This document shows, piece by piece, positions 1 to 64,000 of a DNA stretch of 64,000 nucleotides (position 1 is the first letter of the stretch; each line of letters begins with the position of its first letter). The notes beneath the pieces are model-generated. The model did not search any database. It had not been told where the DNA came from and saw only the letters and a list, made by a program, of their open reading frames with translations. The stretch lies in the NCBI GenBank assembly GCA_963842525.1, contig CAWJGT010000009.1:320001-384000 (forward strand), read 5' to 3'. Position numbers and translations under genes: made by a program. This DNA comes from an uncultured Holophagales bacterium (GTDB taxonomy: Bacteria; Acidobacteriota; Thermoanaerobaculia; Multivoradales; UBA5704).

Positions 1-64
1 AATGAGCCCAGAGAAGCTCGTGTATGATGCCTGAGGGACGAGAGTCCCGTTCGGAGACTTCCCA

Positions 65-328
65 ATGCCACGATCCAAGGTCTCGATTTCGGTTCCCGCA
101 GAGCTGGCCCGCCAGTTGCCTCCGGACCCGGAGCAGCGGCAGGAAGTCCTGGTGCTCGGGCTTCGGGAGTGGCGGGTCCGCAAGGCCCTGGAGGCCTACC
201 GCCGAGGCGAAGGGTCGTTGGCGTACGCGGCCCGCCAGGCAGGCATCACTCTGCGCGAGATGATCCCCCTGGCCTACGCGCACGGCCTAGAGCCGAAAGC
301 ATCAGAATCCGGCGATCCCGGCCTGTGA
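65..328 (+). CDS. UPF0175-family antitoxin-like protein
   Basis: 87 aa; ALEAYRRGEGSLAYAARQAGIT resembles the UPF0175 HTH; GTGA overlap with the downstream PIN gene. Confidence 0.75.
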   Translation: MPRSKVSISVPAELARQLPPDPEQRQEVLVLGLREWRVRKALEAYRRGEGSLAYAARQAGITLREMIPLAYAHGLEPKASESGDPGL

Positions 329-540
329 CGGTCGTCTCCGACGCGGGTCCGCTCATGGCACTCGCCAAGATCGGTGGGCTGGACATCCTCTTCCGCCTCT
401 TCTCGCAAATCTTGACGCCCCCTGCCGTGTACGACGAGCTGGTCACGGCCGGACTGCGGCTGGGCGCTCCGGACGCGGAGCTCCTGGAATCCCGCTATCA
501 GGCCCAGGAATTAGTGGTGATCTCTCCGGCGGCCCTGTAG
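325..540 (+). pseudogene. DUF3368-like PIN-domain protein, C-terminally truncated
   Basis: VVSDAGPLMALAKIGGLDIL...PPAVYDEL is a typical DUF3368 N-terminus; only 71 aa, and the stop is supplied by the GTAG of the adjacent repeat. Confidence 0.7.
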
Positions 541-642
541 CGGCCTTCTCCAGGTCCGGCTTCTCCACAAAACCAGCCCCGACGGGGCGACGGCATAAAG
601 CCCGGGGTCAGAGCGCGCAGCGCGGCGACCCCGGGTAGGTGG
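537..642 (+). repeat. REP-like palindromic element, copy 1 of a ~105-bp direct repeat
   Basis: GTAG...ccagccccgacggggcgacggcataaagcccggggtcagagcgcgcagcgcggcgaccccgggtagg; close copy at 1404-1510. Confidence 0.85.
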
Positions 643-740
643 CCCCCTTCCTCTCCAAGCCCTGGAAGGGCGGCAGCAGACCGCCCTGGTTGTCCTCCTA
701 CACAAACGCATGATGATTCGACACGACGGCGGATTGCGGG

Positions 741-769
741 TTGACGGTCCCGCGAGGGGCCGCTAGTCT
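741..769 (+). promoter_or_regulatory. sigma70-like promoter of the Uma2 gene
   Basis: TTGACG-N17-TAGTCT, with GGAG-like RBS before ATG 792. Confidence 0.5.
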
Positions 770-791
770 CGTCCGCAGGAGCAGGAAATAG

Positions 792-1407
792 ATGGCCGAG
801 CCCATTCGCCCGCTGACCCCGCCGCACCGCGACGGCACCCGATCCTGGCCGGTCCAGGGAAAGTGGACCTATGAGGACTATTGCCACCTCCCCGACGACG
901 GCCAGCGGTACGAGGTCATCCGAGGCCACCTGTACGTGAGCCCTGCGCCCTCCCTTCGCCACCAGCGGACGGTCAGCCGGCTCTTCTCGGCGCTCAACCA
1001 CTTCGTGCTCGCCCATGATCTGGGCGAGGTGCTCACCGCACCTGTGGACATCCTGCTCCCGCGGGGCCTTGCAACGCCGGTGCAGCCGGACCTGGTCTTC
1101 TTCCGTACCGGCAACCAGGCGTCCGGCGGACGCCCTCAACTTTCAAGGCGTCCCCGATCTCGTGGTCGAGGTCCTGTCACCCTCGACCCGCTGGCTGGAT
1201 ATCGACGTCAAGCTACCAGCCTGTCGGGAAGCCGGCGTCCCCGAGGTCTGGCACGCAGACCCGCAGGCACGGACCTTTGTCATCTACGGCTTCAGTGACG
1301 ACAGGAAAAGCTACGTCGAGTTGGCCCGCGGTGGAAAAGGGGACGTGGTCGCCTCGCGCCTTCTGCCGGGGCTCGAGATCGAGGTCGCCAGGATCTTTTC
1401 GCGGTAG
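792..1407 (+). CDS. Uma2-family PD-(D/E)XK endonuclease (one frameshift near 1120)
   Basis: WTYEDYCHLPDDGQRYEVIRG, VQPDLVF, then in another frame PDLVVEVLSPST...GVPEVW. Confidence 0.85.
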
Positions 1408-1510
1408 CGGTCCCCCTCCAGATCCGCCGTTTCCACAACACCAGCCCCGAAGGGGCGACGGCATAAAGCCCGGGGTCAGAGCGCGCAGCACGGCGGCTCC
1501 GGGTAGGCGG
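1404..1510 (+). repeat. REP-like palindromic element, copy 2
   Basis: Matches 537-642; the initial GTAG supplies the Uma2 stop codon. Confidence 0.85.
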
Positions 1511-1511
1511 G

Positions 1512-2501
1512 CTACCGGAGCGGGCTTGCCGCGCAGAAAAGAGTTCCACGCGCAAGAAGGGCGTCTGCTGTTAGAGCGCTACTCTCGTCAAGCAGGGATT
1601 CGAAACGCACGCTAAGGACACCTGGCGGTAGCTCCGGATTAACCGAAGGAATCGATGCTGCTGCAAAATATAGAAGTTTATTCCTCGCCCGTTCGAAGTC
1701 GAAGGTTATATACAGGCCGGTCGCAGCCGACTCACCTAGGGATTGTGCCACCACCTCACCAAGCTTTAGTGCGAGATTATCGCCAATGCCTCGACTAATG
1801 ATCAGTCGAATCAGATCAGTAATCGATGATCCCCCGGAACTTCGCTCTGCAAGTATTGATACGATAATTACATCAACATCGTGGCCCGGATTCACTTGTC
1901 TGAGCGAAAAACTGTGTATGCGAGCGAGCCCGCTAAAGCTCTTTACTTCTATCCTACTCGAGCCGGTGGCGAAATCAAAAGCCTCTTCTGGATCCGTGTG
2001 CCAGGAAGACAGCAGAATTTCAGGGCCTGAAGAAACAGCGATAAGAAGCAACTCTGCCCAGAGACCCTGGACTGTGCGTCGCGCCGGTTGCTCAAATGAT
2101 CGAAAAAGTTCGGTAAGTTTCCTAAGTGAACGATTAACGTCATTGCGTGTCGGTGCTGTGCCTATCTGGCGGACTATTAGCTCTGAAGCTTGAAGGAAGT
2201 AGTCACGTAGTGCCGGCTCACCGGAGGCACATCGAACAAGTGAAAAGATTTCTTCGCGAGCCGAAGATGCTTCTCCTGTAGCTATCCGACATCGTACGTT
2301 GTGGTGAACTGTGATGTGCCGAAGGACTACAGGGCCCATAGATTGGCCGCTGTCTTCAGCGACGTGAATCAAGAGTATGGGGGCTCCAATAGCATCCTTG
2401 CCGAGTCTATGCAGCTGAAAGCCCGGGATTTGCGCCACGTGGAATGTAGCTTCGCCGCCGTTTGGTAGTGTCAGGCCGCGGAAAAGGGTAACCAGATCCA
2501 T
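1512..2501 (-). CDS. PD-(D/E)XK motif protein (DUF4420-like) nuclease
   Basis: QGLWAELLLI...W...FDF...IEVKS...HSFSLRQ motifs; directly downstream of the Z1 gene. Confidence 0.85.
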   Translation of the reverse strand: MDLVTLFRGLTLPNGGEATFHVAQIPGFQLHRLGKDAIGAPILLIHVAEDSGQSMGPVVLRHITVHHNVRCRIATGEASSAREEIFSLVRCASGEPALRDYFLQASELIVRQIGTAPTRNDVNRSLRKLTELFRSFEQPARRTVQGLWAELLLIAVSSGPEILLSSWHTDPEEAFDFATGSSRIEVKSFSGLARIHSFSLRQVNPGHDVDVIIVSILAERSSGGSSITDLIRLIISRGIGDNLALKLGEVVAQSLGESAATGLYITFDFERARNKLLYFAAASIPSVNPELPPGVLSVRFESLLDESSALTADALLARGTLFCAASPLR

Positions 2502-2509
2502 AAAGAAGG

Positions 2510-4739
2510 TTACTGGACTAGCCAATCTCGGCCGATTTCTAGGGGCACATGAGTTGCTACGAGACTGACCCTTGGATATATAGTCTTGTCCTCCGCGGCA
2601 TCGTGCGGGTGGAGTTCGAAAGTATGAAGCTGGATAGTGAGGTCCGATGCATGTCTAATCTCTCGGTCACCCGGATATATGGAGCCCTGGGCGGGCCCTG
2701 TGCTCGGATTTGCGCCCTGATAGAAGTTGCCTAAGCTGATCATCGGGGGTACGTGTTCGGCGCCGTTCCGCCGCGTCAGGCCTCATAACGAATATGCTAC
2801 AAGTGGCATCCGGATGCCTCTCGAGCCATGCGGAGATCTGAAGTAGAAGCGCAGTGTGCTGGAGGGAGTCCTCCGGAGACGGCAAGCGTATCTCCTCGAG
2901 AAGATCAGCGTACGCACGACGCAGAGATCCCCCGTGAGCCACCTTGTGCCGCTGATACTCCGTCCTCCTTACATCATCGTCCGTATCGTCCACCAGCGAA
3001 AGAGTTCTTGTGAAACGCTCGATAAGAACATTGTTGTGATCGATTGCTTCCTGAAGCTCATGCGGGCGCGATGGGTCAACCCAGCGTTCGCCGTGATTGC
3101 CGCGAACATACGCCACGCTGAGGACCTGACGGCGCGTAGGCCGAAGTGCCTGGTCCAAGAAGAAGACCCGCTTCCATTCCCGAAGTGGGAGTCCTGTCGC
3201 TGCATGTTCCAGCAACCGGCTACGCATGTGTTCTTCGTGCTCAACGTAATCTGTAAACGCCTCACGAACAAGTTGCTCGAGCCAGACTCGGCAGTAACCC
3301 AGATAACGCTTCTTGTAGCCAAAAAATCTAGCACGCTGTTGGACGGTGTCTGCGTTAGCCTCTCCAAGACCTCTGGGCATATACGTAACAGTCAGGCCTT
3401 CAACTGTGAACCCGCGATCCATAGCCTGGCCGCCTACAAGAATATGCGCGTACTTTTCCTGCCAGGGTATTTTGGGCGTTACTCCCCTTGCCGAATTGAC
3501 CTCCCAGATAGCTGTTTTACGTATCGCCCGGGGTAGTGCGGCAAGGATGTTGTCCCATTCGGGCAAGTCTGAGGCGGTGGTTATCAAATCTTGGTACGCT
3601 TCTTGGAAAAGAGCCTGCACCTGGATGTTCGACTCGTCCATGTCATCTGCGGCGAGCGCGCGCTGCCAGTCTGCCTTAAGACTATCTGCCCATAAATAGT
3701 ACTCGTCGTGGATAGCTTGCGTCTGGTGCGGGTGCACCATCATGGAACGGTTTCCCTCTCCATTGTCTCTTAGCTCTCCTGCGGCAACACCAACGAAGAA
3801 CGTCGCCAGAGCGAGGCGGTATGAATTCGGAGGAGAAGGCAGGGCCTGACCCGGAGGGAAAATCTCATTTAGAGGGATATTTCTAATGTAAAGACGCTCA
3901 CCTGTTGATGAAAAAAATGTCAAGGCGCCTGTATAACCATGACCAGGATTTAAAACCTCTGCAAAAGATGGAGATAATGCGTCGATAATATTAATTAAGA
4001 GAGGGGCTTGAGGTGTCGCTGTGTATTGGACGTAGCTATGGATCGGGAGCAACTGACGTAGCCGCCCCATGTGACGGTAAGTAGGACTCTCCCTGCCACG
4101 GTTTACTAAGTAGTTGAGGCTTGCCTGGTCACCTTCATCATCAATTATTAGGGTCGGTACATTGTCAAGTTTCACATTTGCCAGCGTTCGTACAAGATAG
4201 TTCAGATGGTGGTGGTTCTTCATGACAGTAACGAGCACGGCCTGTCGGCGTACATCGGGCACCCCTGGATCCTGCCAGTCGACGAGGGTGTCAGAAATTC
4301 GCTGTGACGGTAATTGCGATCTTGTATCGATGGCCACGTGAAGCCACTTTCGATCCGGCCGAGTCAGTAGGCGCAAATCGCGCTGAAGTCGATTATTCGA
4401 CTGGTCAAGAAGATTTGTCGAGGTTCCTGTTATGACAATTATAAGAGGAAACCCGTTGTCTCTAGCGAGCGCGCACACCGTCGTGAAATTCAGAGTTTTT
4501 CCACTCTGGACATATCCCGTCACGAGTCCAACATCCTGTGATTGGCGTGAGTCGGGACCGACGCAGCGCCTGAGAACTCGTCTCGCTTCTTCTATGATAA
4601 TGTCAGCTGCATCGCCAAGCCTGGCAACGTCAGGAGTCGCTCGGAGGGCCTGAGTCTCAGGTCCGATCACTGGCCAGTTATCGTCTCTTGAAGTAGGGCT
4701 AACAATGGTGGCCGTCTCGTACGGAGTGTTATCCGTCAT
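2510..4739 (-). CDS. Z1-domain SF2 helicase-like protein (frameshift near 2735)
   Basis: GYVQSGKT Walker A, IIDDEGD, YTATP, RGFTVEGLTVTY, QRARFFGY; the C-terminus continues in ORF 2510..2743. Confidence 0.9.
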
Positions 4740-4752
4740 ATCGGGTTCCTCG

Positions 4753-6293
4753 TCAAGGGGCCGAAAGCGCTCGCCGCAACAATTCATTGACATTCTGTCG
4801 TACCCGTCCAAACGCTGTAGGGGCTGCACTCTCTCTCGCGATCGTTTCAGCTAGTCCCAGGGCTACTGCAACGCGTAAGAGTGGCTCGATTAGTTCGGGG
4901 TCTGCTCCGGCGAATCGCTGCATGAAGGGATGTGCTAGAGAGACACGTAGCCCGAGATGCCGTACATGGTTTTGGTCAGGTCTTGACGGCCCATCTGAGA
5001 TCGCGAGCCAGTCGGCTGCTGGATCTGCGGTTTGCTCGACAGTCACCACCCACGTCCAGTTCAGGAACAATAACTCAATTTTACGTTGCGTGAGAGTGCT
5101 TGCAGGCGACAACACAAGGGGAACTGGGGTCTGTGATTGGTCGGCTCGGAGCTGGGCGACTACTGGTGGTGCGTTTTTCTCAAGGGCTTCTGCGACGTTC
5201 GTAGTTGCCGTCTCAGCTCCCCTCTTTAGATCCTCAGGTCGCTCATTGACGCGATGCCCCTTAGCCTGTTGTAGAAGAGGCATTGAATCCTTTGAGAGTT
5301 CGTCCTTCAGGAGGTCCAAAAAGGCCTCTTCATTTTCGTCCCACTTAAACCCATCCTTAGTGTGCGTGACCTCAAACCCTTCAAGATGCAGCCGCCAAAA
5401 ACTCGCTGATAGATAAAGCTGTTGCTCTTGCCGAATATCTTCTCCGGTCGGTATCCTGCATCGCCGGAGCCTTGAATAACGCGCCCCCTGCGGAACAAGG
5501 CAAACCCGGCGCGGCTCGTCGAGGCTCGGTCACGGATTGCCGCAAAACCATGCGCGCGAAGCCCCGTCCCGAAGTCAAAGTCAAGCGGTATTCTCCACTC
5601 GCGTGCGGGACCAGACTCATCCTTGAAGAAGGGAGCTATGAGCACCTTGGGCTCTTCGTAGCTCAATGGTACATCGTCGAAGGTCAAAACGAGCTCCCCC
5701 TTGCGGAAGAACTCTCTATAGATATCTGCCAGATGCTGCTTGATCTTGCTTACCGTTCGGCCGGCAGGAATCTTATGAAGCCCCTGAAGGCGAATTTCCG
5801 TATAGTGTGTAGTTTCCTGTCCAGCGTTCAAGGGTGTCTCGTCTACACGAAGTTCGTTTAGGTCGCCCGAAACTATTTCCTCGATATTAAAGTGAATATG
5901 ATATTCAACTGGCTCATCCAGCGGCTTGGTTCTTACTGACCATTCACGGGCACACCAGCACGCTGCAGACTTCATTCCCATTCCAAACTCAGACAGGCCC
6001 GAGCGGTCGAACGGTATGGCGGCTGGTTTGAAAGCACGTGGAAAGTCGCTGCTAGAAATGCCGGCAGCGTAGTCACGGACCGTAATCACTCCGCCATCTT
6101 GTGGCGTGAGATTGATCTCGACGCGCAGAGGCGTGGAGGAGCTATCTAGTTGCTTAAGAAGCTCGCGATTTGCCATATGGCTCTGAATTGCGTTGTCGAC
6201 AAACTCAGCTAACGCATGCCAATAGGTGTAATTCAAATGCCTGAGTACAGAGAGGACACTAACGCCAGGTCGTATATCGACTCGCTGTTCCAT
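4753..6293 (-). CDS. MORC/MutL-like GHKL ATPase (HATPase_c_3; frameshift near 5390)
   Basis: ALAEFVDNAI, DYAAGI, GLSEFGMGMKSA motifs; C-terminal part with HPF motif in ORF 4753..5319. Confidence 0.88.
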
Positions 6294-6302
6294 GCATTAA
6301 CC

Positions 6303-7560
6303 CTATGCAATCAAGCTACTCAGCTCAACGCTTCTGCCTGCGGTTCGCTTCCGCGCGCCCGGTCCTAAGCCGGGCCCAGGATGGGGCCTATGGTTGCCCT
6401 TGAGCGCAAGATATTCCTTGGTTGCCCTACGGGGACTCTCACGAGGAGGGCAGTTACCTCGGCGAGGCGTAAGGAGAGTTAGAGAGATCCGGAGCGAACC
6501 TTCATCAAGGAGCTGACGACGAATCTCAAGTCCGAGCAACTCGGCAAGGGCGCAAGGTACAGCGTTTCCAATCTGGCGCTGAGCAGAACGCCTGTCTCCC
6601 TCGACTTCAAAGTCATCTGGAAACGTCTGTAATCGGCAGAGTTCGCGCTGAGAGAGCAGCCGACTGCGCCAGTGGAAGGGTCCCGTTGCGGGCCCCGGCC
6701 CAGCCTGGATAGTCCACGATGGGCGATTCTTTGCCAGTTTAAGAAGAAAGGACCAGTAACGAGTCCGCCAACCGAAGAGTGGCTCTCCACCCCCGCCGGG
6801 CGTATGCCAGAGATAATTCTCGCCCTCTGGAATGCTCGGCAAGAGCTTGGCCCATTTGCCTGAAAGTGCCAGCTCGGCAGGCCAGTCTAGTGTATCTAGA
6901 TCGCCGATAGCATCCCACGCAGTACGATATGATTCGGGCCTGTCCGATTGGCCGTGAGTGGGCTCCGGGGCCTCAAATGCTTCTCCCGTCTTGCTCGCGA
7001 TTAGAAAAACGCGTTCACGGAATTGAGGCACACCGAAGTCAGCGGCATTTAGGTGCAGTATAGTCAGAGCGTAATTTGTTTTGTTGCGCTGATTGATAGA
7101 CTGAAAGCCTTCCCGTAGAAGTTGGAGTCCCTCGTCCTTGCCGGCGAAGGTAAGTCCTCTAACGTTCTCGAGAAGGATCGCCCGGGGTAGTGCAGCCTCT
7201 ACTATTCGCAGATAGGCAGTAAGAGTCGCTGCGCGGGGGTCGTCCAGTCGCAGTGAATCACCGCGTGACCAGTACCCCGACTTGGAAAATGGCTGACAAG
7301 GTGGCCCCCCAGCGAGCAGCTCAACTTCACCTTTCCGTAGGCCCGCCTGCTTAAGCAGCTTCTTCGGGTTCGTTGAGGTGGATATCACCGGGTGTAAGCA
7401 GCGACCAGTCTGGCCTGTTTCGCCTCAGAGTGGCACGGGCGTCGTCGTCGATCTCTACGCAGAGTCGAGTTTCAAAGCCTGCAGCCTCCAGGCCAATATC
7501 TAGACCTCCAGCGCCTGTGAAAAGGGAGAGCACGCGGGGACGATCGCCGTGCTTGGTCAC
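6303..7560 (-). CDS. dcm: DNA (cytosine-5) methyltransferase (frameshift near 7380)
   Basis: LSLFTGAGGLDIG, GGPPCQPFS, ENV, QFRERVF, RQIGNAVP. Confidence 0.93.
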
Positions 7561-7641
7561 GTTGCTCCTTGATGCATGAGGGAGCTAGCCATGTTTTCAG
7601 TCGCCGTGGGTGACAACAACGTGCTGCTCATTATGCCCTAT

Positions 7642-8190
7642 TTACGTCATTGGGTGTGTCTTGTCAAGAGCCTTGGAGGATTCTGGCCTCCGATGCCCCA
7701 GGTCGTGGAGGGTCGTAGCGACCCTTTGGGCGACCGCCGAAGGGTCACCCCGAATCTCGGACTCCCAAAACCGCAAGACGGTCCACCCCATCTCCTGGAG
7801 ATGGAAGGTATTCTGGCTGTCGCGTTCCATGTTCCGCTGAATCTTCGCGAGCCAGTAGTCGGAGTTCGTACCGGACCCGAGCTTCTGGCGACGGCTCTCC
7901 CAGTCGCGGCCATGCCAGAAGTCACCGTCGCAGAAGACTGCGACTTTCCACTTGGGAAAAACGATGTCGGGGTGCCCTGGAAGCCTGGAGACGTTCTTCA
8001 AGAAACGGTAACCAGCGGCCCATAAACTCCGCCGGAGTAGGAGTTCGCACTTCGTGTCAACCTTCTTGCTGCTGCCGCGGGCAGCAGCGCTCGCCCGCGC
8101 TGACGCCGGCCTCCGACCCTTATAGCTGACGGGCGCGGCTCCGGAAGAGGGAGCCAGGCGATCCTCCAGTTCAATCTTGCCCATCCTCAT
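7642..8190 (-). CDS. vsr: Very short patch repair endonuclease
   Basis: DTKCELLLRRSLWAAGYRF, LPGHPDIVF, VFCDGDFWHG, GWTVLRFWESE; upstream of dcm. Confidence 0.92.
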   Translation of the reverse strand: MRMGKIELEDRLAPSSGAAPVSYKGRRPASARASAAARGSSKKVDTKCELLLRRSLWAAGYRFLKNVSRLPGHPDIVFPKWKVAVFCDGDFWHGRDWESRRQKLGSGTNSDYWLAKIQRNMERDSQNTFHLQEMGWTVLRFWESEIRGDPSAVAQRVATTLHDLGHRRPESSKALDKTHPMT

Positions 8191-8349
8191 GAGGGCCAAT
8201 CCTACCCTATCGCTGCGATAACCAGGAAGGGGCAGATAACGATCCGGGGCCACATTTGCTGCTAGCCCACTAGCGGGGGACATGCAGGTAGTGCCGAGAG
8301 GGTACAGACAATCGTGAACGACACCAGATAGGTGCCGAGCCAGATAGGT

Positions 8350-8701
8350 GCCTCGCGCCCCCGGCAAAGCAACTCGCAAAGACCCCAGCTTGCGAAGCGC
8401 GCGGAGCAGGCCAGGGTGAGCCGTTCCTCGGTGGATGAGGCAAAAGCTCATGCCAGAGGCGCGGCGCTTCAGCCCGCGAGCGGGCCAGGGCGGCGTCCAC
8501 CGGGCCGAACTGCAAGGTCAGTGCGCCGGACCGGTAGAGGTCCAGGAGCCAGCCTCCCACCTCGTAGCACTCCGGACAGACGGCGAGCTGGTGCAGGAGA
8601 TTCTTATTCTGGTCCTCGGTCCGGTCTACGACCAGCATGCGCTCCAGGGCTGCGGCATCCAGATGTTCGTGCTCCAAGAGACATCCTCCATCGTGGGACA
8701 T
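8350..8701 (-). pseudogene. N-terminal fragment of a zinc-finger (CxxC) helical/TPR-type regulator, truncated at the island edge
   Basis: LLHQLAVCPEC...SRAEAPRLWHELLPHP, then after a 1-nt shift EERLTLACSARFASWGLCELLCR; coding character is lost near 8350. Confidence 0.55.
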
Positions 8702-8769
8702 GTCTTCCAGGAACAGGAAGGTATCGTGGTCCGGCTCAGAAAAAACAGGGGGTTTCCCCTTCCAAGGAG

Positions 8770-9064
8770 TTATCCGCCGTGAGGATCGAGCCCGGACCCG
8801 TTGTCTCCCTCTTCGGTGTCGCCACTCGGATCGAGCCCAGGTCCGGCGTCACCCGCGGCCGTTGCTCCGTCGGGATCAAGGCCGGATCCGTTGCCGCCAA
8901 AGAGAATGGCGAAGAAGCTCTGGACGAGGTCGAGGAAGCCGGCGGCGGCGGTCCGCTCGGTGGAGAAGCTCTGGGGCCTGCCACGGCAAGGCCCCGGCGA
9001 GGGTGGGGGAGAGGAGGGCGAAGAGACAGGCCGCAAGGACAGAGCGGCGGAGGCGGTGGATCAC
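8770..9064 (-). CDS. Small secreted peptide with three GxxGxGLDPxG repeats (frameshift in the G run at 8973-8976)
   Basis: RBS GGGAG, GTG start, signal peptide IHRLRRSVLAACLFALLSPTLAGA; C-terminal repeats spaced exactly 45 nt. Confidence 0.7.
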
Positions 9065-9242
9065 GATCGGCTCCCTTTCAGGCGGCTGCCTCCCACGGCC
9101 TCCATGGACGCGAAAGAGCCCCCATCTGAAAAGGTGCAGGGGAGGGAGTGAAAGCTCTCCTAGACGCCGGCTCGGAGGCATGGCGGCCCGCGGACGCTGC
9201 TGCACGGAACGCTTGCTATGCTGGCCTGGGAGGATGAAGGGG

Positions 9243-9479
9243 ATGAACAGACTGAATGTTACCCTGGTCGTCGAAGAAGACCTCCTGCGCGAGGCACGAG
9301 CGGTAGCCGCCCGGCAACACACGTCGGTCAACGAAATGGTGCGCCAGTTCCTGAAGCAGGTCGTGACGCAGGAGAGGCGGCGTTTCGCAGCATGGGACCG
9401 CGTCCGGGATCTCTTCGACCACCCGAGTGTCGAGCTCGGAGGCCCCCTGCCTTCCCGGGATGCATTGCATGAGCGCTGA
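9243..9479 (+). CDS. CopG/RHH-type antitoxin (VapB-like)
   Basis: NVTLVVEEDLLREARAVAARQHTSVNEMVRQFL...SRDALHER; overlaps the PIN gene. Confidence 0.8.
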   Translation: MNRLNVTLVVEEDLLREARAVAARQHTSVNEMVRQFLKQVVTQERRRFAAWDRVRDLFDHPSVELGGPLPSRDALHER

Positions 9480-9645
9480 TCTTGCAGCATTCGTGGACAG
9501 CAATGTGCTCGTCTATGCAGTGAGCCGGGATGAGCCCGAGAAGCAGAAGAAGGCTCGGGAGATCGTGGAGCGGGGCTTCACCGAGGGCGATCGGTCGTCG
9601 CCATACGTTCAGAGCGAATCAGGAGTAGAAGGATACAGCGCGTGA
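9469..9645 (+). pseudogene. VapC-like PIN toxin, truncated
   Basis: FVDSNVLVYA...EKQKKAREIV PIN N-terminus; only 58 aa, other catalytic acidic residues absent. Confidence 0.7.
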
Positions 9646-9686
9646 GCTGCAGCGCCGAGAAGCCCTCCCGCTTCTGATACGACCGT

Positions 9687-10832
9687 CTAGACGGCGACCT
9701 GCTGCGGGTAGTCCTCCTCGGGATAGGAGGGCACGGGAGAGAGCGCGGCGAGCAAATCGCCATAGATGTCGAGATAGCCCTCGACCATGCGCTCGGGTGT
9801 CAGCTCCAGGGCGCGGGCACGGGCGCCGGACGCCAGCGACTGCCGGCGGTCGGGCTCTTCGATGAGGCGGAGGATCTCGCGCTCCAGGGCCTCGGTGTCG
9901 TCGGGCGGCACGAAGACCGCGCGGTTGCGCCAGGTTTCGCGCAGGCCGGGGATGTCGCCCAGCACGAGCGCGCAGCCGGCGAGGGCGGCTTCGAGGACCG
10001 ACAGGCCGAAAGGCTCGTAGCGGGCCGGCAGGACATAGATCGAGGAGCGGCCGAGCCAGGCGGCCAGCGCCCGTTGGGACAGGCGGCCGAGCAGGCGTGT
10101 GGTGTGCGGCCGGATCTCGCCGCCGTCCGGATGGTGGTTGTCACCGGCCACGTAGACCGGCCAGGGAAGGCGCGGGGCGACCTGTTCGACCGCCTCCAGG
10201 TTCTTGGCCTCGTCCCAGAGCCGGCCGGCCGTGAAGCACATCTTCTCCTTGGCCGTGGGGCGGAAGAGGCACGGGTCGCTCCCGTTCGGGATGACCCGGG
10301 TGTGGGGGAGCACGCCGTAGTGACGCGCCAGATCGGCGAACATGGCCGCCGACGGCGCCACCACCACGTCCGCCGCGGCAAGCCCGGCCGTGACTTCCAC
10401 GCGATAGCGGTCCCAGGCCTCGGGCGCGGGCTCCTTCTTGACCGCCTGCCACCAGGACAGCATGCAGGAGTGCCCGACGACCACGGTGGGCGCGCTCCAG
10501 GGGAGCGACCCGTGTACGTAGCTGTTCAGGTGGACGACGTCCGGGCTGATCCGGCTCTCCAGGTTGAGCAGCCATTCGCCGGCTTTCTCTATATCGCGCC
10601 AGGGGTCCTCCATCCACTCCAGCTTGTGGTGACTCTCGAAGACGCGAAGGCCGGGGATGCGGTCGACCTTGTCGCGCTGAAGCTCGTCGATCGGGGCGCC
10701 CATGGTGGCCAGGGCCACCTCGACGCCGCGCTCGCCGAGCCCGCGCGCCAGCTCCAGGGAGTAGGTCCAGACACCGCCGACCGTGTCCGTCGTCATCAGG
10801 ATCTTGCGGGGCAGGAAGCAGGAGTCAGTCAT
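9687..10832 (-). CDS. Glycosyltransferase family 4
   Basis: MTTDTVGGVWTY, AGRLWDEAKN, YEPFGLSVLEAA. Confidence 0.92.
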   Translation of the reverse strand: MTDSCFLPRKILMTTDTVGGVWTYSLELARGLGERGVEVALATMGAPIDELQRDKVDRIPGLRVFESHHKLEWMEDPWRDIEKAGEWLLNLESRISPDVVHLNSYVHGSLPWSAPTVVVGHSCMLSWWQAVKKEPAPEAWDRYRVEVTAGLAAADVVVAPSAAMFADLARHYGVLPHTRVIPNGSDPCLFRPTAKEKMCFTAGRLWDEAKNLEAVEQVAPRLPWPVYVAGDNHHPDGGEIRPHTTRLLGRLSQRALAAWLGRSSIYVLPARYEPFGLSVLEAALAGCALVLGDIPGLRETWRNRAVFVPPDDTEALEREILRLIEEPDRRQSLASGARARALELTPERMVEGYLDIYGDLLAALSPVPSYPEEDYPQQVAV

Positions 10833-11012
10833 GCCGTCTAGGCCTCCAATCCGAGCACTGTTGGCGGGGAAAGCCATCCAAGAAACGTGCCCGTCACCTC
10901 CTTCTACGAATCAGGCCTCGCGACCGCCTCGCGCTCCCTTGTGAGCCCCGAGGAATCCCACGAGCTGGTTGTAAAGCTTGCCGGCTTCAGCCCGCACATT
11001 TACACGTGGGGC

Positions 11013-12756
11013 CTACCGCGCGATCGCCGTCACCAGCTCGACATAGGGCAGGGCATTGAGGATGTGCCGCGGCTCGAGCCAGGCGCGGCGGGCCTGCTCG
11101 ATGCCGTAGCGGACCAGGTCGAGCTCGCGGGTGCGGTGCGAGTCGGTATTGATGGCCACCTTGCAGCCGAGCTCGCGGGCGAGCATCAGGTGGGAGTCCT
11201 TGAGGTCGAGCCGGTGCGGGCTGCAGTTCAGCTCGACCGTGACCCCCAACTCGGCGGCGCGGCGCAGGACGCGGTCCATGTCCAGCTCCACCGGCTTGCG
11301 GCGGTTGATGATCCGTGCAGTGGGATGGCAGAAGATATTGACCTCCGGGTGCTCGAGCGCGCGCAGCACCCGCGCGGTCTGCTGGTCCTGGGGCAGGTCG
11401 AACCGCGAGTGGAGGGAAACCAGGACGATGTCGAGGCCGGCCAGCATCTCGTCCTCCAGGTCGAGCGAGCCGTCGGCCAGGATGTCCACCTCCATGGAGC
11501 GGAGGATGCGGATCTCCGGGTGGCGGGCGCGGATTCCCTCGATTTCTTTCCACTGCTCGCGCAGCCGCCGGGCGTCGAGCCCGTTGGTCATCGCCAGGGC
11601 CTTGCTGTGGTCCGAGATCACCATGTACTCGTAGCCGCGGGCGGCGCAGGCCTCGACCATCTCCTCGATGCTGTTGCGGCCGTCCGACCAGGTGGAATGC
11701 ATGTGGAGATCGCCGCGCAGGTCCTCCTGGCGAATCAACTGCGGGAGGCGGCCCTGCGCCGCGGCTTCGATCTCGCCCCGGTCCTCGCGCATCTCGGGAG
11801 GGATCCAGGAGAGCCCGACCGCGGCATAGACATCCGCCTCCTCGCGGCCTGCGACCCTCTCACCTTCCCCCTCTCCCGACCGAGGGGGAGAGGGCACCCG
11901 GAAGACGCCGTATTCGGAGATCCGCAGGCCCTGCTCGACCGCACGGCGCCGGAGCTTGACGTTGTGCTCCTTCGAGCCGGTGAAGTAGACGAGGGCGGCG
12001 CCGTAGCACTCCGGCGGCACGGCCCGCAGGTCGACCTGGAGGCCCGAGCCGAGCACGACCGTGGCGCGGGTGTCGCCGGCCATCAGGACCTTGTCGATCT
12101 GGGCATAGCGCAGGAAGTGCTCCATGACCATGGCCGGTTTCGCGGCGATCGCCAGGAGGTCGATGTCGCCGACCGTCTCTCGGCGCCGGCGGTAGCTGCC
12201 GGCGACCTCCAGGCGCTCGACCTCGGGGAGCGAGCGGAGCCAGTCGACCAGCGGCTCCACCCAGCGGTCGGCGTCGGAAAGCAGCATGCGGCTGCTGTGC
12301 TGGCGGTGGTCTGCGATCCCGTCGAGGATCTTCTGCTGTGTCTTCGCGCCGAAGCCGGGGACCGAGGCGATGCGGCCGGCCTTCGCGGCCACCTCCAGCT
12401 CCTCGACCGAGCAGATCTGGAAGCTCGTCCCAAAGCTTTTTGGCTTTCTTGGGGCCGACGGCGGGCACGCGCATCAGCTCCAGGAGGGAGCGCGGCACCT
12501 CGTCGAGCAGCCGGTCGCGATAGCCGAGGGTGCCGGTCTCGACCATCTCCCGGATACGGCCCGCCATCTCCTTGCCGATGCCCGGCAGGTCGGTCAGGGA
12601 CCGGCCCTCTTCGAGCATCCGCTGGAGCGGCGTGGTCTGCACCTCGACCGTCCGCGCCGCGTTGCGGTAGGCACGGATACGGAATGTGTTCTCGTTCTGG
12701 ATCTCGAGGACGTCGGCCACCTCCTCGAGCACGCGGGCGATCTCGACGTTGTTCAT
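11013..12756 (-). CDS. polX: DNA polymerase X / PHP 3'-5' exonuclease (frameshift near 12420)
   Basis: MNNVEIARVLEEVAD...FRIRAYRNAA, AGSYRRRRETVGDID, YFTGSKEHN, DLHMHSTWSDG. Confidence 0.95.
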
Positions 12757-12828
12757 GGGGCGGAGTCTATCCGGAGCGGATTTGGGTATGATGTGAGCTT
12801 CAGAAAACGGGGAGGAGAGGCTCCGACC

Positions 12829-13281
12829 ATGGATCTGTGCATTCTGCGGCGAGGTTTCGGTCTGCTGGTGCTCGTGCTGCTGGCCTTCGGCTGCGGCGGG
12901 GACGGCGACCGCGACTCGCCGACCGAGCCGGCGCCTTCGGCGGACAGCCTGGCGCTCGTTTCCATCGAGCCGCGGGAAGGCACCGTGCTCCGTGTGAACC
13001 AGCGGGTGGAGGTCCGGACACGGCTGCGCTATGGGCTGGCTTCGCAGCCGCGCGGGGAGGTCAATGCGTTGGCCTTCAGCCCCGACGCCCTGGTGCCGAT
13101 CTTCACCTCGCCGCTCCTGCCGACCGCGAACGTCTCGCGCGGGAGCGGCGAGGTGGGCCTGAGCTTCTCCTTCACAGTCCCGCCAGGCGCTAAGACCGTG
13201 CTCGTCACGTACGGCCTTTTCCCGGACGGGACCACCTCCTCGGACAAGGGAGTCGACATCCTCTATCCGGTCGACGGCTAG
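12829..13281 (+). CDS. Hypothetical lipoprotein
   Basis: Hydrophobic signal with lipobox-like LAFGC; RBS GGAGGAG. Confidence 0.65.
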   Translation: MDLCILRRGFGLLVLVLLAFGCGGDGDRDSPTEPAPSADSLALVSIEPREGTVLRVNQRVEVRTRLRYGLASQPRGEVNALAFSPDALVPIFTSPLLPTANVSRGSGEVGLSFSFTVPPGAKTVLVTYGLFPDGTTSSDKGVDILYPVDG

Positions 13282-14384
13282 CCGGGCTGGACCTTCTTTC
13301 CGTTCTTCCCGTACGCCCCCGCCTGGCCGCGGATCTCGTTGTTCTCCACCGCGGCTTCGTCGGCCAGCCGGGTGAGGGCCGAGGGGACCCAGCGGCTCGC
13401 CTGCTGCCAGCCGGGCCGCGCCTCGCGGCCGTCGTCGCCATCCGCTCCGTCCGCTGGCGAGGGGAGGAAGCGGTTCACCAGCGCGAGGGTGCGGGCCGTC
13501 AGGCCGGGCATCAGCGCCGCCGCGGCGACGGCGAGGCGGGCCTGCGGGGTGATGACCAGGTGCGGCTCGCCGTAGCGGCAGGCCTCGATGATGCGGCGGG
13601 CGGCCCGCCGGCCGCTGATCGAGGTCACCGGCAGGGCGTCGGAGAGGGCGAACCAGGCGAACTCCTTGCGCCGCCGCCCCTTGAACAGGGCGTTCACGTG
13701 AGAGCCCGTACGCATCAGCCCGGGGCAGACCGTGGTGACGTACACCCCATCCTTCGCCAGCTCCGCCTGAAGAGCGTTCGACAGGCCCACCTCGGCGAAC
13801 TTGCTGGCGCTGTAGGGCGCCATGTGGGGGATCGCGATCTTGCCGCCGACCGAGGCGATGTTCACGATCCGTCCGCTTCTCTCGCGCCGGAGCCACGGCA
13901 GGGCTGCACGGATGAGATAAAGAGGCCCCCAGAAGTGGATCTTGAGGGCGTCTTCGTAGTCCTCGAGCGTCATGTGCTCGATCGGCCCCACCTGGACGAC
14001 GCCGGCGTTGTTGATGAGGACGTCGAGGCGGCCGAAGCGTTCCGCCGTCGCTCCGACCGCCCATTCGGCCTCCCTCTGCTCCCGGATGTCGCAGGGGAGC
14101 GCCAGCACCCGGTGATGGCTCACCGCGGTCAGCTCGCGGCGGGCGAGATCGAGCTCGTCCGGATCGCGGGCGAGGATCGCGAGGCGGGCTCCCTGGAGGG
14201 CCAGCTCGCGGGCCATCAGCAGGCCGAGGCCGCGCGAGCCGCCGGTGATCAGCGCCACGCGGTCCTTGAAGTCGAGGGGCGGCCGCCGCCGGATCGCCCG
14301 CGCGGCGGCCAGGAGGCCCACTCCCACCGCTCCGGCGGCCAGCCAGGGGACCGCCGGTGGAAGGTGGCTCCGTTCCCTCCTCAT
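13278..14384 (-). CDS. SDR-family oxidoreductase
   Basis: TGGSRGLG, NNAG, YSASK. Confidence 0.93.
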   Translation of the reverse strand: MRRERSHLPPAVPWLAAGAVGVGLLAAARAIRRRPPLDFKDRVALITGGSRGLGLLMARELALQGARLAILARDPDELDLARRELTAVSHHRVLALPCDIREQREAEWAVGATAERFGRLDVLINNAGVVQVGPIEHMTLEDYEDALKIHFWGPLYLIRAALPWLRRERSGRIVNIASVGGKIAIPHMAPYSASKFAEVGLSNALQAELAKDGVYVTTVCPGLMRTGSHVNALFKGRRRKEFAWFALSDALPVTSISGRRAARRIIEACRYGEPHLVITPQARLAVAAAALMPGLTARTLALVNRFLPSPADGADGDDGREARPGWQQASRWVPSALTRLADEAAVENNEIRGQAGAYGKNGKKVQPG

Positions 14385-14515
14385 ACGTGCCGCTCCCGGC
14401 CGTTGCCGCGGTGATGCCCGTTGTGGCCGTTCCCGTGATGGCGGGAATGCCCGTTGGAGGTCCTGGGGTCGAGCACGGCGACTTCGTTACGGCCGTTCCA
14501 GCAGACTGCGTTCAT
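14381..14515 (-). pseudogene. 44-aa ORF, probable deletion remnant of a Zn-dependent alcohol/formaldehyde dehydrogenase with a His/Gly/Asn-rich tail
   Basis: MNAVCWNGRNEVAVLDPRTSNGHSRHHGNGHNGHHRGNGRERHV; RBS GGGAG; ATGA overlap with the SDR start. Confidence 0.5.
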
Positions 14516-14533
14516 GACGACATCTCCCGCGGC

Positions 14534-15241
14534 TCAAAAGGGGTCGTGCAGGTTGTGAGGTTGTCCGTCGGTGGTCGGGACCTCTCCGGCCTCCATGAGG
14601 TTCTTGAAGCGGTGCAGGTCCTCGTGGGCCTGCTGGCTGGTGATGGGGGAGAGGACCCGGCCGAGGACCCGACCGAGGCCGTTGCCCGCAGGGCCGATGT
14701 CCATCTGGACCCGCACGACAGTGCCCCGGCCGTCCGGGGCGTCCTCGAAGAGCACGGTGCCCGCGTTCTGCACCTGAGAGTCCGGGAGGGAGCGCCAGGA
14801 GAGGAGCTGTCCCGGCTGCTCCTCGACGATCTCCGCCTCCCACTCCACGAGCCGGCCGACCGGGGACCTGGCAGTCCAGCGGGAGACGCCGTCGCCGAGG
14901 TCCTCGACCGATTCGAGGTGGTCCATGAACCGCGGCAGGTTTTCGAGCCGGCGCCAGAAGTCGTAGAGCTCCTGGCGCTGCCGGTAGATGGTGACGCTGG
15001 CCTCGATCTCGGCGGGAACCGCCTCCTCGGCGCGCCGGGCGAGGGCCTGCGGCACAGGCCAGTGCCCGGTGGCGCCGCGCCAGACCAGCGGCGCTCCTGC
15101 CAGGGCCAGGGGGATCGACCGCCAGGAGCGTTGCCTGGCGGCGTATGCGATCAGCGTCGCGCCGCCGATGAAGGTGGCCAGGCGTTCGGTCTGTTGGCGG
15201 GGCGTGCTGTGAGATGGATTCAGCGCTGTATCTTCTCGCAC
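14534..15241 (-). CDS. SRPBCC (polyketide cyclase-like) family protein
   Basis: ELYDFWRRLENLPRFMDHLESV, WEAEIVEEQPGQLLSWRS, DLHRFKNLMEAGEVPTTDGQP; RBS GGAGGT before GTG. Confidence 0.9.
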   Translation of the reverse strand: MREDTALNPSHSTPRQQTERLATFIGGATLIAYAARQRSWRSIPLALAGAPLVWRGATGHWPVPQALARRAEEAVPAEIEASVTIYRQRQELYDFWRRLENLPRFMDHLESVEDLGDGVSRWTARSPVGRLVEWEAEIVEEQPGQLLSWRSLPDSQVQNAGTVLFEDAPDGRGTVVRVQMDIGPAGNGLGRVLGRVLSPITSQQAHEDLHRFKNLMEAGEVPTTDGQPHNLHDPF

Positions 15242-15332
15242 GATGGGGACCTCCGGTGTGAAAGAATGACGGGACGGAACCTCCTTGCAGGGCAAGAGGA
15301 GCGCGGATCGAATCCGCAGATCTTGAACGGCC

Positions 15333-15347
15333 GCAAGAGACGTGCCA
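15333..15347 (-). promoter_or_regulatory. sigma-54 -24/-12 promoter of the SRPBCC-SDR operon
   Basis: TGGCAC-GTCTC-TTGC on the minus strand. Confidence 0.65.
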
Positions 15348-15369
15348 CGGAGGGGAAGGGAGCGCAACG

Positions 15370-15867
15370 ATGAAGAGCCGGCCTCGCGCTGGAGTCAGTC
15401 TTCTGGCGGGAGTCTTTCTAGCCCTTGCAGCCCATCCAAGCACCGCCCAGAAGGAGACGCGCATGGGATCTCGTGCCACCGGAACGTTCGAAGTCAAGAT
15501 GGCCCCGCAGGCGCTGCACGACAATGCCGGGGACGCGACCCTCGGCAGGATGTCGCTCGACAAGCAGTTCCACGGAGATCTCGAAGCGACCAGCAAGGGC
15601 GAGATGCTGACCGCCGGCACCGCCGTCAAGGGTTCGGCCGGTTACGTCGCGATCGAGCGGGTCAGCGGGAAGCTGCACGGCCGCAGCGGCACCTTCGTGC
15701 TCCAGCACAGCGGCACCATGACCCGCGGCGAGCCACACCTGACGATCACCGTCGTGCCGGACTCCGGCACCGGCCAACTGGCGGGACTTGCGGGCAAGAT
15801 GATGATCATCGTCGCCGACGGCAAGCATTCGTACGACTTCGAGTACACGCTCGCCGAAGCCCCCTGA
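15370..15867 (+). CDS. DUF3224-domain protein
   Basis: GSAGYVAIERVSGKLHGRSGTFVLQH, VVPDSGTGQLAGLAG. Confidence 0.9.
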   Translation: MKSRPRAGVSLLAGVFLALAAHPSTAQKETRMGSRATGTFEVKMAPQALHDNAGDATLGRMSLDKQFHGDLEATSKGEMLTAGTAVKGSAGYVAIERVSGKLHGRSGTFVLQHSGTMTRGEPHLTITVVPDSGTGQLAGLAGKMMIIVADGKHSYDFEYTLAEAP

Positions 15868-15901
15868 TAGGATTGCGTCGGACTCCCCGAGGGAGACATG
15901 C

Positions 15902-18073
15902 ATGCATATCCTTCGCGCTGCCGGCGTGCGCCGGCTTCTCTGGATCATCCTGCCGGTCGCCCTGACCGCCGCTTCGTCCTGCCGTCCGTCTCCCGAGCGC
16001 ACGGTCTGCCAGGGGCCGGCGGTGCCGCTCCCCCAGGTCTGCGGGGCGAAGCTGCGCGACCCCGAGATCAGTTGCGCCGTGCCGGCCGATGTGGAGGGCG
16101 GGCTGCGGCAGGCCAACTTCAACGTCCGCCAGCGGGCCTCGGACCTCTTCTCCTGGCAGGTCTTCATCGCCCTCGATTGGCCGGCCCGCCGCGGCGAGCG
16201 CGGTGTGCCCGATCCGGCGGCGCCGATCACCGCGCCCGGTCCGCGCGTCTGGGAGACCTGGAAGGAGACGTCGGAGGTCTTCCGCGAGAAGGACGGCCTG
16301 CCGGTGGCGCCCGAGCCGTGGGATGCGCCCGTGCCGCCCATGCCGGCTGCCTGCAACGGCGCGGGGAAGCTCCTCCTCCGTGACGAAAAGGTGGACGACG
16401 AGCTCGACGCGGTCGTCCAGCCGACCTACGCCACTGGCAGCCTGCCCGGTACCCTCACCGACCAGGCCCGCCACCGCGTGCGCTACGAGATCCGCATGAA
16501 CCGGACGGCGTTCGAGTACATCGTCGACCGCCATCTGTGGGACGGCAAGGCCCAGGCCAACGTCACCGAGGTGAATTTTCCCGCGGGGTCCCAGATCGCC
16601 AAGGCCGCATGGCGGGAGGTCACGGACAAGGATGCCGGCCGCTTCCAGGCCATCGAGGCCTGTGTCTGCGAGGAAGACCCCCAGGGCAAGCCCACCGGCT
16701 GCCGCCGGCAGCGGATGGGGCTCGTGGGCTTCCATCTGATGAGCAAGACGCCCAGCGCGCCGCAGTGGGTCTGGTCGACCTTCGAGCAGGTGGACAACGT
16801 CGCCGGTGTCCACCCGTCGTTCCGGAATCCGCAGTGTCCGGATTGCCCGGAGAACCGGCAACTGCCGGCCGGCCTGCCCAACCAGGTCTCGCGCGTCATC
16901 CCGATCCCGTCCCACGACCCGGACTGCAGCCGTCCCGACCAGGCCGTGGACAACATCGCGCAGCTCAACCGGGACATGCAGGCCGCCCTGCGTGGGACCG
17001 GATCGGTGCTCCAGCACTACGAGCTGGTGTCGACCCAGTGGCCCGATGTGACGGCGCCGGCCGTCCAGGGGCAGCCGCCCACGGTCTTCGAGGCCATCCC
17101 CGCCCTGCTCGGCAACACCACGCTGGAGACCTACATCCAGGACACCTCGAGCTGCATGGGCTGCCATGCCGTGGCGGGGACCGACCGCACCCCCGATTGG
17201 GTGTCCGCTAACTTCACCTTCACCCTGAACGACGCGTGGCCCAACCCGAACACGACGCCGACCAACCTGGAGCCGGACCAGGTGCCGCGCACGGAACGCA
17301 AGATCGCCCCGCCGAAGCGGCCGGAGACGGACTGGGACCGGGAGCATTGGGATGCCATCACCGCCGGATACCAGATCGCGCTCCGGACCTATGAGCTGAT
17401 GCCCGCCCATGTCGGCTCGAAGCTCCACTGCTCGAGCTGCCATCTGGGAGCCGGCCGCGATCCGGATGCCGCCTGGTGGGTCGGCATGCTGAAGAAGTAC
17501 AAAGGCCTGGAGGGCCTCTACAACCGGATCAACCAGTGTTTCGAGCGCAGCGAGAACGGCAGCGCGATCTGCACCACCACGAGCGGGGGTTCCGGCCCAC
17601 CCTGCGCCGACAGCAAGCCGATGCAGGCCCTCGTCACCTATATGGAGTGGCTGGACGAGCAGTGGCAGCGCACAAATCCTGGCGTTGCTCCGCCGAACGG
17701 CTACCCCTGCCTGCCGGGCCCGGCGCGGCCGGTCAGCGCCGAGCGCGGGGCCTCGATCTACACGCAGAAGTGCGCCTTCTGCCACAACGCCCAGGGGCAG
17801 GGGCGCTACGAAGGCGGCATCTATTACCGGCCGGCGGTCTGGGGACCTGAGTCCTACAACGCCGATGCCGGCCTGGGGACCAACCTCACCTACCTGGCGG
17901 AATTCATCCACGCCAACATGCCGTACGGCAACGGCGGAGCGCTGACCGCGCAGGAAGCCTGGGACGTGGCCTATTTCATCGACCAGCAGGACCGTCCCGG
18001 CAAGACCAGCAGCACCGGGCAGCCCCCGAATCCGCCGGTGGTCTGTCCCTCGGGCTCCGCTGGACAGCCTTGA
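15902..18073 (+). CDS. Exported triheme c-type cytochrome with a C-terminal TsdA-like diheme domain
   Basis: CMGCH, CSSCH, CAFCH; RINQCFERSENG and HANMPYG TsdA-like motifs; N-terminal signal. Confidence 0.8.
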   Translation: MHILRAAGVRRLLWIILPVALTAASSCRPSPERTVCQGPAVPLPQVCGAKLRDPEISCAVPADVEGGLRQANFNVRQRASDLFSWQVFIALDWPARRGERGVPDPAAPITAPGPRVWETWKETSEVFREKDGLPVAPEPWDAPVPPMPAACNGAGKLLLRDEKVDDELDAVVQPTYATGSLPGTLTDQARHRVRYEIRMNRTAFEYIVDRHLWDGKAQANVTEVNFPAGSQIAKAAWREVTDKDAGRFQAIEACVCEEDPQGKPTGCRRQRMGLVGFHLMSKTPSAPQWVWSTFEQVDNVAGVHPSFRNPQCPDCPENRQLPAGLPNQVSRVIPIPSHDPDCSRPDQAVDNIAQLNRDMQAALRGTGSVLQHYELVSTQWPDVTAPAVQGQPPTVFEAIPALLGNTTLETYIQDTSSCMGCHAVAGTDRTPDWVSANFTFTLNDAWPNPNTTPTNLEPDQVPRTERKIAPPKRPETDWDREHWDAITAGYQIALRTYELMPAHVGSKLHCSSCHLGAGRDPDAAWWVGMLKKYKGLEGLYNRINQCFERSENGSAICTTTSGGSGPPCADSKPMQALVTYMEWLDEQWQRTNPGVAPPNGYPCLPGPARPVSAERGASIYTQKCAFCHNAQGQGRYEGGIYYRPAVWGPESYNADAGLGTNLTYLAEFIHANMPYGNGGALTAQEAWDVAYFIDQQDRPGKTSSTGQPPNPPVVCPSGSAGQP

Positions 18074-18079
18074 GTCCCC

Positions 18080-19666
18080 TCAGGGCGAGCCGTGGGGCTG
18101 GTGCGGGATCGCGGGCAGCTTCGCCAGCACGCCGTAGCGGTAGCCTTTGGCGAGCCGGACGGCAATGTCCTCGCGCTCCAACCCGGAGACATCGAGCAGG
18201 TTCGGCTCCTGGCTCTCGGGCTCCGCATTGACGAGATAGCGGAGCTCGTACCCTGCCTTGCCATAGGCCTTGCGCCGGATCCCGTATTCGAGGTTCAGGA
18301 AGTCGTCGCGCACCCAGGCGGCGATGAGGTCGGGGCGGCGCGCCAGCACGTAGGCGGCGTCGTGCTTGCTGTGGCCGACCACCAGCCGTCCGGGGGCCGG
18401 TTCCAAGTGGGCGATGTGGGCGTCGGTCAGCCCGAGCATGTCGATCGTGCGCAGCCCGGAAACATAGGGCACCTTGCCGGCCGCATCGATCGCCAGGGTC
18501 GCTCCGGGGTGGGCACGGGCGAGGAACCGGCCGAGCAGCACCCACCGGTCGTAGTGCTCGGAGCGGTAGTGGAAGCGTTCGTCGGTCATCTGCGCGAGTT
18601 GGACGAGAGCTACAGCGGCGGCGATCGCGGCCAGGGTCCGTACCGATACCTCCTTCGGCGCCAGAGCGAGGAGGACAAAGGCACCCATCGGGAAGAGCGC
18701 GAGCAGGAAGCGGTCGTGGAAGACGTCGCCTCCCACGTAGACCCAGTAGCCGATCCAGGCCAGGGAGAAGAGCAGGGAGAAGGGGAGCCGGCCCGCCTCG
18801 CCGCGGACCCATCTGCGGAGCAGCCACAGCAGGGCGACGACGTGGAGCCAGAGGCCGGTGTCGAAGAGGACGATCGAGAGCTGTTTCAGGCCGGCCCCGA
18901 TGCGCGCGAGCGGCGGCCCCGCGACCTTGGCGTAGTAGGTGTTCGGCAGCGGCCAGCCGTAGTAGGAGAGACGCCAGGCGATGACGGCGGCCAGGGTCGC
19001 TCCGGACACCGCGGCCACCGCCAGGGCCGCCTGCCGCCGGCCGCGCAGGACGAGGAACAGAACGGCCAGGGAGGGCGTGAGGAAGCCGTCCGCGCGGGCC
19101 AGCACCGAGAGGACCGACAGTCCGGCGAGGAGTCCGGCCTGCCGCCCGCCGCCGTCCCGGGCCACGCGCTCGGCGGCGATCCAGATCCCCACCTGGAGGC
19201 AGAGGACCAGCGGCGTCTCCAGACCGGAGGCGACCGCCACCCAGAGCGAAGGACAGAGGGCGAAGAGCAGGGCAGCGAGGCCGGCGCGCGGTCCGCCCAG
19301 GCGCTCCCGGGCGAATCCGAAGAGCTGGAGGAGGGCTATTGCCGCAAACAGGAGGTTGAGCCCCACCGAAACGGCGAAGACGCGGTCCGGTCCGCCGAAC
19401 CGGATCGCGGGCGCCATCAGCAGCACGTAGAGAAGGTTGCTGTATCCCTCGACCCGCTCGCCCGGGTTGAAGACCAGACCGTGCCCGTCGATCAGGTTAC
19501 GGGCATAACGGTACGAGATATAAGCGTCGTCGGTTCCCTCGGCATGCCCGGAGAGGTCGGTGCTGGAGTAGCCCCGGGCCGCCTGGACGAGGCAGCCGAA
19601 GGCCAGCAGGACCAGGGCCGCCGCGAGGAGGCCGCGGCCCCCGCGGTCCGGGTGGGGAGCATCCAT
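18080..19666 (-). CDS. Multi-pass membrane GT-C glycosyltransferase (AftB-like)
   Basis: DDAYISYRYARNL...NPGERVEGYSN, GLETPL, LPNTYYAK, DMLGLTD. Confidence 0.8.
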   Translation of the reverse strand: MDAPHPDRGGRGLLAAALVLLAFGCLVQAARGYSSTDLSGHAEGTDDAYISYRYARNLIDGHGLVFNPGERVEGYSNLLYVLLMAPAIRFGGPDRVFAVSVGLNLLFAAIALLQLFGFARERLGGPRAGLAALLFALCPSLWVAVASGLETPLVLCLQVGIWIAAERVARDGGGRQAGLLAGLSVLSVLARADGFLTPSLAVLFLVLRGRRQAALAVAAVSGATLAAVIAWRLSYYGWPLPNTYYAKVAGPPLARIGAGLKQLSIVLFDTGLWLHVVALLWLLRRWVRGEAGRLPFSLLFSLAWIGYWVYVGGDVFHDRFLLALFPMGAFVLLALAPKEVSVRTLAAIAAAVALVQLAQMTDERFHYRSEHYDRWVLLGRFLARAHPGATLAIDAAGKVPYVSGLRTIDMLGLTDAHIAHLEPAPGRLVVGHSKHDAAYVLARRPDLIAAWVRDDFLNLEYGIRRKAYGKAGYELRYLVNAEPESQEPNLLDVSGLEREDIAVRLAKGYRYGVLAKLPAIPHQPHGSP

Positions 19667-19688
19667 GCGTCGACGGAGCCTTGCGCCG

Positions 19689-20903
19689 CTACAGCCGCTC
19701 CTGCAGGTCTCCCCCGATGCACTCGACGCCGTCTTTCGTCCAGGTGAGCCACCAGAGAGTGCGGCCGGGTAGGGTGGGCATGCGGCCCTCCCGGCCGTCC
19801 AGCCTGGCGATGACCTCGGCGTCGGTGACCTCCACGTCGGGGGCAGGCGCGCCGACCTTGGTGAAAGGGACGACCCGGAGCGTGCTGTAGAAGCCTTCGT
19901 TGAGGATGCTGGCAGCCGTGTGTCCGGGCTTGTTGCCGTTGCACATGACGCGGTGGATCATCATACGGCCCTTGTCCGTGGCCACCAGATCGTCGTGGTA
20001 GGCATGGAAGAGGGGAATGGGCTGGCGGCCGTTGCGGAAATAGGTCAGCGCCTCCTTGGCGGCGTCGAGGTCGCCCCGCACCACGCCGCGCAGCACTTCG
20101 CGCTCGGCAGGCTGCAGACCGAACGGCGCCGCCGGGGCCGGGCTTTCATAGGGGACCGCCGGCCGCGTGTCGCGGGCTCCACGGCGGAGGACCAGCCCCA
20201 GCAGCGAGAGGGCGTTGTAATCCGGTTCGAAGTCGGCCGTCCGGACCCTGAGACCACCGACGGTGAGGAGGCCATTTCTCGGCGGGCCCTCGGGGATGGA
20301 GGGGGTCCGGTTATATCGGTTGGGCTTGGGATAGCGCCGCTTCCAGTCCAGGGCCCAGGCGAGCATCTGGGGGAGCAGCTTCTGGCCGATCATGTTCGGG
20401 TTCCAGCGCTCACCCGCCACGGCCGGCGTCAGCCCCTGGGGGTAGTAGGAGGTGACCGGGTCGACCCTCTGTTCGCCTCCCTCGATGAAGGCCTTGCCGC
20501 CGGTGATGGGGGACGGCACGGCGAGAAAGGCCAGCCAGGTCCAGGTGGCCCGCAGGCAGACGTCGATTCGATGGACGATCCGCCAGTTTTGCGCCCGTCC
20601 TGCGTCCTGACGCGCCTTCATCCAGGCGGCGATCTGGGATGGCGTGTAGAGCTCCGAGCCGAATTCATTGCCCCACAGCCCCTCGCTCAACCAAACCTGG
20701 GCGAGCTCGCCGAAGAACTGGAAATTGCCGAAGGCGGCCTCGACCGAAGGCCGGAAGTTCTGGGAGCCCCCGAACGTGTTCCATGCGGTGAGCGAGGACG
20801 GGACGATACATCTCTCGAAAGGCCAGCGTCTCGGATCGCGGCCGACGAGCGAGTCGACCATCATGAAGTCGCCAAAGTCCCGGCATTCGAGCACCGTGGC
20901 CAT
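19689..20903 (-). CDS. Hypothetical protein
   Basis: 404-aa ORF with normal composition and RBS GGGAGG; family not recognised. Confidence 0.7.
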   Translation of the reverse strand: MATVLECRDFGDFMMVDSLVGRDPRRWPFERCIVPSSLTAWNTFGGSQNFRPSVEAAFGNFQFFGELAQVWLSEGLWGNEFGSELYTPSQIAAWMKARQDAGRAQNWRIVHRIDVCLRATWTWLAFLAVPSPITGGKAFIEGGEQRVDPVTSYYPQGLTPAVAGERWNPNMIGQKLLPQMLAWALDWKRRYPKPNRYNRTPSIPEGPPRNGLLTVGGLRVRTADFEPDYNALSLLGLVLRRGARDTRPAVPYESPAPAAPFGLQPAEREVLRGVVRGDLDAAKEALTYFRNGRQPIPLFHAYHDDLVATDKGRMMIHRVMCNGNKPGHTAASILNEGFYSTLRVVPFTKVGAPAPDVEVTDAEVIARLDGREGRMPTLPGRTLWWLTWTKDGVECIGGDLQERL

Positions 20904-20986
20904 GTGCCCCCTCCCTTTCTTCGGTAATCTTCAAAGTATACAGGAAACGGGCAGGAGCTGCTCCCGTGCGGTACCATCCGGCCGCC

Positions 20987-21916
20987 ATGAGCGAGCCGAC
21001 GCTAGCCAAGGGGCCTCCGACGTGACTATCTATACCGACGGCGGGGCCGATCCCAACCCGGGCATGCGGCGGATGGGCCGCCATCCTGATCGACGATGTC
21101 TCCGAGCGGGCGAAGGAGCTGAGCGGCGGCGAGCCCCTCAGCACCAACAACCGGATGGAGCTGACCGCCGCGATCCGCGCCCTGGAGACGCTCCTGCAGC
21201 CGTGCCGGGTGCGGATGTTCACCGACTCCCAGTACCTCAAGAAGGGGATCACCCAGTGGCTGCCCGGCTGGATCGCCCGCGGCTGGAAGCGCAAGGACGG
21301 GGAGCTCCAGAACGAGGACCTCTGGCGCCGCCTCGCGGAGCTGGTCCGGGAGCACGAGATCCACTGGGGATGGGTGCGGGGGCACGCCGGCAACCGCTGG
21401 AACGAGCGGGCGGACCAGCTCGCCACCCAGGAGATCCGCAAGCTCAAAGCGGCGCGGAGCAGCGCGAAGGGAGCCGCGGCAGGTCCCCAACCCGCGGCCC
21501 GGGTCTTCCTGCGCGTCTCCTGCTCGCGGGGACAGGGAGGGTGGGCGGCCCTGATCCGCCAGAATGGGCAGGAGACGGCACTCTCGGGCGCGGCGGCTTC
21601 CGGGATCACGCCCAACCGGCTCGACCTGATCGCGGCCACCGAAGCGCTCGAACGCGTCCCGCCGGGCACCCACGTCGCGATCTACACAGGGTCGGATTAC
21701 CTGCGCAACGGTTCCACTCGCTGGCTCCCCGCCTGGAAGCGGCGCGGCTGGAAGACGCAGGAAGGCGCGCCCGTCTCCAACCGCGATCTCTGGGAGCGCC
21801 TGGATGCGGCGATGGCCACCCGCAACGTCGAGTGGCCGTCGGTCCAGGGAGAGGAGATGCCGGAGCTGGTGGCTCTCGGGATTACCGCGAAAGAGGCGCG
21901 GGAGGGGAAGATCTAG
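20987..21916 (+). CDS. rnhA: Ribonuclease HI with a second, degenerate RNase H domain (frameshifts near 21005 and 21065)
   Basis: IYTDGGADPNPG, TNNRMELTAAI, TDSQYL, WVRGHAGNRWNERAD; second repeat NRLDLIAATEAL...NRDLWERL. Confidence 0.88.
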
Positions 21917-22188
21917 GCCTCACCCCCTGTCCCCCTCTCCCATCGCCCTTCCACCTCTCGGGAGAGGGGCGCCAGCTGCATGGCCATGGCGGTCTCCCTC
22001 AGGCGTTCTCGAGGATGCGGACGACCGCGGCGGGCTTCAAGGGGAGCCGCCTGCCCCGCCCAGGGTTTACACCCTGGGCTACCGAATGGCGCCCTCCGGG
22101 CTCGGAGTGCCCGGAATTCAAGAGCCCGGAGGGCGGAACTGGGTAGCCCCGGGTGTCAACCCGGGGCGATGGGAGGGAGGGTGAGGCC
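21917..22188. repeat. Composite REP-like region: cctcaccccc...gggagagggg element plus an inverted REP doublet (22059-22166)
   Basis: cccagggtttacaccctgggctacc...cgccctccgggct / agcccggagggcg...ggtagccccgggtgtcaacccgggg; the left part matches 24876-24905. Confidence 0.75.
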
Positions 22189-22697
22189 TACTCGGCCTTC
22201 TTGAAGTCAAGCGACACCGAGTTCATGCAGTACCGCAAACCGGTCGGCTTGGGGCCGTCGGGGAAGACGTGGCCGAGGTGGGCGCCGCAGCGGGCGCAGA
22301 GGACCTCGGTGCGTGTCATGAAGAGCGAGCGGTCGCTTTCCTCCTCGACGTTTGCCGGGTCGATCGGCTGGAAGAAGCTCGGCCAGCCCGTGCCGGACTC
22401 GAATTTGGTGTCCGAGCTGAAGAGCGGCAGGCCGCAGGCGGCGCAGACGTAGACGCCCTTCTCGTGGTTGTGAAGGAGCTTGCCCGTCCCGGCGCGCTCC
22501 GTGCCCTTCTGGCGCATCACGTAGAACTGCTCGGGAGTGAGGACCTTCTTCCACTCCTCGTCGGTCTTGTTGATCTTCTCGATCTGGGTGTTCTGGCTCA
22601 CCTTCGTTCCTTTCGGAGCGGCCGGCGCCGCCTCGCTCCCCTGGCAGGACGCCAGGAGCCCGAGGGCCAGCGCCGCGATCCAGGCTTTCGGTTGCAT
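22188..22697 (-). CDS. msrB: Peptide-methionine (R)-S-oxide reductase with an export signal
   Basis: [36 protein letters not shown]. Confidence 0.96.
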
Positions 22698-22739
22698 CGT
22701 TGTTTACCCCCTTCGTGGTTCGGACCGGATCAAACCGGA

Positions 22740-24777
22740 TCAGATTTCCACGCCATTCTTCTTCAACAGCGCGAGGAACCCTTCTTCATCCAGGATCTCG
22801 ACACCCAGCTTGCGGGCGTCGTCGGCCTTGGAGCCGGGGTCCTCGCCGACCACCACGTAATCGGTCGCCTTGCTGACCGATCCGGTGGCGCGGGCTCCCA
22901 GGCTTTCGATCTTCTCCTGGGCGTCGCGGCGGGAGAGGCGGGCGAGGCCGCCGGTGAAGACGAACTTTTTGCCCGCCAGCGGTTGTACGTCCGCCGCAAC
23001 GGCGACGGACTTGGGGGTCTCGGCGACCTGGAGCCTCTTGAGCAGCTCGTCGAGCAGAGTGGCGTTCTTGGGGTCGCGGAAGAACTCGGTGATCGGCCTC
23101 GGCCATGCGCGGGCCGACCCCCGAGACCTCCTGGAGGACGGCCTCATCGGCGTGGCGCAGGGCGTCGAGGGTGCCGAAGTGCCGCGCCAGGTCGCGTGCC
23201 ACGGTCACCCCCACCTCAGGGATGCCCAGGCCGTAGAGCAGGCGCGGCAGCTCGGCCCGGGCGGCCGCCTTGGCGAGGTTTTCGACCAGCTTGTTTGCCG
23301 ACTTGTCGGCGAAGCCTTCGAGGCTGACGAGCTGCTCGGCCCGCAGGTCGAAGACATCCTGGAGATGCTTGACCAGCCCTTCGGAGACGAACAGCTTGGC
23401 GCTCTCGTCCCCCAGCCCTTCGATGTCCAGGGCGTTGCGCGAGGCGAGGTGGACGATGCGGCCGGCGAGCTGGGCCGGGCATTCGAAGCTGTTCGGGCAG
23501 ACGGTGAAGGGGCCGCGCTCGACCAGCGCCGTGCCGCAGGAGGGACAAAGGTCCGGCATCTTCCAGACGGGCCCGCGCTCGCGGTCGGGCTCCTCGATGC
23601 GCTCGATCACCTGGGGGATCACGTCGCCGGCCCGCTGCACGCGTACCCGGTCGCCTTCGCGGACGTCCTTGCGCGCCACCTCCTCGCGGTTGTGGAGCGT
23701 CGCGCGGGCCACGGTCACGCCGCCGATCTCGACCGGCAGCATGAGGGCCACCGGGGTCACCACGCCGCTCCGGCCGACGCTCGGCAGGATCGAGAGGAGG
23801 CGGGTCACCTCCTTGCGCGGCGGGAACTTGAAGGCGAAGGCCCAGCGCGGGTGACGGGAGGTCCAGCCGAGCGACTCGCGGGCGGCGAGGTCGTTGAGCT
23901 TGATGACGATGCCGTCGATCTCGTAGCCGAGGTCGTCGCGCTGGTCCTCCAGGCCGCGGTGATACTCCAGGATGTCGTCGACCGTGCGGGCGCGCTGCAC
24001 CAGGTCGTTGACCCGCATCCCCCAATCGCGGAGGGACTGGAGGACGTCCGACTGGGTCTCCACCTGGAGGCCTTCGGAGGCGAGGACGTCATAGGCGTAG
24101 AGGTCCAGGGGCCGCGCGGCGGTCATCTGCGGATCGAGCTGGCGCAGCGCTCCGGCCGCGGCGTTGCGCGGGTTGGAGAACGGCTCCTTGCCCTGGGCCA
24201 GCAGCCCCTCGTTGAGCTTGTCGAACTGCTCGGAGTGCATGATGACCTCGCCGCGGAGGGCGAGGAAGGGAGGGACCGGCCGCTCGCCGTCTCGGAGACG
24301 GAGAGGGACGCTGGCGATGGTGCGGATATTGGCGGTGATCCCCTCGCCGCGCCGGCCGTCGCCGCGCGTCGAGGCGTGAAGGAGGGCGCCGTCGCGGTAG
24401 ACCAGCTCGACGGAGGCGCCGTCCAGCTTGGGCTCGAGCATGTATTCGACCGGAAAGCCGGCGCCGAGCCCCTTGCGCAGCCGCTCGTCGAAGCGGCGCA
24501 GGGCGTCGACCGACGCGTCGGATTCGAGCGAGAGCATGGGGGCCGCGTGCTCGATGGTGGCGAAGCTGGTCAGCGGCTGGCCGGCGACCCGCTGGGTGGG
24601 GGAGTCCTCGGTGACCAGGTCCGGGAACTGCTCCTCCAGGGAGACCAGCTCGCGGTAGAGCTTGTCGTAGGCCTCGTCGGAGACCTCCGGCTTGTCCTTG
24701 ACGTAGTAGAGGTAGTCGTGGTGGCGGATCTCGGCGCGCAGCCGGGCGATCCGCTCCTGGGCCTTGTCGCGGCTCAT
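22740..24777 (-). CDS. ligA: NAD-dependent DNA ligase (frameshift near 23095)
   Basis: EPKLDG, STRGDG, NPRNAAAG, ATLHN, Zn finger, BRCT SVSKATDYVVVG. Confidence 0.97.
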
Positions 24778-24875
24778 CGCGTCCTCGCGTTCGGAACGGC
24801 CCTGTTCCCCGGGCCGGGCTTTTGCAGCGATGGATGCTACCAGACGGGGCGCCCTGGTGTTGCCGTCCTGGCGAC

Positions 24876-25020
24876 CCCTCACCCCCTGTCCCCCCTCTCC
24901 CATCCGCACTCCCGTCCCCCGGGAAAGGGGGGAAGAGAGAAGGAGAGGCCTTGTGGAGGAGTTTTTCTCCCCTCTCCCGGTGGTTGGGAGTGCGGATGGG
25001 AGAGGGGCCGGGGGTGAGGG
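24876..25020. repeat. Palindromic intergenic repeat (ccctcaccccc...gggggtgaggg)
   Basis: Long inverted repeat ccctcacccc...cctctcccatccgcactccc / gggagtgcggatgggagagggg...ggggtgaggg. Confidence 0.85.
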
Positions 25021-25062
25021 CTCCGCGGCGCCTGATAGGCTGAGTGGAAGGATAGCGAACCG

Positions 25063-26037
25063 ATGACCTCACTCTGGACCAAGGCGGGCCTCACCTGGAA
25101 GGAGCTGGGGATGCTCCTGTGGCGCCAGATCTGGGAGGACGAGGTATTGGCGCGGTGCGCGGAGCTGGCCTACTTCTTCCTCTTCTCGGTCTTCCCCCTG
25201 CTGCTCTTCCTTACGACGCTGCTGGGCTATCTGGCCGGGGCGAGCGCCGACCTGCGCTGGAACCTCTTCTGGTACCTCAAGCAGCTCTCCCCGAGCGACG
25301 AGGTCTCGGCGCTGCTCACCAACACCTTGAACGAGATCACCATCTCGCGCAGCGGCTTCAAGCTCTACGCAAGCCTGTTCGTCGCGGTCTGGATGGCCTC
25401 CAATGCGATGCTCGCGGCCGGCCGGACCCTCAACCACGCCTGCGGGCTCAAGGAGACCCGCCGGTGGTGGAGGCGGCGCATCATCGCCATCCTGCTGACG
25501 GTCAGCTTTGCCGCACTGGTCATCTGCGCCCTGGTCCTGATCCTCTACGGCGGCACGATCGCCGAGCTGCTGGCGGCGTGGCTGCACATCGGCCCCTCCC
25601 TGGTGGCCGCTTGGCACCTCCTGCGCTGGCCTCTGGTCCTAGTGTTCCTGGTGATCTCCTTCGAGATGGTCTACAACTACGCGCCCAACCTGGGCGACTC
25701 GCCGAACCGGCAGTGGTGGACCCCCGGGGCGATCACCGGCGTCGCCCTCTTCCTCGCCGCCTCCTATGGGCTCCGCCTCTACCTTTTCTATTTCCACAGC
25801 TACAGCACGGCCTACGGCTCGCTGGGCGCCGTCATCGTGCTGCTCGTCTGGTTCTATCTGATCGCCTTCGCGATCCTGATGGGAGGCGAGGTGAACTCGG
25901 AGATCGGGCGCGAGATCTCCCGCCGCGAGAGGGAGCTGGCCGGCGAGCGTCCGCCGAAGGAGGGCGAGGAGGAGACGCCGGAAAAGAGGAGCCGGCGGCG
26001 GCGGCGTCTGCTGCGGGCGGCCTCTCCGCGGCCCTAG
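25063..26037 (+). CDS. YihY/BrkB-family membrane protein
   Basis: AELAYFFLFSVFP, YGSLGAVIVLLVWFYL...GGEVN. Confidence 0.92.
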   Translation: MTSLWTKAGLTWKELGMLLWRQIWEDEVLARCAELAYFFLFSVFPLLLFLTTLLGYLAGASADLRWNLFWYLKQLSPSDEVSALLTNTLNEITISRSGFKLYASLFVAVWMASNAMLAAGRTLNHACGLKETRRWWRRRIIAILLTVSFAALVICALVLILYGGTIAELLAAWLHIGPSLVAAWHLLRWPLVLVFLVISFEMVYNYAPNLGDSPNRQWWTPGAITGVALFLAASYGLRLYLFYFHSYSTAYGSLGAVIVLLVWFYLIAFAILMGGEVNSEIGREISRRERELAGERPPKEGEEETPEKRSRRRRRLLRAASPRP

Positions 26038-26987
26038 GGACCCTGGAGACCCCGCAGATCACCGAAGCGCCGGTGGAGCCGCCGGCGCCAGACCTCGCAG
26101 GCGGGCAGCTTGCCGTCGTGCGGCAGACCGAGCCCGGCCTCGCGACAGGCCGCCGCCGTCTCCGCGGCGCTCATCCCGCAGATCCGCCGGCAGGCGAGCT
26201 CCGCATGCGGGGCGGGGTTGCCGGCGCGCTCGCGCACCTCGGCGGAGAAGGCCACGCCCTGGGCGAGCTGGGGCAGCCAGGGGCCGGCCGCTTGCCGCAG
26301 CTCGTCCAGCGCCGCCGGCTCCCTCCCGCCGCCGAAGGTGCAGGCCTCGCCGAGCCCCGTCCAGAGGTCCCCCTGCCGCGATGGCGGGAAGGCGGCAATC
26401 GCCGCGAGCGTCGAGCCGAGCCCCGGATCATCGAGGAACCAGAGACGGCGCCCCACGCCGATGTCAAAGAACCACCGCGTGTCCTTCCCGAGCCGGCGGG
26501 GGAGGATCTGCCGCACGGAGGTCCGCTCCCAGTGGAAGAACGCCCGGTGGAAGCCGAAGCCGTCCAGGGCCATCCAACCGAGGAGCGGGTCGAGCCGCGT
26601 GAGCAGCCGCCGCGGCGAGGTCAACGGCCAGGCAAGGGCCCAGCCGGCGCCGACGTGGAGCATGTAGGCCTGGTCACGCCCCGGTCCTTCCAGGAAGCCG
26701 CGCAGACGGTCTCTCCGCCAGGGGGTGAGCGTGTCGAGGAGCGCGAGGCCCATCCCCACCCCCTCGGCCGCGAAGCCGCGCAGCTCGTTCTCCACGGTTC
26801 CGGACACCCGTTGCGCCAGATCCTCGGGCGAGCTCTCTTCGAGCGCGGCCTGATAGCCCGCCACGAAGGCGTCCCCGATCTGCTCCATGCGCTCGCGGAT
26901 CGAGGCGGTTCGGTACCTGCGGAGACGTTTTTTGAACGACGACTGCAGCGGAGCGATGCTCAGCAGCGCAGACCCGGCTCTTCCCAT
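26034..26987 (-). CDS. DUF1702-family protein
   Basis: RGFAAEGVGMGL, YMLHVGAGWA, DGFGFH, GVGRRLWF, DLWTGLG. Confidence 0.85.
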   Translation of the reverse strand: MGRAGSALLSIAPLQSSFKKRLRRYRTASIRERMEQIGDAFVAGYQAALEESSPEDLAQRVSGTVENELRGFAAEGVGMGLALLDTLTPWRRDRLRGFLEGPGRDQAYMLHVGAGWALAWPLTSPRRLLTRLDPLLGWMALDGFGFHRAFFHWERTSVRQILPRRLGKDTRWFFDIGVGRRLWFLDDPGLGSTLAAIAAFPPSRQGDLWTGLGEACTFGGGREPAALDELRQAAGPWLPQLAQGVAFSAEVRERAGNPAPHAELACRRICGMSAAETAAACREAGLGLPHDGKLPACEVWRRRLHRRFGDLRGLQGP

Positions 26988-27049
26988 GCCTCTCCTCCGC
27001 TTTGAGTGGGCGGAGGGATCTTGCCAGTTGTTACGGTCTCTGCCAAGGA

Positions 27050-27370
27050 TCAGGCAGGCTCTTCCAATTCCTGCTTGAGAGAGAGGAAACGCATCAGGTC
27101 CCGCGACGAGAGGATGCCGAGCAGGCGGTCGTCCGCACTCGCCAGCGGGCCGGCCGCGGCGACCACGAGCTCGGCCCGCGGGCTCGGCGGCTCGGCCGCC
27201 ATCTCGGCCACGCCGCCGAAGAGGAACAGGGTGATGCCCCGCATGGGGATGCCGTACCGCCGCGCCGTCAGGGCATGGGCCATCTCGTGCGCGACGACCG
27301 ACGCGAACAGGCCCAGGGCGCCGACCAGTCCCATGGCGAAATAGACGACCGGGGCGAGCCCGGGCCGCAT
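27050..27370 (-). pseudogene. Site-2 protease (M50)/CBS gene remnant
   Basis: HEMAH...ITLFLFGGVAEM...AAAGPLAS fused directly to the CBS tail LLGILSSRDLMRFLSLKQEL. Confidence 0.75.
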
Positions 27371-27548
27371 GACCGGGAAGACCGAGAGGGGGCGGGCGGC
27401 AGTCTGTATGCCTCAGGGACGCGGCCGAAGGGCGTCGGCGAGCGACTTTGACAGACGACGTACGCGTTGACGGGGAGCGGCCCGGCCTGGGGCCCCGGAG
27501 AGCCGCTCCCCGGCTGCGCGCTTTTCTGGCTTAGACTACCCGGCAGAC

Positions 27549-29153
<1,605 letters not shown>

Positions 29154-29291
29154 GCTCAGAGCGTTTCGCCAGCCTGGCCCTCTTCTGATTCATAGGTTTC
29201 CGAAGTCCGCGGACATCGTGCGCGGTGTTCGCGGACGTCCGTGGACATCCTCTATCGACGACGCCATCGCGGCCTTCACCCGGGGAAACGC

Positions 29292-29306
29292 TGGCACATC
29301 TCTTGC
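29292..29306 (+). promoter_or_regulatory. sigma-54 -24/-12 promoter
   Basis: TGGCAC-ATCTC-TTGC, 75 nt upstream of ATG 29381 (RBS AAGGAGG). Confidence 0.8.
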
Positions 29307-29380
29307 CAAAGCTCCTGGTGTCTCGAAAAAACCTGAGGCTTCGATCCGGAGCCTTCACCGGCAACCAAGGAGGTTGATCC

Positions 29381-30355
29381 ATGGCACAGTACGCCAATTT
29401 TCTACTGCGCGATACCTTGTGGGACACAGGCTCGCCCGACACGTACGATGCTTTGTGGGCTTCGCCCGACATCGTCCCCTGGGGGCCCAATGAAATGCCC
29501 GATGCGACAAGCACGCTGACCAGCACTCGCGGCCAGGACATCGGGGCTCAACTGAATCAGGGGGAAACCAACTACATCTATCTCCGCGGTCTGAACCTCA
29601 ACGGGACCACGCAATCCACCAACCTCTACCTCTATTGGGCGGATCCCTCGCTGCTTTCTCAGCCCTCCACGTGGACGCAGATCTCGACGGCCGCGGCTGG
29701 AAATTATCTCCCGATCACCGCCGACGGGGGCCAATTCGTCGCCGGCAACGCCGCTTTCCGCTGGGCGACGCCGACAAGTGACAACACCCACTACTGTCTC
29801 CTGGCGATGGCCTCCAACTCGGACAATCCCCTTCCCAATATCAACTCGATCAACGACTTCGTAAACTGGGTTGGCAACAATCCAGGAGTCGCCTGGCGCA
29901 ACGTCCATCTGATGGGCAGTCCCCCGCCGCCCAGTTGGCAGGGAAGCCTCCAGTTCGGAAACCTCAACGATACCCCCGGGACGTTCCTGTTTTTGGTCAC
30001 TCCGATCGGGCTCAACATGACCCCGCAAGTCTCCATGCAGTGTGCGGAAGATGGGCCAAACCCGGTCATCAATTCAACGCAAGAGAGCTTCACGACGGTG
30101 CTCCCTGCGGGTTTCCAGGGTGTCCTGGACGTCGGGGTGAGCCTGCCCGGAAATACGCCGTGGCCGGCAGGTGCCAGTGTTTGCATCAGCTATTTCCAGG
30201 TCGGCGCAGGCTCCGCCGGGGAGCAGTTCCAGAAATACGCCGCCACCCCTGCCCGCCTGCAACGAAGAGGACTTGGAAAGCAGCAGCTCGCGCGCCTGAT
30301 GGAAGCACCCGGCTATCTGATCCCCGTGGGCAGCTACACGGTGAGGAGCAGTTGA
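29381..30355 (+). CDS. Hypothetical beta-rich protein
   Basis: 324 aa, strong RBS; LRD...DTG, SPDI, NYIYLRG, HYCLLA, VAWRNV motifs; no signal peptide. Confidence 0.8.
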   Translation: MAQYANFLLRDTLWDTGSPDTYDALWASPDIVPWGPNEMPDATSTLTSTRGQDIGAQLNQGETNYIYLRGLNLNGTTQSTNLYLYWADPSLLSQPSTWTQISTAAAGNYLPITADGGQFVAGNAAFRWATPTSDNTHYCLLAMASNSDNPLPNINSINDFVNWVGNNPGVAWRNVHLMGSPPPPSWQGSLQFGNLNDTPGTFLFLVTPIGLNMTPQVSMQCAEDGPNPVINSTQESFTTVLPAGFQGVLDVGVSLPGNTPWPAGASVCISYFQVGAGSAGEQFQKYAATPARLQRRGLGKQQLARLMEAPGYLIPVGSYTVRSS

Positions 30356-30409
30356 CGAGGACAAACCTTTCGACAGCTAATTGGATTACGACAAAAAGGA
30401 GGAAACACA

Positions 30410-30901
30410 ATGGCGACCTCGTATTATTCAGGAGCAGATCCGGTTTGCGGTACACAAAACCCGGCCACGTACGACACCTCCGGCGACATGGCGCCCATGC
30501 TCGAGATCACCCACACCTATTACCAGCAGGCCACCCTGGTGGATGAGGGATCATTCCATCACGTGGTCACAGGTTCGATCACGTTGACCAACAAGGGAAC
30601 GCCGGACCTGGATGACGTCTCCATCTTGGTAAATATGGATTGCGAGGCGAACATCCATACGGCGTATCTCTGCGACGCCGACGGAAACCAGGTGAAGCCG
30701 CCGACCATCACCTTTCCGGACCTCCCTCAGGGCAGTCAGCCGCAGACGCAGGTTTACCACTGGACGCTCAAGAGGATTGAAAATTCTCAGGAGCCTGGTC
30801 CGTTCGCCGTCACGCCCAAGCTCAACCCCCGATTCACGGTTTCGTACCGCACGCTTCCGACCTATGCTCAGAGCGATACGACCACTGTGAACCTGTCCTG
30901 A
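30410..30901 (+). CDS. Hypothetical protein
   Basis: 163 aa, RBS AAGGAGG, Thr-rich, followed by a terminator. Confidence 0.8.
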   Translation: MATSYYSGADPVCGTQNPATYDTSGDMAPMLEITHTYYQQATLVDEGSFHHVVTGSITLTNKGTPDLDDVSILVNMDCEANIHTAYLCDADGNQVKPPTITFPDLPQGSQPQTQVYHWTLKRIENSQEPGPFAVTPKLNPRFTVSYRTLPTYAQSDTTTVNLS

Positions 30902-30933
30902 GGCAGCCCACGCAGGGCGTCGAGGCCTGACCC

Positions 30934-30963
30934 AGCCGCCCGCCGTTACGGCGGGCGGCTTTT
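30934..30963 (+). terminator. Intrinsic terminator
   Basis: agccgcccgccg-tta-cggcgggcggct followed by a T run. Confidence 0.8.
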
Positions 30964-31006
30964 GGGTGTAGAATCGGGCCGCACAGGTGGCCAAGGAGAA
31001 AGAGTT

Positions 31007-31510
31007 ATGGCGAGGCTCACGGAGATCTATTACATCAAATATCCCGATGAAGCAGTTGACAACCACGGGGTGCCCAAGCTGTACCGGCCCGACGGCGCGG
31101 AACGGACGGATCATGAGTTTCCCGTCACGGGCGGTAACGGGACCGTTTTCGTGTTCACCATTCCCTCGGTGGGCCCGGAGCGGACGCTACGGTTCAACAA
31201 TGCGGGCGATCCAGAGGGGACTCCACGCAAACCCGTCACCTGGACCCATTCAGCGGAGACGCCGGCGTGGATCACGCTCTACGATCCGATCGACCCGCCG
31301 TACAAAACGTTATCCATGATGGTCGACAACACGAACGGACCGGTGGAGCGGCAAGCCAGCTTCAATCTGAATCTCTACGACTCCGCGGACCGGGCTCCTT
31401 ATATCCTTTGCATCCGGAAGGAGGGTGGCGCGATGCAGCTCGATCCGACCATCGTGGAGAAGGCTCCCATATCATCTCCCGAGCCACCTCCCGGACCACC
31501 TCAGGGATGA
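31007..31510 (+). CDS. Hypothetical protein with a C-terminal DPTIV motif
   Basis: RBS AAGGAG, 167 aa ending LDPTIVEKAPISSPEPPPGPPQG. Confidence 0.7.
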   Translation: MARLTEIYYIKYPDEAVDNHGVPKLYRPDGAERTDHEFPVTGGNGTVFVFTIPSVGPERTLRFNNAGDPEGTPRKPVTWTHSAETPAWITLYDPIDPPYKTLSMMVDNTNGPVERQASFNLNLYDSADRAPYILCIRKEGGAMQLDPTIVEKAPISSPEPPPGPPQG

Positions 31511-34104
31511 TCCCTCGCGGCCGTCATCTCCGCGAGACGGGGACGCAACGGGTCGAACCAGGGGAAGGCGAACCAGCGCGGGTCGAAGCCGCGGTCCAGG
31601 GCCCGTTGGGCATTCCACAGGGCCGAGACACGGTCGCCCACGAGAGCGAAGACCAGAGAGGCCTCGTAGGCCTTGAGAGGGTTTTCCGGATCGAGGCGCA
31701 GGGCCTCCTGTGCGGCGGCCACGGCTTCCGGGCCCCGACCGAGATGAGCCAGGGCTTGAGCGCGGAGGGTCAGGAGCTTGCCGGGCTGGGGATCGCGGTT
31801 GATCTGCTCCAGTAGTTGCCGGTAGAGCGCCGACGCCTCCTCCCGGCGGCCGGTCAGCAGCTCGGCGTCGGCCAGGTTGAGCGTTGCGAAGGGCGAGCCC
31901 GGCTCCAGCTTCAGCGCCTGCCGGAAGCGGTGCGCCGCGTCGGCGTACCGGCCGGTGAGCAGCAACGCGGTCCCCAGGTTGGTCAGCTCCGTGCTCTCCG
32001 GGGAGCGCTTCACCAGCTTCTCGTAGAGCGCCGCGGCGCGCTCCGGATCGCCGCTCGCGAGCTCGAGCTGAGCGAGTTGCGAGAGGCCGTCGAAATTTTG
32101 AGGCTCGATGGCGAGCGCTGCCTCTAACGCCTGACGTGCCCCCGCGGCATCGCCATGGCGGTAGAGCATGCTGCTCAGGTTGGAGTACGTGCTCGGGGCC
32201 GGCCGTTGGCGGACGACCTCGCGCATCAAGGCGAGGGCCTCCCGCCGCTGCCCCTTCTGTTCGAGGAACCAGGCCTGTTGTTGCAGGTTGCGGACGTTGC
32301 CGGGCTCGAGCCGTCGCAGCCGTTCGAGGGCCGCAGCGGCCTCGTCCATCCTGCCGGCCGCCCGCGCGACCTCGGCCTGCTGCGCGAGGGCCCGGGGATC
32401 CTCCGGCGCCACGGTGCGGGCGCGTTCCACCGCCTGGGTGGCGCGCTCCAGATCGGCGCGATTGCGCGTCTCCTCGAAGCGCTTGACCAGGGCGGAGGCC
32501 CTTTCCAGGGGCAGCTCCAGAAAGTGGGGAGACGTGCGTTCCAGCCTCTCCAGCGCGGCGACGAGCTCGTCGGTCGCAAAGCCCTGCTCGCGGCGAAGGA
32601 ACCGCCGTTTCAGGCGCAGATACGCCTCGTAGTCCTCGGCCCGCACCTCCAGGTCGCGGGCTCCCGGCCGCAGCCGGGCCTCGGGATAGGCGCCGCGCAG
32701 GTGCTCGATGACCGCGAAGCTCATTTCCAGGAGGCTGCCGGCGTCGGCGGTGAAGCCCTCGGTCCAGAGCAGATGCCCATCCGCGCCGCGGAGGCGGCGC
32801 AGCACCAGCCGGCAGCTTTGGGCGCCACACTCCAGACGCGAGGCAAGAACCTCGTCGGCCGCCAGGACGCGGGCGAGGGCCACCGGATCGGACGCCGCGG
32901 GGTCGCCGCTGCCGGGCTCCAGGGCGGCGACGCTGCGGAAGCGGAGCAGGCCCTGGAGGAGCGCTGTGCGCACCGCGCCGGCCGCCAGGTCGAGGTCCCT
33001 GCCTTGGTCCTGCCGGGCCACGACCACGGTCTGCGGAACCGCCACGTACAGCGTCTTTGGAGGGCTCTGAAGCCAGACCGCCACCGCCGCGAGCGTGCCC
33101 AGGGCTGCGACGCCAGCGGCAGCGCGCCCCGCGAGCTTGCCACGGTAGCGGCGGGACCCGGGCAGGATCGTCGGCGTGTCGCGCGGGGTGCGGAGCGGAC
33201 CGCCGTCGCGCGCCTCCCAGGCCGTGTCCTCGGCGGGAAGCGACCTCAGGATCTCGTCGAGCTCGACCAGGGCCTCTGCGGCGCTGTCGGGACGCTTCCG
33301 CGGATCCTTTTCGAGCAGCCGGCCGATGAACCCCGACAGGGCCTCGGGCACGGCCGGATGGACGGACATCACCGGCGGAGGGTCCCAGGTGCAGATGCGG
33401 TGCAGGATCTCCGCAGCGGAGTCGCCGCGGAACGGCGAGTCGCCCGCCGTCATCTCGTAGAGCAGGCTGCCGAGGGCAAAGAGGTCGCTCCGCGGCCCCA
33501 CCTCGCGGCCGCGGACCTGCTCCGGAGACATCGCGGAGAGCGTGCCGACCAGCCTGCCGTCGGTCGAGATCCGGGTCTCGCTGGCCTCAGGGGCGACCCG
33601 ACGGGCCAGGCCGAAGTCGAGGATCTTGGCCTGTTCGACCTTGCCAGGCGAGCTGTCGGCCGTGACCATGACGTTCTCGGCCTTGAGGTCGCGGTGGACG
33701 ATGCCCGCGGCATGGGCCACGGCGAGCCCAACGAGGACGTCGCGGGCGAGGCGCGCTGCACGGCCGGGCGCCAGCGGGCCTTCGTGCAGCAGGTGGCGCA
33801 GCGACCGGCCCTCGACGAGCTCCATGACGATCCAGTCGCCGTCGCCGGACTCGACCCAGTCGAAGATCTGGACGATCGCCGGGTGGTGGAGCCGGGCGAC
33901 GGCCCGCGCCTCGCGCTGAAAGCGCTTGCGGGCTGTGCTGCCCTCTTCCTGCCCGGGCCAGATCCGCTTCAGGGCCACCGGGCGGTCGAGGCGCTCGTCG
34001 AAGCCCGCGTAGACCTCTCCCATCCCGCCGCGGCCGAGGCGGCGGTCGATACGGTACGGCCCGACCGGGCCGGTGCCGGCTCCAGGGGGGAGTGCAGAGG
34101 CCAA
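31501..34104 (-). CDS. Hanks-type Ser/Thr kinase with TM segment and TPR repeats
   Basis: LGRGGMGEVY, VALK, HRDLKAEN, DFGLA, SPEQ; C-terminal TPRs. Confidence 0.95.
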   Translation of the reverse strand: MASALPPGAGTGPVGPYRIDRRLGRGGMGEVYAGFDERLDRPVALKRIWPGQEEGSTARKRFQREARAVARLHHPAIVQIFDWVESGDGDWIVMELVEGRSLRHLLHEGPLAPGRAARLARDVLVGLAVAHAAGIVHRDLKAENVMVTADSSPGKVEQAKILDFGLARRVAPEASETRISTDGRLVGTLSAMSPEQVRGREVGPRSDLFALGSLLYEMTAGDSPFRGDSAAEILHRICTWDPPPVMSVHPAVPEALSGFIGRLLEKDPRKRPDSAAEALVELDEILRSLPAEDTAWEARDGGPLRTPRDTPTILPGSRRYRGKLAGRAAAGVAALGTLAAVAVWLQSPPKTLYVAVPQTVVVARQDQGRDLDLAAGAVRTALLQGLLRFRSVAALEPGSGDPAASDPVALARVLAADEVLASRLECGAQSCRLVLRRLRGADGHLLWTEGFTADAGSLLEMSFAVIEHLRGAYPEARLRPGARDLEVRAEDYEAYLRLKRRFLRREQGFATDELVAALERLERTSPHFLELPLERASALVKRFEETRNRADLERATQAVERARTVAPEDPRALAQQAEVARAAGRMDEAAAALERLRRLEPGNVRNLQQQAWFLEQKGQRREALALMREVVRQRPAPSTYSNLSSMLYRHGDAAGARQALEAALAIEPQNFDGLSQLAQLELASGDPERAAALYEKLVKRSPESTELTNLGTALLLTGRYADAAHRFRQALKLEPGSPFATLNLADAELLTGRREEASALYRQLLEQINRDPQPGKLLTLRAQALAHLGRGPEAVAAAQEALRLDPENPLKAYEASLVFALVGDRVSALWNAQRALDRGFDPRWFAFPWFDPLRPRLAEMTAARDHP

Positions 34105-34123
34105 GGCGTCGTCCTCGCGCCGG

Positions 34124-34820
34124 TCAGGTGCCGGGCTCCACCGGGCAGTAGAGATCCCGCCGCCGTTCCAGGTCCTCGACCACGGCGCGCTTGAAGCCGC
34201 GTGGACCGCCCTCGGCCATGCGGGCTTCGCGGTAGGCGGCGATGTCCAGCACCTCCAGCCGCATGCGGATCTTCTTGAAGAGGCGCGGAAAGCGCTCTCC
34301 CGGGACCTGGACGTGGTGCAGGCCGCCGCTGTAGGCGAGCAGCATCCTCCCTTCGCCGATCGTCTCCAGGATGTCGGCGATGCCGCCGCGCACCGTCATC
34401 GGCTTGCCGTCGGCGTCGAGCCCGGTGGCGCGCTTCATCCGCCCTTCGGGGAGGATGAGGACCATGGCGTCGGGATCGATCTGGCGCAGCACCTCGCGCC
34501 AGGACTCGTCGCGCTCGCGGGTGATCGAGATCACCCGCTTCGCCACCAGGCCGTAGAACCGGCCCACCACGGGACGGCCGGCGGTCTTCTGCGCGATCGG
34601 CACCACGCCGTGGCGGGCGAGCCGCCAGAGGAAGGAGATCGGGCGGGCCGCCGGCGAACAGCGCCTCGTAGAGGCTCGTGTGGTTGAGGATGGCAACCAC
34701 GCGGTGACCCCGCCAGGGGTGCGGCGGGACGTCGCCGATGAATTTCATGTCGATCCGGTAGAAGGTCCGCGCCAGCACCTTCACCACGACCAGGAAGAGG
34801 AAGACCAGATAGTCGCGCAC
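34124..34820 (-). CDS. Lysophospholipid acyltransferase family (frameshift near 34640)
   Basis: NHTSLYE and LPEGRM motifs. Confidence 0.75.
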
Positions 34821-34855
34821 GCGGGGGGATTCTAACCTGATAGGCTGATGCACGA

Positions 34856-35737
34856 ATGGCACCGACCGGCCCCCAGCCGCCCGTCTCGGCGATCATCACC
34901 ACCTTCAACGAGGAGCAGCACATCGCCGGGTGTATCGAGTCGCTCCTCTGGTGCGACGAGATCCTGGTCGTCGACTCCTTCTCGACCGACCGCACGGCGG
35001 AGATCGCGCAGGGCTACGAGAAGGTCCGCTTCGTCCAGCGCACCTACTTCGGGTCGGCGTCGCAGAAGAACTGGGCCATGACCCAGGTCGAGCACGACTG
35101 GATCCTGATCTTCGACGCCGACGAGCGGTGCACCCCGGCCTTGCAGAGAGAGATCCAGAGCCTCCTTGCCGGGAATCCCACCCACGAGGCCTACACCATC
35201 AAGCGCCGCGTCTGGTTCCTGGGCAAGGTGATCCGCTTCTCCGGCTGGCAGCACGACCGCGTGGTCCGCCTGGTCCGCAAGGGATCGGCCCACTACCCCA
35301 ACCGCCGGGTCCACGCCGACATGATCACCCGCGGGCCGGCCCCGATCCTGAAGAGCCCCATGGAGCACTACATGACGGACTCGTTCGACGAGTACGTCCG
35401 GCGGATCGAGAAGTACAGCTTCTGGGGCGCGGCGCAGAACTGGAAGGAGCGCAAGCGGTCGGGCTTCGTCGAGGTCTTCGGCCGCTCGGGCTGGCGCTTC
35501 CTGCGTACCTACATCTTCCAGCTCGGCATCCTCGACGGCATGCACGGCCTGGTCTTCTGCATGCTCCAGGCGTACGGCACCTACCTCAAGTGGTCGCTCC
35601 TCTGGGGCTGGCACGTCAACGCCGCCCAGGGGCGCCAGCCGGTCCTGCCGATCTTCGACGACGACGAGAGCACCTGGCGCGGCCTGGAAGACGAGAACGC
35701 CGCCGGTGCCGAGCCGCACACCGACGCTCCGGCGTAA
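34856..35737 (+). CDS. Glycosyltransferase family 2
   Basis: FNEE, VVDSFSTDRT, FDADE. Confidence 0.93.
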   Translation: MAPTGPQPPVSAIITTFNEEQHIAGCIESLLWCDEILVVDSFSTDRTAEIAQGYEKVRFVQRTYFGSASQKNWAMTQVEHDWILIFDADERCTPALQREIQSLLAGNPTHEAYTIKRRVWFLGKVIRFSGWQHDRVVRLVRKGSAHYPNRRVHADMITRGPAPILKSPMEHYMTDSFDEYVRRIEKYSFWGAAQNWKERKRSGFVEVFGRSGWRFLRTYIFQLGILDGMHGLVFCMLQAYGTYLKWSLLWGWHVNAAQGRQPVLPIFDDDESTWRGLEDENAAGAEPHTDAPA

Positions 35738-35828
35738 AGCGCTCCTGTAACCTTTCCTGCCCTTCCGGCGTAAGCACGGTTGACAGGGGAACCTGCATCC
35801 GCCTTTCTCCGTCTTATCCGCAGGAGGG

Positions 35829-38288
35829 ATGAGCCTCATGAGCGCAGTCACGCGAGATCTCCGGTTCGGGCTCCGCCTGCTGTTCAAGAACCCCGGGCAC
35901 ACCATCGCGGCGATCCTCGCCCTGGCCTTGGGCATCGGGTTGTCGACCGCGATGTTCAGCATCGTCTATGGAGCGATCTTCCGCGGGCTCCCCTTCGAGG
36001 AGCCCGAACGGATCATGCACCTGGAGACGGCGAATCCTTCCCGCGACGAGCCCAGCCGCGAGGTCTTCCTGCACGACTTCCTCGACTGGCAACGGCGCCA
36101 GTCTTCCTTGGAGAGCCTGACCGGGTACTACACGGGCACGCTCAACCTGAGCAGTGCCGGGCAAGGGGGGGAGAAGCCCGAGCGCTTCGACGGCGGGTTC
36201 GTCTCCAGCGGCTTGCTGCGCGCCCTGCGCGTGCAGCCGGTCCTGGGCCGGGGCCTCCAGCCCGCTGACGACTCGCCCAATGCCGAGCCGGTGGCCCTGC
36301 TGAGCTGGGGCGTCTGGAAGGCCCGCTACGGCGGAGGTCCAGAGGTCGTGGGGCGGCCGGTGCGCATCAACGGCGTGGCGGGCACGATCATCGGCGTGAT
36401 GCCGCAGGGCTTCGCCTTCCCCGAGGCGGAGCAGGTGTGGACCAACCTGCGGCTGGATCCGCTGCGCATCGAGCGTGGAGAAGGAGAGACCCTGGAGGTC
36501 CTCGGCCGCCTGAAGCCGGGCGTGACGATCGAGCAGGCCCGGGCGGAGATGCAGACGATCGCCAAAGGGCTTGCCGCCGCGCACCCGAAGACCAACGAGG
36601 GGCTGGAGGCGCGCGTCAAGCCGCTCATGGACGAGTTCATGGAGGGACCGATCCGCGGCCTCCTCCTGACCATGCTCGGCGCCTGTCTCTTCGTCCTCCT
36701 GATCGCGTGCACCAACGTGGCGAGCCTGCTCATGGCCCGCGCCTCGCGCCGCACCCGCGAGCTGGCCATCCGCTCGACCCTGGGGGCGCCGCGCGGGCGG
36801 CTCGTCGGCCAGCTCCTGCTCGAGAGCCTGCTGCTCTCCTTCGCCGGCGCGGTCCCGGGCGTGCTCCTCGCCGCCTGGGGCGTACAGCTCTTCAACAACT
36901 CGATCGCGGAGCGCAATCCGCCATTCTGGATCCATATCGCCATCGATCCCGTGGCGCTGGCCTTCGCCTTCGGGACGGCGCTCCTGGCGGCCCTCGTCTC
37001 GGGGCTGATGCCGGCGCTCCAGGCCTCGCGGCCGGACGTCACGGACGTGCTCAAGGACGAGGGGCGCGGCAGCTCCGGCCTGCGCCCCGGGCGGATGAGC
37101 CGCCTGGTGGTCATCTTCGAGGTGGCCCTCTCCTGCCTGCTGCTGATCGGCGCCGGGCTGATGGTCAGGAGCATCGTCAAGCTGCGCACCCTGGACCTGG
37201 GCTTCGAGGAGAAGGGGATCCTCACGGCGCGCATCGCCCTGTTCGAGAGCGTCTACCCGGAGGAAAAGGACCGCGTCCGGTTCTTCGACCAGCTCATGGA
37301 CCGGCTGCGCGCGCATCCCGGGACCGTGACGGCGACCGCGAGCACCCTGTTGCCGGGCAACAACGGTGGCCTGACCCGTTTCGAGGTCGCCGGCCGCGCC
37401 TACGCCACCGAGCAGGAACAGCCGCTCACCTGGTTCGGCAGCGTCTCCGAGGACTGGTTCGAGACTTTCCGCATCCCCTTGCGGCGGGGGCGCGACTTCA
37501 ACCGGCTCGACACGCCCGACAGCCTGCCCGTGGCGATCGTCAACGAGAGCTTCGCCAGGACGGCCTGGCCGGGGGAGGACCCGCTCGGCCGGCAGATCCG
37601 CCTGTCCGGCCCGGACGCGGAGGGAGAAAAGTGGCGCACCGTGGTCGGGGTCGTGGCAGACAGCCAGATCGCCAGCTCGGAGGAGAGCGAGGAGTTCGAG
37701 CGGAAGGAGGGCCTCTACCTCCCGCTCGCCCAGGGCTGTCCCGGCTTCGTGAGCGTCGCGATCCGCACCCGGCAGGAGGCGGACCCGGCCGCCTTCACCG
37801 GGACGCTGCGCCAGGCGATCGCCACGATCGATCCGGACCTGCCCATCTATTGGCCCTATACGATGGAGGAGGTCCTGGTGCGGAGCCGCTTCTTCTCCAC
37901 CCTGTTCGGCACGCTTTTCGCCATCTTCGGCCTGAGCGCCCTGGTCCTGGCCTCGGTGGGCATCTACGGAGTGATCGCCTTCTCGGTGCAGCAGCGGACG
38001 CAGGAGATCGGCATCCGCATGGCGCTCGGCGCGCGGCGGCAGACCGTGCTCGGGCTGATCCTGCGGCAGGGGATGTGGCAGCTCGGCGTCGGCCTCGTCC
38101 TCGGCCTGCTCGGCGCCTGGCCGGTGTCGAAGCTGCTGGCGAACGTCCTGGTGGGCGTGAAACCGAACGATCCGGCGACCTTCGCCCTGGTGTCGTTCGT
38201 GCTCGCGCTGGTCGCCTTCGTGGCCTGCTGGCTGCCGGCCCATCGAGCCTCGGAGACCGATCCGCTGGTGGCGATCCGATACGATTGA
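35829..38288 (+). CDS. ADOP-type (MacB/FtsX duplicated) orphan ABC permease
   Basis: DLRFGLRLL, LLIACTNVASL, RELAIR, QRTQEIGIRMALGA, DPLVAIRYD. Confidence 0.93.
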   Translation: MSLMSAVTRDLRFGLRLLFKNPGHTIAAILALALGIGLSTAMFSIVYGAIFRGLPFEEPERIMHLETANPSRDEPSREVFLHDFLDWQRRQSSLESLTGYYTGTLNLSSAGQGGEKPERFDGGFVSSGLLRALRVQPVLGRGLQPADDSPNAEPVALLSWGVWKARYGGGPEVVGRPVRINGVAGTIIGVMPQGFAFPEAEQVWTNLRLDPLRIERGEGETLEVLGRLKPGVTIEQARAEMQTIAKGLAAAHPKTNEGLEARVKPLMDEFMEGPIRGLLLTMLGACLFVLLIACTNVASLLMARASRRTRELAIRSTLGAPRGRLVGQLLLESLLLSFAGAVPGVLLAAWGVQLFNNSIAERNPPFWIHIAIDPVALAFAFGTALLAALVSGLMPALQASRPDVTDVLKDEGRGSSGLRPGRMSRLVVIFEVALSCLLLIGAGLMVRSIVKLRTLDLGFEEKGILTARIALFESVYPEEKDRVRFFDQLMDRLRAHPGTVTATASTLLPGNNGGLTRFEVAGRAYATEQEQPLTWFGSVSEDWFETFRIPLRRGRDFNRLDTPDSLPVAIVNESFARTAWPGEDPLGRQIRLSGPDAEGEKWRTVVGVVADSQIASSEESEEFERKEGLYLPLAQGCPGFVSVAIRTRQEADPAAFTGTLRQAIATIDPDLPIYWPYTMEEVLVRSRFFSTLFGTLFAIFGLSALVLASVGIYGVIAFSVQQRTQEIGIRMALGARRQTVLGLILRQGMWQLGVGLVLGLLGAWPVSKLLANVLVGVKPNDPATFALVSFVLALVAFVACWLPAHRASETDPLVAIRYD

Positions 38289-38351
38289 CCTCGTCCTGGA
38301 CGGCTACGTCTCGCCCTCCGTAGTATCCAGAGACTGCGGAGGGACGATCCC

Positions 38352-40814
38352 ATGACCATGATCGCGCGTGACGTTCGGTTCGGGCTGCGCCTGCTGGGGA
38401 AGAGCCCCGGCCACACCCTGGCGGCTGTGGTGGCCCTGACGCTGGGCATCGGGCTGTCGACCGCGATGTTCAGCGTCGTCTACGGCCTCATTTTCCGCGG
38501 GCTGCCGTTGGACGAGCCCGAGCGAATCCTCTACCTGGAGACCGCCCGTCCCTCCAAGGACCAGCCCAGCCTGGCGGTCCCTCTCCGCGACTTTCTCGAC
38601 TGGCGCCGCCGCCAGACCTCCTTCGAAGAGCTGGCCGCCTACTATCCGGGGACGATCATCCTGACCGGCGCAGGAGAGAAGGGCGAGAGGCCGGCCGAGC
38701 GCTTCGACGGCGCGTTCGTCAGCAGCGGGCTCCTGCCCGTGCTCCGGGTCCGGCCGCTCCTGGGCCGCGGCATCCAGCCGGGCGACGAAGCGCCGGGCGC
38801 CGCGCCGGTGGTCGTGCTCGGCTGGGGCGTCTGGAGGAGCCGCTACGGGGGCGACCCCCATGTGGTCGGCCGGACGGTCCGGATCAACGGCACGCCGGGC
38901 ACGATCGCCGGCGTCATGCCCCAGGGCTTCTCGTTCCCCATGCTGGAGCAGGCGTGGACCAACTTTCCCCTGGATCCGTTACGGGGCAGCCGTGGCTACC
39001 GCGAAACCGTGGCGGTGATCGGCCGCCTGAAACCGGAGGCCACCCGCGCGGCGGCGCGGGCCGAGATGGAAGGGATCGCCCGCGCGCTCGCCGCCGAGCG
39101 GCCGGACACCAACGAAGGGCTGGACGCCATCGTCAAGCCGCTCGGCGACGAATACGTGCCGCGGTCGATCCGCATGATGCTCTACGTCATGCTGGCGTGC
39201 TGCCTCTTCGTCCTCCTCATCGCCTGCACCAACGTGGCGAGCCTGTTGATGGCGCGAGCCTCACGCCGCACCCGCGAGCTCGCCGTCCGTTCGGCCCTGG
39301 GGGCGCAGCGCAGGACCCTGGTGCGCCAGCTCCTGCTCGAGAGCCTGCTGCTCTCGCTGCTGGGCGCCGTCCCGGGGGTCCTCCTGGCCGGCTGGGCCCT
39401 GGACTTCCTCAATGCAGCCATCGGCCTGATGAACCCGCCCTACTGGGTGCGGATCGCGCTCGACCCCGCCTCGCTGGTGTTCGCTCTGGGCCTGACCCTG
39501 CTGGCCGCCCTCGTGGCGGGGCTGATGCCGGCGCTCCAGGCCTCCCGGCCGGACATTACCGATGTGCTCAAGGACGAAGGGCGCGGCGGCCCGGCCCTGA
39601 TCCTCGGCCGGCTCAGCCGGTTTGTGGTCGTCGGCGAGCTGACGCTCTCGTGCCTGCTGCTGGTCTTCACGGGATTGATGGTCAAGAGCGTCATCAAGCT
39701 GCGGACGGTGGAGCTCGGCTTCGACCAGAAGGACGTGCTGACCGCCCGGGTCCCCTTCTTCGAGACTTCCTACCCCGAGGAGGCGGACCGCATTGCCTTC
39801 GTCGACCAGCTCGTGGCGCGGCTGCACGGGCACCCCGGAGCCCAGGCCGCGGCCACGACGACCATGCTGCCCGGCAACGGCGGCCCCACGAGCCTCTATA
39901 CCGTGGCCGGCCGCTCCTATCCCCGTCCGGAGGACCGGCCGGTCACCTGGACGGCCAGCATCTCTCCCGGCTATTTCGACACCTTCCGCATCCCGCTGCG
40001 CCACGGCCGGGATTTCGGTCCTCTCGACAAGGCCGGCGGCCTCCCTGTCCTGATCGTCAGCGAGAGCTTTGCCCGCGCCGCTTGGCCTGGGCAGAACCCC
40101 CTCGGCCGGCAGGTGCGGCTGGTCGGCGAGGAGGATGAGAAGGGGGAGGAGGCGGAGGCGCAGCCCTGGCGCACCGTGGTGGGTGTGGCGGCGGACACCG
40201 AGATCTCTGTCGGGACCCGCCAGGCCCAGTGGACCGAGATGGTCTATCTGCCTCTGGCCCAGGGCTGTCCCCGCTTCGTGAGCCTGGCCATCAAGACCCG
40301 CCAGGGGAAGCCGGAGGCCTTCACCGAAAGCCTGCGCGCCGTGGTCGCGGGCCTCGACAGCGACATGGCCGCCTACCGGATCTCCAGCCTGGAGGAGCTG
40401 CTAGCGCGCAACCAATTCCACAGCAACCTGTTCGCGATCCTGTTCGCGATCTTCGGCCTGAGCGCGCTGCTGCTGGCCTCGGTGGGCATCTATGGAGTGA
40501 TCGCGTTTTCGGTGGAGCAGCGCACGCGGGAGATCGGCGTCCGCTTGGCGCTCGGGGCGCGCCGGGAGAGCGTGCTCGGCCTGATCCTGGGGCAAGGGAT
40601 GAGGCAGCTCGCGATCGGCCTCGGCCTCGGACTGCTCCTCGCCTGGCCGGCAGTGCGGGTGCTGCGGCGCTTCCTCTTCGGGGTGCAGCCGAACGACCCC
40701 GCCACCTTCGCCACGGTCGCGCTCGTCCTCACGTTCATCGCCTTTGCCGCCTGCTGGTTCCCGGCCCGGCGCGCGGCGGCGACCGATCCGCTGGTGGCAA
40801 TCCGGTACGATTGA
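38352..40814 (+). CDS. ADOP-type orphan ABC permease, tandem paralogue
   Basis: Same motifs, collinear with 35829..38288. Confidence 0.93.
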   Translation: MTMIARDVRFGLRLLGKSPGHTLAAVVALTLGIGLSTAMFSVVYGLIFRGLPLDEPERILYLETARPSKDQPSLAVPLRDFLDWRRRQTSFEELAAYYPGTIILTGAGEKGERPAERFDGAFVSSGLLPVLRVRPLLGRGIQPGDEAPGAAPVVVLGWGVWRSRYGGDPHVVGRTVRINGTPGTIAGVMPQGFSFPMLEQAWTNFPLDPLRGSRGYRETVAVIGRLKPEATRAAARAEMEGIARALAAERPDTNEGLDAIVKPLGDEYVPRSIRMMLYVMLACCLFVLLIACTNVASLLMARASRRTRELAVRSALGAQRRTLVRQLLLESLLLSLLGAVPGVLLAGWALDFLNAAIGLMNPPYWVRIALDPASLVFALGLTLLAALVAGLMPALQASRPDITDVLKDEGRGGPALILGRLSRFVVVGELTLSCLLLVFTGLMVKSVIKLRTVELGFDQKDVLTARVPFFETSYPEEADRIAFVDQLVARLHGHPGAQAAATTTMLPGNGGPTSLYTVAGRSYPRPEDRPVTWTASISPGYFDTFRIPLRHGRDFGPLDKAGGLPVLIVSESFARAAWPGQNPLGRQVRLVGEEDEKGEEAEAQPWRTVVGVAADTEISVGTRQAQWTEMVYLPLAQGCPRFVSLAIKTRQGKPEAFTESLRAVVAGLDSDMAAYRISSLEELLARNQFHSNLFAILFAIFGLSALLLASVGIYGVIAFSVEQRTREIGVRLALGARRESVLGLILGQGMRQLAIGLGLGLLLAWPAVRVLRRFLFGVQPNDPATFATVALVLTFIAFAACWFPARRAAATDPLVAIRYD

Positions 40815-40817
40815 AGC

Positions 40818-41987
40818 ATGACGCCTCCCGCACCAGCCCTCCTCTCCCTCTTGCGTCAGCGTCAGGGAGAGATGGTGGAGCTGCTGCGAGACCTGGCGCG
40901 GCTCGAAACCCCTTCCCTCGTCCCGGAGACTCAGGAGGCGGTCTTCGCGCGGCTCGCTGATGAGCTTTCCGGAGCCGGGCTGGTCGTGCGCCGCGTGCGC
41001 GGCCGGACGAGCGGCGGCCAGATCTGGGCCGCGTCGCCCAGGGCCGCGCGGAACGGTCAGAGCGCCCAGCTCCTCGTCGGCCACTGCGACACGGTCTGGC
41101 CGCTGGGGACTGTCGAGCGGATGCCGGTCGAGGTCCGCGACGGCCGGCTCGCCGGGCCTGGCGTCTTCGACATGAAAGGCGGGCTTGTGCAGGGGATCTT
41201 CGCCCTGCGCGCCATGGCCGAGCTGCGAATTGAGCCGCCGCTCGCGCCGGTCGTCTTCGTCAGCTCGGACGAGGAGATCGGCAGCGCCGACTCCATGCCG
41301 CTCCTCCTGCGGCTGGCCCGCCGCGCCCGCCGGGTCTACGTCCTGGAGCCGGCGCTCGGGCCTGCGGGGAAGCTCAAGACCCGCCGCAAGGGCTCGCTCC
41401 GCTTCACGATCCGGGTCCACGGGCGGGCGGCCCATTCAGGGCTCGATCCGGAGAAGGGAGCGAGCGCTGTCCTGGAGCTCGCTCACGTCATCCGCAGCCT
41501 GTACGACCTGGCAGATCCGGAACGCGGCGTGAGCATCAACGTCGGGGTGGTCTCCGGAGGCATCCGCCGCAACGTGGTGGCGCCTGCGGCGCAGGCCGAG
41601 GTCGATGTCCGGGTGCTGCGCATGGAAGATGCCCGGGAGATTGAGCGGGCCATCCGATCGCTCCAGCCGCGGACGCCGGGAACGAGCCTGGAGGTCGAAG
41701 GCGGGCTCGACCGGCCGCCGCTCGAAGCCACGCCGGGCAATCGTCTGCTCTGGCAGGCGGCCGAGCGCTGCGCCCGGGAGCTGGGCGTCGAGCTGGGGGA
41801 GGGCACGGCCGGCGGCGCTTCCGACGGCAGCTTCACCAGCCAGATCGTCCCCACCCTGGACGGCCTCGGCGCGGTCGGCGACGGTGCCCATGCCGATCAC
41901 GAGCACGTGCTGGTCGACCGTATGCCCGAGCGCGCGGCCCTGTTGGCACTGCTGTTGCTGGAGCCTCACGTGCCTGGTGTATTGTGA
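40818..41987 (+). CDS. M20-family metallopeptidase (carboxypeptidase G2-like)
   Basis: GHCDTVW, DMKGG, DEEIGS, GGASDG, GDGAHADHE. Confidence 0.93.
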   Translation: MTPPAPALLSLLRQRQGEMVELLRDLARLETPSLVPETQEAVFARLADELSGAGLVVRRVRGRTSGGQIWAASPRAARNGQSAQLLVGHCDTVWPLGTVERMPVEVRDGRLAGPGVFDMKGGLVQGIFALRAMAELRIEPPLAPVVFVSSDEEIGSADSMPLLLRLARRARRVYVLEPALGPAGKLKTRRKGSLRFTIRVHGRAAHSGLDPEKGASAVLELAHVIRSLYDLADPERGVSINVGVVSGGIRRNVVAPAAQAEVDVRVLRMEDAREIERAIRSLQPRTPGTSLEVEGGLDRPPLEATPGNRLLWQAAERCARELGVELGEGTAGGASDGSFTSQIVPTLDGLGAVGDGAHADHEHVLVDRMPERAALLALLLLEPHVPGVL

Positions 41988-42064
41988 CGGTGAGGATCGT
42001 ATAAAGGGAATGCATCCCCGCGGCCAGGGGGGCCGCGGTGCACCGGGTGGAAGGAGACAGTCGG

Positions 42065-42784
42065 ATGCGATGGGTGGCTTTGCTGTTCGTCCTGCTGGTC
42101 GCGGTGAGCGCTGGACCGGCCGCCGCAGGAACCTCGAAATCTTCAAATCCTGCCCTCACCAAAGACGAGACCCGCCGGGCCGAGCAGTGGCTCAAGGAAC
42201 TCGGCTTCTGGACAGGTCCCGTGGACGGCGTCTGGGACGGCGCCACGCGCCATGCCCTGGTCGCTTTTCAGAAGATCCAGGGAGCGAAGGCTACGGGGCG
42301 GCTGACCCGGGCCGAGTACAACGCCCTGTCGATGGCGGTGGCGCCGCGGCCCAGGCAGAAGAACGGGCCACACCTGGAGGTGGACCTCGCGCGGCAGGTC
42401 CTCTTCCTGGTCGACGCCGAGGGGAAGGTGGGCAACGTCCTGCCGATCTCCTCGGGCTCGGGCAAGCGCTTCTACGAGAACGGCTATCCGGAGACCCGGG
42501 CCATCACTCCCTGCGGCCGTCTGGAGGTCTACCAGAAGCTCTCCGGCTGGAAGACCAGCCCGCTGGGAGAGATGCACAACCCCATGTACATCGTGGGCGG
42601 CATCGCCATCCACGGCAGCCTGGACGTCCCGGCCTATCCGGCGAGCCACGGCTGCATCCGCATCCCGATGTTCGCCTCGAGCAGCCTGCCGAAGATGGTC
42701 CCGGTCGGCACCCCGGTCTACGTCTACGGCTGCAAGGACGAGGAGCCGAAGCCGGCGGCCGTGGCGGAGATCGCGCCGAAATAG
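42065..42784 (+). CDS. L,D-transpeptidase with a peptidoglycan-binding domain
   Basis: GPVDGVWDGATRHALVAFQK; AIHGS...ASHGCIR. Confidence 0.92.
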   Translation: MRWVALLFVLLVAVSAGPAAAGTSKSSNPALTKDETRRAEQWLKELGFWTGPVDGVWDGATRHALVAFQKIQGAKATGRLTRAEYNALSMAVAPRPRQKNGPHLEVDLARQVLFLVDAEGKVGNVLPISSGSGKRFYENGYPETRAITPCGRLEVYQKLSGWKTSPLGEMHNPMYIVGGIAIHGSLDVPAYPASHGCIRIPMFASSSLPKMVPVGTPVYVYGCKDEEPKPAAVAEIAPK

Positions 42785-42861
42785 ACCTCAAACCCATGCG
42801 AGACGGGAACATTTTTGCAACTCTTCCCGTCTAACATGGCAGAGGTTACCTCCTGGACATA

Positions 42862-42889
42862 GCCTCCGCTCCGGGCCCGGGGCGGAGGC
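42862..42889. terminator. Stem-loop between convergent genes
   Basis: gcctccgctccggg / cccggggcggaggc. Confidence 0.45.
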
Positions 42890-42899
42890 CGCCGCTCAC

Positions 42900-45657
42900 T
42901 CAGTTACCTCCAATCCCCTGCGCCAGGAGAGAGGCGGCATCCTCGAGGAGGATCTGCGCCGCCAGCGGGCTCACATGCTTCGGGCTCTGAGCCCGGACCT
43001 CGGCGACGAAGGCTCGCAGGATATTCCGGCTCGTCTCGGTCCGGCCCTGCTGCGCCGCCTTGGCTGCGGCCTCGACCTTTGCGATGAGCGACCGCGCGGT
43101 CCCCCCGGACCGGATCAGACCCTGCGCCTGCGCGTTCCGGACGTCCTCCAGCAGGCTCGCGAACGTGGCCGTCCGCACGAGGCGCGAGACGGCCCCCGGA
43201 GCCGTGCGGAGCCCGAGGTCGAAGGTCGAGAGCGAGCCCTCGCCGGCGATCCCGGGCAGCGAGAGCGGCGGCTGCGCGTCGCCGTTCTGGTCGAACGCGC
43301 GGATCGTCAGCGTGTACGGTCCCGGCCGCGATCCCGCGAGCCGGATGCGGTAGTCCCCCTCCATCGGCTGGAAGATCGACACCGAATGGGCGAGCCCGAA
43401 CGGCCGGTCTCCCGACTCCTCATCTTCCACTCCGTCCAGCTCGTGCGAGGAGGACGGGATCTCCTGCAGCGGCTCCCCGCCGTCCGAGTCCTCTCCGGTC
43501 CTCCGGCCGAGGACGTCGGTCACCAGGAGCCCCACCCGGTCCTGCACAGAGACGTTCAGCTCGCTGATGTCGTCCGGCGGGTCCACCACCGCGCCCACGG
43601 TCTCGTACTCCGGCTGCCCGAGGGCGTTGCGGTACTCGTCGAGCGTCTTGCGCGGGACTGCCCGCGGGTAGGGGTCGGTGACCAGGAAGCTCACGCTGCC
43701 GCCGGAGCTGACTTGCCGGCCGGTGACCAGGACGTAATGGCCCAGGGCGCCTGAGCTGTTGGGCACCTTGACGATCACCGGATACGGCGTGGGCCCGCAG
43801 AGCGCATCCTCCAGGACCTTCTCCGCGCCTGCCGGATCGCGCAGCGAATTCCTGCTGCCGCCGAGGCTCGAGAGCTTGAAGAGCCGCAGGCCGGGATCGG
43901 TCTGGGCCCGCGAGAGGTCCCGCGTGGTATTGGCGAAATGGACCCCATGGGTCGCGGGATCGAAATCCCCCGGGTGGGTCTTCATGAACTGATTGAGCGC
44001 GCTCGGATCGATGGGGATGCCCGCGAAGGTGAGGGCCATGGCCAGCGAGGTCAGCGCGCAGCCGAGGTCGCCGATCGTGCACTCGTGGGAATCGGCCGCG
44101 GTGCAGGCCGTCGCCGGGCAGTGGTCGTAGTGCTCGCAGCTCCAGCGCGGATCCCGCTGCGACAGAGGCTGGACGTCCACCGAGCAGCCGTCGCCCAGGC
44201 CGGCGGCGTAGAGCTCGGGTATCCCCCGCGTATCCTGATCGGCAAGGTAGACCACGTGCCGGCCGTCGCCGGTGAGGGCATACCGCTGGATGCGGCCTCC
44301 AGCGACAAGCGGGCCGTTGAGGCGGGCGGGCGTCCCGCCGAGTACTGATACCTGGAAGAGCTCTGGCACGGAGGGGGTAGCATTCGCCGCCAGGTAGACG
44401 GCGGTTCTGCCGTCGGGCGTGAGTTGGAATTCGCGCACAATGTCGAAGCCGGCGAGCGGATGGCTGATCCGTATCGCGGTGCCCCTGGCGATCGGCACGC
44501 TGAAGAGGTCCTGATCGACATAGACCACCCGAGAGCTGTCGGCGGTGACGGACACGCGGCTCGGCCCCTCGCTGACAGGGGGGCCGCTCAACAGAACGGA
44601 GGGCCCTCCGGCGATGGGTATGTTGTAGAGCTCTTTGCGGGGATCGGAATCCCGGTTGGCCAGGTAGAGCACGGACGAGGAATCGGGGCTGATGAGGAAT
44701 GTGGTGAGCTGTGGCCCCTCCGCCAGCAGAATGGGCGGGCCGCCGGCCAGCGGAACGCTGTAGAGATGCTCGCTGTTGAGCACGAGCCACGCGCCGTCAG
44801 GGCTGATGGGGAGGATGGGAGCCCAGACCTGACCCAGGGGGAGCGCGGTCCCGCCCTGGACCGGCACGATGAAGGCATCGATGAAGCTGGCGATGTAGAC
44901 CACGCGGCCGCCGTCCGGCGTAAAGGTGAAACCTTGCAGGCTGCTGTCTCCGGGGTGGAGCACCACCGGCGGGCCGCCGGTCACCGGCACGCTGTAGAGG
45001 GCCTGGTGGGGAGAGATCCGGCCATCGTAGAGGATGTGACGGCCGTCGGCACCGAGGTGCAGATTGAACCAGCCGCCGCCGACGAACACCGGTCCGCTCA
45101 GGGCGAGGACGGTGCCGCCGCCCAGGAGCGGCTCGCTGAAGATCTCGCGGACCTTGCCGAAGTTGGGTCCGGTGATTCGCTCATAGACCACATGCGCGCT
45201 GTCCGCGGTGATCGCAAGGCTCGTGACGCCTCCGCCCGGCGGACCCTGGAGCTTCGACGGAGTCTCCTCCTTCCAGCGCGACTCGGAACACGCCGGTGCC
45301 GCCGCCCACCTTGGGAGCGACATGGACGACCCAGCGGCTGTCCGGGCTGATGGTGAAGATCGAGACGCCGCCGCCCGCGGGCAGCGGCCCGTTGAGCTTC
45401 ACGGGCTCACCGCCGTCCGGCGGTACGCTGAACAGCTCGGGGCTGCCCGCCGTCTCCTGGTCGGCTGCGTAGACGACCCGCCGGCCGTCCGGGCTCATCT
45501 GGAAGCCGAACGATACGCGACCCCCTGGAGGCAGCGGCCCGTTGAGCTTGCGCGGCGAGCTTGCGGCGGCTGCCCAGGCTGCAGGGCAGCAAGCGAGAAC
45601 GACGAGGCAGAAGGCGATTGCGGTCAGGGCTGAAAACGAGAAGCGGTGAGTATGCAT
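42900..45657 (-). CDS. Secreted beta-propeller + C39-like cysteine peptidase + FIMAH-like protein (frameshift near 45270)
   Basis: Signal peptide; repeated SPDG.RVVY...LFSVP..GG blades; QRDPRW...GCALTSLAM...GHYVLVTG...TDP. Confidence 0.75.
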
Positions 45658-45729
45658 GGTCTCCCTCGGACATCCGGCGAGAAAGGCTCGGGGTCCGGCG
45701 GGACACAGACACACTCTGCGGCGCTTTGT

Positions 45730-45927
45730 TCAGACGGGCTTGTCGTCTTCGGCCCGCTCCCCACCGCCGCGCAGCTTCCGCGGCGCCCGGCCCTCCTGGC
45801 GCAGGGCGCGCACGAGGAGGAACTCGATCTGCGCGTTGACGCTGCGCAGGTCGTCGCCGGCCCAGACCCGGAGGGCCTCGTAGACCTCCGGGTCCAGCCG
45901 CAGCGGGTAATTCTTCCGGTCGGCCAA
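45730..45927 (-). CDS. Arc/RHH DNA-binding protein
   Basis: RKNYPLRLDPEVYEALRVWAGDDLRSVNAQIEFLL; usual partner of this SPFH family. Confidence 0.85.
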   Translation of the reverse strand: MADRKNYPLRLDPEVYEALRVWAGDDLRSVNAQIEFLLVRALRQEGRAPRKLRGGGERAEDDKPV

Positions 45928-45934
45928 GCGTCCC

Positions 45935-46804
45935 TCAGTGATACAGGCTGCCCGCGTTGATCACCGGCTGCGGGTGACGGTCGCCGCAGAGCACCACCAG
46001 GAGGTTGCTGACCATGGCCGCCTTGCGTTCGCCGTCGAGCTCGACGACCCCTCTTTCAGCCAGCATCTCGAGCGCGTGCTCGACCATGCCGACCGCGCCC
46101 TCGACGATCTTGAAGCGGGCGGCCACCACGGCGCTCGCCTGCTGGCGCTGGAGCATCGCCGCCGCGATCTCGGGCGAGTAGGCGAGGTGGCTGATGCGGG
46201 CTTCGAGGACGTCGACGCCCGCCTGCTCCAGCCGGTCCTGGATCTCGCCGCGGAGCTGCCCCGAGATCTCGGCCGTGTGGCTCGACAGCGACATTTCACC
46301 CTCCGTCTCGGGCACATAGGCGTAGTGCGTGGCCAGGTTGCGCAGGGCCGCCTCGCTCTGCACGTGGACGAAGTTGATGTAGTCGTCCACGTTGAACAGC
46401 GCCTCGGCGGTGTCCACCACCTTCCACACCACCACGGTCGCGATCTCGATCGGGTTGGCGCTCCGGTCGTTGACCTTGAGCTTGCCCGTCTCGAAGTTGC
46501 GCGTGCGGACCGAGACCTTCCTCTTGCTGTAGAAGGGGTTGGCCCACCGCAGGCCGGCCTTGTGGGCGGTGCCCACGTACTCGCCGAAGAGCTGCAGCAC
46601 CTTGCTCTCGTTCGGATTGACCAGGAACAGCCCGCACAGGCCGAAGATCGTGGCGATCATCAACACGATGCTGCCGCCGACGCCCCAGCCGCTGCCCGCC
46701 CGGATCGCCAGGACGAGGCAGAGAATCGATAACAGGAACAGGACGAGGAACACCAACAACCAGGGGATGCCTGAGCTGCCGTTGGACTCCTTCTCGCGGA
46801 TCAT
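45935..46804 (-). CDS. SPFH/band 7 domain membrane protein
   Basis: KLKVND...[34 protein letters not shown]. Confidence 0.93.
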
Positions 46805-47027
46805 GGTTCGGTTTCTCCCTTCGGTCGATACCAGAGTGATATCACTCTGATCTCGTCTACGCAAGAGGGGGCAGGAAGTTGCGTGACGCCGGGTCAGGGC
46901 GCGGCGCCCCTTCCTGGAGTGTGTCTCTGAAGTCTCCGTGAGAGGGCATCCGTCCTGGAAGCCCGGCGACCGGGACCCGCCGTTCCCAGCGACCGGGACC
47001 GCGAGCCGCGCCGGCTCCAGCGAGGCC

Positions 47028-47328
47028 GCTCCGCAAAACCAGTGTCAGCTCGCACTGGGCCAGCGTCCCGGGACACTGGCCCAGCGTACGCTCCGCAACG
47101 CCAGCGTGAGCTCACACTGGAGCAATGTCCCGGGACACTGGCCCAGCGTGTGCTCCGCAAAGCCAGCGTGAGCTACACTGGCGCAGTGTCCCGAGACGCT
47201 GGCCCAGCGTGCGCTCCGCAACGCCAGCGTGGCTCACACTGGAGCAATGTCCCGGGACACTGGCCCAGCGTGTGCTCCGCAAAGCCAGCGTGAGCTCACA
47301 TTAGAGCAGTGTCTCGGGGCGCTGGCCC
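47028..47328. repeat. Tandem array of about five 61-62-bp units with internal palindromes
   Basis: gctccgcaa at 47028, 47090, 47152, 47213, 47274; palindromes gtgagctcac and tgtcccgggaca. Confidence 0.9.
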
Positions 47329-47367
47329 ATCCGTACGGGCGGCAGCGAGCGGCTTCAATGCAGGAGA

Positions 47368-48063
47368 TCAGTGCCGGTCTTCCAGGACGTAGCGCCAGTT
47401 GCCACCATGCGTCCGAAGGCGGAGCAGCCGGAACCGGCCGCCGAGCACTGACGAAGGCGTCCAACCGTCAGCGTCCGGCGGGACGGCGGCGTAGGCGTCG
47501 CCGCGGAGGGTGAAGATCTCGAACCTCAAATCCCCGCGAGCATCGACGAGCCAGTGCTCGGGGATCTCGGCCCTGGCATAGCGAGGAGGAAGGAGCACGG
47601 TGTCCTTCCGCACCGAGCTGTTGCTCACGACCTCGACGACCAGGTCGGGCGAGCCGTCCACGGTCGGAACGAGGTCGGGGCTCCGCTGCGCGGGGAGGAA
47701 TCGTGCCCGCCCGCTGTCGAAGGTATCCCAGAGGGCGACCAGGATGTCCGGCTCGGCCGACAGGCCAGCGTGGGCATTGGTGAGCCGGGTTCGATCGCTG
47801 TAGACCTCCCCGCGGTCCTGCTCCGAAACCACGATCTGCAGAGTCTTCGAGACCGCCACCTTGACGATCGAATGGCTCCGCGGCTCCTCCGGGCTCATGT
47901 CCACCTCCACCTCGCCTGCCAGGAAATCGATGCGCCCGGATTCGGGAAAGTCGTCGGACTCCATCCAGCGCTGGAAACCCTCGAAGGTGAGGGCGCCCAT
48001 CGGGACATGGACCCGCTCCTCGTCGTGGTCGTAAGCGGGGGCGTATGCATGTGCCATGGTCAA
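47368..48063 (-). CDS. Uma2-family endonuclease
   Basis: EPDI, PDLVVEVVSNSSVRKD, YARAEIPEHWLVD. Confidence 0.9.
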   Translation of the reverse strand: MTMAHAYAPAYDHDEERVHVPMGALTFEGFQRWMESDDFPESGRIDFLAGEVEVDMSPEEPRSHSIVKVAVSKTLQIVVSEQDRGEVYSDRTRLTNAHAGLSAEPDILVALWDTFDSGRARFLPAQRSPDLVPTVDGSPDLVVEVVSNSSVRKDTVLLPPRYARAEIPEHWLVDARGDLRFEIFTLRGDAYAAVPPDADGWTPSSVLGGRFRLLRLRTHGGNWRYVLEDRH

Positions 48064-48076
48064 ATCCTACCGCTTC

Positions 48077-48781
48077 CTACCGCTGGTCGAGGTCCCGGTG
48101 CTCCAGGACATAGCGCCAGCTACCGTGAGGCGTGCGGTGCCGGACCAGCCGGAATCGCAGTCCGAGCCGAGGCGACGGCGTCCAGCCATCCGGGTCGGGA
48201 GGTACAGCGACGTACTCACCCTCCTGCAGGGTGAGGATCTGGAAGTGGTGCAACCCGACCCGGGCGTCCGCGAGCCAGTACTCGGGAATGCCGGCTCGGG
48301 CATAGAGGCGGCGGAGAACCTCGGTGTCCTTGCGGACTGAGCTGAAGCTCATCACCTCGACGACCAGGTCGGGCGAGCCTTCAAGAGCTGGTGTGAGGTC
48401 CGGATTGCTGCTTCCAGGGACATAGCGGACCCGGCCTCGCTCGAAGGTCTCGGAAAAGACAACCATGACGTCCGGCTCCGTCGACAGCCCGGCCTGAGGA
48501 TGGATGAGCCGTGTGCTGTCGCTATACACCTCTCCGAGATTCGCGTGCGACACCACAATCTGCAGACCTGTCGAAATCGCAACCTTGACAACGGAATGGC
48601 TCTTCGCATCCTCCGGGCTCAAATCCACCTCCACCTTGCCTGCCAGGAAATCGATCCGCCCGGATTCGGGGAACTCGTCGGACTCCATCCAGCGCTGGAA
48701 ACCCTCGAAGGTGAAGGCGTCCATCGGGACATGGACCCGCTCCTCGTCGTGGTCGTAAGCGGGGGCGTATGCGTGTGCCAT
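48077..48781 (-). CDS. Uma2-family endonuclease, tandem paralogue
   Basis: Near-identical N-terminus to 47368..48063; PDLVVEVMSFSSVRKD, YARAGIPEYW. Confidence 0.9.
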   Translation of the reverse strand: MAHAYAPAYDHDEERVHVPMDAFTFEGFQRWMESDEFPESGRIDFLAGKVEVDLSPEDAKSHSVVKVAISTGLQIVVSHANLGEVYSDSTRLIHPQAGLSTEPDVMVVFSETFERGRVRYVPGSSNPDLTPALEGSPDLVVEVMSFSSVRKDTEVLRRLYARAGIPEYWLADARVGLHHFQILTLQEGEYVAVPPDPDGWTPSPRLGLRFRLVRHRTPHGSWRYVLEHRDLDQR

Positions 48782-48909
48782 GGTTAAATCCTACCGCCGG
48801 CCGGCTCGGGAGCGTTACCCGATCCGCGCGTCGCTTCTGTCATCCTGCGGCAGTACGTCCTTGCGTGTCAAGAGCGCGGAAGCCCGCTCCTCGCTACCGC
48901 CAGATTGCG

Positions 48910-49338
48910 TTAAGCCGGGTCCCGTAACCCGAAGACTTCGAGGATCCGCCGGCTGAAGGCTCGCAGGTCTCCGAGGTGATGCTGAACGATCGCTTCCACG
49001 ATAGCGGGATCGACGGTCTCATACTCGTGGACTGCGATGTTGCGGAAGCCCACCATCTTTCGCAGATGGACCGCGAGCGCGGGATCGACGATGCCTCTCT
49101 TCTCAAGGAGAGTGAAGACCGCCGCCTGCGAGTCGGGAGGTCCATAGTCCTCCGCCGTCACGACGTGGTTCGCCAGATCGATCGCGGCCTGAATGGCCTT
49201 TTGTAGATTGTGGAGGGTGATGTCCTCGACGTCGGCAGGCAGGAGCTCGGCTCGCCGGGCGCCATGAACTTCAGTGATGCGGTCCAGGCAATGCTCGATG
49301 ACCGCGATCTTCCCCGTTACGACCTCACGGTCGACCAC
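48910..49338 (-). CDS. HepT-like (DUF86) HEPN RNase toxin
   Basis: MVGFRNIAVHEY RX4H motif. Confidence 0.9.
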   Translation of the reverse strand: MVDREVVTGKIAVIEHCLDRITEVHGARRAELLPADVEDITLHNLQKAIQAAIDLANHVVTAEDYGPPDSQAAVFTLLEKRGIVDPALAVHLRKMVGFRNIAVHEYETVDPAIVEAIVQHHLGDLRAFSRRILEVFGLRDPA

Positions 49339-49732
49339 CGGCCACCCTTTCAAGGAGCCTCTTCTCGGAGCCACGGCGCAGGATCTTCAGGTCCTCGTAG
49401 AGGCTCCGGGTACGGACGACGAACGCGATCCGCCGCCTGGGGTCGCGGTCGAGCAGGAGGCGGCCATGCTTCAAGACCTGCATGGCGAGGATCGGCGAGG
49501 CCCGGTCGAGGTCCACCAGATCCACCTCCCGGCCGAGGATCTCCTCCAGATCACCCCGCGCGCCGAGGACAGCCAGAGGCTGCGGACGCGTTCGGAAAAG
49601 CGCGGCGAGATCGATGTCCGAGTCCGGACGTGCTCTCCCGTGGGCCTCCGAGCCGAAGACCCAGAGGGTGTCCAACCCGAAATGTTCTTCCAGGAAGTCC
49701 TCTGCCTGCTGGAGCTTGGCGCTCGCGATCAT
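49325..49732 (-). CDS. MntA-like minimal nucleotidyltransferase antitoxin
   Basis: FGSEAHGRARPDSDIDL (GSX10DXD), VDLVDL. Confidence 0.9.
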   Translation of the reverse strand: MIASAKLQQAEDFLEEHFGLDTLWVFGSEAHGRARPDSDIDLAALFRTRPQPLAVLGARGDLEEILGREVDLVDLDRASPILAMQVLKHGRLLLDRDPRRRIAFVVRTRSLYEDLKILRRGSEKRLLERVAGGRP

Positions 49733-49883
49733 GTCTGCATGCTAGCAGAAGCGTGCCCGGCAGCTTGGGGTGCATAGCCGGCTGAGCAGCTAGTTCTGTA
49801 GCTCATTCTTTCGGAAACCGACCGGTCCTGGCCCTTCGATTCCCTCTCAGGCCCACCTTCCCGCGTAGCTTCCGCATTCGTTC

Positions 49884-49912
49884 TTGACGTACCGTTTCTT
49901 CTGCACTACGCT
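49884..49912 (+). promoter_or_regulatory. sigma70-like promoter of the vapBC-like pair (probably leaderless)
   Basis: TTGACG-N17-TACGCT, ATG 7 nt downstream. Confidence 0.55.
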
Positions 49913-49919
49913 GTCGTAC

Positions 49920-50207
49920 ATGCCGAAGACGGAGGTATATAGCTGGCGCCTGTCTCACCACCTGAAGTCCGAGCTCGAGGAGGCGGCGAGGGCCGAGGAG
50001 AAGAGCCTGGCAGAGCTTCTCGAGGAGATCGCCCGAAACTGGCTCGAGCGTGCGCGGACTCTGGGCGGAAACGAGGAGGAGCGCCAAGAGCGCCTGCGAG
50101 CTGCCGGGGCGAAGTTTGTGGGGTCGATCCAGGGCGACGACCCCGGGCTTGCCGAAAACGCCCGATCCGAAGTCCGCGCCCGGATCGCGCGCCGCCATGG
50201 CCGGTGA
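49920..50207 (+). CDS. RHH-type antitoxin
   Basis: MPKTEVYSWRLSHHLKSELEEAARAEEKSLAELLEEI; overlaps the PIN gene. Confidence 0.75.
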   Translation: MPKTEVYSWRLSHHLKSELEEAARAEEKSLAELLEEIARNWLERARTLGGNEEERQERLRAAGAKFVGSIQGDDPGLAENARSEVRARIARRHGR

Positions 50208-50625
50208 CCTGCGGCCTCGCGGCCTTATCGATACCGGCGCCATCCTGGCCCTGTTGCATGGCAACGACCGTTGGCACCGGCGTTGTGCCGAAGCCTATGC
50301 AACCCTCTCTTTGCCGCTGGCCACCTCCGCGGCAGTCCTTGCCGAGCTCTTCCACCTTCTGGATCACCCGAGGAAGGCATCTGCCGCCTGGGGGTTCCTC
50401 CGTTCGAGCGCGGTGACAGTGCTTCCAATCGGAGATGACGATCTGCCCGGCCTCGAAGAGTTGATGCACCAGTACAGCGATCGGCCGATGGACTTTGCGG
50501 ATGCCACCCTGGTCCACCTTGCGAGGAGGGAAGGTTTGACGACGATCTTCACGGTGGACAACGACGATTTCGAAACCTACCGTATCGAAGGTAAGCGCCG
50601 TTTCCGCATCGTGCCGGGCCGGTAG
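50197..50625 (+). CDS. VapC-like PIN toxin
   Basis: LIDTGAILAL, VLAE, MDFADATLV, TVDNDDF. Confidence 0.9.
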   Translation: MAGDLRPRGLIDTGAILALLHGNDRWHRRCAEAYATLSLPLATSAAVLAELFHLLDHPRKASAAWGFLRSSAVTVLPIGDDDLPGLEELMHQYSDRPMDFADATLVHLARREGLTTIFTVDNDDFETYRIEGKRRFRIVPGR

Positions 50626-50639
50626 GAGCTGCCGGCCTC

Positions 50640-53070
50640 TCAATCCCACTTCCGCAGGCTCAGTACGCGGAAGAACTCCTCCGCCACCTCGGCCGGCTCG
50701 CCCACCAGCGCTCCCGCCCCTTCCTCCGGCAGCCAGTCGGGTGGGAGGTGATGGCGGTAGGGGGCATGGAGGAAGCGCTGGTCGAAGAGGGCGATGACTC
50801 CGGTGTCCTGCGGGGAGCGGATGAGGCGGCCGGCGGCCTGGACGACTCTCGTCATGCCGGGGACCACGAAGGCGTATTCGAAGCCGCGGTTGAAGCGCTC
50901 CTCGTAGTAGCGCTTGAGGAGCTCCTGCTCCAGGGTCAGCGCGGGCAGGCAGGGGCCGACGACCGCCACGGCCTTCAGGACCTCGCCGGGATAGTCCACC
51001 CCTTCGGCGAAGACGCCTCCGGCGACAGCGACCAGGAGGATGTCGCCGAAGACGGCCGAGCGGAGGGACACTGGAGGATCAGCTCGCGCTCCTTGTCGCT
51101 GTCCGCCTGCTTCTGGACCAGGACCCTCTTGTTGCGCAGGCGCAGGCGGCCGGTCACCTCGGAGAGGAAGCCGTAGCTCGGGAAGAGCGCCAGGCAGTTG
51201 CCCGGCACGGCGTCGGCGAAGGCGGCGAGGCGCTCGGCGATGCGGTCGTAGTTGGACGGCCGCTGCCTCCAGGTGGTCTCGACCGTCGGATCGATCACCA
51301 CCCGGCGGTTCTCCGGCGGGAAGGGGTTCGGGATCTCGACGAAGGCGGTGCGGCCGGCCTCGAAGCCCAGGAGGCCGGTGTAGAACTCCGGCGGCGAGAG
51401 GGTCGCCGACAAGCCGACCGCCGCGTGGGTGCGCTTCAGGATGTCGCCCAGGAAGCGGCTCGGGTCCTTGCAGAGGATCTTGAGACGCGCGTCCCCCCGC
51501 CGCAGCTCGGCGCAATGGCTGAAGGCGCGCGTCCGACACCGCGAGGCCGTTCAGGAAGCGCAGGAAATTGAAATAAAGATTGACGAAGGGGTCGTCCGGC
51601 CGGAAGGTATGGGTCTCACGCTGGTATTCCAGGTAGTCGACGAACACGGCGTCGAGCTCGGGGCGGAGGCGCCAGAAGTGGTCTTCCTGGATCGGATACT
51701 CGACGGCCCGGTCGTTGCCGGGGCCCTCCTCCATGGCGTCCTCGACGGCGTTTTCGATGAGCTGCGCCAGGGTGAGGCAGAGGGCCTGGATGCGGAAGTA
51801 GATCGGGGCGCCGCCGTGGCGCGCCGCCTCGGCGGCCCGGCGGGCGTCGGCCGCCGAAAGCTCCGGGCTGTAGTAGCCGCGCCCGCGGTCCACCAGGTTG
51901 TGCACCTCGTCGACGATGAGGATGGTGTCCGACAGGTCCTGGTCCGGCCCGAAGGCAGTGAGCGAGACGTAGGGGTCGAAGGCGTAGTTGTAATCGCAGA
52001 TCGTGACCTGGACCCGGTTGGAAAGCTCCAGGCTCGACCTCGAAGGGGCAGACCTCGGAGGCCTTGGCCGCGGCGAAGACGTCGTCCGGCGCGATGGACC
52101 GGAACGACTCCCAGAGGCGGGGGAGGATGCCCGAGGTGACGAGCTTCAAGCCGTAATCCTTGGCGTAGCGGCAGTACTCCTCGTGGCAGAGGATCTGGTC
52201 GTTGGCGCACATCTTGGACTTGGCCCGCAGGCGCAGCGACCGGAAGGCCCCCTGCTGGTTGAGCAGGTCGAGCACCGCCGTGGCCATCTCCTGCTGGGTG
52301 GTCTTGGCGGTGAGGACGAAGAGCCGCTTGTCGTGGGCGAGGGCGTACTTCAAGGCCGGGTAGAGCGCCGCCACGGTCTTGCCGATGCCGGTGGTCGCCT
52401 GGAGCAGCAGGTGCTCGCGGTTGGCCACCGCGGTCTCGACCGCGGCAAGGATCAGGTCCTGCCCGGGACGGACCTCGCCGTAGGGGAAGACGAGGCGCTC
52501 GGCCGCCTCCTGCCGCTCGCGCCGCCGCTGGCGCTCGGACTCCCAGGCGTGGAGCAGCCCGTTCAGCCGCCGGTGGACGGAGACCTCCAGCAGGTGGAGG
52601 TCGATCGCCAGCTCCTCGCGCTCGACGTCGTCGCTGCCGATGGCAATCAGCACCAGCTCGGCGCGGACCGGGGCTTTCTCGGCGCGGCCGAGCATCCAGG
52701 CATAGAGGATGGCCTGGCGCTGGTACATCTCGCGGACCGGCGGCGGCAGGGCGCCGCCGCGGCGGACCGATTTGATCTCTTCGACGACCAGGGCGCCGTC
52801 GGGCTCCCTGCGCAGCCCGTCGATCCGGCCGTGGACGGTGACGGTCCAGCCCCGGTGCTCGAAGGTATGGCGGACCACGACCTCGCGGCGGTAGGTCGGG
52901 TCCTTTTCGAGGGCCTGCTCCTGGTAGCGGCCGTGGATTGCTTGGCCGAGCCACAGCCGCTCGTAGCCGCCGCGGTTGGCGAACCCCAGGCTACGCGTCA
53001 TCGGCGCATCCAGAAGGTCGGCAACCGACACGTCCAGGGTGAGGGTCTCGGGGTCGAAACGCGGCGCCAT
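50640..53070 (-). CDS. DinG/Rad3-family Fe-S helicase with an N-terminal PD-(D/E)XK (Cas4-like) domain; about three frameshifts
   Basis: GRIDG...EEIKS...QAILY; TGIGKT; CPFE; DEVHNL; FAEGVDY; QAAGRLIR. Confidence 0.88.
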
Positions 53071-54634
53071 CGGGGTATTGTACGGCGCGTTTGCGCCGTC
53101 GTTCCCCCTTACCGCTCGGCAGCTTCGGCAGCGCCGTCCGCTCCGCCGCCCGGCACCCCGCGCCGGCGCAGGTGCTCAGGGCCTTGACGATCGCGGAGAG
53201 CTTCCCGAGGTAGACCGGGGTCAGCGTCTTGGCGATGTTCTTCAGCTCGTGGGGGTCCTTCACCAGGTCGTAGTACTCCAGCTCGCCGGACTCGTACTCG
53301 ACGTACTTGAAGGTGGCGGTGCGCAGGCCGAGGTGGGTCGGGACCTCCTCGCCGCCCGGCACGTCCGAGGGCTCGAGCGTCGTGGCCGTGCTCTGAGGGG
53401 CCGCCACGAAGTGGTACTGCTCGAGCAGGACGGACTTCCGCCAGGCCGGCGGCTTGGGCTGGCCGCGGAGGAGCTGCGCCAGGGAGCGGCCGTCGGATGG
53501 TGCGAGGAGCGGGGTGCTGGTCAGCTCGGCGATGGTGGGAGCCAGGTCCACGCTCACCGCCAGCGCGTCCACCTTGAGGTTGGCAGGGATCCCCGGTCCG
53601 CGCACCAGGAATGGCACCCGGACGTCCTCCTCGTAGGGCGTGTACTTGCCTGAATTCAGGCGGTGCTGGCCGAGGTGGAAACCGTTGTCCGAGGTGAAGA
53701 AGATGTAGGTGTTGTCGAGCTGGCCGCTCTGGCTGAGCGATTCGACGATCCCGGCGACCATGTCATCCACCGCCTGCAGGGTGCGCAGCCGCAGCCGGTA
53801 CAGGATGCTGAGGTTGGTGACCTCCTGCTCGTTGAGCAGGGCTTTTTGCCGCACCTTGGGTTTGTCCTTCATGTCGCGCTCGTTGAACGACGGCGTGCGC
53901 GGCGCTTCCAGGCCGACGAAGAGCTTCGAGTGGCGCGGCGCCGGCACGCTCGGCTTGTGCGGCACGAACGGCGCCACGAGGAGGAAGAAGGGCTCCTCCG
54001 CCGCGATCGAGCGGGTCATGAAGTCGCGCGCCTGCTGGGCGAGGACGTCGGTCAGGTAGTCCTCCGGCGCCTTGCCGCGCCCGACCAGAACGCCGTTGTC
54101 GTTGACGGTGTAGTTGAAGCCGCCGTACGGAGCCCCGGCGGCCGGCGCGAACCACTCGTCCCAGCCCGGGGGGACATACGTCTTGTTTCCCACGAGCGGG
54201 TACTCGTTCATGTATTTGCCCAGGAGCGCGGTGCGATAGCCGTTCTGCTGCAGGGCAGCGGCCACGGTCTTCTCCTCGTGGCCCAGATTCATGAAGCGCA
54301 GGAACCCGCCGTCGGGCCGGAAATTCTGGTAGATGCCGTGGTTGTGGATGTACTTACCGGTCAGGATCGTGGCACGCGACGGGCAGCAGAGCGAGGTCGG
54401 CACGAAGTAATGGGAAAAGGTCGCTCCCTGCGCGCCGAGCAGGCTCCGGGTCTTCGGCATGTAGTCCATGCTGCCCAGGACGAGGTCCTGGTCGTCGGTC
54501 AGGACCACGACGATGTTGGGACGGGCGGCGGCGGCTGGCGGTGCGGCCGGGCCTTCCGCGGAAGAGCCGGCGGCCACCAGGCCGGTGGCAAGCAGGACGA
54601 GGCCGAGGATCGGAGCATGGGTCTTCGCAGGCAT
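52991..54634 (-). CDS. Exported sulfatase (GlcNAc-6-sulfatase-like); true stop probably near 53110
   Basis: TDDQD, LCCPSRATILTG, GKY, SDNGFHLG. Confidence 0.92.
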   Translation of the reverse strand: MPAKTHAPILGLVLLATGLVAAGSSAEGPAAPPAAAARPNIVVVLTDDQDLVLGSMDYMPKTRSLLGAQGATFSHYFVPTSLCCPSRATILTGKYIHNHGIYQNFRPDGGFLRFMNLGHEEKTVAAALQQNGYRTALLGKYMNEYPLVGNKTYVPPGWDEWFAPAAGAPYGGFNYTVNDNGVLVGRGKAPEDYLTDVLAQQARDFMTRSIAAEEPFFLLVAPFVPHKPSVPAPRHSKLFVGLEAPRTPSFNERDMKDKPKVRQKALLNEQEVTNLSILYRLRLRTLQAVDDMVAGIVESLSQSGQLDNTYIFFTSDNGFHLGQHRLNSGKYTPYEEDVRVPFLVRGPGIPANLKVDALAVSVDLAPTIAELTSTPLLAPSDGRSLAQLLRGQPKPPAWRKSVLLEQYHFVAAPQSTATTLEPSDVPGGEEVPTHLGLRTATFKYVEYESGELEYYDLVKDPHELKNIAKTLTPVYLGKLSAIVKALSTCAGAGCRAAERTALPKLPSGKGERRRKRAVQYPDGAAFRPRDPHPGRVGCRPSGCADDA

Positions 54635-54691
54635 TTCGGGATCCTCGCAGGATGCCGTAGGGTACCACGGCAGTACAGCTCGCCGGGCTGT

Positions 54692-56209
54692 TTACGGACC
54701 AGGGACCGGCGCCGTTTCGGCCGCGCGGCAGCCCGCGCCGGCGCAGCGCCTCAGGGCCGCCATGTAGCGCGAGAGCCGGGCGGCGTAGGCCGGGTCCAGC
54801 GCCGCCGCCAGGTTGCTCAGCTCGTAGGGGTCCTTGATCAGGTCGTAGTACTCCCGTTCGCCGGTGTCGTACTCGACGTATTTGTAGGTCCGGGTACGCA
54901 GGCCGGTGAGAGTCGAATGCTGCTGGCCCGCCGGGACGTCCGAGGGCTCGAGCACGCCGCTTTCGTCCTGCGGCTCCTCGCGGAAGCCGAGCTGCTCGAT
55001 CAGGACCGCCTGCCGCCACGCGCCGGGCTTCCTGCCGCGCAGCAGCGGCACCAGCGAGCGGCCGTCGGAGGGCATCTGCAAGGTGGCGCCGGCGAGGTCC
55101 GCGATCGTCGGCGCCAGGTCGATGCTCATGGTGAACGCATCCACCTTGAGGCCGGCGGGCACGCCGGGGCCGCGGACCAGGAGGGGGACCCGGATGTCCT
55201 CCTCGAACGGCGTGTACTTGCTCGCCAGCAGCCGGTGCTGGCCCATGTGGAAGCCGTTGTCCGAGGTGAAGAAGACGTAGGTGTTCTCCATCTGGCCGGC
55301 CTGGCGGAGCCCGTCGAGCAGGCCGGCGACCATCTCGTCCACCGCCCGCAGGGTGCGCAGCCGCTTGCGGTAGAGCACGTCGAGGTTGCCCATCTCGTGG
55401 CGGGTGAGCGGGGGCCTCTGCCGGGCCTTCGGCTTGTCGCTCACGTCGGCCTCGTTGTAGGAAGGCGTCCTGGGGACCTGAGAGTCGCCGAAGGCCCGCG
55501 CATGCCGCGGCGCCGGGGTGCTGGGCTTGTGCGGCGCGTAGGGCGCCAGGTAGAGGAAGAACGGGTCCTTGCCGGCGGCGGCCCGGGCCACGAAGTCGCG
55601 CGCCTCCTCGGCGAGCACATCGGTCAGGTAGTCGTCCGGCGCCTCGCCGCGGGGGATGAGGGTGCCGTTGTGGTTCAGCCTGTAGTTGAATCCCGCATAG
55701 GCGGACCCGTCGATGGGCACGATCCACTCGTCCCAGCCCGTCGGGATGTGGGTCTCGTCCGACCCGGTGGGATAGTCGTTCAGGTACTTGCCGAAGAGGG
55801 CCGTGCGATAGCCGGCCCGGTCGAGGGTCACGGCGAGCGAAGTCTCCTCGCGGCCGAGCGCCCGGAAGCGCACGAAGCCGCCGCCGGGAGCACTGTTGAG
55901 GTAGACCCCGTGGTTGTGCGCGTACTGGCCGGTCAGGATGGTGGCGCGCGACGGGCAGCAGAGCGACAGCGGCACGTACTGCTGCGAGAAGACCGCGCCC
56001 CGTTTGGCGATCTGCCGCCAGGTCTGGGGCATGGCGTCGAGGGAATCCAGCAGGAGGTCCTGGTCGTCGGTCAGGATCAGGACGATGTTTGGCTTGGCCG
56101 CCCGGCGGGCAGGCTCCGCGGCGGGGCCGCTGCCTGACGAGGTCCCCGTCAGGAGGCCCGCGAGGATGAGGAGGCCCGTCAGGGCTGCGGTGTGCGGCTT
56201 CGACGGCAT
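54692..56209 (-). CDS. Exported sulfatase, tandem paralogue
   Basis: PNIVLILTDDQD, LCCPSRATILTG, SDNGFHMG. Confidence 0.92.
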   Translation of the reverse strand: MPSKPHTAALTGLLILAGLLTGTSSGSGPAAEPARRAAKPNIVLILTDDQDLLLDSLDAMPQTWRQIAKRGAVFSQQYVPLSLCCPSRATILTGQYAHNHGVYLNSAPGGGFVRFRALGREETSLAVTLDRAGYRTALFGKYLNDYPTGSDETHIPTGWDEWIVPIDGSAYAGFNYRLNHNGTLIPRGEAPDDYLTDVLAEEARDFVARAAAGKDPFFLYLAPYAPHKPSTPAPRHARAFGDSQVPRTPSYNEADVSDKPKARQRPPLTRHEMGNLDVLYRKRLRTLRAVDEMVAGLLDGLRQAGQMENTYVFFTSDNGFHMGQHRLLASKYTPFEEDIRVPLLVRGPGVPAGLKVDAFTMSIDLAPTIADLAGATLQMPSDGRSLVPLLRGRKPGAWRQAVLIEQLGFREEPQDESGVLEPSDVPAGQQHSTLTGLRTRTYKYVEYDTGEREYYDLIKDPYELSNLAAALDPAYAARLSRYMAALRRCAGAGCRAAETAPVPGP

Positions 56210-56228
56210 CGCACTATCCTCGCACAGG
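56129..56228. repeat. Direct repeat, left copy (sulfatase start region)
   Basis: 56160-56228 is identical (69 bp) to 57726-57794; about 30 bp more align with mismatches. Confidence 0.9.
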
Positions 56229-56325
56229 GCCCCCTCTCGCGTTCGGGGAGGTGGGCCGGGAGCAATCTGAGCGAACTGATCCGCTTGTGTTGACAAGCGC
56301 GCTGTGTAAGGGTACGCATCCAGGA

Positions 56326-56682
56326 ATGGACGCGACGAAGACCCTCGACCATCCGTCTCCCGCCGGCGGCAGGGTCTCTCAAAGGCTCAAGGAGATCACG
56401 CGGCGTCTCGTGGCGGAGTTCGCGCCGGAGAGGATCATCCTCTTCGGTTCCCACGCCTGGGGCCACCCGGACGAGAACAGTGACGTCGATTTGCTGGTGG
56501 TAGTATCCGAGAGCGACCTGCCCCCGCCGCAGCGCGCAGCACGAGCCTACCGTTGCCTGCGCGAAGTGCCGGTTCCTCTGGACATCCTGGTCAAGACTCG
56601 GGAAGAGGTGGAGCGCACCCGCCACGTGCCCGCCTCGCTGATCAACGAAGTCTTTGAGCGGGGCTGGGTCCTCTATGGATGA
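56326..56682 (+). CDS. Minimal nucleotidyltransferase (MNT)
   Basis: ERIILFGSHAWGHPDENSDVDLLVV. Confidence 0.9.
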   Translation: MDATKTLDHPSPAGGRVSQRLKEITRRLVAEFAPERIILFGSHAWGHPDENSDVDLLVVVSESDLPPPQRAARAYRCLREVPVPLDILVKTREEVERTRHVPASLINEVFERGWVLYG

Positions 56683-57157
56683 GGCCCGGCGCCGTTTGGT
56701 CCAAGGTTGGTTGATCAAAGCGCTGCGCGACGTGGCCACAGCCCGCAAGCTGGCCCAGGACCCGAGCCCTCTTCTCGACACGGCGATCTACCACTGTCAG
56801 CAGGCGGCAGAAAAGGCTGTCAAAGGATTTCTCGCCTACCATGAACAGACGGTCGTCAAGACGCATGACGTCCGTTTTCTGGTGAACCAGGCTCTGGCGT
56901 TCGAGCCGGGCTTCGTGGAGTGGCTCGAGGCAGCCGAGTGTGTTACGCCTTATGCAACGGCGTACCGCTATCCTGGCGAGATCCTGGAGCCCGAGGAAGG
57001 AGAGTTCGAGACAGCGAGGGATGCAGCAGCCGGCCTCGTTGCGTTCGTGCTGCGCGTGCTGCCCGAGGACGTGCATCCAGGTGCAGAAGCGCGCGAACTG
57101 CTCGCGGGAGCATCTCTGAATGGTATGGACGAGGCTAAAAAGGGACACTGGCGGTGA
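56675..57157 (+). CDS. HEPN-domain protein
   Basis: WLIKALRD, YHCQQAAEKAVKGFL, KTHD, YRYPG. Confidence 0.9.
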   Translation: MDEARRRLVQGWLIKALRDVATARKLAQDPSPLLDTAIYHCQQAAEKAVKGFLAYHEQTVVKTHDVRFLVNQALAFEPGFVEWLEAAECVTPYATAYRYPGEILEPEEGEFETARDAAAGLVAFVLRVLPEDVHPGAEARELLAGASLNGMDEAKKGHWR

Positions 57158-57694
57158 GGAGTGCTATCTAATAGACAATCCCGTGAGTCAACCGCAGCCT
57201 CCAGAAGGCTCGCCGAAGACTTGGACATTGACCGCGAGGACCGTAAGGGCCAAGCGGCAGGGGGTCAGAACGACGAAGGAGCGGCGATCACTCGCGCTGC
57301 ATTCAGGCTGCTGAAGCGGGTAAATGTAGCATTCCTAATCATCTGTATTGCCACGGCTCGTCCCACCGGGCCAGCCTTTTCTAGTCAATCTTCGGCCGCA
57401 GAGAGCCGTGCCAATTCGAAGGACGGCCCCAAGAGGCAACCTCCTCGCGCTCGTGATGACATAGCCGAAGCAGCTGCTGAATATGGAGGAACGCCACCCG
57501 AATCAAAGCTGAAACCGCCAAACCCCTCCACCGAGCCACCTCAACCACCAGTGAAGAGGCCATCCATGGAGGATTGCGAGTGCCGATCAGGCGTGCGTCA
57601 CTGTTTGAAGGTTTTGGAGGGGTTTCAGGCGGGCGCGTTTACGCATCCTCACCTGAAGAGCTTCGCTAATCTATGGAGTCAGCCAACTCGGACG

Positions 57695-57794
57695 GCTGCC
57701 CGACGACGTCCCTGTCAGAAGCCCGGCGAGGATGAGGAGGCCCGTCAGGGCTGCGGTGTGCGGCTTCGACGGCATCGCACTATCCTCGCACAGG
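57695..57794. repeat. Direct repeat, right copy (orphan sulfatase 5' end)
   Basis: Encodes MPSKPHTAALTGLLILAG again on the minus strand, then diverges. Confidence 0.9.
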
Positions 57795-57828
57795 CCGAGC
57801 CGGGACCGGGGAGCAGAAATGATGAGGC

Positions 57829-57854
57829 CCAGGGGCGCAGGTCTGCGCCCCTGG
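57829..57854 (-). terminator. Stem-loop terminator
   Basis: ccaggggcgcag-gt-ctgcgcccctgg just after the stop at 57869. Confidence 0.6.
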
Positions 57855-57868
57855 ATCCGTGGTGGTTT

Positions 57869-58663
57869 TTACTGATTCCCAGGGGTGGTCGCGCGGTCCC
57901 AGGAGTCCTTGACGGCCTCCTTGGCGCGCTCCCACGTCAGACGGGATTTCCCCTTGGCCTTTTCCCAGCCGCGCTCGAGGTCGTTCTGGGCATCGTTCCA
58001 GTTGCGGCCCTGATACAGGCTGGCCGACTCGTAGCCGTAGCGGTAAGCGGGCTGGAGGTCGGTGTCGTAGTCGTGGCTGCCGCCCGCAGCATAGGGGCGG
58101 CTCTGCCAGCTCTGGCGCCAGTAGGGGTCCTCCTGGTTTTCGTAGCGGTACCGGCCCTCGACCCGGTTCCAGGCGTCGCGGGCCGCGTGGCGCGCTTCGT
58201 TCCAGCCGAGGCTCGCGTTGCGCGAAGTCCAGTCGCGTCCGAGGTCGCCTTCCACGTCGTTCCAGTTGATGTCGGTGTGACGGGTGCGCGCCTCCCAGCC
58301 ATAGCGGTAGGCGGGCTGCAGCTCCTCGTAGCTCCGGCCCTGGGCATACGGCCGGGTGGTGTAGTGCTCGCGCCAGAAGGTGTCTTCTTCGGTCGGGTTG
58401 ACCGACTCGGCCATCCCTTTGCCGGCGAGGCCGCCGGCCAGGCCGCCGACCGCGGCGCCGATCATCGCGCCCACCGGGCCGCCCACCGCGCCGCCGACCA
58501 CCGCGCCGACCGTGCCGCCGGTGGCGGCGCCAACCCCGGTGCCGACCGGATGGGCGCCCGGCTCGCCGGTGATCGGATCATGGTTTGCATCCTCTCGAGC
58601 CAGGTTCTCGGTCTCGAGCGTGGTTGTCTTCGTCGTTCCAGTCCGAACGTTGTCGTCTGCCAT
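57869..58663 (-). CDS. Glycine-zipper general-stress-type conserved protein
   Basis: DANHDPITGEPGAHPVGTG, glycine zipper, two EDxYWR...PAYRYG...W repeats; RBS AAGGAGG. Confidence 0.85.
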   Translation of the reverse strand: MADDNVRTGTTKTTTLETENLAREDANHDPITGEPGAHPVGTGVGAATGGTVGAVVGGAVGGPVGAMIGAAVGGLAGGLAGKGMAESVNPTEEDTFWREHYTTRPYAQGRSYEELQPAYRYGWEARTRHTDINWNDVEGDLGRDWTSRNASLGWNEARHAARDAWNRVEGRYRYENQEDPYWRQSWQSRPYAAGGSHDYDTDLQPAYRYGYESASLYQGRNWNDAQNDLERGWEKAKGKSRLTWERAKEAVKDSWDRATTPGNQ

Positions 58664-58772
58664 GCTGGTTCCTCCTTCGTCGGTTGTGCGGGCATTCGAG
58701 TCCAGCGGCCCCGTCCCTGCCCGGGACCCGAGAGGGGAGTCTGCAAAGGCGGGGCCAGGAGAGCGGGGTTTT

Positions 58773-59519
58773 TCAGCCAGGCGTGCCGGATGGGAGCGGG
58801 AGCCAGAGGTGGAGAAGGGAGATGTCTCCGGGACCGTGATTCCGGCCAGGATAGGTCCAGGTTCGCTGGTGGCCGGATTCGTAGATGAGGGGACCTCCGG
58901 AGAAATCGCGAGAGGAGCGGGGAGAATGGCGGACTTGGAGTTCTTCGGTCTCGGATGTGGCACGGCGAAGATAGGGTAGGAGGACGCCGGAGACGGAGAA
59001 GCCTGGATGCGCGTAGGCGAGCAGCATTCCGCAAGGCATCGCCCAGGCGTAGTCTCCGGCGACGAAACGTAGGATGCCGCCTCCGCAATACGCGGTCACC
59101 GGATGGCTTGGACCAACGATCTTGCATTCCACAAAGAGCGCATACAGAGACCGGTCGAGGCCCGGCTGGATGGAGATCAGCCGGAACGTGAGGTCCGGCC
59201 GCTTCTCCAGGGATTGGTTGTTGTAATTGGGGATCTCGGCTCCACGCACGACATCCTGGAAGAGAGAGCCTGTGAAGCCGGAAGGATGGCCGGGTTCCCC
59301 CAGGATGGTGTTGAGGGCAATCTCCAGCCGGGAGGTGATCGCCGGCTCCGGCTCTGCACAGAGGTTTCCTCCGTCCAAGGCCATCTGTTCCAGGATGCAC
59401 TCCCAGGCCGAGCGCAGAGCCTGGATGATGATCTGCTTGCAGACAAGCTCCAGATCACGGAGCGGGTAGGAAACTTCTGGCCTACGGAGGGGAGCCGTGA
59501 GGCGGGGACGCCGGCTCAT
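58773..59519 (-). CDS. Putative PD-(D/E)XK nuclease downstream of the RM-like gene
   Basis: EKRPDLTF...FVECK...GILRFVAGDYA; ATGA overlap with the exon 2 stop. Confidence 0.7.
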   Translation of the reverse strand: MSRRPRLTAPLRRPEVSYPLRDLELVCKQIIIQALRSAWECILEQMALDGGNLCAEPEPAITSRLEIALNTILGEPGHPSGFTGSLFQDVVRGAEIPNYNNQSLEKRPDLTFRLISIQPGLDRSLYALFVECKIVGPSHPVTAYCGGGILRFVAGDYAWAMPCGMLLAYAHPGFSVSGVLLPYLRRATSETEELQVRHSPRSSRDFSGGPLIYESGHQRTWTYPGRNHGPGDISLLHLWLPLPSGTPG

Positions 59520-59594
59520 CGCGACTCCAGGAGACTCGGCAGGTGTTCCTGGATGATCGTGAGGGCGCATAGACGCGCCCGGCTGGGGGTCCAG
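59516..59594 (-). CDS. Exon 2 of the intron-split RM-like gene (WTPSRARLCALTIIQEHLPSLLESR*)
   Basis: In frame with exon 1 after intron removal; its stop overlaps the next start codon. Confidence 0.75.
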
Positions 59595-60408
59595 GCCGAG
59601 TAGGCCGGGGGACCTTACGGCCCCCCAGCCCCTCTAAGAACCGTACGTGCGAGTTTCCCCGCATACGGCTCAAGCACCTCAAAGGCCGATCCGTGACCGA
59701 CCCGGTTGTCCCTACAACTGGACATCCTTTGCGATACTACCATGGCAGGCACCAGCTCTGGACCAGCCAGAGGAGGGGGCGCACAGACGGGTGGCCGAAC
59801 CACCTCCATCTCCTATTTGCCTTCCCCGTTCAAGGTGTTCTCCATACGCTCTCGCAAAGAGGCACCAGTCGGACGTGGGCTCACTTTCGTGCCGGGTGAC
59901 GTTGAAACCCGTATCCGCACCATTACAGGACGGCATTCGCTTCTTCCGACCTCCCAAGCCCGCACCTCCAATGAGATCCCCTTGCGGTTCACCTGCCCTT
60001 GCGGGCGAAGATACGGGGTTACCACGTTCCGCTCCTGAAGTCTGCGCGGGGTTAGGTACCTGCTGTCGACCGGGGAGCCCTATCGACCACGAGGTGGCAC
60101 CGTTAAATCCACCTCCGGCCCCCATACCTTTTGGTTCGAGCTTGTCAGCCACTTTAGCTCGTTCGCGCTTGACGGTCGTTGCACAGGTTCACATGTGTTT
60201 ACCTTACCCGCTACCTAGCCATTGCCCGGCTTGTGGCTGCCAGGAGAGCAGGTCCCTCACGGTTCCCGCCCCGCACGCTTGCGCGTGCCTCTGTACATTG
60301 TCGGAGCCGCTCTTTATTCAGGCCCCTAGGTTCACCCGGTGGTACGGGTGGTTCCGTCTCTGACTGCGAGGGGAACAACTTCATATATAAAGCGACATCG
60401 TGTCGCAG
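59595..60408 (-). mobile_element. ORF-less group II intron, 814 nt
   Basis: Domain V gagccgtatgcggggaaactcgcacgtacggttc; domain VI ending cctactcggc; 5' end CTGCGACACG; EBS1 loop TAACGGT against exon ACCGCTA; removal restores QYRYWTPSR. Confidence 0.92.
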
Positions 60409-61430
60409 TAGCGGTATTGCCGCAGGACGGCGAGCAGCAGGCAGCGCTCGCGAGGCTGGACGAGCACGATCTGGCTGGCCCCCTCCTGATCGGCTTGGTC
60501 GAGAAGGTCGCGCAGGATACTGGCCTTCGGATTCTTCCCGGTTGAACTGTCCAAGCCGAGACAAAGGATCTCCCATGGGGAGTCCGCCGGCCGCTGGAAG
60601 CGGAGGACGCTCAGGCGATGCCCAGCGGTATAGGCGAACGGCTCGAGCTCGCGCTGGAGCCGGGCCGCAAACTCGGTGATCTCGGAGTCCCAAGGCGGAC
60701 GTTGCGCTTCCTGGCGGACCCCGGTATACGGCAGGCCGGTGGCGAGCGTGTCGCGGATGGCCTCCGTATCCCACCGGTTCAGGCTGTAGGCCCGCGCCGC
60801 CCAGTCATCAATCTCGCGCCAGGGCTCCTCACCCGAGAAGAGAGCCTCTGAAAGGGGTTCGATCGCGGAGCGGAGCGGAGCTGTAAGCTTCTCCAGGGGA
60901 CGGAGAGGAAAGCTGTCCACATCCTCCTTGTACAGGGCGTCCCGCTCGACGCCGAACTGACCGCTCGTCAGCAGGGCGTGCCAGAGAAAGAGATCGCTGT
61001 GGATGAGAAGGACGAGATAGCGCGCCAGGGTTTCGGGCTCGCGATGCCCGCAGGCGCTGTAGCCGTAGAAGGATTCGCTATAGGCAAGATTCGAGAGACA
61101 GTAGAACGCCCGACCTTGTGTACGGTCGCGCGGTGTCGATTTTCGGGCAACCACCAGGGGGCCCTCGTAGATGGTCTTCTTGCGCCGGCGGTGTACCGTG
61201 AGCCGGTTGAAGCGCGGCAAGCTTTCGGGATCAATCCTGATTGAGCCCCGGTACCTCGTCGTGAGCTCCGGAAGGTCTTTCAGAAAATCGGCGTCCTGAT
61301 TTCTCCCTTGCACCTGATATCCCGCCCCGGTGCGATCCTCTCCGAAAGATTGCAGAACTGTCGGCCAACGGTGGGCACGGATTTTTTGGAGCACCGAGGC
61401 ATCGAGCGCCGTGTTTCTTGCGGATCTCCC
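60409..61430 (-). pseudogene. C-terminal (target-recognition-like) part of an N6-adenine methyltransferase/type IIG RM-like gene; 5' part missing
   Basis: TALDASVLQKI...IYEGPLVVARKS...YSESFYGYS...LLTSGQFGVERD; no FxGxG or NPP motif upstream; family assignment from recall. Confidence 0.6.
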
Positions 61431-61690
61431 GAACCGGCAATAGCCTCGGCTCTCTTCGGCTCGGCGTATCCAGCCCAGAGTATACGAGGAGCGTGAATCA
61501 GGCGCAAATCTGTGTGGCTGACCGCGATGTCTTTTGAGGCCTTCGGAATGCCGGAACGGTAGAGCTGCTCCGGCTCGGCGGCCAGCCGGACGGCCCGATG
61601 GAGCTCCCGCTCCGCGAAGCCTGCGAGCCGCTCGTCTCCGGGAGCGGCACAAGCCGATTCCTGGAGGCTCCGGCTGTTTTTGTGGGAGAT

Positions 61691-61931
61691 CCGCTCCGCG
61701 GAGCGGACCGTCTGTTCCGCGGAGCGGAGGACCTGGACCGCGGAACGAGTCGTCCGCTCCGTGGCGCGAGCGCCCGCTCCATGGTCTGGGCGATCTGCTC
61801 CATTGGGTGGCCTGCTCCACGGTCTGGGTGGCCTGCTCCACGGAGCGAGTGGGTCAGACCCTGGCGCGGACGGCACGTTCCGCGGCTGGACAGCCCGTTC
61901 CACGGAGCGGCTCGTCCGCTCCGCGGAGCGG
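61691..61931. repeat. Degenerate ~21-bp tandem array, about 12 units
   Basis: CCNNGG-like cores at 61696, 61717, 61738, 61759, 61779, 61800, 61817, 61838, 61859, 61880, 61900, 61921; consensus near ccgctccgcggagcgg. Confidence 0.8.
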
Positions 61932-62050
61932 GAGGCCCAGAATTCGGTGGTGCCGGCTCAGGAGGTGGCCAGGAACAGGCAGGAACAGGTGCGAGAAGGC
62001 CGGTCTTCCGCCTTGCCTTCCCTGCCGGGCTCCGGTACCCTCCCGGCAGC

Positions 62051-63055
62051 ATGAAACACCTGGGATCGGTGCTCCTCCTGGCTCTTGCGCTCGGGCTGGT
62101 CGCCTGCCAGCCGCGTGGGCGCGCCGCGAGCGACGCGGACAAGGTGCATGTCGGCATCGTCTTCGATGCCGGCGGCAAGGATGACCGGTCGTTCAATGCC
62201 GCGGCATGGAAAGGGGCCACTCGCGCGGTCAAGGACTTTCCCATCGTGCTGCGCGATGCCGAGCCGGGCGATCCGACGTCGGTCGAGCCCGCGCTGCGCG
62301 CCTTTGCCGAGCGCGGTTATGACCTGGTGATCGGCGTCGGCTTCTCGCAGACCCCGATTGTGACGGCGGTGGGCACGGATTATCCGGAGCTCGACTTCGC
62401 CATCGTCGACGGCGTCACCGAGCTGCCCAATGTGGCTTCGCTCATCTTCAAGGAGCACGAAGGCTCCTATCTGGTCGGCATGATCGCCGCCCGCACGACC
62501 AAGACAGGCGTGCTCGGCTTCGTCGGCGGCATGGACATCCCGCTCATCCACAAGTTCGCGACCGGCTACGAGGAGGGGGTGCACGCGGTCGATCCGAAGT
62601 TCCGGGTGATCCAGAACTACGTCGGCGTCACCGATGCGGCGTGGAACAACCCGGGCAAGGGCAAGGAGCTGTCGGTCGCGCAGATCGGCAAGGGGGCGGA
62701 CGTCATCTTCGCCGCCGCCGGCAACTCGGGGCTCGGCGCCTTCGACGCCGCCGAGCAGTACGACAAGTTCGTCATCGGCGTCGACTCGAACCAGAACTGG
62801 GTCAAGCCCGGCCACGTGCTGACCAGCATGGTCAAGCGGGTCGACAACGCCGTCTACCAGATCATCCGCGACCGGGTGCAGGGCAAATTCAAGGGCGGCA
62901 TCCACGTCTACGGCCTGGAGAACGACGGCATCGGCTACGCAATGGACCAGTACAACGAGAAGCTGATCCCACCCGACGTGATCCGCGAGGTCGAGGCCGC
63001 GAAGCAGAAGATCATCCGCGGCGAGATCAAGGTCACCGACGCGATGGCCAAGTGA
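62051..63055 (+). CDS. BMP-family ABC substrate-binding lipoprotein (nucleoside-type)
   Basis: Lipobox [39 protein letters not shown]. Confidence 0.93.
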
Positions 63056-64000
63056 GGAGCCCGCCGACCGTGCTCGAGCTCCGCGACATCACCAAACGCT
63101 TCGGCGCCGTGCTCGCCAACGACCGGGTCGGCCTGCGGGTCGAGCCGGGGACGATCCATGCCATCGTCGGCGAGAACGGCGCCGGCAAGTCGACGGCGAT
63201 GCGCATCGCCTACGGCTTCTACGCCGCCGACTCCGGCGAGGTCCTGGTCGACGGCGAGGTGCGGCGGATCGAGTCGCCGCACGACGCGATCCGCCTCGGG
63301 GTCGGCATGGTGCACCAGCACTTCATGCTGGTCGACACCATGACCGTGGCCGAGAACATCGTGCTCGGTGCCGAGCCCGGGAGCGCCGTGGCGCTCGACC
63401 TCGCCGGCGCCGAGGAGCGGGTACGCGCCCTGTCGACCGAGCTCGGCCTCGCCGTGGACCCGCGCGCCCGCATCGAGGACCTCTCGGTCGGCCAGCAGCA
63501 GCGGGTCGAGCTGCTCAAGGCGCTCTACCGCAAGGCGCGACTGCTGATCCTCGACGAGCCGACCGCGGTGCTCACGCCGCAGGAGGTCGGCGAGCTGTTC
63601 GCGATCCTGCGCCGGATGCGTGCGCAGGGGAGCACGGTCGTCATCATCACGCACAAGCTCTCGGAGGTGCTCGAGCTTTCGGACGCTGTGACGGTGATGC
63701 GCGACGGCCGGGTGGTCGGCGGGCTGCAAGACCGCCGACACGAACGCCGACCGAGCTCGCCCGCCTGATGGTGGGCCGCGACGTGCTGCTGCGCGTCGAG
63801 AAGGCGCCGGCCAAGCCCGGCGCGGTCGTCCTCGAGGCGCGCGACCTGGCGGTGACCGCTTCCGACGGCACGCGGCCTCTGGCCGGCGTCTCGTTCGACC
63901 TCCGCGCCGGCGAGATCGTCGGCGTCGCCGGGGTCGAGGGCAACGGCCAGACGGAGCTGGTCGAGGCGCTCGCCGGCCTCGTCGCTCCGCAGCACATCGC
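63052..64000 (+). CDS. Sugar/nucleoside ABC ATP-binding protein (frameshift near 63725; runs off the window)
   Basis: [40 protein letters not shown]. Confidence 0.93.

Follow-up and report, generated by a model that had tools for sequence, protein, structure and literature searches.

The window, the 64,000-nucleotide stretch of contig analysed here, carries on its minus strand an 814-nt group II intron devoid of any long open reading frame (ORF). We consider it probable, at roughly 85%, that this is a structurally intact ORF-less intron of IIB (CL1-like) type, from a lineage that homes to integron attC sites and is common in soil Acidobacteriota-type genomes. On the same reading, the copy in the window is a recent off-target insertion, its excision would restore the frame of the gene it interrupts, and the maturase/reverse transcriptase (RT) serving it would come from elsewhere.

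Two Rfam models recognise the element above their gathering thresholds: group-II-D1D4-7 (RF02012), with 77 bits against a cut-off of 34, and the domain V/VI model (RF00029), with 65.1 bits against 40 at 59595-59673 of the minus strand. They agree with the earlier note, made from the letters alone, which had placed an ORF-less group II intron with canonical domains V and VI at this position and had named an Infernal search as a check. The hallmarks of a group II intron are present: a domain V hairpin with an AGC triad, and a domain VI whose bulged A lies close to the 3' end. A six-domain consensus fold of 15 family members, computed with RNAalifold, comprises 186 pairs, 87 of which show compensatory changes on both sides; one of the 15 rows (L058, from genome G010) is degenerate and aligns poorly, being an internally deleted remnant of an RT-encoding intron with its YADD codons still visible. 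No catalytic element of the window copy is altered with respect to the family consensus. The RT gene is absent, and Pfam returned no match for the frames inside the intron. The window also holds an Acido-Lenti-1 RNA, according to Rfam.

Table 1 Positions of the intron, its parts, its surroundings and its sister copies. Coordinates without a prefix refer to the window; C13, C22 and C34 are other contigs of the same genome.
Feature	Position	Strand	Basis or remark
ORF-less group II intron, 5'-CUGCG...CUCGGC-3'	59595..60408	-	Rfam matches, sister-copy flanks, consensus fold
5' end CUGCG, C replacing the usual G1	60404..60408	-	sister copies, genomes, metagenome loci
IBS1 ACCGCUA in exon 1, C for U at -3	60409..60415	-	profile of 21 natural sites
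Domain I core, Rfam group-II-D1D4-7	60218..60351	-	77 bits
EBS1 hairpin	60091..60115 (loop 60098-60108, EBS1 UAACGG 60100-60105)	-	loop sequence and family comparison
Domain I, approximate limits (intron nt 7-386)	60023..60402	-	RNAalifold projections
Domain II, approximate; a private extra base at intron nt 436, missing from the C22 twin	59958..60017	-	RNAalifold projections
Domain III, approximate	59867..59951	-	RNAalifold projections
Domain IV, ~190 nt, without RT gene	59673..59866	-	fold; nt 561-733 unlike the RT-bearing relative
Domain V, AGC triad, GAAA loop	59638..59671	-	RF00029 alignment; compensatory stem changes in a related genome
Domain VI, GUAA loop; A bulged at 59601, seventh from the 3' end	59598..59634	-	RF00029 alignment, fold
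3' end GGC, next-to-last base G for A	59595..59597	-	sister copies, genomes, metagenomes
Exon 1: 3' fragment of a type IIG methyltransferase-like gene	60409..61418	-	tblastn, 47.8% to L046 aa 493-827
Exon 2: last 25 codons and stop of the host frame	59516..59594	-	frame, homologues
Downstream gene, 248 aa, no family match; start overlaps the spliced stop (ATGA)	58773..59519	-	ORF, family searches
Full sister copy, one base apart from the window copy (which has an extra C at intron nt 436)	C22:19420-20232		
Sister copy, 87% identical to the window copy	C13:5285-6083		
5' fragment, intron nt 1-202	C22:2560-2761		
3' fragment, intron nt 648-814	C34:603835-604000		

The boundaries are set by comparison with sister copies. 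The genome, a 9.95-Mb draft in 34 contigs that is 96.4% complete, contains five matches to the family, the window copy included; copies 100% and 87% identical to it sit at unrelated sites. Four of the five retain the 5' end and four the 3' end. Every one of these 5' ends starts with CTGCG, and the flanks (cgcta|, cgtta|, cgtta| and cgttg|) diverge immediately upstream; every 3' end closes with CTCGGC, after which the DNA is unrelated. In the window, a CTG present at both junctions creates a 3-nt ambiguity with four possible cuts by frame alone, and because the sister flanks differ, CTGCG...CTCGGC is the only one of them that remains. The excision first suggested for this locus, CGCTA|ctgcg...ctcggc|CTGG, is therefore fixed by the sister flanks together with the uninterrupted homologues of the host gene.

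For the class of the intron we rely on its relatives. L066, an RT-bearing relative of 2216 nt, is 85% identical to the window intron over nt 1-560 and 96% over nt 734-814, and shares no similarity with nt 561-733. Its RT consists of RVT_N, RVT_1 and GIIM domains, with no endonuclease domain found by Pfam; PMC3552965 states such a domain for CL1 intron-encoded proteins (IEPs). The same RT scores 535.8 bits on the maturase/RT of PDB 6ME0, against 128.7 on LtrA (IIA) and 119.5 on the GsI-IIC RT, and is 48-55% identical to plasmid 'ltrA' genes, those of E. coli included. We take 6ME0 to be the T.el4h RNP, and the group that it forms with the plasmid 'ltrA'-type RTs to be CL1. One E. coli plasmid intron of this kind matches RF02012 with 133 bits, and its RT is 52% identical to that of the family. 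Based on the RT scores, RF02012, a domain I of ~380 nt and the consensus fold, the family is placed with IIB (CL1-like) introns rather than IIC, a probable assignment made through RT-bearing relatives and one Rfam sub-model. A search for an EBS2-IBS2 pairing gave no convincing complementary loop, target positions -7 to -13 are only semi-conserved, and EBS3 was likewise not identified.

The comparison with L066 also bears on domain IV, where the earlier note had described a remnant of an ORF. This is true of its end: the relative's RT frame crosses domain V into domain VI, so the 64-codon frame of the window shares its final 19 residues (LEPYAGKLARTVLRGAGGP) with the stretch in which the RT frame overlaps domains V/VI. 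The remainder of the frame has no detectable counterpart.

Where the family normally resides is apparent from the 5' flanks of sister and related copies. Twenty such target sites can be aligned on the pattern RYYNAAC - stem - variable loop - stem - CGTT(R), in which the stem varies by compensatory changes (CAG/CTG, GAG/CTC, CAC/GTG); integron attC sites are laid out in this way. A covariance model derived from the twenty recovers at least 54 matches in the genome, having scored 150 of ~25,000 first-look candidates; two finders of AAC...GTT palindromes were either too strict or uninformative, and the model was used in their place. Many of the matches form arrays with a spacing of 0.6-1.2 kb. 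One array (C9:1074623-1077559) adjoins integrase-like matches and others adjoin three identical 325-aa integrase-like genes, all of these lying below the TIGR02249 cut-off. Of 11 intervals free of introns, 10 are filled by their longest ORF, which has the same orientation as the site, so the family inserts in sense with cassette genes. A reading of the target as the attC bottom strand, taken from the asymmetry of arm lengths, was dropped, the orientation of the cassette ORFs being opposite.

The loop of the EBS1 hairpin, AUUUAACGGUG, offers UAACG(G) for pairing with CGUUR, a motif that varies little or not at all at positions -5..-1 across 21 out of 21 sister and relative target sites, with pairing in all 21 at -5..-2. 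At the window copy, as had been noticed before, UAACGGU pairs with exon ACCGCUA at six of seven positions; the exception is an A.C mismatch caused by C at -3. Elements starting with C are preceded by GTTR in 60 of 65 cases, and those starting with G by GTT in 22 of 27. In parallel, the base before AACGG in the EBS1 loop is U in 33 of the 34 C-first elements where the motif was found and G in the G-first ones: one base change in the loop accounts for a shift of the insertion point by one base. At empty sites the sequence is GTTA/GGC, GTTG/GGC or similar. These comparisons of sites show a lineage that homes to integron attC-type sites at GTTR| in cassette sense; the EBS1 loop pairs with CGUUR at the attC 3' core, and the intron enters right after GTTR.

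The target sites also help to judge a model with both boundaries placed one base to the left, i.e. an intron R-CUGCG...CUCGG with a purine as first base and an exon 2 that starts with C. Such boundaries preserve the host frame too (QYRSWTP), and a C after GTT is compatible with the site consensus, as 9 of the 36 empty attC-type sites listed read GTTC.... We nonetheless find this model very improbable. The base before CUGCG varies (A, A, G) between copies that are otherwise 100% identical, whereas the C after CUCGG is constant, and the same pattern of a variable base recurs in 60 of 65 metagenome elements; the U in the EBS1 loop can pair with either purine. Boundaries at CUGCG...CUCGGC yield empty sites such as GTTA+GGC, and homologues of the host protein have an aromatic residue (Y or W) where the shifted model puts S.

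An attC-type hairpin as target and an RT that lacks an endonuclease domain by Pfam would also fit a group IIC-attC intron of the S.ma.I2 type that has lost its ORF. Yet the family RT prefers the IIB enzyme over that of GsI-IIC (535.8 against 119.5 bits), domain I is ~380 nt long and its RF02012 motif recurs in the E. coli plasmid intron, whose RT falls in the IIB clade. The domain V triad is AGC here, and CGC in IIC introns. Finally, the published IIC-attC introns (S.ma.I2, E.c.I7, Kl.pn.I1), as described in PMC3001079, likewise home to attC and have an RT without endonuclease domain, but they belong to another ribozyme and RT class, encode an ORF and use the bottom strand, lying antisense to the cassettes, whereas the window family is in sense in 10 of 11 intervals. 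A IIC origin thus has hardly any probability left, and we proceed with the IIB assignment.

Unlike its relatives, the window copy is found outside any site of this type: the covariance model gives no match in the window (best 13.3 bits, E 0.48). Positions -14 to -1 (GGCAATACCGCTA) nevertheless reach 9.6 bits against a profile made from 21 natural sites, which themselves range from 7.7 to 15.9; only 8 in 100,000 random genome positions attain this value. The copy is therefore an off-target insertion into a look-alike of the attC 3' arm. Because the C at -3 fills the third position of a codon (CGC) and is synonymous there, the intron may originally have met a perfect CCGTTA. A metagenome element, L318, likewise sits after ...CGCTA, which indicates that the mismatch is tolerated, at least for insertion. 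The first base of exon 2 is C in the window and mostly G in natural sites. The twin on C22, which differs by a single base, occupies a natural target site, and it is from this twin that we infer both the recency and the route of what would be an off-target retrotransposition.

The insertion point lies inside the last 26 codons of the host gene. Exon 1 ends with ...LLLAVLRQYR+TA, and exon 2 in frame 1 gives (C)WTPSRARLCALTIIQEHLPSLLESR*. In L046, the homologue that matches best (49% identity), the sequence continues through the junction as ...LLLAIFREYRYWTPTRARLAALEILHENL..., its sequence across the predicted joint being ...LLLAIFREYRYWTPTRARLAALEILHENLGELLGVS. Homologues read ...YRYWTPTRARL... 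straight over the same point, and six more distant ones ...RRWWT(K/R/I)TRA(R/Q)L.... Excision at TA|C...C|C would restore this conserved C-terminus and, with it, the ATGA overlap (59519-59516) between the spliced stop and the start of the next gene, the coupling that the earlier note had predicted.

The host gene is itself broken. Among its homologues, the open frames measure ~1000-1135 aa and contain N6_Mtase/Eco57I domains, the best PADLOC match being a type IIG enzyme. In the window, the counterpart of L046 is limited to aa 493-849, and tblastn finds the N-terminal half nowhere in the whole genome. What is left is, by this comparison, a 5'-truncated remnant, the last ~40% of the gene without its N-terminal ~490 codons. 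Of the intact splicing frame claimed before, the part across the junction holds, as it is conserved in homologues; the gene as a whole is a remnant. It follows that splicing would restore only the tail of a broken gene and that nothing obviously selects for it.

This leaves room for a less active element. The copy could be a dead relic, a genuine family member that does not splice here, interrupts the tail of a broken gene and is bound to decay. Besides the lost N-terminal ~490 codons of the host, such a view is favoured by the A.C mismatch at -3, the non-consensus first base of exon 2 and the private 1-nt insertion in domain II, each of which could lower splicing. The cognate maturase was not found in the draft assembly of this genome, where truncated copies also occur (intron nt 1-202 on C22 and nt 648-814 on C34). 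On the other hand, a distance of one base from the C22 copy in its natural site speaks for a young insertion, no catalytic element has changed relative to the family consensus, and L318 shows the mismatch tolerated, at least for insertion. Public reads yielded no run of this organism; among contigs from four soil runs (one DNA, three RNA), those covering the interior of relatives' introns do so at 85-99% identity, none covers the exons or shows a joint, and none of the pieces listed bridges position 60408. Weighing these points, we would give the relic a little under even odds, and continue to regard the copy as a structurally intact intron whose excision would restore the frame.

The family is widespread. 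Of 41 close relatives, 12 carry it; across the order it is present in 37 of 300 genomes at E <= 1e-20, with a single genus accounting for 19 of these among its 41 genomes. Three loci that bear it (L142, L143 and L174) are labelled as Acidobacteriota. A pattern scan of genome contigs returned 121 loci, from which we count the 23 with intron similarity beyond the 16-nt seed; the others were chance palindromes in GC-rich DNA and were left out of the counts. The short ORF-less form (~810 nt) is frequent across genera of the order, often with no detectable cognate RT.

The genome of the window contains no lack of group II material, with 24 domain V matches, 17 of them over the cut-off, and 15 maturase-domain matches. 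However, none of its ~15 RT genes belongs to the family of the window intron in this draft of 34 contigs and 96.4% completeness: the family RT reaches 30-35% identity at best by tblastn, and RF02012 matches solely the four ORF-less copies. The RT-encoding parent for which the earlier note proposed to search is thus missing from the draft. The 3' fragment on C34 was considered as the end of such a parent and rejected, the ORFs upstream of it being a cyclase fragment and unrelated frames. The proposal of a non-autonomous intron mobilised in trans fares better in its first half, as there is no ORF, Pfam finds nothing and copies sit at unrelated sites; a family RT to act in trans was not found in the genome. 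Five further draft genomes with full ORF-less copies also yielded no full cognate RT (0/6 with our own), although one has an RT fragment of 90 aa at 86% identity and another an RT that is 41% identical. Two genomes, G009 and G278, harbour both ORF-less and RT-bearing forms. The element would accordingly need a maturase/RT from elsewhere, no cognate one being present in the draft assembly.

Both ends of the intron are atypical. Relative to the 5' consensus GUGYG, positions 2-5 fit and position 1 is C; relative to the 3' consensus AY, the last base fits Y and the next-to-last is G. Both deviations had been pointed out from the sequence of the window, and both extend well beyond it. The C is shared by all four 5' ends in the genome, and the GC by its copies and by the lineage. 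Among 16 distinct full elements in genomes, 13 combine C1 with G at the next-to-last position (n-1), two G1 with G(n-1) and one G1 with A(n-1); RT-encoding L066 is one of the 13 (CUGCG...GGC). A seventeenth candidate, L068 796-2377, was left out as a pair of unrelated motifs joined by the regular expression, with no Rfam match. In soil metagenomes, a pattern scan of contigs gave 103 loci with C (66), G (27) or T (10) as first base, and the 18 loci with both ends show only C with G (12) and G with A (6). More distant relatives in other phyla have the normal ends: betaproteobacterial elements close with ...CCCGAC, as does an ORF-less element in a gammaproteobacterial MAG, and the E. coli plasmid intron, which belongs to the same clade by its RT, reads GUGCG...GAU.

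That the first base is a sequencing or assembly error for GUGCG has, in our opinion, essentially no chance of being right: we found nothing in its favour, and C stands first in 4/4 copies of this genome and in 66 of the 103 loci from metagenomes, and over 20 other genome assemblies have it too. C1 with G(n-1) is rather a trait of the lineage. In one related genome, moreover, a copy that begins with C shares 98.2% identity with one that begins with G and only ~71% with the window lineage, which implies that position 1 switched between G and C at least twice. Each switch is seen in a background whose next-to-last base was already G.

Once the lariat has formed, a contact is predicted between the next-to-last base and the first base of the intron (Chanfreau & Jacquier 1993, cited by PMC4238363). 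We infer that C1 with G(n-1) may be a rebuilt version of this G1/A(n-1) boundary contact, acting in the second splicing step. Shared descent confounds the association, which comes from what are in essence two or three clades, and the covariation is not strict, as G1 with a next-to-last G also exists. A bolder scenario can be drawn up, which we put forward as tentative and on balance doubtful. The near-universal contact of G1 with A(n-1) would have been replaced by C1 with G(n-1), possibly as a Watson-Crick pair, in steps, the 3' end changing from A to G before the 5' end changed from G to C, and on at least two occasions. The ORF-less elements of ~810 nt produced in this way would form a long-lived, MITE-like population that persists across genera without cognate RT and spreads by heterologous RTs or by riding with integron cassettes, the latter conceivable since their position, 3 nt in from the boundary, places the elements within the cassette.

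Few bases of group II introns are as conserved as G1 and the next-to-last A, and by analogy this applies to spliceosomal introns too. In the family described here, which is natural, mobile and represented by dozens of independent insertions, both end bases changed together, and this offers a ready test of the proposed end-to-end contact. Boundary searches built on GUGYG would miss such elements, which split attC sites and occasionally genes. In the papers searched we found no group II intron starting with C (CUGCG) and no ORF-less group II intron in Acidobacteria.

The closest published case is UHB.I2, a single RT-encoding metagenomic IIB1/CL1 intron from a soda-lake integron array, located directly after an attC site in cassette orientation and with ends UUGCG...GU (Sonbol & Siam 2021, PMC7923331). 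Compared by description, it shares with the window family an IIB-type ribozyme, a CL1-like RT without endonuclease, boundaries that deviate from GUGYG...AY and a position at the attC 3' core in sense with the cassettes. In contrast to UHB.I2, the window family has ends CUGCG...GC, is mostly ORF-less with ~810 nt and occurs in 37 of 300 genomes, and the window copy itself stands outside any attC site.

ORF-less introns are rare in bacteria and nearly always accompanied by a related IEP, according to a review (PMC4424553). Among those it covers, the cyanobacterial ORF-less introns served in trans have lost the RT gene and kept the ribozyme, as in the window family, and C.te.I1 of Clostridium tetani is a lone intron with no related IEP gene in its genome, like that of the window. 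Unlike them, the ORF-less state is here the common form across genera, with a full cognate RT in 0/6 drafts. With respect to the 3' end, RmInt1 (non-consensus CC; PMC4238363) resembles the family in being mobile, bacterial and without A at the next-to-last position; it retains G1, whereas in the window family the first base has changed too. Within the literature searched, four features of the family appear to be new: the frequent absence of a cognate RT from draft genomes, the signature C1 with G(n-1) and its recurrence, the EBS1 change that moves the insertion point by one base, and a copy that has landed off target inside a gene while preserving its frame.

A family member in the related genome G010 (locus L058) is 1017 nt long and keeps both intron ends; between them lie remnants of an RT gene, among which the codons of ...RYADDFI... 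survive. This member is an autonomous copy with an internal deletion, and deletion of this type is a separate route to an ORF-less element. In G000, the window's own genome, CTGCG+TCAGAGA... stands downstream of an attC-type site of contig C3. It resembles the first 5 nt of the intron joined to nt ~45-52, and may be the deletion scar of a family member. In the autonomous, RT-bearing relative found in genome G009 (L066), the RT reading frame crosses domain V and ends within domain VI, so that roughly 60 nt are under overlapping protein and ribozyme constraints.

Ten of the 103 metagenome elements, within the ribozyme sub-clade of the window intron, begin with UUGCG. They are preceded by the conserved flank ..GGTCTGGCT.. 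in place of GTT(R), which makes this a third target type.

Outside the window, G000 houses a second group II intron family, placed directly 3' of attC-type sites and in the same orientation. Its three copies share an identical start, GTGCGCCAAGACAA; the family encodes an RT of ~442-451 aa, and its domain V scores lower, at 40.4 bits.

The same genome contains integron-like loci, where integrase-like genes lie beside attC-type arrays. Against TIGR02249 these genes match in two pieces (146.8 + 93.3 bits) and fall short of its cut-off, 265; three of them, 325 aa long, are identical, and the match at C9:1070920-1073893 is interrupted by ~2.6 kb. A further palindromic site, RYYYAAC...GTTAGCC, is found ~660 nt downstream of the sister intron copy on contig C13, consistent with a cassette array there.

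Within the window, an Acido-Lenti-1 sRNA match reaches 40.7 bits, where the cut-off is 37. The host-gene fragment is preceded on its 5' side by a repetitive GC-rich stretch. Both strands of this stretch carry long overlapping ORFs in which ...PLRGA.../...RSAER... peptides recur; the host gene's methyltransferase half would be expected here.

Positions of the introns, attC-type sites and other features
Feature	Source	Position (strand)
Internally deleted intron	G010	L058:580-1596
RT reading frame	G009	L066:2165-3985 (-)
attC-type site before CTGCG+TCAGAGA	G000	C3:633537-633594 (-)
UUGCG elements	metagenomes	L248, L253, L293, L305, L313, L314, L317, L320, L324, L330
Second-family introns	G000	C3:360452-362487; C11:~179932-181967; C25:~512331-514366
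Integron-like loci	G000	C9:1070920-1077559; C3:356814-364211; C9:1900160-1904453; C25:535802-539600
Palindromic site	G000	C13:4531-4624
Acido-Lenti-1 match	window	22059-22102 (+)
GC-rich stretch	window	~61450-62050 (both)
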